Positions 1 through 64,000 of a DNA stretch of 64,000 nt are shown here, piece by piece. Numbering within the stretch: the first letter of the stretch is position 1; every line of letters starts with the position of its first letter. The notes below the pieces were generated by a model. The model made no database searches and was not told where the DNA came from. It worked only from the letters and a program-made list of their open reading frames with translations. The stretch is from the human T2T-CHM13v2.0 reference genome, Homo sapiens: the NCBI RefSeq assembly GCF_009914755.1, contig NC_060932.1; one strand, written 5' to 3'. Made by a program: the position numbers and the translations under genes.

Positions 1-500
1 TGCATTAGGATTACAGACAATTTCTGTTTGCAAATGACTCCAAGAACAGTTTTTATATTTTATTTTCACATTGAAAGTCAGTCAGATTTGCATCAGCTTC
101 AAAAAGCATGTTATATAAAATCATATGAGTACTGGCCATCTGCACTTTTTTTTTTTCTGAATGGGCAATGGGTTAAAAAGTGTCAGACTCTCCTGAAGAG
201 CCCTAGTAAAGGAAGGAGATTCTCTACAGAATGTAAATTTCCCCATCAAGAGACAGCTTTGCAGGGCTATTTCAAAATATGTCAAAGAAATGTATTTCAG
301 GATAAAATACTTTTATTTTCTTTGGGGCCCACTATCTATCATATGATGTTATACCAGATTCAGTTTGGAATTTGGCACAGTCTGTTTTCTCAGCCTTAAG
401 ATCGCTGTTTTAATGTTAATGCTGGTCAGTTGTGTCTAAACTCCAAAGGGAGGAAGATATAATAAGGGATCTGCAACACCTCCCACCTTCCCATCATTGC
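1..500 (-). mobile_element. ERV1 (MER4-group) LTR/internal fragments
   Basis: Resembles MER4-type LTR sequence (GAGACAGCTTTGCAGGGCTATTTCAAAATATGTCAAAGAAA). Family assigned from memory. Confidence 0.55.
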
Positions 501-3500
501 CTGATATAAGAATAGCTACTCCTGCTCTCTTTTGATTCCCATTTGCATGGAATACCTTTTCCCACCATTTTACCTTGAGTTTGTTTGAATCCTGCTGTGT
601 TAGGTGAGTCCCTTGAAGACAGTGGATATTTGGATTGTGATCTTCAATCCATTCTCCCATTCTGTATCTTTTGAGTGGAGCATTTAGGCCATTTACATTC
701 GATGTTAATATTACATTCTATGTTAATATTGAAATATGAAGTACTTTTCTTCATCATGTTAATTGTTATCTAGATATGTTTTCTCACTGTGTTATTGTTT
801 TATAGGCCTGTGAGTTTTAAGTTTTTAAGAGGTTCTATTTTGATGTATATTGAGCTTTTGTTTCAAAGTTTAGAACTCCTTACAGCAGTTCTTGGAGAGC
901 TGGTTTGGAAGTGACAAATTCCCTCAGCATTTGTTTGTCTGAAAATAACTTTATTTCTCCATTTACAAAACTTAGTTTTGCAGGATACAAAATTCTTGGC
1001 TGACAGTTGTTCTGTTTAAGGAGGTTGAAGATACAACCCCAGTCCCCTGAGGTTTCTGCTGAGAAGTCTGCTGTTAGTCTGATAGGTTTTCCTTTGTAAT
1101 TTCACTGCTGCTTTTTTCTTACTGCTCTTAGAATTATTTCCTTCATGTTGACTCTAAATAGCCTGATGACTATATGCCTTAGTGAATGTGTAATGAATTT
1201 CCCAGGAGTTCTTTGAGCTTCTTGGATTTGCATATCTAGATTTCCAGGCAGGCGAGGGAAGTTTTCCTCAATTATTCCCTAAAACAGGTTTTCCAGACTT
1301 ACTATTTTCTCTTCTTCCCCAGGAACACCAATAATTCTTAGGTTGGGCCACTTTACATAATCCCATACTTCTTAGAGACTTTGTTCATTTCCTTTTATTA
1401 TTTTTCTTTATTTTTGTCTGATTGGGTTAATTCAAAAGTCTTGTTTTTAAGCTCTGAAATTCTTTATTCTACATGTTCTAGTTTATTGTTAAAAGTTTCC
1501 ACTGTAATTACAAAATTACAGTGGAAATTTTGTAATTCCCTCAGTGTGTCTTTCATTTCCAAAAGTTCCATTTGTTTCTTTCTTGATGATACCTATCTCT
1601 CTGGAAAATTTTTCATTCAAATCCTGAACTGCTTTTTAATTTCTTTAAGATGGTTTCCACCTTTCTCCAATATCTTCTTGAGTAGCTTAATAATCAATCT
1701 TCATATTTCTTATCTGGTATTTCAAAGATTTCATCTTGATTTGAGTCCATTGCTGGATAGCTAGTGTGATCTTTTAGGTGTGTTATAGCACCTTGTTTTG
1801 TCATATTACTGGAGTTATTTTTCTGGTTCCTTCTCATTTGGATAGACTACTTCTTCTCGTTATTCTTGAATTTATATTTGATATGACTGTGTTTCTCTTA
1901 TTTGCTTGTTTGTTTTTAAATTTCTTTTTTCCCCTTAAGGATGAGACTTTAATTCTTATAGTTAATTATAGCCTAATTCAGTTCTTGGTGCTTTAGAGGG
2001 TGAAGACCCTTGGTTATAGAGAGTCTTTGTATGATGGTTTTCTTATATGCTAGTTGTAGTAGCAATGTGCTCAGTGTGTGAGCAAGTTCACTGTGTCCTA
2101 TGGGGTTGGAATGGTAGAGGTCTCTTAAAGCTTATCCCATTCCCCCATAGTGTGGACTTATTTATTTATTAATTTTCCCCCAGTATTTTATTTACTAATT
2201 TGATAGTTCAGGCTTCAGGCCAGTAGGGGAGGTGTCCCTGGGTAGGAACCAGCTGTGGCTAAAGCAGGTGGGTGAATGATGTCCCAGGCTTGACAGAGGA
2301 GGCCAGAGGAGCTCTCAGTGAGTTACACTGGGGTCTTATTGTGGGAAGGGTTGGAGCCACATCAGCCCTGCTGCCAGATCACCAGGAAAGTTACCCACCT
2401 CTCAGGCATGCTCCTGTCCCAGTGTTCCTGCTGTTCAGGAGCTGACTGACAGGCCTTTTTTTCATGACCTTTTTTTCATCTGTAGGAATGTTGATGTTCC
2501 AAATAGAGAGGAATTGTGGCTCTGCCTCTCATGCAACCTTGAACCTAGAGGGTGCTCCTCCTGTGGGGATGTGTTCCAGGAAGACTGTCTATAGTTGCAC
2601 CCACACTAAGCTCCCATGGGAGAAGCCCAACTGTGCCTATGGTGGTGGATAACATGGGAAAGACTTCCTTTTCTCCAAGACCCTTCACATGCGCCAGAGC
2701 TGTCTGACTGTTGGGATACAGTGAAGACCTTCCTTGCTGAGCCCAGCACTTCAACTGTGTGTCTACTGAAGGAAGCCTTCCATCTGGTGCTCAAGGCCTG
2801 CCTCCTGGATTCTTTTGTCCCACAGGGTGTTCCCTTGATGTGATGCAGTCCTCCTTCCCCTGCAAGTGGGAGTCCCTGGAAGTCCCTGGGAGCCAGGTCA
2901 CTGTGAGTGTTCTTGCTCCTCTGGGTCTAGCTGCCCAGAGAAGTTGACACACTCGAGGCTGGTGTTGGGGAATGTCTGCAAGGGATCCAGTTATGTGACC
3001 TATGCTCAAGTTTCCCTGCAGTGGGTAGCAGCACCAGCTCTAATGGGAGTGGCAAGGTTGTGACACAGATTCTGTGAAATTCCTTTGTTATTGATAGCCT
3101 TAGTGTGTTAGCTTTCTTGAATGCGGGTTATAGTAGTAATGAACTGGTCATGTGGACGGACTCAGGACCTCCTGTTCAGCCAGAGTGGTGCAGGCAGCAG
3201 TGATAGCTGAGATCCCATAGCGGTTTTCTCCTTCCTGGGTGCAATGTTAATCTACCAGGAGATACTGTCAAGGACTGTGTGGGTTGGCCTCCAGCTAGGA
3301 GGTGGCGCTTGCAAAAGAGCAGCAGCTGCGGTAGTAGCCCTGGGATTTTTGCTTGCCTGATGTTGCCCAGAGGGGGATACTCTGGTTTCTCCGGACATGG
3401 GCGGGGCCATGTCGCTCCCAGGAGACTCTGTCCTTTGCGTTGAGTTACCAGGGCGGGTGGCCGGGCAAAGCCAGGTAGGGGCTGGGTCGGGAGGGCCTGC

Positions 3501-4490
3501 ACACTGGTCTCCGTGTGCAGAGAAAGAAGGAGCTTCTATGGGTATTGGGGGATGGGAGCGGGTCTCAGGCCACTAGGTTAATGTTTCAGAGGGCAGCGTT
3601 GCTGCCCCTGCTGCACAGAAGAGTCTGTGCAAGAAGTAGGGAGTAGCAGGCGGTGGTAAGCTCCACAGTTCCTACCCACTTGACAAGGCAGATCCACTCC
3701 CACGGTGTTCCACTGGAAGCAGCGAGCTGAGTTCCTGTCAGCCTGTAATCAGAACTCGCGGCTGCCGGGAGTCATAAGCTTTCCCCGCAGAGATTGCAGT
3801 CCAGGCGTTCAGGCCACGCCCCTCCCTGTCCGCTGCAAAGCCGGCGTGTTCCCGTGGCTCCTGCACTTGCAGTTTCTGCACCCACGACTTCTGCACCTAC
3901 GGCTCCTGCACTTGCAGCCCGCTTTTCACCCTCCCCGCCCCGGCCCTGGCCAAGGAAGTTCGTCCCCACCGAGGTTGTACTGTGAACCCCGTTGGGAGAT
4001 TCTTTCAAACTGCAACCAGCGCCTGAACTTTGTAGCTGGCCGCAAGGCCTCCTGTGAGGAACAGTAAGGAATGGCTGCACTTAATCTACGCTGGGATCTG
4101 GAAGTGCATGCAAGGGTCTCCCCCTAAAAGTATGGAATAGTTTATAGTCCATAACCATCCCCAAGTCGGTTCCTGCGTTAGTTCGGGTTAGGGCTTCCCC
4201 GCCAGCACCCCCACCTTGTGTCCTGGACTTTCAGGATCCCTAGTGGGGATGTGTATCCCAGAGGCAAATTCACTCTGTCACACTCAGGGGACTCGCAGCC
4301 CTTCGACTGACTCAGTGTAGGCTGCAGTCTCCTGCTTCCTTCAAAACATCAATAGATTCCTATGGTTTTCCTGTTCAGTTATTGCGTTGCTTCTCGAAAA
4401 ATAGTTCACAACGTGAATCTGTACACACTATTTTGTCCTTCCAAGTGGAAGAGGTATGCTAGCAGTTCCTCTAATCCACCATTTTGGAAA
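501..4490 (-). mobile_element. Old LINE-1 5' portion (5' UTR, ORF1, start of ORF2 endonuclease)
   Basis: Minus ORF 436-660 (CLQGTHL...KVFHANGNQKRAGVAILIS) is L1 ORF2 endonuclease. ORF1-type sequence spans about 800-1800, with a GC-richer 5' UTR beyond. Confidence 0.85.
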
Positions 4491-4669
4491 AGCATTCCTA
4501 ATTTTTCAAGGATAGAAACATTTTTATGGCCTGGTCATCCTAAATAGCACAAAACGTCTTTGTCCATTGCAAACTATAACATACTCAATATTTCAACTTA
4601 AATATTTTCAATATGACTTTCACTTCATTGTTTTCAACATCAAACCACGAGTGTTCATTAGTAGGTTCC

Positions 4670-5480
4670 CAAGTTAGACAATCCAATAGAAAAATGGACG
4701 AACGTCTTGAAGGGTCATATCACAAATAAGGATATCTAAATGGCCAATAAACATCTGAAAAGGTGCTCAGCTTCATTAGTCATCCATGCAACACAAATCA
4801 AACCCCATATGTCATCACTATATTCTCCCTAGAATATCTTTTTAAAGGCATAAAATACTAGATGTGGACAAGAATGTAAAGCAACAAGAATGCTCACACA
4901 TTGTGGATGAGAGTATAAATTGGTACAACCAATTTGGAAAACAATCAGATGCTATGTATTTACTAAAACTGAATGTATGCATAGCCTGTGCCCTAGGAAT
5001 TTCTCTCCTAGGTATATAACCCCCACAGAAATCCCTGCACCACAACCCTATTTATAAAAGTGAAAACTGGAAACTACAAATAAGACCATCTTCACTTACA
5101 ATATTCAAATAAATTGTAATATCTTTCCCAATGTATTACAGTATGCCATTGAGAAGGATAAACTACAATTACATGAAACAGATTAATAAACTTCACAAAA
5201 GTAATGTAGTGGGGAAGACGCCAGACACAAAGGAATACCTACAATTCCATTTATATAAAGTTCAAAAATAGATGTCAGCGCCTTCCTATTAAAAGTCAGG
5301 CTAGGAATTATTTTGTGTGGAGTAGTGACTGGTAGTGCCTGGGATGTTGTAACATTCTTTTGTGGGGGCAGGATGCTGGTTACACAGGTGTGTTAAATTT
5401 GTGCAGTTCATGAGGATGTTTACTCATGATTTGTACATTTTTTAATTGTATGTTATACTTCAAAAAGTTCTTAAGAGACT
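4670..5480 (+). mobile_element. Ancient L1 (L1M) 3' end
   Basis: AAATGGCCAATAAACATCTGAAAAGGTGCTCA and CCATTTATATAAAGTTCAAAA, typical of L1M ORF2 end and 3' UTR. Confidence 0.75.
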
Positions 5481-5678
5481 TTTAAGAAGCGACAAATTAA
5501 TAAAAAGAAAAATACTCAATACAAGGAATTAGAGTATTTCTGTAAGAGAGACAATAAAGAGAAATACAGCAGACACAGGAACACTGATAGGCTAAAGCCA
5601 TTGTTTTAATCGAATGGTGCAACTGAGAGGGATCTGGGTTCCCAGAGGAAATCAGCAACAGCTTTCAGGTACTCACAA

Positions 5679-5848
5679 CTATTTCCCAGTCAGTATAGGT
5701 AAATATTTTGGGTTTACACAGCACAAATGTATAGTATCACACAAAATACGATATTGTTCGTTTTTTAGACATTTTGGCCGGCAAGTACCTTGCAGTCGCC
5801 AACATGAAGCAAAGATTTTTTGTATGTAGACATTGGGTCCACTTCTAC
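5679..5848 (-). CDS. DEFB135: Beta-defensin 135, exon 2 (mature peptide)
   Basis: Acceptor TTCTCTTGGCAG precedes (G)RSGPNVYIQKIFASCWRLQGTCRPKCLKNEQYRILCDTIHLCCVNPKYLPILTGK*, which carries the six-cysteine beta-defensin motif C-x6-C-x3-C-x9-C-x5-CC. Recognised as DEFB135. Confidence 0.96.
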
Positions 5849-6851
5849 CTGCCAAGAGAAACAAAGGTTAATGCACAGTTAGTGTCCTGAAGTGTCATGT
5901 TGTCATGGATAAAATTAGACCTCAGACCATAGTTTTCACTTTTTAATAATGAATTAGACGCGATCAAAGATACTCAAGACATTTTATAGCTGGATGCCCC
6001 TTTTCAGTTGCTCTTACCTTGTTTTCCAGGGGCCCTATTATAAGCCATTATATGAATCCACAATTAGTTACATGAATTACTGATCAACTGTGTGGAGTTA
6101 ACAGGACCCAGCATATTCAGCTTGAGACTATTGGCTTCAGAAAGAATATTCAGACATCGAAGTCATCCCAGGAGCCTGCAGAGGTCCCATACCAGGAGGC
6201 ATGCAGGGTCTGGAATAGCTACCTGAGGCAGTTTGTGATTATCAAAGTGTCAGCATAAAGAAAGAAGGATCACTGAAGTGGAATTTTAGAAGCCTGCACT
6301 TCTACCCCTGTATTCCCCAAAAACATTCTGCATGACTTTTTGTCAAGTGCTTAATCACAAGGTACTTAAGAAGTACCCATTCTCCCATGGGTACTTTGCA
6401 CCCATGGGAGAATGAGTGTGAAATGGTTTGAAATACCTGAGACAAATATGGAAATTTATTGCTAGTAATTTTTCTACACCTTAAGAACTGGGAGCCTCTG
6501 GAAACCAGAGGGTGGAGGAGGGGTAATAGGAAGGCAGTTTAAGAGGGTAAGGGTGGCCCTGAGTTGCCCCTACTGTATCACCTGCTCTTGCATGCTAAGT
6601 CTTATCAGTTTCTCCACCCAGGTGCCCCCATGAGTCCATGGATTGAACCTTTGTGGTGTGAAAATAATCAATGTGGTATGGTCAAGGGCCGTTAGCAGGC
6701 AAACTTGCCCACCATGTGCTCCCTAGACCTCAGGCACTTTTCTGGGGACAAAGGAGTCCAGTAGAGACACACTGCAAAGTGTCGGAGGTCCCACCATGCA
6801 GGACATCAGCCATCATCTCAACATGGTCCTCATTCGTATCTGTCTTCGTTT

Positions 6852-7157
<306 letters not shown>

Positions 7158-7884
7158 TCATATCTGTCTTTTAAACACTTCACACTTGGTCCTTGAGTGA
7201 TACGCTTTATATATGAAGGTTTGAGGCAAAGGGTAGGGGCTCTCTGCTGACCCCAGAAAACCACAAGCAAAACAGTTTTGAGAACCTCCACTTTAGTGAC
7301 TGAAGTAGACTCTTCTCATTATCACCAAGTTGCTGGCTTCTGTCCACAGAATGTAAATTCTGACCTCTCAAACTGATGTTTCATAGGACCTCATCATGCT
7401 ATAAGTTAGTGTAATACATCTTAACCAGCTGTGTCTGTGGATTCTGCTCAGCATAAAATTTACCTTGGCTTCTAAATGAGTGAAAAATAACATGGGTGGC
7501 TGACTGTAGAAGGCAAGTTCTAAGAGCCCTCAAAGAACAGTCTCCTTCTCATCCCCAAGTCCTCGCTATTCTTTGAAAGTCTCATCTTTTTGCTCTGCCC
7601 TACTTCTGCCAGTACCAACAGTCCAGCCTTCCCCTCAAACTTCACCAGCTCCTCAAACCAAAATCCATAACCAGTTTCTTTTCTGAAGAGAGCTACCTCC
7701 TGTTCTGTGTCCTTTGGATCTTTTCTCCATTCTCTGGACCAGCCCAGCATGTCCATCTCTGCTCACTTTCCTCCCTGTTGCAGCTTCCTTTGTCCAAGTC
7801 CTGCCTTTTTCTCACTCTTGTAGAACCTCACACCTTTTTTCCCTTTACTATTCCTAATTCTACAAGGTGGGGACTCCATTTTAC

Positions 7885-7948
7885 CTGGTGGAACATAGAA
7901 GAGTAAGTTAAGGACCACGAGGGCCAAGAGGACGCTCCTTGTGGCCAT
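7885..7948 (-). CDS. DEFB135: Beta-defensin 135, exon 1 (signal peptide)
   Basis: ATG at 7948 encodes MATRSVLLALVVLNLLFYVPP-G, a hydrophobic signal peptide. The exon is 64 nt and ends at a phase-1 GTAAAA donor (7884). It joins exon 2 in frame for 234 nt total, 77 aa. Confidence 0.96.
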
Positions 7949-8899
7949 ACCAATCAGCAAAGAAGCAGCTGTGACTCATCGGAGAGTCACTCTCTCCGCA
8001 GCTTTGAAGAGACGGGGAGCTGCATGGCTAGTGAACCTTTTGGAACAAGAACATCTGCCTGCTCCACTGAGCAATCCAATCAGCAAAATGTCTGTTTGAA
8101 CATGACATCCCTTCATTAAAGCACACTTCCTGGGTGCCACATGCATGCTAGCAACTGCATGAACACTGTGTAGGCAGCCCTATTCTAGGCCCTGGTAGGG
8201 TGCTGTGTAGGTGTCTGTGTATCTTCATTGTACATCCACTAAAATGCCTATAGTGTGCAGAGAACCATAAGGCTGCCTTACATAGTTGACAAAGAGTTTG
8301 TTTTTTTTTTCAACCTTACACACACACGAAGTCCAGGTAGGCATGATTCTCTCCATTTTAAAAACAAAAATAAAGAGTCTCAGGTAGAAGAAATGACTTT
8401 CTCAAGCTCACATAGATCCTAAATGGTAGCAACATGATTTATAAGCAGGCTTCCCTGACTCCTATATACAGAAGTACTAAAGTATGGCCTTGCCCAGTTC
8501 TGGTATAGCTGTAATGTCTTTAGGAAAATAAGAGCTCCTCAAAAACAGCATGGAAAAAGCAAGTCCCCATAACACCCGCAACATGACCCAGGGAAAAACA
8601 CTGAGTCTATGGCTCCCCATTGAGCATATGCTGTGTGCCGGGTAATGGGGGGGCATACAAAGAATTTATGACAAAAGTCTTGCTTGGAGGGACTAAAGTC
8701 GACAGTGTTTGACAGTTTTTGAAGTGTTTTAAGTTTTTCAGCAACTTTATCTGATACTGTATGAAGAACACAAAACCCAGAATCAGAAAGTCTTTCTGGT
8801 CTGGACTCTGCATGCAGTAGCTTGACAAGCTTTTAATAAAGCACGTACTTTACCTCACTGACCATCAGTTTTCTCACTTGGAAAGAAGGTTGTACACCT

Positions 8900-9490
8900 G
8901 GCCAGGTGCAGTTGCTCATGCCTATAATTCTAACGTTTTGGGAGGCTGAGGAAGGTGGATTGCTTGAGCTCAGCAGTTCAAGACCAGCCTGGGCAACATG
9001 GCAAAACCCCATCTCTACAAAAAATGCAAAAATTAGCCAGGCATGATAGTGAGCGCCTGTACTCCTAGCTACTCAGGAGGCTGAGGTGGGAGAATCACCT
9101 GAACCCAGGAGGTCAAGGCTGCAGTGAGCCATGATTGCACCACTGCACTCCAGCCTGGGTGACACAGTGAGACTCTGTCTTAAACAACAACAACAACAAA
9201 AAAAAGGTTGTACTCCATCATTCCCACCTATCAGGAAGGCTTGTCGCAAGGCCAAATGAAGTAACTCTTAAGGCCAGTCCTTTATAGAACATATAGAACA
9301 TATATTTAAGGAACTATTAGACTCATGTAACAGAAGAAGACATTTAAAACTATAGATATTGGCCAGGTGTGGTGGCATGTGCCTGTAATCGCAGCACTTT
9401 GGGAGGCCGAGATGAGAAGATCGCTTGAGGCCAGGCATTCAAGATCATCATGGGCAACATAGTGAGACCCCTTTCTCTATTTAAAGAAAT
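8900..9490 (+). mobile_element. Alu (J-like, 8900-9205) and free left monomer (9361-9490)
   Basis: Alu consensus; the first has a (CAA)n tail. Confidence 0.92.
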
Positions 9491-9699
9491 AAAACTAGAC
9501 ATGTTGCTTCTCCAGCTAGAGAGTGAAATAGCCAGGACTAGGAACACATGCTTCCCTCTCTCTGTCCCTGTTTTATTCACAAGAATGCATCAAATGTATG
9601 CCACTTCAATGGACTCTTGTTTTCCAACTTCAGGATGTTTGCGATGTGGTTGAGATTGCACATCTGTGAAAGACTCATAAAGAACTGCAGAGCAGAAAA

Positions 9700-11210
9700 T
9701 CAGTAAATAGAGAAAGAATAGAGGACCTGAGTTTTGAGGAGCACAAAGAGAAAAGATTAAGCAAGCACAAATGCATTAAGGGACTCTCCTGAGACCCACT
9801 TTCCAACCTGCAGCATTAGGCACAGCCTGATTTGCACTCTCTCAGCTGCCATGGTCCTGATCTTCTGTTCTCCAAGAAACTCCCTCTGTCTCCATCTCAA
9901 CCCTTCCCACTGTGCCGTCCAGAACCACAGTTCTACTATAAACATACCTTCTACTTTATGTCTTCCCCAAGAACACTCTTCCATCTCTGTGTCTTGGCAA
10001 AATGCTAGGTCCTTCTCTAAGGACACTGCTTCCTGGCAGCCTTGGTGACTGGAAGCTGTTCATTGACCCAGGCTCCACACACCAGAGGACAAGTAAGCCC
10101 CACTTCACAATCTCCTGAACGATACCTGAGATGATCCTGACACCGCCTTTCCCTCACCCTGTCCACATTGAATTGCTCGTCAAACGTTCCCAGTTCTGCC
10201 TTCAGCATGCGTTTCACACTCGCCCATTTCCATCTCCACTGCTGCCACTGCGTCCATGCCATCACCTCTGTCACCAAACTCAGTAAATGGCCTCTTAAAT
10301 GGCTCCCATATCATTTTTAGATATTTACCATTTATTCTCCACTTGGTAACCAAAATGACCTTTTATAAAACTGAAATTGATTTATGCATTTGCCCTGTGG
10401 AAAATCCTTCAGGATGGCTTCCCCCTGGCCCCACTCTTCACAGGTCAGGACTATTACAATTCAAGGTGAGTTTTAGGTAGGGACATAGCCAAACCATATC
10501 AGCATCCTCTCCAAGTATTTGCTTCTTAAGATGATGTTCTTGTTCTGTATCACATCACAATCTTCCTGGATTGCTTTGTACCTTTCAGGCACATTGTCAG
10601 AGTCTTTTCCACAATTCTACCTTCCCTTTTCTTGCCATAAATGCTGATGTGAGGTTTGCTCCTCAATCTTATTTTCTTCTTACTCTTCTGAATCTCTCTT
10701 GTTGAATTCATTCATTTTTATGACTCTTTGACTTTTGATTCTAAAATTTATATATGCAATCTCAGTTCCTCTTTTAAACTTCCCAACTGTCTACTTGGCT
10801 GCTCCACCTAGACATCCTACAGGAAGCTCAAACTCAACCTATCCAAAACATTACTAATTTTTTTCTCATCCTTCCTCCCAAAACCTCTGGTGTTTCCAGT
10901 GAACTTCACCACTGAACCCACAAACTTAAATCAGAAACCTGGAAATTATCCTAACTACCTTTCTCTTTCTAAATTCCACAGATATTAAAAATCAAGTATT
11001 TATTTATTTTATTTCTTATTGCTCTTGAGATGAATATTCTCCTTTTTACACTACTGCCAATACTCTTACTTTACTTCTCACTTGATCTTGGAGTCATAAA
11101 GCCTTGTAATGGGTCTCCATGACTTTGATTTTACAACACCCTAAACCCATATTAAGACAAGTGTGGACTTGATTCCCCCAGCTTAAACTCCTAAGCACAG
11201 CATTAAAATA
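9700..11210 (+). mobile_element. Degenerate L2 fragments
   Basis: L2-like words (CTCCACCTAGACATCCTACAGG..CTCAAACTCAACCTATCCAAAAC; CTCCATCTCCACTGC-like). Confidence 0.55.
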
Positions 11211-11214
11211 CCCT

Positions 11215-13723
11215 TAGTGACATTATGCTAAGTGAAATAAGTCAAGCACAGAAAGACAAATACCGCATAATCTTACTTATATGTGGAATCTAGAAAAGTC
11301 AAACTCAGAAGCAGGGAGAAGAATGGTGGTTACCAGAGGCTAGGGCCAGGAGTGCAGAGAGGGGAGATATTGGTCAAAGGGTACAAAGTTTCATTTTGTC
11401 AAGACGCCTGAGTAAAGACATGGGACACTCTCCCTCTCCAGAAAAAAAGAACCAAAATTGTGAATTACACCTAGGATAGAACATCTATGAGAAAACTCCA
11501 GAGTTAAACAGAGAAGTTACAGGAAACACTGGAGCCATAGAAGGAGCAGGATGTGGGTTGGCTAGGAGCCTGGAATGGCTCCCATTTGCTGGGAAAAGGT
11601 AAATGAGAGCCTCTCGGGGGTTCACATCTCCATCTCAGACTACTGTAACCCTAGCAGCAGGAGGGCTTTTATCCCACGTGGGCCCTGAGATTAGCGTGGG
11701 TGGTGATCAGGATACCTCTCAAGGGCATTGCTCCACACAGGGAAGTCATGTTGAGTTATACACATCTCCTGAGATCTAAGCGGCTGCAGCACAGTGCTAG
11801 TGCAAGCGCCCAGCCTCCACCAGAATGAATCCTGTCCTGGGAACCAAGAGGCCCCACATCTCCACAGAGGAGAACCCCCACTGATATCCCCTGACGTCCA
11901 CCCAGATGGCTGCAGTGGCTCGGCACTGGCTGAACCCAGTGATGCTACAGAGTCCTCAGCACTTTAGCCCAAGTGGAGTACTACTCCCTGGGGAAAGGAT
12001 GGTGCAGTGCACCCAGGAGACTCTCGCAGGGACAAAGGGAGCCCTACTGGGAGCTTTCCAGAGCCTGACAGCTCCCGTCTGGGACTGTAAGAAGCAACCC
12101 TGCCCCCACCAGTAGAATGACATCTATGCTTGGGCTCACCCCCTAGGCCACTGCAGCAGCTGCTGGTCCCGCCAGGAGTCAAAACAAGTTGGTCTGAGAG
12201 CTGCCTCTCTGGATCTGTGAATAACACCCTGCCCTCACTAGCAGTACAGCCCCTGTGCTCCAGCCCATACACAGAAGGTGGGGTCTCTTCCTTTACTCCC
12301 ATGCACAACACTACAGCTGCTGCTGCTGCTACTGGCAGCCAATGCGAGTGAATCCAGGAGCTGCTTGTCTGGGTCTGTGAATAGCGACCACTCCCTGACC
12401 AGCAGCAAGGCCTTTGTGCTTGAGCTCACATGCAGAAGGCAGGATCCCTCCGCTGCCCTGAACAACACTGCAGCCACGAGCTGAAGCAAGCACTACTCAG
12501 AGCCTGAGAATTTTCTGCTTAGGGCTGTGATCACCAACCTCATCCCTATCAGAAGCACATCCTCTGTGCTTTCGTTTGTGTTCTGAATACAGGCTCCCTC
12601 CCCATATACACCATGGCAGCTACTGCTACTGCTGGAAATGAAGTGTGAACTCCCAGAGCCTGAGAGCTCCTTGCAAGGGACAGTTGAGAGCAACCTTACC
12701 CATACCAGCAGCAGGATTGCTGTGCTCTAGCACAACCTCTGAGGTCAGGCTCTCCACTCACCACCACAGATCGCTCAGCCCCACCTACTACAGCCTACAC
12801 TCCTGCACGCCACCAAAGCCTTGACGTCATGCCCCCAGATACTGAGCACCCCATCTGAAGACTAGGAATTACCCGATCCATTCCACCATCTCTGGTCCTT
12901 GTACACTCCTCCTAGGGACCTGAAGATGGGCCCACCTAGCCTGCTGCCAACACCACCAACCACAGCCACCCACATGTGTTGCCTAGGAGCCTAGAGACTA
13001 GCCTGCCAAGCCCATCATAGCCACCACTAACATTAGGAAGTGCACCTGGGAGCCTGAGTGTTATCCTGCACCACTGCTACCCTCACTCACACTATTCATG
13101 CTGCCCAGGGACCTGAGAACCTACCCACCCATCCAGCCCTCCACTGCCACTGCCAGTACCAAGAAATCTGCCTGGGATTGGCCCACCTGGACCTGCTAAC
13201 ACTGGTGCCCACATACACCATCCAGTGACCCAAGGTCACGTATGCATTGTCTGTCATTATCACTACAAGGGCTTGAGGAGTGGCCAACCTGGCATCCCTA
13301 ACCCCAGCAAAGCCTCACCATAGCTTCCATTAGCAACTGCAGCCAAGCCACTGAGGAAATTACAGATACCACTGATGCTATTCACAGCCAAAGAGATTCA
13401 TGGGATGGGGAGACAGGTCCTTGGGATTTTACTGTTGTCTAGGAAGCAGAATCTTTTCCAACTTTATTTCGTGTAAAGTGTTCATTACAGCATGAATACA
13501 AGATGTATTCAATCCACAAATACAACAGCCCACAGGCATTCAGGAGGTTGTACATCACAAAAGAGAAAAATCAAGACTAACAGCATAATGAACTGTTGTT
13601 TGGGGGAATTTGACCATCTGATTCTAAAATCTGTATGGAAATGAAAAGAACCAAAAATAGCCAAGACACTCACACACACAAAAAAGATAAGTGGGAAGAT
13701 TTGGCTCTGTTGGAGACAGACTC

Positions 13724-13773
<50 letters not shown>

Positions 13774-14150
13774 GATAGATAGATCTTATTTAAAAGTTTA
13801 TTAACTTATTATGAAGCTATAGCAGTAAGACAGCATGGCATTAGTGCAAGTATAGACAAATAGAACAATAGAACAGATTAAGGTTCCCAGCATCAGACTC
13901 ACGCATATGTGGAGCCTGATTTAAAACAAAGGTGGCACAGCTAGACAGTAGAGAAACAACAATCTTTTCAATAATTTTTGGTCTTGAAACAATTGGTTTT
14001 CCATAGGGGAAAAGAAAACTAAATAGGACCCCTAATTTATACCATACACAGAAATCATCACAGGTGGTTATAGAGCTAAATGAGAAAGAAAAATAATAAA
14101 GAAAAAAGAAAGATAATATAGGAAATAGTTTTATGACCTGGGAGTAGGGA
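11215..14150 (+). mobile_element. Old L1 fragments: 3' piece (11215-11400), 5' UTR with tandem monomers (11400-13400), ORF2 piece (13540-14150)
   Basis: GACATTATGCTAAGTGAAATAAG; internal degenerate repeats of about 170 bp at 12000-12700; GCAGTAAGACAGCATGGCATTAG ORF2-like sequence. Confidence 0.65.
13724..13784 (+). repeat. (GATA)n tetranucleotide microsatellite
   Basis: About 15 GATA units with one GAT interruption. Confidence 0.97.
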
Positions 14151-14195
14151 AAGATTAGTAAGCAAGAACCAGAAAATTAAGAATATGTGTGCTTA

Positions 14196-14543
<348 letters not shown>

Positions 14544-15605
14544 TTATAAGCTGTATCTCATTTCATCCTGAAAAAAAACCACGCATAACCTTCCAATGCA
14601 CTTTTTGAGGAGTTCTTGAGGCTGAGATGCTAAATAATGCATCTGAGGGTCTAGGCCTGCAAAGCAGAGTGTACCCAGGAATACCATGCTCCACTGACAC
14701 ACCACACACAGCCCTGTGGTTGTTGGCTGCCTGCGTAAAAGCCTGCCTTAAGGGTCAGAACAAAATCAAAGTTAGTGTCATCTTCACCCTCAGACATCCC
14801 TCATCACCCCAAGAGAGACAGGCCTAAGGGCCCTTCTCCAGGGCTGAGTCTCTGTCACTCCAGAGAAGCCCTGTCTGGCTCCACTCTGGACACTGTGCAT
14901 CCAACCTTGAACACAGCACTGAACCGACTCTTCTAAGGGAGAGTTTCAACTCCTCAACTCCAAAAAAGAAATCTCTCCTAGAACCTTCAGAGTCCCCTCA
15001 TCCTAGCCAACGTTTCATACCAGCCATTTGGAGAACAAAGTCCATCAGTGAACTTTTCCAGGACTTTTTTTTTTTTTTTTTTTTGCAGTATCTGCCTTCA
15101 GCCAGGTAAATAAGTCAGCTGCTAGACAAGGAAGCTGTCCCTTCTCCACTAGTTCTGAGCCCCTACCTTCTCTTGGTCAGGCCACTGGTTGACAATTTGA
15201 GAGACTCCGTGTGTCGGAACTGTCTTTCCAGGCTTAAATTCAGCCTGTGTTTCATAACACCCTTTCTCTGCGCTCCTGAGCTTTCAGTGGTGCTCCAGAG
15301 GAAAGGAGAGACAGAGCAGACATTTTCACTGCCATGTTTATATCAAAGTACATTTGAAGGCAGAGGGAAAGCGCTCAGGCCTAGGCATGGGGATCCTGGT
15401 CTTTTCTCCTATTCTGCTATCAGGAAACGTGACAGCCTTAGCTGAGTCTCTGGTTTTCCCGCGGTTTGTAGAAAAGGAGGTAGCACTGAAAGGCCAGGGC
15501 CTTTTCTTCCTCGAATTCTGCAGAACCCTGTGATCTCCTCAGTCTGCCCCTCCAGGAAGAGTGAGGCCAGGGTCCAGCCCCACCCATCGCAGCCCAGCCC
15601 AGCTC

Positions 15606-15611
15606 TATAAA
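15606..15611 (+). promoter_or_regulatory. TATA box of DEFB136
   Basis: TATAAA(GG) 60 bp upstream of the ATG, in a GC-rich proximal promoter. Confidence 0.75.
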
Positions 15612-15665
15612 GGAGCCTCCCAGGCAGACACCACTGGGAGTTCCAACTCTGTGCCCTCTTCGGCC

Positions 15666-15720
15666 ATGAACCTCTGTCTTTCTGCATTACTCTTTTTCCT
15701 GGTGATCTTACTGCCTTCAG
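15666..15720 (+). CDS. DEFB136: Beta-defensin 136, exon 1 (signal peptide)
   Basis: GCCATG start, then MNLCLSALLFFLVILLPS-G (55 nt) and a phase-1 GTAAGA donor at 15721. A TATA box lies 60 bp upstream. Confidence 0.96.
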
Positions 15721-16146
15721 GTAAGACAGTGGGCGTGAGTCTGAACATAAAAGTGGGTGTTCCCAAAGATTGAGATGCTTAAAAAACCCTCTAACTATAA
15801 GCCCAGCAACAGGACACCAATATCAAATGGGCCACCATGTTAGGGGCATGGTGAGCGGACCCCAGCTCCTGCCCTGCTCTGCTGTTGCTGCAGCTGGAAG
15901 ATCTGCCAGTGCACCGGGGACGGGGGTGGATGTCATTGTGCACACAGATCGTGCAGCCACCCAGATTCCTATCTCCCCTCCAATGCCTCTGGCTACCCTG
16001 AGCTTTATCTGCCTTGCTGAGTTGTGATAAGAGGTGAGGTAAATCACAACTAACAAGCCATCAACCAGGAGGTGATGGCAAGCCTAGGATTTCTCCCAGC
16101 CTCATTAAGATTGATTTTTCTTTTCTGTGGTCTCTCCCCGCTTCAG

Positions 16147-16328
16147 GAAAAGGTATGTTTGGGAATGATGGAGTCAAAGTTCGCACCTGCACTAGCCAGA
16201 AAGCCGTATGTTTCTTCGGGTGTCCGCCAGGATACAGGTGGATTGCGTTCTGCCACAATATTCTGTCTTGCTGTAAAAATATGACACGTTTTCAACCCCC
16301 GCAAGCCAAAGATCCATGGGTTCATTAA
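16147..16328 (+). CDS. DEFB136: Beta-defensin 136, exon 2 (mature peptide)
   Basis: Polypyrimidine tract and CAG acceptor at 16146, then (G)KGMFGNDGVKVRTCTSQKAVCFFGCPPGYRWIAFCHNILSCCKNMTRFQPPQAKDPWVH*. Six-cysteine motif; 78 aa in total. The ORF track misses it in this frame. Confidence 0.96.
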
Positions 16329-16329
16329 A
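16324..16329 (+). terminator. Candidate polyadenylation signal (ATTAAA) overlapping the DEFB136 stop codon
   Basis: CAT TAA AA forms ATTAAA, with a GT-rich element (CTGTGTGTC) about 40 nt downstream. Confidence 0.45.
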
Positions 16330-16550
16330 AGGATATGTGAATGGCTCAAAGTACTACACTCCTAATCTGTGTGTCAGGATCTTAGAGCTCGTAAGTGAGC
16401 CATGGGCAGAAATGAGGACCACATTCTGACAATTTACTGGCAAAATTCCAGAAACATTTTGTAAAGGCAGCACTGCCATGAAATGCATCCCCTGTTATTT
16501 TTCCTACCCTCCCATCTCCAATCACTCATTCCTCTTTCAAATTCAAATTC

Positions 16551-16856
16551 AGGCCAGGCGCAGTGGCTCACGCCTGCCCGCCTGTAATCCCAACACTTTG
16601 GGAGGCTAAGGTGAGCAGATCACTTGAGGTCAGGAGTTTGTGACCAGCCTGGCCAACATGGTGAAACCTCATCTCTACTAAAAATACAAAAATCTTCCGG
16701 GTGTGGTGGGTGCATGTAATCCTAGCTACTCAGGAGGCTGAGGCAGGAGAATTGCTTGAACCCGGGAGACGGAGGTTGCATTGAAAAGAGATCACGACAC
16801 TGCACTCCAGCCTGGACAACAGAGTGAGATTCCGTCTCAAAAAATAATAATAAAAA
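16551..16856 (+). mobile_element. Alu
   Basis: Full dimer with target-site duplication AAATTCAAATTC. Confidence 0.95.
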
Positions 16857-18542
16857 TTCAAATTCTATTGATTAATACAAGTTCACAGGCCCAAGCAATG
16901 ATATATTCTGGCCATAGAAACAAAAGCTAACCACACACCAGTCACACACTTGAGTGGTTTACATCTATTAGGGAAATTACTCCACACAATAAAATCTACA
17001 ATTTCTCCCATTTGGCAGATGAAGAATATTTTCCAAGGTCACACGACAAGAGTTAGTCCCAGGTTTAAATCCACAGAGTCTGCACGCAGTGTCTTGAGTG
17101 TAAAGTTGCACCACCTCTCCATTAGTAAGCATGGGAATCAAGCTAGATTGTGGTTCCAGTGAGGAGGCAAGAATCCAACTAGACCCCCCGAATGGCAAGA
17201 CCCTCAATGCTCATCCTGTGGTTTAAAGCCATCATGCTTCTGGTTGCCAAGTTGCTTTCATGGCTCTGTACTCAGTGGCTTTCACGAGTCCCGATCGGTT
17301 TCACCCTAAAATCCCACACACCGAACATGCTACTTTCACCAGTGCGGTGACACACTGGACCCTACACCCATTCCAAACCTGCAGCTGTCTGAAGGCAGCA
17401 CTGTCCAAGAGCACGTCCTCACCATCCACTCCAGGGTTCCCACCTGGAGGCAGAGGCCTCGGGTCTGCATTGAGACCCTCCTCATTCTCTACTAAGAAAA
17501 CAGAAGGGCAGCTGAGTTTTGGATCTCCCTTCTCCACAAACATGCCTAGCAGGCACACTCTGAACCTCTGCACCAAACGCTAAGCAGGGGTGAGCCGACT
17601 GCTCAGAGCCCAGCCTCAACATCGATCACCCAAATTCCAGCAAAGAAGAAAAATCAGAGATCATCATGGTCCATGAGGCGAGCCTCCGAGGGTATCATGC
17701 TTCAGCTGATCCCTTCGGGTCTGTGAGTGTGTCTACAGTGGTCCTGTGGCATCAGACCACCTGCACGTGCTCATTTCAAACCACCCCCTTATCAAAAAAA
17801 AAAAAAAAAACAGGGAAGGACATTGCAAAAGTTCACAAAACAATATCAATGCAATGAAATTAACATAAAAATAGAAAATAAAAGAGAAAACTGGGCGAAG
17901 GGAAAAAGCAGATATTCTTTCACCAGATGTCAAAAGGATCTAATGCTCAAAAAAGCCAAAAACTCCAACCCTTTTCTTGCAGTTTCTAAGGCCATGGTCA
18001 CTCCAGCCTGGTGGAGATGCTGCTCTAAGTTTGACAGTGGGGTGCAGAAAAGACACAACTCTCTCCAGCAGCATTCAGAGAGGACTGAAACGTTTACAAT
18101 TACTTTTGCTGAAAACCCACACAAGAAACAAGAATACTAAATTATCACACACAAACAGCATAATGTATTGACCCTGTAGCCCACTGGGTGTGGACTTTGA
18201 GTCAATGGGCAGTGTCTCTGAGGGGGCCACAGGTGTCAATCTCACTCTCCAAGTCCCAGGGCACCCATGAGGAGGGTCCAACATTTAGGCTTAGAGACCT
18301 ATATCCCCAGAAATTTTACTGGGGTGAATGACAGAATCACATGGGTGCCATTGAGATATCAGTTCGTCCCGGTGCAGCAAACTGTTTCAGGGCCATGACT
18401 GGACAGAACAGCCCTGCAGAGCCCCCTTGGTTTATGGGCACGTCTCACATCTATTCTGTGGGGGTAAGATGTATTCCCAGTACACTCTCTGTATGCTTAA
18501 GACATCCAGAGTTAATGTCTGTTACTTGAAACCAAGAAATCT

Positions 18543-18770
18543 GGCCAGGTGCGGTGGCTCATGCCTGTAATCCCAGCACTTAGGGAAGCCGAGGTGGGAA
18601 GATCATCTGAGGTCAGGAGTTTGATACTAGCCTGGCCAACATGGTGAAACTTCATCTCTACAAAAATACAAAAACTAGCTGGGCTGGTCTCGAACTCTTG
18701 ACCTCAGGTGATCCATCCACCTCGACCTTCCAAAGTGCTGGGATTACAGGTAGGCCCACCGCAACTGGCC
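18543..18770. mobile_element. Fused inverted Alu left arms
   Basis: Plus-strand left arm and linker (18543-18683) joined directly to a minus-strand left-arm 5' end (18682-18770). Confidence 0.9.
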
Positions 18771-19571
18771 AAATCACATATATTCAAAAGTACTCAGCTG
18801 TCAAATAATAATCACTGAGGACTCCCCATCCTGTGTCTGTCAAGTCACATTAAAGGGTTCAGATCTGGAGCCACGGCACTTTTCCAAAAGCCAGCATCTC
18901 TGCCTTTCAAGATCCACGTATGCAGAAGCTCAGTTTTGTTCAACAAACGTCAGAGGCCTCTTACCACCCAGTTCCTGATTTTGCATCTCAAGAACTCCAA
19001 AAACCATGCTGGCAACAACCATTTTTAGTGGAATGAGCAAGTGCGAGGAGAGGAGTGAAAAGGAGAGGGCGCTGTTGTATTATTGCCTCTGTGGAGCCCT
19101 TCTAGAAACCAGTTCAAGTTCTCCCTCTGGTCATTGGTCTGGAAGTGAGGGGACCTGAGAAGAGCAATCAACTTCTGCACAACAGAACCAGGTCATGTTG
19201 TGTCCCCCGAGATCATTATGATGTCCACCATCACTGAGATGGTGTCAGACCCTAAGAAAGGAAGGATTCTGTTAGCAAGACTAGCTGTCCCTACCATTGG
19301 ATGTTCAGAGATCCCGAATAAGAGCAGAGGTCTCATCAGTTTCCTGAAATTGGCCTTTGGCAGGGAGCACATGTCTCCCATCTCCACGATAACCACCCAC
19401 TGTGCTGGGCTCATGCCCAGACATCCCAGCAGACGGGACTGAGCATGGCATGGCTGGTGGGTCACAGGCAGACCCTGAGGTTCAGGCCTGGCCTGTTGGA
19501 AAGTACGGTCAGCCACAGCGGTATAGAAGCTAAATTCCCTGCCTTCTTTCCCCCGACCATCGAGCAATAGT

Positions 19572-19587
19572 GAGCGCCACCTGTCGG
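19572..19587 (-). promoter_or_regulatory. CTCF-like motif
   Basis: Minus strand CCGACAGGTGGCGCTC fits the CTCF core, in non-repeat DNA with retained CpGs. Confidence 0.6.
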
Positions 19588-20004
19588 ATCCAGGTGGTGT
19601 GTTATCCCCACAAAATCTAGGTGGAAGCCTCTGCTGCTCAGGCCTTCTCTGCTAGCACCAGCAGAGAGCTTCTGACCCGATCAGGCAGGAAAGCCTGGAG
19701 TCAACCTGTTGGGACAATAGTGCCTTCCTTATCTGCTGGTGCTTTGGTTTGGGGACACGGACAGCTTTTTTCTCAAATTATGAGACATCCCAGCTCTTCT
19801 TAGCCCACTCATCTGCTTCTGAGGACAAAAGCAATTCCATCGCACAGAGTTGATGGGAGTAGCAGTTCCTTAAGCTCCCTCCGAAAGATACCTGAGTGCT
19901 TCATATTGCAGCATATTTCACAAGCCATGCCAACCCTCACAGTTAGGGGTTTAAGCAGCCAATGCCAATGGCCACATGCTGAAGGGACAATGACAGTATT
20001 CTAG

Positions 20005-21099
<1,095 letters not shown>

Positions 21100-22222
21100 T
21101 CAACTAATTGCCAACCCATCAGGGGACCTGATAGTGTAAAATCTTTCATAACTAAAGTACAGGTGTAAAAACTAACATTCAGAGCAGGCAAGACATTTTC
21201 CCAGGACCACACAACTCATCAGTGTGCAAAACTGGGATTCAAACACAGATCTAGCCACTCCCTTTCTGCTTCCTGATCTGTAACATGAAGCCTCAGTCTC
21301 TCTCAGAGCACTGCTGGAACAGGAAGGGGAACAGGTGAACTGCAGCTTTCTGGAGATGTGGAGTCAGGTTAGAAAAGCATGGGTCAGGATGTCAGGAGAA
21401 ATTTTCCCTTCAAACCGGACCATGAGGCAGGGATCCTTAAGCTCATAGCCTGGGACTTTGACAGGACCTGACAGGTTGAACCTCGTCTGAGAAATTCCCT
21501 TCCCAGTATCTGGGCAGGAGATCTCTAGCTTCTGTCTGGTTTCCCCCACAGGTTAGCACTGCTCAGCTCTGCTCAACTGGGGAGCTAGACAAGAGAGGAA
21601 CTGAGAAGAAGGAGAAGCTGCAGAAGAAACTGACCTTTCTTTCAACTGCCCTGGAGTTAGCTCACTCCCAGAGGGATAAAAGACCTTGAATCAAAGTCTT
21701 TGGGCTGCATTTGATGGTGCTTTTCCTCCCACAACCTCAGGGGCAGGCTGACTCCCAGGTGCCTGGCTGGCTCCAACCTGAGTCCTGACAGGTGCAACCT
21801 GTATCTTGATGGCCTTCGATGGGCCTGGAAAAGGGCAGAAGGAGTACAAATGTTGCTGGTGTCTCAGGTCTCTTTCACAGACCAAAACCTCCCTGGAGTA
21901 GGGAAAGGCGTTTATTGGATTTGGCAGATTATCGAAAGCCTTACACCCTCTCCGTGTACACTCACGAGGCCCTGTCATCTGCAGCTGCAGCTGGGCCTCC
22001 TGACACTGAGCAGGTGTTCTGTGTAGAATGCGCCCTTCACACACACCAGAAATCAGTGGCTTTCTGACTTTAAAAGTAGATGTCTTGTGGGCTTGGTAAC
22101 CACAACCTAAATGGTTTCTAGGGAATGCAGCCAAATCAACTTTCTGAACTTCTATTTGCTGGGTTTGTTTCATCTCAAATGCTGAGAACTGTGAGCCAGG
22201 CCCAAATATAAAAGCCCTTTGG

Positions 22223-22525
22223 GGCTGAGTGCAATGGTTCATGCCTGCAATCCCGGCGCTTTGGAACTCCAAAGTGGGGCAGGTTGCTTGAACACAGGCA
22301 TTTAAGGCCAGCCTGGGCAACATGGCGAAACCCCCTATCTACAAAAAATACAAAACTTAGCCAGGTGTGGTGGCTTGCACCGGTACTCCCAGCTACTCAG
22401 GAGGCTGAGGTGGGGGGATCACTTGAGCCTGGGGAGACTGAGGCTGCAGTGAGCCATGATCGCACCACTGTGCACAGCCTGGGTGAGACACCAAGACCCT
22501 GTCCCAAAAATTAAAATTTAAAAAG
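22223..22525 (+). mobile_element. Alu (J-like)
   Basis: Diverged dimer with target-site duplication AAAAGCCC. Confidence 0.92.
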
Positions 22526-23936
22526 CCCCTCAGGAGACCCAGCCTAATATTACTGAACATGCTTGTGCTTTTCTTCACCTTTGCTCTAGGGGAATCTAAA
22601 ATCCCTCCCAGTTCTGCAATTCCCTGCTGTGGGCTCAGAAGCCTTAGTTATTCTGGAAGCAGCAAGAGGTTCATTTTAGGCCAAAATCTATTTATTCTTC
22701 TCTCAATGTCTTTCAAAGGAAAATGGAAAGTAATGCAGTGCTCCACATCTTCATTGAGGAAGAACATGATGTGTCCCCTTCGTTTCTCTAAAGGAAATGC
22801 TGCTTAGGCAAGTGTCTAAGCCATGAAGATCCCCCACCCTCGCTCTCACTCTCCTTCTCTTAGTCCTCTCTGTCTCACGTAAAGCAGACTCTTTGGAGGA
22901 TACACAGAGTTATTACAAATAAATACTGGGTTGTGCTGGCCCAGGGTATGCTGACTTTCTGCTCAGCCCATGGCAAACCACCATGGCTAAGAACTCGTTC
23001 TCCACACCCCTCTACCCGCTTAGCCCAGGCAGCATCCTGACCTGTGCCTGCAGTACACCTGGTGTGGGACTCAAGAAATATCCGATGACAGAGTGCATGA
23101 GAGGCAGTAGGGACAGGGCAAGCAGGGAGCACATGCTGCTCCCAGGGCCGCTGGCTGCCTGTCCTGGGAACAGGGGCCTGGGATGCCACCCAAATGTCAT
23201 CCATGGGCGCAGGACCATGGGCTGGTTGTGAGTGGGCTTTAGTATTGAACAGCTGGATCTCAAACCTGATTCTTCCTGAGCCACTGATTAGCTGGATGGT
23301 TATGAACGAGTCATTTAACCTCTATCAGCTTCAATGTGCTCTTCCCTAAGACAGGGATAATAAGAGAAGTTAATTCACAGGACTGTTGGGAGGATTAAGT
23401 GAGCTTAAAAAGTACTGAGCATGGCGGTTGGCAAATAGCAAGTGCTCGATGAGTATTAACCAGTAAATAAGCACTCAGCAGGTAGTAGCTGTCGCTGCTG
23501 CTGCTGCTGCTGTTATTTGCAAGTGGGTTTTGCCTTCTAATTCTTGCCGAATTATCTTCCCGCTGCGCCACATCAATGGCACGATGGGTCAGGGCAGCCA
23601 CCTCCAGTGCCCCGTAGGCTCAGATTCACTAACAGTTAGAAGCACCTGTTCCTAGATGTACCCATTAATGGACAGGAGAGTCTGCGGCCCACCCATTAGG
23701 GACAGAGTTCCCACAGCCATCCTGTCTTCCCAGTCATAGCAGCACCCCTCCCCCAGAAGCACCCTTCCCTCAGCAGCCTCACACCTGCCTGCTAGGAGGT
23801 CGTGTGGCTCATGAGCAAAGCCCAGGTCTGGGAGCCGGGGGTTTCCTCACCCATGCACTGACCGTGTCTATGACTCTAGGCACGTCACCTCAACTGCCTG
23901 CAATGTGAAGGCTTGGACTGAGGTACCATGGTGCTA

Positions 23937-24345
<409 letters not shown>

Positions 24346-24794
24346 AGAAAGAGGAATATGCCGTGCCCCATGGTCAGTTTCCTGCCAGGGGTGAAGGGAA
24401 GTGGCATCGTCACAAGAGAATTTCAAAACAATCATAAAAGCGACTAAGAGTCAGTGTATTATTTATTATTACCATGCTCCAGCAATTCTAGACAAGGTCA
24501 GTGATAACACTCCCGGGGGTGGGCGAGGGCAATCAGTCCCACTGTCCTCCACCTTGGTGTGCCATCGCCCGGGGGCCACAGCCTCCCACCTCTCCGATTC
24601 ACGCATTCCCTAAAATGCTCCATGCCAGGGCCCAGCCCCCTTTGCCAGAATCACATTATTTTTCTCTCTGCTCTGGCTGCTGAATGCTCCCCACCCTATC
24701 TCACTAAGATCACCTCTAGCTGGGAGCCCTCAACCCTCTTGGGCTCCTGATGTTCCTTTCAGCTTTACTTCCTGACTGTGCCCACTCCCTGCTC

Positions 24795-25670
<876 letters not shown>

Positions 25671-27609
25671 AACATAGCCAACAAAAGAGAATATAGGCTT
25701 GAATATTCATTGCACCAGCTCTGAAATCATGAGCTATTCAAGTAGACTCTCTGAAGCTCGGTTTTCTCATCTATAAATGGAGATGGTTTGTGCCATACCC
25801 ACTTGTGAAGATCTACTGAGATACTATATATATGAGTCTTTGAAAGAGTTACACAAGTATGAGTTGCTTTTTGATTTGTTTATCACCATTTTCATTATTT
25901 TGCTCAGCTCAAGCCCAGCCCTGGGACCCTGACAAGTGCTGGGCCAGGCAAGGCCAGGGCCAAAGATCTGCTTGGAAAATAAGTGGGAGGAGTCGCTGGA
26001 GGAATGCTTCCTCTTCTCTCTGTATCTATGTGCTTTCTGCTGTCCAGGTCCTCCTCCCTGAGCTGCCCGAGAGCTTCTGGGACCCAGGAAGTTTGGAGTC
26101 ACCTTCACACGCATACTTAGGCCTCCCTGCATCACCCACCTGCAGAGTCAATCTCAATTCTCTAAGAGCTGCTGGAACCAGGAGGAGGGGCTGCCCAGTG
26201 TTCCCGGGTGGAACAGCCCTGAGGACATTTCTATGGGAATTTCCCGGGTACCCTGGAGGGAGACGATACCCTTTCCCACTGAGAGAAGAGGTTTGGGAAG
26301 GAAATGAGGGGGATGGGAAAGGTTCCAAAATGGAATCATCTGTGAGATCTCAAGGGAACAGGCTCAGATGTAAATTTCATCATCAGCTGATCATCTAGAG
26401 CCTGCCTGGAGTCAGCGGCAAGGCTGTTTCTCCAGATGCTGGGAGAGGGGGTGCTGATATTGAACATCTGCATCCCTGCTGTGAGTGGCCCCAACAGAGA
26501 GCCCCCAAGGGCCTTGGCCATCACTGCCCCCTGCATCCGGAGCCCTCCCCAGGACCCATGAGCCCCCAGCTGAGTGTCCAGGGAGCCGAGGAACTGCACC
26601 TGAAGGCCTCTCCCAACAGCACTCTTGAGCGAGGCCCTCACCCACAGAGCACGGCAGGATTCATGAGCTGCTTTCACATAACGTGGACAGAGTTCATTAT
26701 TCCATTTTCTTTTAGAGAAGGAAACCGCAGCTCAGACAGTAAAATGATCTATACAAAGCCATATAGCTAGTGAGTAGGGGAGCTGGGAGTCCAGGCAGCT
26801 GTCCTGACTCGCAGTCTAGCGCTCTTTCCATTCGAATGCAGTGAAAAAAGAAGAACCAGGTTGATTATTTTGGCCTAAGCTTTATCATCTATTAAAAGCT
26901 AATCCCAACCCCATCTCCCCAAACTCTTGCTGCCCGGAATGTGTCCAGAAAGTACTCATGGGCTCAAAGATCGAACTTCCAGGGAAGAGAGATGGACATT
27001 GCAATTTCTGCCGAGAACCTCAGGACACATATTCCACATCCAACCCTGGGGACCTCCCAAGACAAGTGAGCTCGCTCCTCTTCTCAGCCCTCACTCTGCT
27101 CGGATCTCCAGGCTAAAGCACCCAGCTGCGTTGATTCCCAGGACACTACTCAGAGCTGTGTCTGAGCGGCCCCCACTCCTGCTGCACTCCCATTTGTTTC
27201 AAGCAGGATATTTCACATCTGGTCCTGCCCGAAGACAGAGAAAGAATGGGATGCTCTTGTCTCTAATCTCAGATTCCAAAATTCCATGAATACAGCTTGA
27301 GACCAAACTCATTTTGTGGGAGTTCACACCACTGACTACTCATATGAATTTTCCATCTACAAAAGCCAGTCATGCTTTGTCTCAAAGATGGTAATTAACC
27401 TTTACCTTCCCAAAATGGATGCTTATGGTACTGATTTTGGTTTTACCTGAGGGTGCAACCTTCCATTTATCCCAGTTTGACTTCATTTTATTAGACTTGG
27501 CCTCTCATGCCAACCTGTTGAGATCGTCTAGGTTTCAGATTCTGCCACCCTCTGGCGTGGCAAGAAACTCATTGTAGGGATGGGAGAGATGGACAGCACC
27601 TCTCCCAGG

Positions 27610-27880
<271 letters not shown>

Positions 27881-28159
27881 GTTTGGATTACTATTATTTT
27901 GGTAGAGAGGTGCAACCAGCTAGGCTTAGGGAACGCCTGTACCCCGCGACTTCATCCTGGGATCCCTGTCTTGAGTTGTGTAAGTTTGGGGCAACAATGA
28001 GTAAACTATGAGGTGGGGGAGGTCAAGCTTTATAGGCTTCTGCCCTTGTCTACTGCTGGTTACTTCCTCCTTCACCGGAGCACCTGCCACCCCACTCTCA
28101 GCAACGTTCATCTCGAAGAGGCTGAGACAAGCTGAATCCACAAAGGGAATCTCAATTGT

Positions 28160-28370
28160 AAGGATCAACAAACTTTTTCTGTGAAGGCCAGAGAGTAAAT
28201 ATTGTAGGCTTTGCAGGGCATGCAGTCCACATCACAACTACTCAACTCTGTGATGGAGTCAAAGTAGCTGTAGACAATATATGTGTGAAGCCGTGTTTCA
28301 ATAAAACTTTATTTATACAAACAGACAGTTGTCAGATTTAGCCCACAGGGTGCAATTTGCCAACTCCTAC
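28160..28370. mobile_element. MER58A-like hAT-Charlie DNA transposon
   Basis: AAACTTTTTCTGTGAAGGCCAG..GTAAATATT..CAACTACTCAACTCTG..AATAAAACTTTATTTATA..TTTGCCAACTCCT. Confidence 0.8.
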
Positions 28371-29843
28371 TCCACTGGGATATTTCAGCTGCTGTGGCCT
28401 ACCACAGAGCGCCACACAGAGAAGCTTGCACCAAGACTCTGCCCTCAAGCAGCTTCTAATCTACACGTTTGTGAAAGATGAGTAAGTATAGGAAGGGGGA
28501 ACATGTAATAATATTCTTTCATATCATCACAGCTTTTCCATTCACTCCTAGAGGGTTTACCCTGCACTCGCTGTGTGCCAGGCACTGTGCTCGGCCCGTG
28601 GGAAGGTAGAGATAAAGTCCCCACACTGCCCCAGGGAGTGCCCCATTCCCTCTGGAGCTGTGTGAACAAGGCTCTGGCCTTCTCTCCAGGAATACCAAAG
28701 GGAGCACAGAGACCAGAGGGCAAAGGAGGAACGGCAAAAATGGAGTGCCTAAATCACCTGCACACCTTCCGTCCTCAGCCCTCCGGTGTGACTTTGGATG
28801 ACTTATGAGCTCTAAATCTCAGCTCCTCCTCCTATTTGAGGAAACAATGCTTATCCCCAAGGATTGTTATGAAGCTTAAATGACACATGTGCAAAGCACA
28901 GGGCCTGAAACAAACTAGATGCTTACTAATTGATACTTTTGTTTCTTTATCTATGAAAGGATAAAAAAAATACTTCCCAATGGGGCTGTGCAAGATGGAT
29001 CACACCTGTAATCCCAGCATTTGGGAGGCCAGGGTGGGAGGACCACTTGAACCTAGGAGTTCAAGACCAGCCTAGGCAACATAGCAAGACCCTGTCTCAA
29101 AAAAAATTTTTTTAATTTAAAAATAATTTAAAAATTTTTCAAAAAGCTTTCTGATGAACACTACTGCTGACCATTCCATGCAATTCTGAGTAGTGTTATT
29201 CCCTCTAGAGCATCCCAAAATGCCAAAATTCATTCATTTATTCATTCATTCAGGTATTCTTCTTACAAACATATAATTCTCGCCTACTATGTAAGTACAC
29301 ACCCTCCAAAAAGCCTGGAGGTCTGTCCTCTTTGAGTTTACAGCATAGTAGAGATGATAAACTAAAAAATAAATAAAAATAAACAAGCTAATAATTACAA
29401 AAATGGCAATTGTTTGGAAGGAAGAGTGCAGGGAAAGATTTATATATGTACATGTGCGAACGTGTGTACATACATACACACATGTAATGTGCTGCACAAC
29501 ATACGTACCACACTCAGATCAAGGTATCAGATGTTCCCACCACCCCAGAAAAGTCCCTCATGCCATTCTCAGGCATTAACCCTACCAGAGACAACTACTA
29601 CTCTAAATTCTGTGACCATCAGTGAATTTTGTCTGTGGCTGAACTTGGTGTTAATGGAATCACACTGTGTGCAGTCTCGTGTGACTGGTTTCTTTTGGTC
29701 AAGGTTATGTTTATTAGGTTCATTCTGTTTGTGGAAGAGCAGTTCATTCTTTTTTATTACTGTCTATACCACAATGTATCTGTTCTCCTATTGGTGAGCA
29801 TTTGGCTTGCCTCCACTTTTTGGTTATTAAAAATAGAGCTATT

Positions 29844-32293
<2,450 letters not shown>

Positions 32294-33073
32294 TTAATGA
32301 AGGCAAAGCCTCTCTTTGCATAATTTCTCTACAAGAATGTCCACTCTCCAAATTCTCTGTGACCTGTTTGCAGAACGTGACAGTTTACAGCAATAAAGGC
32401 ACACGAGGTTACAGCTGTGGCCTTCCTCTCGCAGCAAGGGGGAGCTAGGGCCCAAATAAACATTCAAACCAAGGAGCACAGCAGTGAGTGGCCTAATGGT
32501 GGGATAGCGGGAGGCTGCGCACTGGGTGAGGCCGTCCCAGGGGAGACCCTCCTGCCACTGCTGGGTCTGACGCAGGAAAGCAGCCCCTGCTGTGGGCCCA
32601 TGAGACAGCTGCCAGAAGGCCAAGCTGCCCATGACAGCTCCTTCGCCTGCAAACACACACACACATGCCTGGAGATGGATCTGGCAAGGCCCTTGGAAAT
32701 CACCTCTGAAGATGAGTAAACTGAGGCTCGGAGAGGCAAAGGAACATTGCCAGGACCACACTGTGAGGGAGGCCAGAAACCGCACTGGATCCCAGGTCTG
32801 CGGAGGGGCAGCCCAGTGCCCCATGCACCACACCATGTGCATTTAAGGAAGGAAGTTGGCAAAAACGATGGGTGGAAATCAGTTTCTGACCACTTAGAAA
32901 GTGGAAATCCTTAGCAAAGATAAGTTGATAAGATGTATCAATTGGGTTTAATTCTGCAAAAAGTTGTACATTCAAAATGTATATAAAAGGAAAGACACAA
33001 ATTTGGAAAACAAGGCAGGTGGAGGCAAAACAAAAATATTAATAATAATCAGTGAAGAGAACAGCACCGTGCT

Positions 33074-33680
<607 letters not shown>

Positions 33681-34229
33681 AGTACCAAGAGAACAGCACT
33701 GAAAGATGTTAGAGACTTGGATGCAGTCAGCCTGGGCTCTGCTCAGTGTGTCACTTACTAGCTACATGACATTAGGAAAGGTATTGAACTTTCTGAACTT
33801 CAGTTACTCACTGGTAAACAGAAAAATAATAATTGCACAATACAGCATGAGGAAGTTAATGCAGTTAGCCCAATATCTAGTACCTCATGTGAGTTCAGTA
33901 GATGTTGAGTGCATCTGATTCTATTCATTGATGATAAGAATTGATAGCACATGTCAGACCTACACCCAGATTCCATTTGACAAGATAGAATTTATGAAAA
34001 ATCCAAGCTTTGCTGAGGTCTAGATAGAAAATTTGCAAACTGCGTAGGGCTTCCCTCAAAGAGCAACAAATCACAGAAGCGCCAGACAGCAGGGCCAAGT
34101 GTTTACAGTGCTGAATGCCCTTTCAGTCCTTTTCATCTTCCATAGACTGTAGGACAGTGTGTCTTCCAAGATGCGTGCTCACATCCGATCACGGAGGAAA
34201 TCATTCAAAACATTAGCTAGAGAACATTA

Positions 34230-34900
34230 GCAAGAAGCCTACAGACCGCCCCGCCCCACCCCCCTCGCCCCGCCAACCCCCCACCGCCCCGCTGACATTT
34301 CAACCGAGCTCCTGTTCTCCCTTCCTGATTATCTAACAATGCACAGGCCCTGCCCTCGAGCCACCCACCCACTGCCTCCCGAGCGATGGGCACTCCCAGA
34401 CAAGACCCAGGCTTTCCTCCCTGCGGCGCCAGCCTGGGAAAAGCAGACAGAGCACGGGCCCTGATGGCCCCTCCGCCGGCTCCCCCAGCCCTTCCCTTCC
34501 CTGGCACCAAAACAGATGACTTCATCTGAGGGATTCAGCTATCAGCCAGCCAGCCCTCCGGAACGGGAGCGGAAGGGAGCACCAAGGCTGGCCTCTGCTC
34601 TGGTTACTTTGGCACAGGACGGGGCTCTGTGGAGTGTCAGCCACAGCCTTCAAATCAGAGGAGCCACAGCCTTGCTCCAGGGTCCCTGCCACCCGGGGCC
34701 AGCACTGCCCCTGCACGTGGCCGCCTCTCCCAGCCTGACCTCCTCCCTCCTCCACACTGCGCTGGGGTGCACAGCAGCTGAGTTAGGAACAGATGACAGA
34801 GGAGCCTCCCTTTCTGAGTCCTTGCTCCCCGTCCTGAGCCCCCAGGCTGCTGACCACAGTCCATTCATTTGGTCCACGTTGAAAGTCTCAGTGCAGTCCA
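34230..34900. promoter_or_regulatory. GC-rich candidate enhancer or promoter-like segment
   Basis: Clustered GC boxes (CCCCGCCCC), a TTATCT GATA site and elevated CpG outside repeats. Confidence 0.35.
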
Positions 34901-35777
34901 GTCGTTTTTAATCCAGAGCAGGAATTAAAGCCTCGATCACTGTCTAGATCCGGGTGTCCACTCTCCTGCTCCTCAGCCCCCTTCCTTGACGGCACCATAT
35001 GTGACTATGGAGGGGCCCGCAGGGAGTGTGGGGAGAGTTGCTCAGGCAGGTAGTGGCCCCAGGGAAACGGCTACATCCCACCTCGGCATGTCACTGCACT
35101 GGTGGCTTTACTGTTGGTCTTTTTCCACCTGGTCCAATGCTTTACAAGTACTGGTGGCTGCCCTGGACGGAATGGAGCACCCCTAAGAGGGCACACACTG
35201 GAGTTGGGCTTGGGTTTCCCACAGCCATGTGAGCTTGCACCAAGTAAGTTACCTAACCTTGCTGGACCTCAGTGCTCTCATCTGTAAAACGGGGACATAA
35301 TTGTTACCATCTCAGCGCATTGTTGTGATAATTACTACTTTATGCCCAGTGCATAGTAAGCACTCAATAAATGCGAGTTTTTTTGTTTTGTTTTGTTCTA
35401 AATAGAGTCAGGGTCTCCCTCTATTGCCCAGGCTGGAGTGCAGTGACACGATCATAGCTCACTGCAGCCTTGACCTCCATGAGTTACTTTTGTTACCTGG
35501 GTCTGTCTGGTGGTGAGGGTTTCTATGATATATGATGGCCTTGGTGGGGTAGTCAGCTTCAGCCGGACTTTCTCAGTTCGACTACACCACCCTTCGAGTG
35601 TATAAGTGGGGGCTCTGGACCCCCAAGGTAGCCCCGGACTCCTACGTGCTGGATCGTGGGTTTCAGGTGTCCTTCTCTGTTTCAGCCTGGGATGGGACAC
35701 ACTGCAATTCCTGGTGTCCAGACACATCAGAATCACTAGATGGAGAAGTAGGCTTTGCCCAACATCAGAAGAGAACT

Positions 35778-36064
35778 GGGCCTGGCATGGCAGCTCACAC
35801 CTGTAATCCCAGTACTTAGGGAGGCCGAGGCGGGTGGATCACTTGAGGCCAGGAGTTTGAGACCAGCCTGGCCAAAATGGCGAAACCCCATCTCTATTAA
35901 AATTACAAAAAATTAGCCAGGCATGCTGGCACATGCTGCTTGGGAGGGTAAGGCATGAGAATTGCTTGAACCAGGGAGGCGGAAGTTGCAGTGAGCCAAG
36001 ATTGTGCCATCCTGGGTGACAAAGTGAGACTCGGTATCAAAAAACAAACAAACAAACAAAAAAC
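35778..36064 (+). mobile_element. Alu
   Basis: Dimer with target-site duplication CAGAAGAGAACTG. Confidence 0.95.
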
Positions 36065-36097
36065 AGAAGAGAACTGTGTCATGCCTCTTCTGCACCC

Positions 36098-36207
36098 AGA
36101 GGGGCAGGTGCCAATGGATGGAGAATGCTCTTCCCTTCTCAAAGCTCCCCAAGAGGGGCAGGTGCCAGTGTATGGAGAATGCCCTCCCCTTCTCGAATCT
36201 CCCCAAG
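36098..36207 (+). repeat. 54-bp tandem duplication
   Basis: AGAGGGGCAGGTGCCA.TG.ATGGAGAATGC..T.CCCTTCTC.AA.CTCCCCA twice. Confidence 0.9.
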
Positions 36208-37115
36208 TCAATGTTCTCACTCAGACACCACTCCCTGGGAGCAACTTCCTATGCATCTCAGGGCCCCAGAGGCCAGTTTACTCTGTTGAGCCTTTGTGCA
36301 GGCTCTGAGTGACTCTCGTTCACCTCTTTGTGGCTGGGACTCATCTCCATGGTAGAGCCTGCTCCTGTCTCTTAAAGGGTGGGTGTGGGACAGGGTCAGG
36401 GAGTAACCCCAGGAGCAGGAAGGGCCGTGGACACTGTTTCTCATCAGATTTCACGTTTTTACCCATCTTCTGCCCACCTCTGAGGGATCCTTGCATGTGC
36501 ATTAGGCTCTTCTCTCTCTCTACCTGACTAGCGTGCGTTCCCTGCCCCACGACACCTCCGCAGATTGGGAGGGTGTTTATGGGTCTCCATCTTGTGCTTG
36601 TGAACATGGAAAGGAGAGAGCCAGTGACCACCCCGCCAAGCAGCTTTTCCCAAAATCAGATCAGGGTCTTCTGGTTCTGGTTTTGGAGAGGAGCCCCGAC
36701 GTCCAGCCAGTTACCCCAAGAGAGGATGCTCACTCTGTCCCTAGAGTGACAGTTGAGTAAGGTCCCAGAGGGCTGACCTCCACGCCTCTCTCTGCACAGC
36801 CTGGGAGTCATGGTTAGTGATGACCTGCAGAGATTCCTGCTGAGGCCACGGAGGCCCTGCCATGCGCTGAGCACTGGGGAAGCCCCCAGGCACCTACATG
36901 CCCCTAGACGGGAAGACCCTCCAGGCCCACAGTCTTCATGAGATGCCATTTTTTAATGGTGAGAATGAGTGTTGGCGAAAGTGCCCATCAACAGACACTG
37001 CCACGCTTCACGGGGAATAGCAAACCCGAAACAAACCTTTTGGGACGCAACTGGACTCTGTAGCTCAAAACACTTAAAAACCAGGTCCCAAAGGCACTTC
37101 CAGTGTTCTCCTTGA

Positions 37116-38817
<1,702 letters not shown>

Positions 38818-40829
38818 TCTGAGGGTTTGGGGTTTCAATCAGACTGGAGAGAAAATGACTCGGGCTGTGTCTAAGAAAAAGGCCAGTAACTTCATCAACT
38901 AGAGCTAAAAATATTAGGCATATATACAGGCAGCCCATAACCAACTTCCAGACAGGCTGCCCCTCAAGTCCACCCTTAATGTTTCTTTCCCCCTTTTTAA
39001 CAATGTGACATCTACTACCAGTGTTAGGGGCTGCGTAGTGCATAAGTGCAACTTTCTCTGTCCACCCCTCACTAAGGGTGTCCACAGGGGTCTAAGTCCT
39101 GAGAGCATGCCTTCCAGAGCATCTGGCCTCCCTCTCCTCCCTCTCCTCCCTCTCTTCCTTCTAGGGCGCTACCATGTGGTGCAAGTTTCCAAGAACATGG
39201 CCCATGGCTAGGACCCCAGATTTCAAGTCCAGAGACCTGGGTTCTTTCTTTCCCGTCTGTGCGACCTTGAGTGAGTCATTTAACCTTTGTAGGCTACAGT
39301 TTCCTCATCTGTGACAGATACAAGAAGTCTTGCTCTTTCTCCCTTCCAGGTGGTAGGAATCAAACAAGACCACCAATGTGGGCGACTCCACACTCTTCAA
39401 TGCCTGCCACAGTCTCCAGGTTTCCAGGCAGAGTCTCCCGGGCTCCAGCCTCTCCTCCCAACCCTGGATATGGGGACAAGGAGCAACCTGATCCCGGGCC
39501 TCAGATCAAGATAGAACTTCCCGCCATCCTGAGGAAGTGAGAGCCCCACTCACCACTCCAGACGCCCTTCCCCATGACTTCACTTGACATGCAGAGGAAA
39601 TGACGGCTGGGCACAGTGGCTCACGCCTGTAATACCAGCACTTTTGGAGGCCAGAGCAGGAGGATCACTTGAGGCCGGGAGTTTGAGACCAGCCTGGGCG
39701 ACATAGCAAGATCCTGTCTCAAAAAAAAATAAAAATTTGTTTTAAAAGAACTTTTAAAAAGAAGACAAAATGACTTAAAATGGATAACAAAAGCGACCTG
39801 AATCCGTGGGACCAAGACCATAAATATCAGGGAGAGCTGCAAGGGGCTGTGTGCAACTGCTTGCACCACAAGAAGCGGGAGAGACCGTCTAGACTTGCAG
39901 TGGCAGGTGAGCCCTGGAGGGCCCCCGAGATAGTGAGGTCCTCGGATGCAGGAAAGGGGCTTGTTCTTTGTATTCTCCAGAACTAGCAGAGTCCCAGGAA
40001 CCTCCTAAACTGCTGAAGAAGAGGCGCAGGATAGAGCCTGAGAGGTGTGGGAGAGGAGGGATGCAGCGGAGGAAGTGGGCGGCCTTGTTTTCAGGCACCA
40101 TCCTGCCTGTGTGCCCTGGGAAGGGAAGAAAGGGAGGAAGGAGGTTTCCAAAGCTGCTGTGGCCACCCACAGGCTGAGCCACCTCGCGTCCCTGCTTCCT
40201 AGCGAGATTCCTTGGGCCCCGCCAGTTACTCTAATGACTCTGATTTGCCCCACCATCACACTCCCGGTGATTCTGGGCACCGGTCTGGCGCCGGTGTATC
40301 CCCAGCACTGCCGCCGCCGTGAGCTGCATCCCCCTCCCAGGCCCCAAGAGCGCCTCTTGCCATCACTGTCTGCCCATTGGGTCTGCTCAGAGCTGTGCAC
40401 CCACTGCTGGACCCCACCCCAGAACAGCCATCATTGCGGAGGCTTCTCTGGAGGGGCGGGAGAGGCCACAGACAAGCTGTCGGGCTGGGTATTATTGTCC
40501 AGACCTGAGAGGCCACTTATCTGAGCAGCCCACACAGGGAAATGAGATAGTCCAGCACTACTTTTCCCACTAATATTCTTATCTTGACTGGAAAGAATAC
40601 TGTGTTTGTGTGTGAAGACGTGCGCATGTGATTTTGCAAACTCCTGTGTGTGTCTATTTGAGTGTTTTCATCCCATGACTTCTGACCACATGTCTATACA
40701 TTGGGACCATTTTCTGTGAATCATGTCTGCCTGGGGCGTGCTGTATGAGAAGGAGACGGCAAGAAGGGAGACAAGAAGTGGAGGATGCTAAGGAGAAAGA
40801 CAACAGTCAGAGGGAAAAAACATTTTAAA

Positions 40830-41580
40830 AATGGAAAACAACTAGTTTCGGTAAAAGGATGAAGCAATGGGTATTTTCATACACTGATTATGAGGGTGTG
40901 TATTGATACAGCCCTTATGGAGAGTAATCTCTAAATGCTAAAATGTTGAAATGTTAAATGTGTCTTCTCTTGATTGGAAGTGTACCTTCCATATCTTCCC
41001 AAGAGAAATGCTTGCATCTAGACACACAGAAATATGTACAAGAATGCTCATGCAGAATTCTCTGTAGTAGCAAAAATTATAAACAACCTAAATGTTAATT
41101 GACAAGGCAGTGGTTAAATATAGTATTTTGTTGTTGCTTTTATATCTTTCCTTTAGTTTTTTTCTTTGTTTCTTATATCTGATGTTTCCTTAGATAAATT
41201 ATATTATAGCACAGTATAACAATGCTCTGGAATACTATGTACCAGTCAGAGAGAACAAGAAAAGTCTTTATACCAGAATGAAAAGATTCCCCAAATATGT
41301 AAGTTTTTAAAAATTGTAAAATGTGTATGGATTATACCATATAAGCAACAAAAAGGAAAAAGCACATATATATGTGTGTGTATGTGTGTATATATATCTC
41401 GAGAGAGAGAGAGAGAGCAGGAAGGAGTAAATGCTAAAATGACAGTGGTGGTCACCTCTAAAAGGAAGGACTAGAATTGAAGGTGGGAAAAGTATCTTTT
41501 GCTTTCTGTGCGTTATCTGAATTATTCTACAATGGAAGTAAGTTTCTGTAATACTTATGAAATTATAAACACTTTTTGAT
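40830..41580 (+). mobile_element. Ancient L1 3' end fragment
   Basis: GTAGCAAAAATTATAAACAACCTAAATGT and TGGAATACTATG, with a TA/TG/GA microsatellite at 41365-41417. Confidence 0.65.
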
Positions 41581-42379
41581 TTTTTAAAATCAGCAAGAGT
41601 AGAATCCAGTCACTGTAGATGCTACGATCTAAACAAAAGCCAAGAAAGAAAATAAATACCTTGTTTTCTGTGGCAACTGTGATGTAGCCTGATTCCTCTT
41701 CTCCAGGTGAGGTGGAGAGGGACACAGGAGCAGAGGCAGGTGGGAAGAAGGCAGCCGCAATGCCAGGACATCCTGGAAAAATAGCTACCACTGCAGAGAA
41801 CTCGGGGTCGGGGGTGGCTGGAAGTGTTCCTCAGTGTTAAATTCAGAAAAGGGTTTAATTTGGGTCAACATTGTGTCTTTATCAATGGCGAAACTGAGGC
41901 CTGGACTGAGAAAAATGAGGTAGAGTATCACACCCAAAGTAAAAATTAATTTCTGCAAGTCTACAATTATTTCTCTTTCTCTCTGTGTAAGTGGAGGAGG
42001 AGAGGGAAATTCAATCTGTAGACACCAATGAGTGTTCATTCCTCCTCCCAAGGAGAAATTCTGGCAAAGTTCTTGAATGTGAGCCGACCCACAGATACTG
42101 ACGGCCAGCACGATCCAAAATCTAACTCTATGAGGAGAGAGGGGAACCAGGAAGCCTAGAACCAGAAGCTGAAGACTAAAGCTCCCAGCGCCTACTGAAC
42201 CACCCCATCCCAAATCTCCTTGTCAAGATGGCAACTTTATTCAGAAGGGGGCTTCCAAGGTTAAACAGAGCTATTGAAGAAGAAATCATCCCTCACGCCT
42301 CCACCACAGGCCCAAAGAAGAACTATAAGAGGATCCTTTGGAAAATGAGATTGAATTTTGCTCTTGTGGCTACAAGGAA

Positions 42380-44480
42380 TAGAACCAGCATCAAGGGTAC
42401 ATAATGTAATAGTTCTTTCAACTAGTGTCTGTGAGTAGATAAACTCCATCTTTGTATGAACATGTTTTTGGTTTTTTGGGTTTATTTTCCCCCCGTTATT
42501 CTCGAGCAGTACCCAGTTTCGTTGGGTATAAAATTCCAGATCACCAGTCATTTTCCTTCAATGCTTATTCCATTGTATTCTGGTTTTTTATAACTGTTTA
42601 AAAGTCTATTGACCACCAAAATGCTGTGCCTTGGCCTGCTAATCCATTCTTTCTCTCTAGTTGCTTTAGAAATTTTCCCCCTATCTTTGGTATTCTACAA
42701 TGCACATGGAAGTCAATTTTTTAAAACCTTTTTAGGACTTGTGTTTCCTGAATCTAAGGATATCTGTCCTTCATCAATTCTGAAAAGCTCTCAAGTATTA
42801 TCGCTTCAAATATTGCCTTTCCCTAATTCTTTGCATTTCTCCCTTTTGCCTTAGTTTAAGTTCCTATGAAAGCAGAACCTGAAAGGAAGACTTGAGTTAA
42901 TTTAAGAGGTGATCACGGTGAACAGAAGTGATGGAATCAGAAGAATAAAACAGAAAATCCAATAAAGTTGGATTATGAGCTGGCTACCACTGAGATTCAC
43001 TGGGGTTCAGTCCTGCTGAGGATTCTTTGAGTAAATTAATAGAAAATGCCTTATATTGTCTCACCAAAGGACAATTGAGTTGATACACTTATCTACTTCT
43101 TCTCATCCCTCATTAGTTGAGGGCTGCTGCCAGCTGTGTCAACACCTTCAAAAGTCTGAACTATTTGTGCATAAGCTAAATGGGCTTTTGCAGTGTTGGG
43201 AAAAGCCCAGAGTCAGAAGAACAGAAAGACACTGTGGTCTGCAGTTGAGAAGGGATGCCGGCATTGCCCATGAAATGTACATGAAATGTTGGCATTGAAC
43301 TGTGGCTGCACAAAATCAGGTGGGTCAAGCGAATTAACACAATGCATTACCAGCATCATCTTCAAATTTATAGTGAAATTTCTCATTTGATCTTTCATAT
43401 CTCTTGGCTTCATTTCTATATTTTTCATTGCTTTTTAGCTCTGAGCCTCATATGTGGCAGTTTCCTCAGATCTCTATTCTCATTTGTTGATTTTCTATTT
43501 AGCCGTGTGTAAATAGCTCATCTTTCTCATAATAGCATTTTCTTATAGTTTCAGCTCTCATATGTTTATTTGCTTGCTTTCACATTGTACCATTATCTCA
43601 GTATCTTTGGCAGTAATCCTGCTATTCATTGTGCCTACTGGCTATCATGGCAGGATATTTTTCTATGTGTTTTGTGATGTATTTTCAGTGTGGATTTATT
43701 GAACTTTAATTTACTGAACTTTAATTTATTGAACTTTAATTTATTAATTTATTGAACTCTAATTTACTGAACTTATTTTCAGTGAGGATTTACCACCGCA
43801 CTCCTTGCCATTCTATTGTAGAAATTTATTGAACTATTAATTTATTGAACTTTAATTTACTGAAGTTATTTTCAGTGAGGATTTACGAATTCACTTATTC
43901 ACTTATTTCAGTGAGGATTTACCACCCCACTCCCTGCCATTCTATTGTAGAAATTCTACACACTGGGAAGAGAATCATGTACTTTACTATTTGATTCTTC
44001 CAGATGCTCCACGAAGGATATCATAAACTTGGGATCATTTTTGTCTATTGTGATAAAATACACATAGCATAAATTGACCATTTTAAACACTTTTAAGTGT
44101 ACAGTTCAGTGGCATCAAGTATATTTGCATTGTTGGACAACCATCACCACCATCCATTTCCACAACTTTTCCATCATCCCAAACTGAAACTCTGTGCCCA
44201 TGAAACACTAACTCCCCATTCCACTCTTTCCCAGCCCTGATAACCACAATTCTACCTTCTGTCTCTATTAATTTGACTATTTTAGGTACCTCATGTAAGT
44301 AGAATTATACAGTATTTGTCCTTCTGCATCTGGCTTCTTTCATTTGGCACAATGTCCTCAAGGTTCATCCATGTTATGGTATGTATCAGAATTTCCTTTC
44401 TTTTTTAAGGCAGAATAATATTCCATTGTATGTATATTCCACGTTTAGTCTGTCCATTCATCCATGGATGGATATTTGAG
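42380..44480 (-). mobile_element. Old L1 fragments with an embedded ERVL-type LTR remnant and an L1MB-like 3' end (44050-44480)
   Basis: TTTAAGTGTACAGTTCAGTGGCAT..CAACCATCACCACCATCCAT..AATATTCCATTGTATG. Degenerate L1 ORF1-like sequence at 42500-42850 and 43360-43700. Confidence 0.6.
43690..43955 (+). repeat. Compound tandem duplication (15-bp TTTATTGAACTTTAA units plus a duplicated block of about 55 bp)
   Basis: ACTTATTT(T)CAGTGAGGATTTACCACC.CACTCC.TGCCATTCTATTGTAGAAAT at about 43771 and 43901, with 15-mer arrays around it. Confidence 0.9.
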
Positions 44481-44779
44481 TTGTTTGGACCAATGTTTAA
44501 GTGAATTTCTCAGCTTAGGTTTCGGTTTATTACATGAGAGATATTTTTTCCCCACCGAGAGCCTAAGCAACTGAAGTCTCCCTCACCAGCAGGTAGGATT
44601 TGTCTGGTCCCCCATTCACTGAGCAGGCAGCTTTTCAAGGGTCCTGACTTTTGCACAAATCTCAGATCCAGCTCCCCTTTCTAAGGCCTCATCACCTGTC
44701 CCCATGAGCGTGCATCAGAATGTGCCCCACCCAGGCTCCAGCTCCCGCACATCAGCTCTCACACTTGCCACTCTACCTT

Positions 44780-45090
44780 TCTTTTTGTTTCTTGTGTTTT
44801 TTTTGTTTGTTTGTTTTTTGAGACGGAGTCTCACTCTGTCGCCCAGGCTGGAGTGCAGTGGCATGATCTCCGCTCACTGCAAGCTCCACCTCCTGGGTTC
44901 ACACCATTCTCCTGCCTCAGCCTCTCCCAGTAGCTAGGATTAGAGGCGCATGCCACCACGCCCGGCTAATTTTTTGTATTTTTAGTAGAGACAGGGTTGC
45001 ACCATGGTCTCGATCTCCTGACCTCGTGATCTGCCTGCCTCGGCCTCCCAAAGTGCTGTGATTACAAGCGTGAGCCACCACGCCCCACCG
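44780..45090 (-). mobile_element. Alu
   Basis: Antisense dimer with target-site duplication CACTCTACCTTTC. Confidence 0.93.
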
Positions 45091-48000
45091 ACACTCTACC
45101 TTTCCATGTCCTCTTCATCTCTGGCGCCTGGGACTCCCCTTTCTTGATTTGAAGAAATGGTTTTCAATCTTGGCTTATATTTACATTCAACTGGGGACAT
45201 TTTTTAAAATCCCAAGACACAACCCAGACCGATTACATTCAAACCTCTGGCATAAAAAGTGAGGTTTTAAAAATATATTATACAAATAATCATACAATAG
45301 GTACCTGGATATGTAAAAACTCATAAAGGTATAACTTGAGTTATCAAAATATCATGAGCCCTGCTCTAGTACTGCTGCCTGTGTTAGGTGCTTCTGGACT
45401 CTGGTTCTAACAGTGGGAGGTTGTGTTTGTGATCATTCTAGGCACAACTTTAATCTGGAAATAAAATAGTCATTTTGGCTTTCTCTTTCAGCCTCCTACC
45501 TGAGAGTTTCCCAATTCTAAGAACATTCTGATGTTCTATGCCACATCTTCCTATGGGGTATGAACAATTTTTCAATAATAGCAAATAAATGAGTCTTCTC
45601 AGTGTATCTTCATCTTGTCACTACTGTTGAAGAGCGTGATTCTCCTCTAGCCTATACATGAGCTTCGACTGCTGTTCAGTTACTCCAGTAAACTCCAGGA
45701 TACTTATTAATGATGGTAACAGCAGCCAACAAGTATTAAGAACTTTTGCTATTAAACTGCCCTGCTACCATTGGGACCAAGAATCTGGACCACAAATTTT
45801 CCATTTTTGTTTTTTATTTTCCTTCCATAAATGTAAGTATACAATATATAATGAATATAAAGTATATACTATATAATAAATATATAGTATAATATATACT
45901 GTATATTATTACTATTAATATAAACTATATGTTTATTATGAACGATTTTAAACTTAGAGATAAGCACAGAAAAACAGACCTCAGTAGGACCACCTGAAAG
46001 ATTTAATAGATGTCAATACTTTAGCACACTGGTATCGGATCTTTTGAAAGAGAAACCAAATTGTGGCCAGGCATGGTGTCTCACGCCTGTAATCCCAGCA
46101 TTTTGGGAAGCCAAGGTGGGAGGATTGCTTGAGACCAGGACTACCCTGGGCAACATAGTGAGACTCCCATCTCTACAAATAAGTAAGTGAAAAAAGAAAT
46201 GGTTAAAGATAAAACTAAAACCCTTACCACTCCTTCACCCCTACCGAACCCAAGGGTAACTACTATCTTGAAGTTATGTTTACCATTTCCAAGCGTATTT
46301 TTCCTCTTTCTACGTGTGCATATATTCATAAATAGCCTATGATGCATGTAAATTTTCTACACAAATTCGATTGTGTTGGAATGACGGGGAGTGACCGAAT
46401 GGCTGCCTGCTCACGTGCAGCCCCTGCTTGCTCCAGTAGATGTCACTCGGGTCCCAGTCGGCGAGGGCACAGCTGTTCTGTTCTCAGCAGCGAGTTTGGG
46501 ATTCCCTCTGTGGTAGTGCTGACTTGCTTTGCAGTCTGAGACTGTTCACCTGCAAAATGCAGTAGCTTTATTTTTCAAAACGTAAAGTAACATCGGAAAC
46601 AATGACACCTCGAATGATTTCAGTTGTGACTGGGTGCGGTGGCTCACGCCTGTAATCCCAGCACTTTGGGAGGATGAGGCAGGTGGATCACTTGAGGCCA
46701 AGAGTTCGAGATCAGCCTGGGCAACATAGCAAGACCCGCATCTCCAGCAAAAATACAAAAATTAGCCAGTCTCATAACCCGGTCTCAAAATACATAAATA
46801 AAAATTTAAAAATAAAATTTAAAAAATTAACAAAAAGAATGATTTCTTTACCAGAGAGAAAGCTCAAGAGAATGCAAGCACAGGGCAGAGGACGAAGAGC
46901 TGCGTTCATGTCCCTCTTGCTCAGCCGAGCAGCAGACAGGGCTTGGGCTGGCCAGGCCCCCTCCGCCTCAGTGCCCTCCTCTGAGAATGGAAGAGTTGGA
47001 CTGATTCAGGGGTGGCAAATCATCCCATGTCACATGCCACCTCTTGTCCATTGACAGTGGCTCCCTGGAGGCTGTTCTGGGCAGAGAAAGAAAAGGTTCA
47101 GTCCTGGACCAGCAATAGAGGGGCATGAGAGGGACAGGGCAGCATGCATGCTGCTGACCCAGGAGGCCACCTGAGGCCCTCCCAGCATAAAACCCACCTC
47201 CTGCCCTCCCCTGTGTGCTGGGGAGCAGCCCAGAGATGCAGACACACGGCCAGGACCATGCTCCCATCTGGGTTGCACACAGGTGTCATTATTTTGGAAG
47301 TGGTGTGGCTTACTTTCAGGCCCAGGAAGGCTTAGGAAGCTTGACCTCACAGGTGACAGACTCAGGACCAGGGAGCGCAGAGCCTGAGAAATATCCCCAG
47401 GTGCTGTGTGTGCTGTGATCAAGCTCTGGTCTTTCCCACCTGAAACCGCCAGCAGATTAACCCTGGCCCCCAGGTCCACGGCAGAGCCTGAACACACATC
47501 CACAACTTCCCCACTCACTCAAACTTGCCAACAGATCCAGCAAATTTGGTGAAACAAAAACAAGTCCAGAGAAGTAAGTGCTGCCAGTTTGATATGGTTC
47601 CAGGATGCAGTCATGGCCGGTGTCTTCCTTGGGACATCTGTTGGTCCTAGTGACTGGCCTGGAGGCAGGGGCATGGACAAACTGGTCCCTAGGGCACACT
47701 CCAGAGGGCTGAGAGCCCCACTGGCTGAGCCAAAGGCACCAGCAGCCTCCCTGCCTGCTCCTCCTCCTGGCCCCTCCCTGACCTGCCCTCTTGCTGGCCT
47801 CAGGGCCCCAGGGGAGGCCTAAAGAGGCCGTGGGAGTTTGGCTACCATTATCCGGCCCTTATCACCACTAACGTTCAAGCTGACACTGAGCCCACTTAGT
47901 TCAATGACAAGGAGCTGACCTGGGGGTCACGCCTGTCTCCAGAGAGCCGGTGCTATCTCGGTGACCTGCGGAAACCTTGGCATGAGCTCATGTTTTCTGA

Positions 48001-48270
48001 CGACAGAGGACCCCAGCCATATCACAGGCCCGCGCCCCCACCCTCCGCATCTGGCATGAGCCGGGTGAAGGCTTTACCATTACTTACTGAAATAGCAACA
48101 CTGATAACCACAGCAGACACAAAGCTCATTGATGAATTTCCATTCAGAAAAGCACCTACTCTGGCCCTGCCCACTGCCTGCCTGTGTCCAACGCGGTGGA
48201 CAGCCAGGCACAGGCAGAGCCCTTCTTGGACACAGCCCCAAAACATCACCACCCCCAACCCAGCCCCCGT

Positions 48271-48778
48271 TGTTCGGGAACAGGCCTCAAAATCTGGCCA
48301 TAAACTGCCCCAAGACTGGCCAAAAACAAAATCTCTGCAGCACTGTGACATGTTCGTGATGGCCGTCACACCCATGCTGGAAGGTTGTGGGTTTACCAGA
48401 ATGAGGGCAAGGAACACCTGGCCCACCCAGGGTGGAAAACTGCTTAAAGGCGTTCTTAAACCACAAACAATAGCATAAGGGATCTGTGCCTTAAGGACAT
48501 GTTCGTGCTACAGATAACGAGCCAGACCCATCGCTTTACTTTTGCCCATCCCTTTATTTTCCATAAGGAATACTTTTAGTTAATGTATAATCTATAGAAA
48601 CAATGCTTATCACTGGCTTGCTGTCAATAAATACATGGGTAAATCTCTGTTCCAGGCTTTCAGCTCTGAAGGCTGTGAGACCCCTGATATCCCACTCCAC
48701 ACTATATTTCTGTGTGTGTGTCTTTAATTCCTCTAGTGCCACTGGGTTAGGGTCTCCACGACTGAGCTGTTTTCAGCA
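48271..48778 (+). mobile_element. Solo LTR, MER9-like (HERV-K9/HML-3)
   Basis: TGTTCGGGAACAGGCC...AAATCTCTGCAGCACTGTGACATG...TTTCAGCA. TG/CA ends, AATAAA at about 48626, and a perfect 6-bp target-site duplication CCCCGT (48265-70 and 48779-84). Confidence 0.9.
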
Positions 48779-49204
48779 CCCCGTGAAGATACGATGTGTC
48801 CATATGCCGTTAGAGGAATATGTATCCCGAGAATTCATGCTACAGCGCACTTTCTCCTCACTTGGGAAAATGCCTTCAGGATAGAAACCTTGTTTGATAT
48901 ATTTGTATGTTCCGAAATTGTCCCCCGCCTCACCAGCACAGGCTGTTCAACATAAACGGGCTGGGTTGAATTGAATCGGGCAGTGTTGACAGAACACAGG
49001 ACCAGGAAGCAGGTCACCCAAGCTGCTGGCCCTGCCATGGCTCCTGGTGGACGTGAGGGAGGTGAGTTTCCTGTCTATGCTCCAGGTGGAGTTACATTAT
49101 ATGGTCTTAAGATCTGTCTATTAAGAAGAGCACTTAGTGCATTTACATTTAATGTCATTACTGACATATTTGAGTTAAATCTACCACTTCTTTTGTAATT
49201 TTCT

Positions 49205-51650
<2,446 letters not shown>

Positions 51651-51654
51651 GGCT

Positions 51655-53931
51655 CCCATTAATATTGGTAATATCACCCTCTCACCTTCCAGATTTTAGG
51701 AACAATATCACAGAAGGGGTGTACACTGCCTGCGATACTGGGAGTAATAGCATTCTCTTCTTCCATGAATATGAGGAGCAATATCACCGGGTGGATGTAC
51801 ACCCACTGCTATACTGGGAGTAACGTCATACTCCACCCCCTGGAGATTATATTCGGATAAATATCACCGGGTGGGTGTACACCTACTGTGATATTGAACG
51901 GAATATCATGCTCTCTCCCTCCCTGGACATTAGGAACAATATCACAGGTGGGTGTACACCCACTGAGGTATTAGGCGTAATATTAGTATTCATTATTACT
52001 CATTTATTATTCATATGAATATGAATTACCAATATTAATATTTAGAAATAATTGCTACTAAAAAGTTTTCAGGTTACTAATATTAATATTATTAGGAGCT
52101 AATATTACTGTATTCTAATGAATAAGATCAGTATCAGTTATTAATATGGGGTGTTATTAATCAATATCAATCATTTATTGTTATTGTTAGTATAACTATT
52201 TAATATTCATTATCATTATTATTGGCATTGATTTTAAAATTATATTATCAGTTATTAATACTGATAATTATAATTAATACCAATAAATACTAATAATTAT
52301 TAGTAGTAATTAACAATTGATACTATTAATTGATATTAATTCATAATTGATATTAATTCCGATAAGTAATATTGCGCCATTCCACACAGTATCGCAGAAA
52401 ACGTACACGCCCCCCGTGATGTTGTTCCTAACAGCCAGAGGTAGACGATGCCATTACGCCAAATAACGCACCGGGTGGGCATCCCTTCTGTGATCTTGTA
52501 GCTAATATCCGGGCGCGGAGAGGACGGTATTAATCCCAATAATCCAGAACGTGTAGACCTCCCCTGTGTTATTGTCCCTAATATCCGAAGGTGGAGAGGA
52601 AGATATACCTCCCAATTTCTCAGGGGTTGTACACCAACCCTGTGACATTGCTCCTAATGTCCAGGGGTAGAGAAAATGACATGACTCACAATATGGCAGG
52701 GGGTGAACACCCCCTTCATGATATTGTTCCTAATATTCAGGGGGGAAGAGTATGATATTCCTCCCAATATCACAGGGGGTGTACTCCCCATATCCCAGAG
52801 GGTGGATAGTATCCCGATTTGTGATGGACTCCTCCACGATGCGGGGAGTAATGTCATCCCCCTCTCCTTCCCTTGCTATTACGATATACATCGCAGCGGG
52901 GCGGGCAACCCCCACGATGCGGGGAGAAATATGACCCCCCCCACCACTGATATGACGAGCCACATCGCAGGGGGGTGGACACTCCCAGTGATGCGGGGAG
53001 TCATATCTATCCCCTTTCCCCATGGATATTAGGAGCCACATCGCAGGGGCGTGGACACTCTCCGCTGATGCGCAGAGTAATTTCAATCCCCGTCCCTCCC
53101 TTCATGTTACCAGCCACTGTGGACACACAGTGTATTTACCATATTTCCAGTAAGATCATCTTTTCCATTGAACCTTATGAACAAGATCACAGAGGGGTGT
53201 ACACCTCCTGCGATATTGGGGGTAATATCATTCTCTCCTCCACTGCATACTGGGAACAATATCACCGGTGCTTGTATTCCCCCTTCCATCTTGGGAGTCA
53301 TATCATACTTGTCTTCCATATATTAAGAACAATAGCAAAGGGGGGGTGGACACTTTGACGATATTGGGAGTAACACCATTCTCTCTACCCCTGGATATTA
53401 GTAGCAATATCACAGGGGGATGTGCATTTCTTGTGATATTGAGAGCAGTATTATTGTCTTCCCCGCTGGATATTAAAAACAATACCACAAGGGGCGTCAA
53501 ACCACCTGCCAAATTTGAGCGAGTGTTATCCTCTCCGCCCCCCTCCGCCCCCGGATATGAGAGACAATAACACAGGGGTAATGTACACCCACAGCTTTAT
53601 TAGGAGAAGTGTCATCCTCTCCTCTCTTGGATATTAGGAACAATATCACAGCGGGGGGTGTACTGCCTCTGCGATATTGGGAGTAAAATTATCCTCTCTT
53701 CCCCTGGATGTGAGGAAGTGTATCAGAGGGGGAGGGTTAACATTCCCTGCGATATTCAATGTAATCTTATGCTCTCCCTCCCAGGGTATTAAGAACAATA
53801 TTACAGGAGGGGTGTACACCCTCTGTGATATTGAGAGTCATATCATCCTCTTTTGCTCTGGACATTAGGAACAATATCACAGGGCTGTGTACACCCCCTG
53901 CGATATTGGGAGTAATATCATCCTGTCGACC
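51655..53931. repeat. SATR1-like satellite (about 75-bp monomers), left block with AT-rich insert and an inverted segment
   Basis: Repeating GGATATTAGGAACAATATCACAGGGGGTGTACACCCCCTGCGATATTGGGAGTAATATCATCCTCTC. This satellite typically accompanies OR7E duplicons. Confidence 0.85.
51978..52365. repeat. AT-rich low-complexity tract
   Basis: Dominated by AATATT/TAAT/ATTA words; it sits between oppositely oriented satellite arms. Confidence 0.85.
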
Positions 53932-54327
53932 TGAGGAGAGAAGCCATTTCTCTGCTGTCTCCTGTCTCTGAAGAGAAGGAGGAAGTAAAAGTTGAAAAAC
54001 AACAGGAATGAAGTCGGTGGCAAGACCAGCCGGTGGCACTGATGAGCCGGCCTGAGGTGAAAAGATTAACCACCCCCACTCTAAGCGCATGTGCTCTCAA
54101 TCCATCACGATTCTTTCACGTGGAACCCCTTAGCGTTGTAAGCCCTTAAACGGGCCAGGAACTCTGTCTTCCTTTGGGGGTCGGGCTCTTAAGACAAGAG
54201 TCTGCCGACACTCCCGGCTGAATAAAAAAATCTCTTCCTTCTTCAATCCACTGTTTGAGGGGCTTAAAATCTCTTCCTTCTTCAATCCACTGTCTGAGGG
54301 GCTTATTCTGCAGCTCCTCCTGCTCCA
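53932..54327 (+). mobile_element. 5' LTR of the provirus (LTR2-family-like)
   Basis: TG...CA termini, AATAAA at 54221, followed by TTTCT-TGGTTC (PBS). Contains a 39-bp tandem duplication at 54227-54304. Confidence 0.85.
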
Positions 54328-54332
54328 TTTCT

Positions 54333-54408
54333 TGGTTCACGTGACTGGGAATCCAACCCAGGCAGCGGCACTGAGAGCGGCAAAGCCTAACCACTAGACT
54401 ACCAGGGG
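54333..54408 (-). pseudogene. Full-length tRNA-Glu(CTC)-derived sequence with encoded CCA (extended retroviral PBS)
   Basis: Minus strand reads CCCCTGGTAGTCTAGTGGTTAGGCTTTGCCGCTCTCAGTGCCGCTGCCTGGGTTGGATTCCCAGTCACGTGAACCA. It is collinear with human tRNA-Glu-CTC (about 12 substitutions and 1 insertion by eye). Anticodon CTC is at 54373-54375. The B box is damaged (GTTGGA). Confidence 0.88.
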
Positions 54409-54410
54409 GA

Positions 54411-55916
54411 CCTAGAACCTTGTGGGAAATAGATTGCTCACAATTAGAAGTGGGTTGGCCATACGAAGGAAGCCTGGACATGTCCCTTGTTTTTAAGGTG
54501 TGGCACGAGGTAACTGGTAAAGGATACCTAGACCAGTTTGCATACATAGACACTTGGTGACAGCTGGTGCTAGACCCCCCACAGTGGCTAAGAGGGCAGG
54601 CAGCAGCAATACTAGTACCAAAGGGACAGATGGCTAAGGAAGGATCCTGCTCCACCCACCCAGAGAAATCAGCTGCTGAAGTTCTGCTCCAGCCAGCATC
54701 AGAAGATCCATTGCAGGAGATGGCACCAGAGATCCCAGTGGTGCCCTCCCCTTACCGGGAAAAGAGGCTCCCCACTCTTGAGCCATCAGTGCTTGCGCCT
54801 CTGTAAGACAAGCATATCCCCAGGCCACCCAGAGTAGACAAGAGAGGAGGCGAGGACTCAGGAGAAACCCCTCCCTTGGCAGCTCATTTAAGACCCAAAA
54901 TGGGGATCCAAATGCCCCTGAGAGAGCAGTGGTATACAGGGATAGATGAGGATGGTCATCTGGTGGGGAGGTGTGTTTTTGGGTACCAGCCCTTCACCTC
55001 TGCCCACCTTCTCAACTGGAAAAATAATACCCCGCCCTATACTGAAAAGCCACAAGCTCTAATTGATTTACTCCAAACTAATATCCGGACCCACAACCCC
55101 ACCTGGGCTGATTGCCACCAGTTGCTCATGTTCCTCTTTAACAGAGATGAAAGGTGGAGAGTGCTCCAAGCAGCAACTAAGTGGCTAGAGGAACACGCAC
55201 CAGCTGATTATCAAAACCCCCAAGAGTATGGAAGGACCCAGTTACCAGGAACTGACCCCCAGGGGGACCCACATGAAAGAGAGGATATGCAAAGGCTAAA
55301 CCAAGACAGAGAAGCTCTCTTGGAAGGATTACAGAGGGGAGCTCAGAAGGCCACAAACGTTAACAAGCTCTCTGAGGTCATTCAGGGAAAAGAAGAAAGT
55401 CCAGCACAATTCTATGAGAGACTGTGTGAGGCCTATGGTATGTGTACTCCCTTTGATCCCAATAGCCCTGAAAATCAGCGCATGATTAGCATGGCTTTAG
55501 TCAGTCAAAGCGCAGAAGACATTAGAAGAAAACTGCAGAAACAGGCTGGGCTTGCAGGGATGAATACATCGCAATGATTAGAAATAGCTAACCAGGTGTT
55601 TGTAAACAGGGAAGCAGTAAGCCGTAAGGAAAACAGCAAAGAGAATGAACGTCAGGCCTGGATAAATGCCAACCTGTTTGTTAGCTGCAGTAATCAGAGG
55701 GGTCACCACAAAGGGCAAGGGAAGGGGGGCCCCGGGAAAGAAACTCAGCTTGGCTGTCAGAGTTTGCAACGTAACCAGTGTGCTGATTGTAAAGAAATAG
55801 GACAGTGGAAGAACAAATGCCCTCAGCTAAAAAGAAAACCAGGTGACTCAGAGCAGGAGGCCCTGGACAAGGAGGAAGGGGCCCTGGTCAACCTGGCAGA
55901 AGTGTTTCTGGACTGA
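54411..55916 (+). pseudogene. HERV-E-like gag, N-terminally truncated with premature stops
   Basis: Single frame from mid-matrix (RTLWEIDCSQLEVGWP) to TGA 55914-16. Internal stops near 54558, 54804 and 55575. Confidence 0.88.
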
Positions 55917-57245
55917 GGGAAACCGGGCTCAAGTGTCCCCAAAAAGCCTCTGGTCAGAATGACAGTCGGGGGTAGAGACATTGATTTTCTTGTAGATACC
56001 GGTGCTGAACATTCGGTAGTAACTACCCCGGTCGCCCCCTTATCCAAAAAGGCTATTGACATCATCGGAGCCACGGGGGTTTCAGCAAAGCAAGCTTTCT
56101 GCTTGCCTCGGACTTGTGCTGTAGGAGGACATAATGTGATTCAGCAGTTTTTGTCCACGCCTGACTGTCCCTTGCGCTGGTTGGGAAGAGACTTGCTTAG
56201 CAAGCTGAGAGCCACTATCTATTTTACAGATCACGGCTCTTTGCTGCTAAAGTTACCTGGAATGGGAGCCATTATGACCCTTACGGTCCCCTGAGAGGAG
56301 GAATGGAGACTTTTCTTAACTGAGCCGTGCCAAGAGTGAAGACCAGCTCTGGCTAAGTGGTGGCCAAGAGTACGGGTGGGACACAACCCTCCAGGGTTGG
56401 CAGTCACCCCAGCCCACATATTCATAGAAGTGAATCCTGGGGCCCAGCCGGTTATGCAAAAACAGGACCGGGTCCCCAGAGAAGCCCTTCAAGGTATCCA
56501 GGTCCATCTCAAGCACCTAAGAACTTTTGGAATTAGAGTTCCTTGTCAGTCTCCATGGAACACTCCCCAGGTATCAGTGCTCCCTCAAGCACCTGATCTT
56601 GTACTTCTTCTAAAGAAGAAGAGGACTTTCTCCAGGTAGAGGGAAGGACAAGTGATGGAGGAAGGATGGATTTGGTTACCAGACGGGAGAGTAGCTGTGC
56701 CACAGCTGCTAGGAGCTGCAGTTGTACTGGCTGTGCAAGAAACCACCCATCGAGGTCAGGAGTTACTGGAAAAGTTGTTAGGCCGGTATTTCTACATCTC
56801 GCCTTTGTCAGCCCTTGCCAAAATGGTGAGGCAGCGGTGTGTTACCTGCCGACAGCATGATGCGAGGCAAGGTCCAGCCGTTCCGCCCAGCATACGAGCT
56901 TATGGAGCAGCCCCCTTTGAAGGTCTCCAGGTGGACTTCACAGAGATGCCAAAGTGTGGAGGTAACAAGTATTTACGAGTTCTTGGGCGTACCTACTCTG
57001 GGTGGGTGGAGGTCTATCCAACATGAACTGAGAAAGCTAGTGAAGTAACCCCTGTGCTTCTTCGAGATGTGATTCCTAGATTTTGACTGCCGTTACGGAT
57101 CGGCTCAGATAACGGGCCTGCGTTTTTGGCTGCCTTGGTACAGAAGACGGCAAAGGTATTGGGGATCACATGGAATTTGCATGACGCCTCCCGGCCTCAG
57201 AGTTCCAGAAAGGTGGAGCGGATGAATCGGACGATCAAAAATAGT
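55917..57245 (+). pseudogene. HERV-E-like pro-pol remnant with RT core and RNase H deleted
   Basis: DTG protease in the same frame as gag. RT breaks after SPWNTP (about 56568) and jumps to the pre-integrase region; no YxDD motif. Integrase is truncated after [11 protein letters not shown]. Confidence 0.88.
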
Positions 57246-59875
57246 GCTATTGTCTTCCCCAGTGGATATTTGAAACAACACCACAAGGGGCGTCAAACCA
57301 CCTGCTAAATTTGAGGGAATGTTATCCTCTCCCCACATCCCCCGGCCCCGGATATTAGAGACAATAACACAGGGGTGATGTACACCCACTGCTTTATTGG
57401 CAGTAATATCATCCTCTCCCTTCTTGGATATTAGGAACAATATCACACTGTGCGTGTAGGCGTGTCGCGAAATTCAATGGAATGTCATCCTGGCCTCCCT
57501 GGATATGACGAACAATATCACGGGGGATGTACAATTTCTGAGATATTGGGAGTGATATCATCCTCTCCCCTCTGGAAGTTAGGGACAATATCACAGGGGT
57601 AGTGTACACCCTCTGGGATGTTGGGACTAATATCATCCTCCTGCCCACTGGATATTAAAAACCATATCACAAGGGGCGTGTACACACACTTCGATATTGG
57701 TATGAATACCATCCTCTCCCTCTTTGGATATTCGGTGCCATATTTCAGGTGGGGTATACACCACCTGATTTTGGTGTATACACCAATACACCACCAATAT
57801 TGGAAGTAATATGATTTTCTCCCTGTTGGATATCAGAAACAATATCACAGGGGGTTGTGAACAACCCCTGCGATATTTGGAGTAATATCATCATCTCCCT
57901 TCATGATTATTAAGAACAATATCGTAGGCGTGGGGGGTGTACACCCCCTTTCATACTGGATATCGTCCTCTTCCCCCCTGGATATTAGGAACAATATCAG
58001 GAAGGGATGTACAGACCTGGCGACCTTTGCTGTCATAGAATTGTCTCTCCCCTAGATATTAGGAAAAATGTCACTGGGGATGTGAACAGCCCTGTGATAT
58101 TGAGAGTAGTATCATCCTCTCCTCCCTTGCATATTGGGAACAACATCACAGGTGGGGTGTACTGCATCTGTGATATTGGGAGTAAAATTTTCCTCTCTTC
58201 CCCTGGACATTAGGAAGGGTATCAGAGGGGGAGGGTGTACATTCCCTGTGATATTCAGCGTAACCATGTCCTCTCCCTCCCAGGGTATTCAGAACAATAT
58301 TACAGGAGGGGTGTACACCCTCTGCGATATTGAGAGTCATATCATCCTCTTTCGCTCTGGATGTTAGGAACAATATCACAGGGTTGTGTACACCCCCTGT
58401 GATATTGGGAGTCATATCATCCTCTCTCCCTGTGGATATTAGGAAGAGTATCACAGGGCTGTGGAAACCCCCTGCGGTACTGGGAGTAATATCATCCTCT
58501 CTCCTTCTGAATATAGGAAGATTTTCACAGGGGTGTGTACACCCTCTGCGATATTGGGAGTAAGATCATCCTCTCCACCCAGGAAATGACTAACAAGGTC
58601 ATGGGGGTGTGTACTCCCCCTGCGATATTGGGAGTAATGTCGTCTTCCCCAAACCTGGATGTTAGCAACGAGATCACAGAGGGGCTGTACACACCCTGCG
58701 ACATTGGAAGTAATATGATCCTCTCCCCACCTGGATACAGGGAAAGATACCACAGCGCGGTGATACGTTTCCTACGCTGTTGGGAGTAATATCATTCTTT
58801 TCCTTTCTGGATATTAGGAAGAATATCACAGGGGTGCTGTACAATTACTTCGATATTGGGAGTAATATCATCCTCTATTTTCCTGGATATTGGGCACGAA
58901 AACACAAAAGGGTGTACAACCCCTGCGATATTGGGAGTAATAGCACACTCTCCTTCCCTGGATGTTAGAAAACAATATCATCAGGGCTGAACACCCGCCG
59001 CGATAATGGGAGTCATATTTACTCTTTCACAGGCCATTTGGAACCATATCACAGGGGGTGTTTACAAACAGGGGTGGTGTACACCCCCTGTGATATTGGG
59101 AGTAACATCATTCTCTCCACCTCCGGATATTAAGAACAATATCCCGGCGGGAGGTGCTACACCGCCAGTGATATTGCGAATAATGTCATCCTCTCCTTCC
59201 CTGGATATTAGGAGCAATATCACAGGGGGGATGTACACCTTCTGTGATATTGGAAGCAATATCATCCTCTCCCCCGCTGGATATTAGAAAAGAATATCAC
59301 TCACTGTGTACACCCACTGTGATATTAGGAAGAATATTGCAGGGTGTACACCCACTCTGACTTTAAGAGAAATAGTTCCCTCAAATGTCCCAAACAATAT
59401 CACAGGTTATACAAGGATATTTCCCTAGGATATTACAAATACTATCACAGGGTGTACATGCACTGTAATATGAGGAATCGTATCTCCCTAGGTGATATTA
59501 GGAGTAATATCTACCTAGTAGATAACAAATAACATGGCAGGGTGTACACCCACTTTGATATTGGCTGTAATATTTTTCTAAGTTGTTACAAATAAGATCA
59601 CCGGGGGTACCAACATGGTGTACACTCACTGTGATATCAGGAGTCGTATCTCTGTAATATATTATGAATAATATCACAGGGTGTACACCCACTGTATTAT
59701 TAGGAGTAAGATCTCTGTAGGATATTACAATTAAGATCACAGGGTGTAGAGCCACAGTGATATTAGGAGAAATATCTTTCTAGGATATTACAAATAATAT
59801 CACAGGGTGTACGCCCACTCTACTGTCAGGAGCAATATCTCCCTAAGATATCAAAAATCCTATCACAGGGTGTCC
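57246..59875 (+). repeat. SATR1/SATR2-like satellite, right block
   Basis: Same monomer up to about 59300, then a shorter variant of about 62 bp (AGGATATTACAAATAATATCACAGGGTGTACACCCACTGTGATATTAGGAG...). Confidence 0.85.
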
Positions 59876-60096
59876 AATCTCTGCCTTCCAGGTTCTAAGG
59901 GATTCTCCTGCTTCAGCCTCCCGAGTAGCTAGGGTTAACGCCACCATGCCTGGCTAATTTTTTTTTTTTATTTTCACTGGAGACGGGGTTTCACCACGTT
60001 GGCCAGGCTGGTCTGGAACTCCTGACCTCAGGTGATCCATCAGCCTCGGCCGCCCAAAGTGCTGGGATTACAGGTGTGAGACATGGTGCTGGGCCA
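59875..60096 (-). mobile_element. Truncated Alu at the satellite end
   Basis: Antisense Alu lacking its 3' part. Confidence 0.9.
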
Positions 60097-60742
60097 GGAG
60101 TTATAGATTCTGTTCATTTGGAAACACAGCTCCCATCTTTCAGTGTGCATGTACTTTTATGAAGAAATGATGTCAGAAAACCGAAGGATGATAATACATA
60201 TGAAAAGTAACAGGCGTGTGAAAAGGTCTTCCGATTGAGAACTGTAAGGTTCGATTTCATTTTCAGATAATGGGGTCCTAGCTCTTGTGTCGTCCTTTTA
60301 CATATTCTACATCAATGGAAGTTGTAGCACGGTGTCAGAATAAAATAGAGTGTATTTCATGGCTTCTTAATTTCTTTCAATTAGACTGAGATATTTTTCT
60401 TAAAGAGAGAAGGACATTTTCATTGCATTGTATTTTTTCTGAAAAGAGTAGGCCGTATTTTACTGAGATCACGGATTTGTTATATATGAAGTTTTAGTCT
60501 TCTAATGTTCTTCAGTGGATATTCTCTAAAGTAGTATATACAGAAAGCCTCGTATAGCAAAAAAGTAAATCACGTAATAATTCTAAGATTTTTGGAATTG
60601 TCACAACTGAGAAACATTGCTGGCGGTGTATGGTCTGCAAGTGTGAAGATGTTCCTTGTGAATTGCTTGCATCTAGCATTAAGGGCTGATTTTTAACTTT
60701 TATTTTTCCAATCCTCTTTCCTTCTCAAGGTGTCCAAGACAC

Positions 60743-61735
60743 ACAGGGCCACGGAATCTCACAGGTGTCTGAGAATTTCTCCTCTTGGGACTCTCAAAGG
60801 ATCCAGAACTGCAGCCAGTCCTCGCTTTGCTGTCCCTGTTCCTGTCCATGTATCTGGTCACGGTGCTGAGGAACCTGCTCAGCATTCTGGCTGTTAGCTC
60901 TGACTCCCCGCTCCACACTCCCGTGTACTTCTTCCTCTCCAACCTGTGCTGGGCTGACATGGGTTTCACCTCGGCCACGGTTCCCAAGATGATTGTGGAC
61001 ATGCAGCCGCATAGCAGAGTCATCTCTCATGCGGGCTGCCTGACACAGATATCTTTCTTGGTCCGTTTTGCATGTATAGAAGGCATGCTCCTGACTGTGA
61101 TGGCCTATGACTGCTTTGTAGCCATCTGTCGCCCTCTGCACTACCCAGTCATCGTGAATCCTCACCTCTGTGTCTTCTTCGTTTTGGTGTCCTTTTTCCT
61201 CAGCCTGTTGGATTCCCAGCTGCACAGTTGCATTGTGTTACTATTCACCATCATAAAGACTGTGGAAATCTCTCATTTTGTCTGTGACCCCTCTCAACTT
61301 CTCAAACTTGCCTGTTCTGACAGCGTCATCAATAGCGTATTCATATATTTCGATAGTACTATGTTTGGTTTTCTTCCCATTTCAGGGATCCTTTTGTCTT
61401 ACTATAAAATTGTCCCCTCCATTCTAAGGATTTCATCATCAGATGAGAAGTATAAAGCCTTCTTCAACTGTGGCTCTCACCTAGCAGTTGTTTGCTGGTT
61501 TTAGGGAACAGGCATTGGCATGTACCTGATTTCAGCTGTGTCACCACCCCCCAGGAATGGTGTGGTGGCATCAGTGATGTACGCTGTGGTCACCCCCATG
61601 CTGAACCTTTTCATCTGCAGCCTGAGAAACAGGGACATACAAAGTGCCCTGCGGAGGCTGCGCAGCAGAACAGTGGAATCTCATGATCTGTTCCATCCTT
61701 TTTCTTGTGTGGGTGAGAAAGGGCAACCACATTAA
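60743..61735 (+). pseudogene. OR7E161P: OR7E-subfamily olfactory receptor pseudogene
   Basis: OR motifs LHTPVYFFLSNL, MAYDCFVAICRPLHY, KAFFNCGSHL and [12 protein letters not shown] lie in one frame. The start codon is lost (ACA at 60743), there are in-frame stops TGA 60770-72 and TAG 61502-04, and the DRY arginine is mutated. The OR7E call is secure; the exact member name is inferred from remembered position relative to DEFB136. Confidence 0.85.
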
Positions 61736-62495
61736 ATCTCTACATCTGCAAATCCTGCCCCTTAGTCACGTTATTTTTGTGGCTTGATGGCTTTTATTCC
61801 TTTCCGCATTTCCTTTGTGAATATTGTTTTCTTCTTTATGTCTTTAACTGGAATGGGTGAGGATTCTGGGATCCTTTGTTTAGCTTAAACCTCATGACTG
61901 AATCATCTATACCTAGGCGGCCTCCTTTGGTTTCTGAGCAATAACCCTGTCATCCAGGTGGAATCACAACCATCTTTTTATATACGTGAAGTCCTCACTT
62001 CATTTTGGAATTCCTTGAAAATTGACTTTATGGAAACAATGTACAGCAGGTCCTCCAACACCACTGGTTCTTCAAAGTTGTGTAGTTATAATGTTGGAGA
62101 GGAATAAGTGGTTTCACTATACCTAATTTTGCTTCAAGGTGAAGTTTCCAAGAGACTTTCAAAGATGTTAAGTGAGGACATACTGTACATCAAATTCATA
62201 TCCTCTTCCACAGTTCATGTGGAATTTCTTTATAAACTTCTTCTAGAGAATCTATTTAGGCAGGTTCTGTGTAGAGATCCATGTCGCCGTTCCTCAATCT
62301 TGGCTTTGAGTCAAATCACCTGGGGAGCTTACACATGATGAGGCCTGGGTCTCATTACCTGAGATTCTGATTTCTCTGCACCTGTGTGAGTGTGTGGATT
62401 TTTTTCTTTTTTTTTTAAAGCACCAGAGGTGGTTGCAATGAGGAAGTTTTTAGAGGCATCAAGCTCCAATGAGTAAGAACAGAAGTTAATTGTAA

Positions 62496-64000
<1,505 letters not shown>

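What the first reader, a model, noticed from the sequence alone, without database searches (positions are those of the whole stretch)
54328..54420. A whole tRNA-Glu(CTC), with CCA, replaces the provirus leader and is fused into mid-gag
Seen: after the LTR end (54327) and a 5-nt spacer, complementarity to tRNA-Glu runs for the entire tRNA (54333-54408), not the usual 18 nt. It then abuts gag matrix codons (54411 onward), so the packaging leader, splice donor and gag start are absent. Established: retroviral plus-strand strong-stop synthesis normally halts after 18 nt at m1A58 of the primer tRNA, and CCA is not genomically encoded in human tRNA genes. Inference: this is a fossil of RT reading through the whole primer tRNA, followed by aberrant strand transfer into gag. 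That makes it an ERV-made tRNA retrocopy, probably multiplied with the OR7E duplicon. It may already be annotated simply as a tRNA pseudogene.
Basis: partly seen in the sequence, partly recalled or inferred. Interest (0 to 1): 0.8.

Follow-up and report, generated by a model that had tools for sequence, protein, structure and literature searches.

The report
Retrovirus fossil that copied its whole primer tRNA
An ancient HERV-E provirus carries a complete copy of its tRNA-Glu primer where its leader should be, joined to the start of gag at a 9-base match, which records a rare slip of reverse transcription later spread by segmental duplication.

Summary
Window 54333-54408 (+) is the reverse complement of a whole tRNA-Glu(CTC) plus CCA: 11 mismatches and 1 gap over tRNA positions 2-75. 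[quoted passage not shown]

All 13 ordinary HERV-E copies whose LTR end I could locate have only the 18-nt site, then about 620 nt of leader and gag start. In the window those are missing, along with the first 33 gag codons. The join is therefore near the start of matrix, not mid-gag.

The tRNA/gag join lies on a 9-nt identity between the end of a fully copied tRNA and gag. That 9-mer occurs once in each of 6 ordinary copies examined, at this spot. This is the signature of plus-strand read-through of the primer followed by a microhomology-guided second jump.

It was one event. The same junction occurs at 10 places in the genome, sharing satellite flanks and forming one gag clade. They are the long form of the SATR-HERVE-SATR ends of the published Xiao/DA (OR7E) core duplicon.

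Two further loci look like L1-type retrocopies of a tRNA-sense transcript.

I found no published description. The mechanism itself is known from cell culture.

The parts
51676..53931 (.). Upstream satellite array, 75-76-nt period. This is the 'SATR' arm of the SATR-HERVE-SATR element; part of it (52488-52784) is in inverted orientation.
   Evidence: for the repeats and period. The flank is shared with the other junction copies. The name SATR comes from PMC2700803 and PMC5088589 and was not tested against a repeat library.
53932..54327 (+). 5' LTR of HERV-E type, complete at its 5' end. It carries a window-specific 39-nt x2 tandem duplication at 54227-54305.
   Evidence: In one search, LTR copies elsewhere begin at query position 7-9, which is window 53931-53933. 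The same LTR type flanks ordinary proviruses on chr9, chr4 and chr10. One search shows the tandem duplication.
54328..54332 (+). Normal 5-nt spacer TTTCT between the LTR and the primer binding site.
   Evidence: The same spacer is present in 12 of 13 ordinary copies (one reads TTTCA) and in the junction copies.
54333..54351 (+). Primer-binding-site part of the tRNA complement, covering CCA plus tRNA positions 59-73. It is 19 nt here because of a 1-nt insertion.
   Evidence: The ordinary 18-nt site is shown.
54352..54399 (+). Complement of tRNA-Glu(CTC) positions about 10-58, including anticodon CTC. An ordinary provirus never contains this sequence.
   Evidence: alignment to the true gene of L012. 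Rfam tRNA hit 54337-54408 on the minus strand. RefSeq pseudogene TRE-CTC11-1, 54337-54408 minus (hub table).
54400..54408 (+). Junction 9-mer (TACCAGGGG here; CACCAGGGG in less decayed copies). It is the overlap between the complement of tRNA positions 1-9 and gag codons 31-33.
54409..55916 (+). Rest of gag: matrix from about codon 34, p12, capsid and nucleocapsid. It is broken by stops and frameshifts.
   Evidence: ORF pieces. Gag_MA E 2e-4 from profile position 36; Gag_p30 E 2.3e-42.
55917..56294 (+). Protease.
   Evidence: RVP, E 3.9e-15.
56340..57247 (+). Start of reverse transcriptase, then an internal loss of about 1.7 kb at about 56568/56570, then the integrase zinc finger and part of the integrase core. 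It ends at about 57247. No env and no 3' LTR follow.
   Evidence: zf-H2C2 E 1.8e-5; rve weak, E 0.009. Searches show the 1.7-kb piece present in L062 and L067-L069. One search shows the satellite starting at 57248. One search finds no second LTR in 50000-64000.
57248..59900 (.). Downstream satellite arm, with 75-76-nt and 63-nt periods.
   Evidence: The integrase-to-satellite junction is found full-length at 40 of 40 scored places.
60716..61711 (+). OR7E161P, an olfactory-receptor pseudogene of the duplicon core.
   Evidence: Hub annotation table. Xiao core = OR7E flanked by SATR and ERV1 (PMC5088589, passages).

Best explanation
This is a fossil of one faulty round of reverse transcription of a HERV-E virus, more than about 20 million years ago.

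Plus-strand strong-stop DNA normally copies only the last 18 nt of the tRNA-Glu(CTC) primer still attached to the minus strand. Here it ran on to the 5' end of the tRNA. Its new 3' end (...CACCAGGGA) could no longer pair with the primer-binding-site complement. It did match a 9-nt stretch in gag codons 31-33. The second jump landed there, most simply by pairing with the growing minus-strand 3' end at that point.

The product was LTR - spacer - whole tRNA complement with CCA - gag from codon 34. About 615 nt were lost: the leader with splice donor and packaging region, the gag ATG, and 33 codons.

This provirus integrated in or beside a 75-nt satellite. It lost its 3' part and became the SATR-HERVE-SATR end of the Xiao/DA (OR7E) core duplicon. 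It was then copied as DNA by segmental duplication. Ten copies still carry the junction.

Shown: the anatomy, the microhomology, the single origin and the shared flanks. Inferred: the order of events inside the virion, and an unmethylated A58.
For: Position, orientation and extent.
- The tRNA complement begins at the normal primer-binding-site position after the normal spacer.
- It is antisense to the tRNA on the provirus sense strand, as a plus-strand copy of the primer must be.
- It reaches tRNA position 1-2 in the window and 9 other copies; the 11th sequence, L011, is 5'-truncated.

Ordinary copies.
- All 13 with a located LTR end have the 18-nt site and then leader.
- The three closest relatives in the gag tree (chr9, chr4, chr10) have the same LTR type.

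Microhomology.
- There are 9 contiguous identities, and 13 of 19, between the read-through 3' end and gag at the join, in 6 of 6 loci.
- The 9-mer occurs once per roughly 3.6-kb locus.
- About 0.034 such sites are expected by chance in 8.8 kb.

Single origin.
- The 29-nt junction pattern with up to 3 mismatches is found at 10 places, and 0 for the reversed control.
- All 10 share a G where both tRNA and gag predict A.
- Seven junction copies form one clade, SH-aLRT 96.

DNA-level spread.
- All 8 duplicon copies other than the window have homologous satellite flanks.
- The chr2:159.3M copy also shares the downstream flank.

Other points.
- True genes lack CCA: 19 of 19 exact tRNA-Glu(CTC) genes are followed by other bases.
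- A58 is read correctly in 10 of 11 copies. This fits a primer lacking m1A58, the situation in which read-through is reported (PMC8599865, passages).
Against: - The event cannot be replayed, and no 3' LTR or target-site duplication survives to show normal integration.
- The CCA could simply be the TGG of the original primer binding site.
- One base at the join (G for A) fits neither parent and needs a misincorporation or an early substitution.
- Only 10 of at least 40 SATR-HERVE-SATR copies keep the junction. That the long form is ancestral rests on 3 sampled short copies sharing one deletion.
- The gag tree was a quick search with SH-aLRT support only.
- PMC8599865 states that such read-through products cannot be integrated.
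Confidence: 0.85

Rival explanations
1. Post-integration DNA repair or gene conversion. [quoted passage not shown]
For: The same two homologies (18 nt and 9 nt) would serve this route. The CCA need not come from RNA, because the primer binding site already has TGG.
Against: It needs an ectopic template on another chromosome and two very short homologies. No tRNA-gene flank is carried over: the join is exact at tRNA position 1. The read-through route uses a molecule already attached at that very site.
Confidence: 0.04
2. An independent L1-mediated tRNA retrocopy happened to insert into the provirus.
For: L1-type retrocopies with this sequence do exist elsewhere: L010 and L011, with 12-nt and 11-nt flanking repeats.
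Against: In the window and the other 8 duplicon copies there is no A-tail and no target-site duplication. The copy starts exactly at the primer-binding-site position, and about 615 nt of provirus are missing. L010 and L011 carry LTR sequence with the lineage-specific CTCCA end, so they derive from the chimera and not the reverse.
Confidence: 0.02
3. A template switch onto a tRNA that was not the primer, during minus-strand synthesis. This would resemble the hairpin-induced tRNA-mediated recombination described for HIV-1.
For: tRNA pieces of 63-65 nt, including tRNA-Glu, were reported inside HIV recombinants. This comes from PMC12220202's account of Konstantinova 2006, which I could not read.
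Against: Copying a tRNA into the minus strand would put the tRNA sense on the provirus sense strand. Here it is antisense. The copy is in register with the primer binding site and includes the CCA complement.
Confidence: 0.02
4. The chimera spread by retrotransposition, not by segmental duplication. In this view it is a non-autonomous ERV family, or a Xiao/DA composite retrotransposon moved by HERV-E proteins, as raised in PMC2700803.
For: There are ten dispersed copies on four chromosomes. PMC2700803 reports target-site duplications at many Xiao/DA loci (passages).
Against: The copies share kilobases of non-viral flank. The element has no 3' LTR in the window and lacks the whole leader where gammaretroviral packaging signals lie; that location is recalled, not tested.
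Confidence: 0.05

Closest known systems
Circular MoMLV DNA with a reverse-transcribed tRNA between the LTRs (Colicelli and Goff 1986). Known to me only through the account in PMC12220202; the paper itself (PMC252783) is not held.
   Same: A retroviral plus strand copied a whole primer-type tRNA that had stayed attached to the minus strand.
   Different: That was an unintegrated circle from a mutant virus in culture, with tRNA-Gly as a spurious primer and no jump into gag. Here it is the cognate primer, in a germline-fixed provirus, rescued by microhomology.
m1A58 (and m5Um54) as stop signals for plus-strand strong-stop DNA (PMC8599865, abstract and passages).
   Same: The same step of reverse transcription. 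That paper describes read-through when the modification is missing.
   Different: That paper states that read-through products are non-complementary and cannot be integrated. This locus is a natural case in which one was integrated.
SES (SATR-HERVE-SATR) flanking element of the Xiao/DA core duplicon (PMC2700803 and PMC5088589, passages; Ji and Zhao 2008 not held).
   Same: The same object: a 'modified, inactive HERV-E' between SATR satellites beside OR7E genes at 8p23.1 and about 30-43 other places.
   Different: In the two papers I could search, the word tRNA occurs 0 times. The nature of the 'modification' at the 5' end is what is described here.
L1-made retrocopies and chimeric retrocopies of small Pol III RNAs, such as U6-L1 chimeras (recalled, not read).
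   Same: L010 and L011 have flanking direct repeats and A-rich ends. L010 joins a small-RNA-like unit to another repeat fragment.
   Different: The window copy itself has none of these marks. It was made by a retroviral enzyme, not by L1.

Membership tests
HERV-E (gamma-like ERV, LTR2-type LTRs) | Primer binding site complementary to the 3' 18 nt of tRNA-Glu | tested here: met
   Ordinary copies L046 and L055 match 18 of 18 to the true gene plus CCA. Junction copies contain the same 18 nt.
HERV-E (gamma-like ERV, LTR2-type LTRs) | Gamma-type gag, protease and integrase domains, and clustering with ordinary proviruses | tested here: met
   Pfam Gag_MA, Gag_p30, RVP and zf-H2C2. In the gag tree it sits inside the HERV-E copies, next to the chr9, chr4 and chr10 proviruses, support 98.
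HERV-E (gamma-like ERV, LTR2-type LTRs) | Match to the Repbase/Dfam LTR2 and HERVE consensus | not testable with these tools
   No repeat library is available. The LTR type was judged from genomic copies only.
Functional tRNA gene | Cloverleaf scoring above curated thresholds | tested here: not met
   Rfam 20.5 bits against a gathering score of 29. ARAGORN finds none.
Functional tRNA gene | CCA not encoded in the DNA | tested here: not met
   The CCA complement is present at 54333-54335. 19 of 19 true genes lack it.
Functional tRNA gene | Intact internal A and B boxes | tested here: inconclusive
   The window copy has G9 to A and C56 to G. The box definitions are recalled, and no binding data are available.
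L1-mediated retropseudogene | Target-site duplication and A-rich 3' end around the copy | tested here: not met
   Absent in the window and the 8 other duplicon copies. Present only at L010 and L011.
Primer-tRNA read-through product | Starts in register with the primer binding site, is antisense on the provirus sense strand, and reaches the tRNA 5' end | tested here: met
Primer-tRNA read-through product | Acceptor site shares homology with the new 3' end | tested here: met
   9 contiguous identities and 13 of 19, in 6 of 6 loci. The 9-mer is unique in each locus.
SES element of the Xiao/DA core duplicon | ERV piece between satellite arms next to an OR7E gene, repeated as a direct repeat about 20-30 kb away | tested here: met
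   Satellites lie on both sides. OR7E161P is at 60716 (hub table). The partner copy is 22.6 kb downstream. The right-hand junction is found at 40 or more places. SATR1/SATR2 identity was not tested.

The most novel reading that the evidence does not exclude
When it formed, the read-through planted a complete, promoter-bearing tRNA-Glu unit inside what became the end of the Xiao/DA core duplicon, and that unit was active.

It was transcribed by RNA polymerase III from about 5 nt upstream of the tRNA to the first T-run in the antisense LTR. The L010 insert has exactly these two ends. The L010 and L011 retrocopies would then be its descendants.

As a TFIIIC/Pol III site, or through LTR-driven RNA carrying a 75-nt antisense to tRNA-Glu and its fragments, it may have influenced the behaviour or instability of one of the most rearrangement-prone duplicons of the ape genome.
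Probability: 0.1. Interest if true: 0.7.

Novelty: new variant of a known kind. Interest (0 to 1): 0.5.

Why it matters
1. It explains where a small family of annotated human tRNA-Glu pseudogenes comes from. They were made by a retroviral reverse transcriptase and copied by segmental duplication. They were not made by L1 or by gene duplication.

2. It is a natural, germline-fixed record that primer read-through past position 58 happens in vivo. A 9-nt microhomology can rescue the product into an integrated provirus, which recent work on HIV-1 presents as a dead end.

3. It defines what is 'modified' at the 5' end of the HERV-E piece in the Xiao/DA core duplicon. With no leader and no 3' LTR, retroviral mobilisation of that duplicon is hard to sustain.

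4. The 29-nt junction is a unique marker of the long, apparently ancestral form of the duplicon end. It can be used to trace the duplicon in primate assemblies.

Tried and rejected
tRNA detection. ARAGORN and Rfam at gathering threshold found no tRNA. Only the permissive Rfam search did, below threshold.

Papers not held. Ji and Zhao 2008, Colicelli and Goff 1986 and Konstantinova 2006 are not held. What they say is second-hand or recalled. Ji and Zhao may already describe the 5' structure of the modified HERV-E.

Literature searches. I ran these to look for a prior description:
- (search listings).
- Passages of PMC2700803, PMC5088589, PMC4189335, PMC5753468, PMC7472051, PMC8599865 and PMC12220202.
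None links tRNA-Glu pseudogenes to HERV-E read-through. This covers the open-access library only.

Limits on sequence and searches.
I fetched 27 kb in smaller pieces instead, so the downstream structure is known for only some copies.
Copies with more than 3 mismatches in the 29-mer would be missed.
- Translating the whole ERV by reference failed on 47 stops. I used the open pieces instead.

Ideas rejected. The whole tRNA as a normal HERV-E or Harlequin family feature was rejected. Retrotransposition as the way the ten copies spread was rejected.

Not done. No complex or structure prediction was needed. Other primates could not be searched with these tools.

Full report
**What is there**

On the + strand the LTR ends at 54327, followed by TTTCT (54328-54332). 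Then comes TGG and the reverse complement of a whole tRNA-Glu(CTC), 54333-54408.

I took a true tRNA-Glu(CTC) gene from the same genome (L012, found by ARAGORN) and added CCA. The window copy aligns to it over tRNA positions 2-75 with 11 mismatches, 4 of them CpG-type, and one 1-nt gap. BLAST with the window stretch finds the true tRNA-Glu genes of chromosomes 1 and 6 at E about 6e-12.

As a tRNA it is dead. ARAGORN finds nothing. Rfam finds nothing at gathering score, and only 20.5 bits against a threshold of 29 in a permissive search. RefSeq lists it as the pseudogene TRE-CTC11-1 (hub table).

**How ordinary HERV-E copies look**

A search of the window's own genome with the gag part gave 40 scored matches of 249 candidates. 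I examined 29 loci.

Of the 23 that lack the tRNA, 13 had an LTR end that my script could place. [quoted passage not shown] In the other 10 the script found no LTR hit.

The distance from LTR end to the junction point is 641-654 nt in those 13 copies and 82 nt in the window. The gag ATG lies 100 nt before the junction point in L037. The window therefore lacks the whole leader and the first 33 codons of gag.

Pfam agrees. Gag_MA matches only from profile position 36, starting at window 54417. The join is thus at the start of matrix, not mid-gag.

The rest of the element reads as follows:
- Gag_p30, E 2.3e-42.
- Protease (RVP), E 3.9e-15.
- The start of reverse transcriptase.
- An internal loss of about 1.7 kb that other copies retain.
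- The integrase zinc finger and a piece of the integrase core.

All of this is broken by stops and frameshifts. The element ends at about 57247, where the satellite resumes. No second LTR lies in 50000-64000.

**The junction**

In every ordinary copy with this part intact, gag reads ...ATGACACCAGGGA just before the junction point. A plus strand that had copied the tRNA to its first base would end ...GACCACCAGGGA.

The two share 9 contiguous bases at the 3' end and 13 of the last 19, in 6 of 6 loci examined. The 9-mer occurs once in each of those roughly 3.6-kb loci, exactly there, and not on the other strand. About 0.034 such sites would be expected by chance in 8.8 kb.

This is what a homology-guided second strand transfer of an over-long strong-stop DNA should leave. 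The simplest version is that the growing minus-strand 3' end, on reaching gag codon 31-33, paired with the read-through 3' end and each primed on the other. That detail is inference.

Two further points:
- The base opposite tRNA position 58 is the correct one in 10 of 11 copies. This fits a primer molecule without m1A58. PMC8599865 (abstract and passages) reports read-through under that condition and says such products cannot be integrated.
- One base at the join is G in all ten copies, where both parents predict A. This is a misincorporation or an early substitution.

**One event, copied as DNA**

The 29-nt junction pattern with up to 3 mismatches occurs at 10 places in the genome, and at 0 for the reversed control. 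There are four on chr8 (including the window), four on chr2, one on chr3 and one on chr13.

Eight of the nine non-window places continue into gag. All eight have satellite upstream of the LTR that is homologous to the window's flanks. In seven it is colinear with the window's own upstream flank, at 79-91% identity. In the chr2:96.06M copy the best match is to the paralogous downstream satellite. The chr2:159.3M copy also shares the downstream flank to window 59281.

In a quick maximum-likelihood tree of 1144 gag columns and 30 rows, the 7 junction copies long enough to include form one group (SH-aLRT 96). That group sits next to three ordinary proviruses (support 98) whose LTRs are of the same type. 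The copies left out are chr13 and chr2:96.06M, whose gag ends near window-equivalent 54850, and L010. End branches of 0.035-0.048 changes per site point to old duplications.

**What the element is called in print**

This element is the 'SES' (SATR-HERVE-SATR) direct repeat that flanks the Xiao (about 30 kb, OR7E core) and DA (about 300 kb) core duplicons. [quoted passage not shown] The duplicon is implicated in 8p23.1 rearrangements (PMC5088589, passages).

The window fits that description:
- Satellites of 75-76-nt period lie on both sides.
- OR7E161P is at 60716 (hub table).
- A partner copy lies 22.6 kb downstream, beyond OR7E158P.

Neither paper contains the word tRNA. Ji and Zhao 2008 could not be read.

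The integrase-to-satellite junction (57150-57330) is found full-length at 40 of 40 scored places, out of 114 candidates, on 11 chromosomes. Only a minority of SES copies therefore keep the tRNA.

I sampled three SES copies without it: chr9:102.92M, chr11:71.81M and chr3:75.40M. All three share one deletion that joins window-equivalent 52271 to 54867. It removes the satellite, the LTR, the tRNA and about 460 nt of gag. The window therefore holds the longer and probably older form.

**Secondary retrocopies**

Two further loci carry only the LTR end plus the tRNA.
- L011 (chr2:11.58M) is a 101-nt insert between 11-nt exact direct repeats. Read in the tRNA sense, it holds tRNA positions 7-75 (including CCA), the spacer, 25 nt of antisense LTR and a short A-run.
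- L010 (chr2:205.84M) is a 266-nt insert between 12-nt direct repeats, inside what I take to be an Alu. Read in the tRNA sense, it starts about 5 nt upstream of the tRNA and runs through CCA and antisense LTR to the first T6 run. It then continues into a fragment of a high-copy repeat (933 candidates, 94-97% identity; L1 by recall) with an A-rich end.

Both carry the LTR-end variant CTCCA, which all the junction copies examined for it have where the ordinary ones have CTACA. They therefore descend from the chimera.

Their ends are those expected of a Pol III transcript of the tRNA unit that was picked up by L1. I rate this reading at about even odds.

**Rivals**

- A DNA-level repair using a tRNA gene cannot be excluded, but it needs an ectopic template and carries no gene flank.
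- An L1 retrocopy inserted into the provirus is contradicted by the lack of an A-tail and of flanking repeats, and by the exact register with the primer binding site.
- A switch onto a tRNA during minus-strand synthesis would give the opposite orientation.
- Retrotransposition of the chimera is contradicted by the shared flanks.

**Novelty**

Primer read-through is known from cell culture. One case is Colicelli and Goff 1986, which I know only through PMC12220202. tRNA pieces in retroviral recombinants have also been reported.

In eight literature searches, each giving only a listing of titles and abstract openings, and in the passages I read of seven papers, I found no description of this fossil or of the origin of these tRNA-Glu pseudogenes. 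Paywalled work and Ji and Zhao 2008 remain unseen.

I rate it a new variant of a known kind. It is a neat, well-supported molecular fossil of moderate interest.

Noticed in passing
window 54227-54305: A 39-nt unit is tandemly duplicated (2.0 copies, 97% match) in the R/U5 part of the LTR. The nine other junction copies have a single unit.
   Followed up: partly
L010 1485-1774 (chr2:205.84M, minus strand): A 266-nt insert lies between 12-nt direct repeats inside an apparent Alu. It holds a fragment of a high-copy repeat (L1 by recall), the LTR from just after its AATAAA to its end, the spacer, the whole tRNA complement and 7 nt of gag. Read in the tRNA sense, it runs from about 5 nt before the tRNA to the first T6 run. 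This is the span expected of a Pol III transcript, and it looks like a chimeric L1-made retrocopy.
   Followed up: partly
L011 1491-1613 (chr2:11.58M, minus strand): A 101-nt insert lies between exact 11-nt direct repeats. It holds tRNA positions 7-75 (including CCA), the spacer, 25 nt of antisense LTR and a short A-run. It has only 4 mismatches to the true tRNA. It is a 5'-truncated L1-type retrocopy of a tRNA-sense RNA from the chimera.
   Followed up: partly
L067, L068, L069 (chr9:102.92M, chr11:71.81M, chr3:75.40M): Three of three sampled SATR-HERVE-SATR copies without the tRNA share one deletion joining window-equivalent 52271 to 54867. They keep a 1.7-kb pol piece that the window has lost at 56568/56570. 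The gag of the chr13 and chr2:96.06M copies also ends near 54850, so this spot looks like a recurrent breakpoint.
   Followed up: partly
L043 (chr8:7.829M, about 25 kb after the window's junction): The partner SES of this Xiao unit is colinear with the window only to window-equivalent 55580. There an ordinary HERV-E 5' half follows, with LTR, 18-nt primer binding site, leader and gag. This is either a second provirus inserted into the first or a recombinant.
   Followed up: no
L040, L041, L047, L049, L057 (chr11, chr3, chr12): Five ordinary HERV-E copies form a clade with 100% support. They share an 18-nt in-frame loss in matrix whose 3' edge coincides with the read-through jump site.
   Followed up: no
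window 53452-53937 versus 57248-58436: The satellite just right of the ERV piece (57248-57459) is a paralogue, at about 89%, of satellite 480 nt left of it (53452-53663). The satellite abutting the LTR (53655-53937) recurs at 58154-58436 (90%) with no LTR. This looks like an empty-site-like paralogue and a sign of unequal exchange within the array.
   Followed up: partly
L052, L053, L054, L058 (chr8: 12.24M, 11.57M, 7.48M, 12.76M): Four ordinary HERV-E gag copies on chr8 are identical or nearly so, with branches of 0-0.005. They mark very recent 8p23.1 duplications, in contrast with the old divergence of the tRNA-bearing copies.
   Followed up: no
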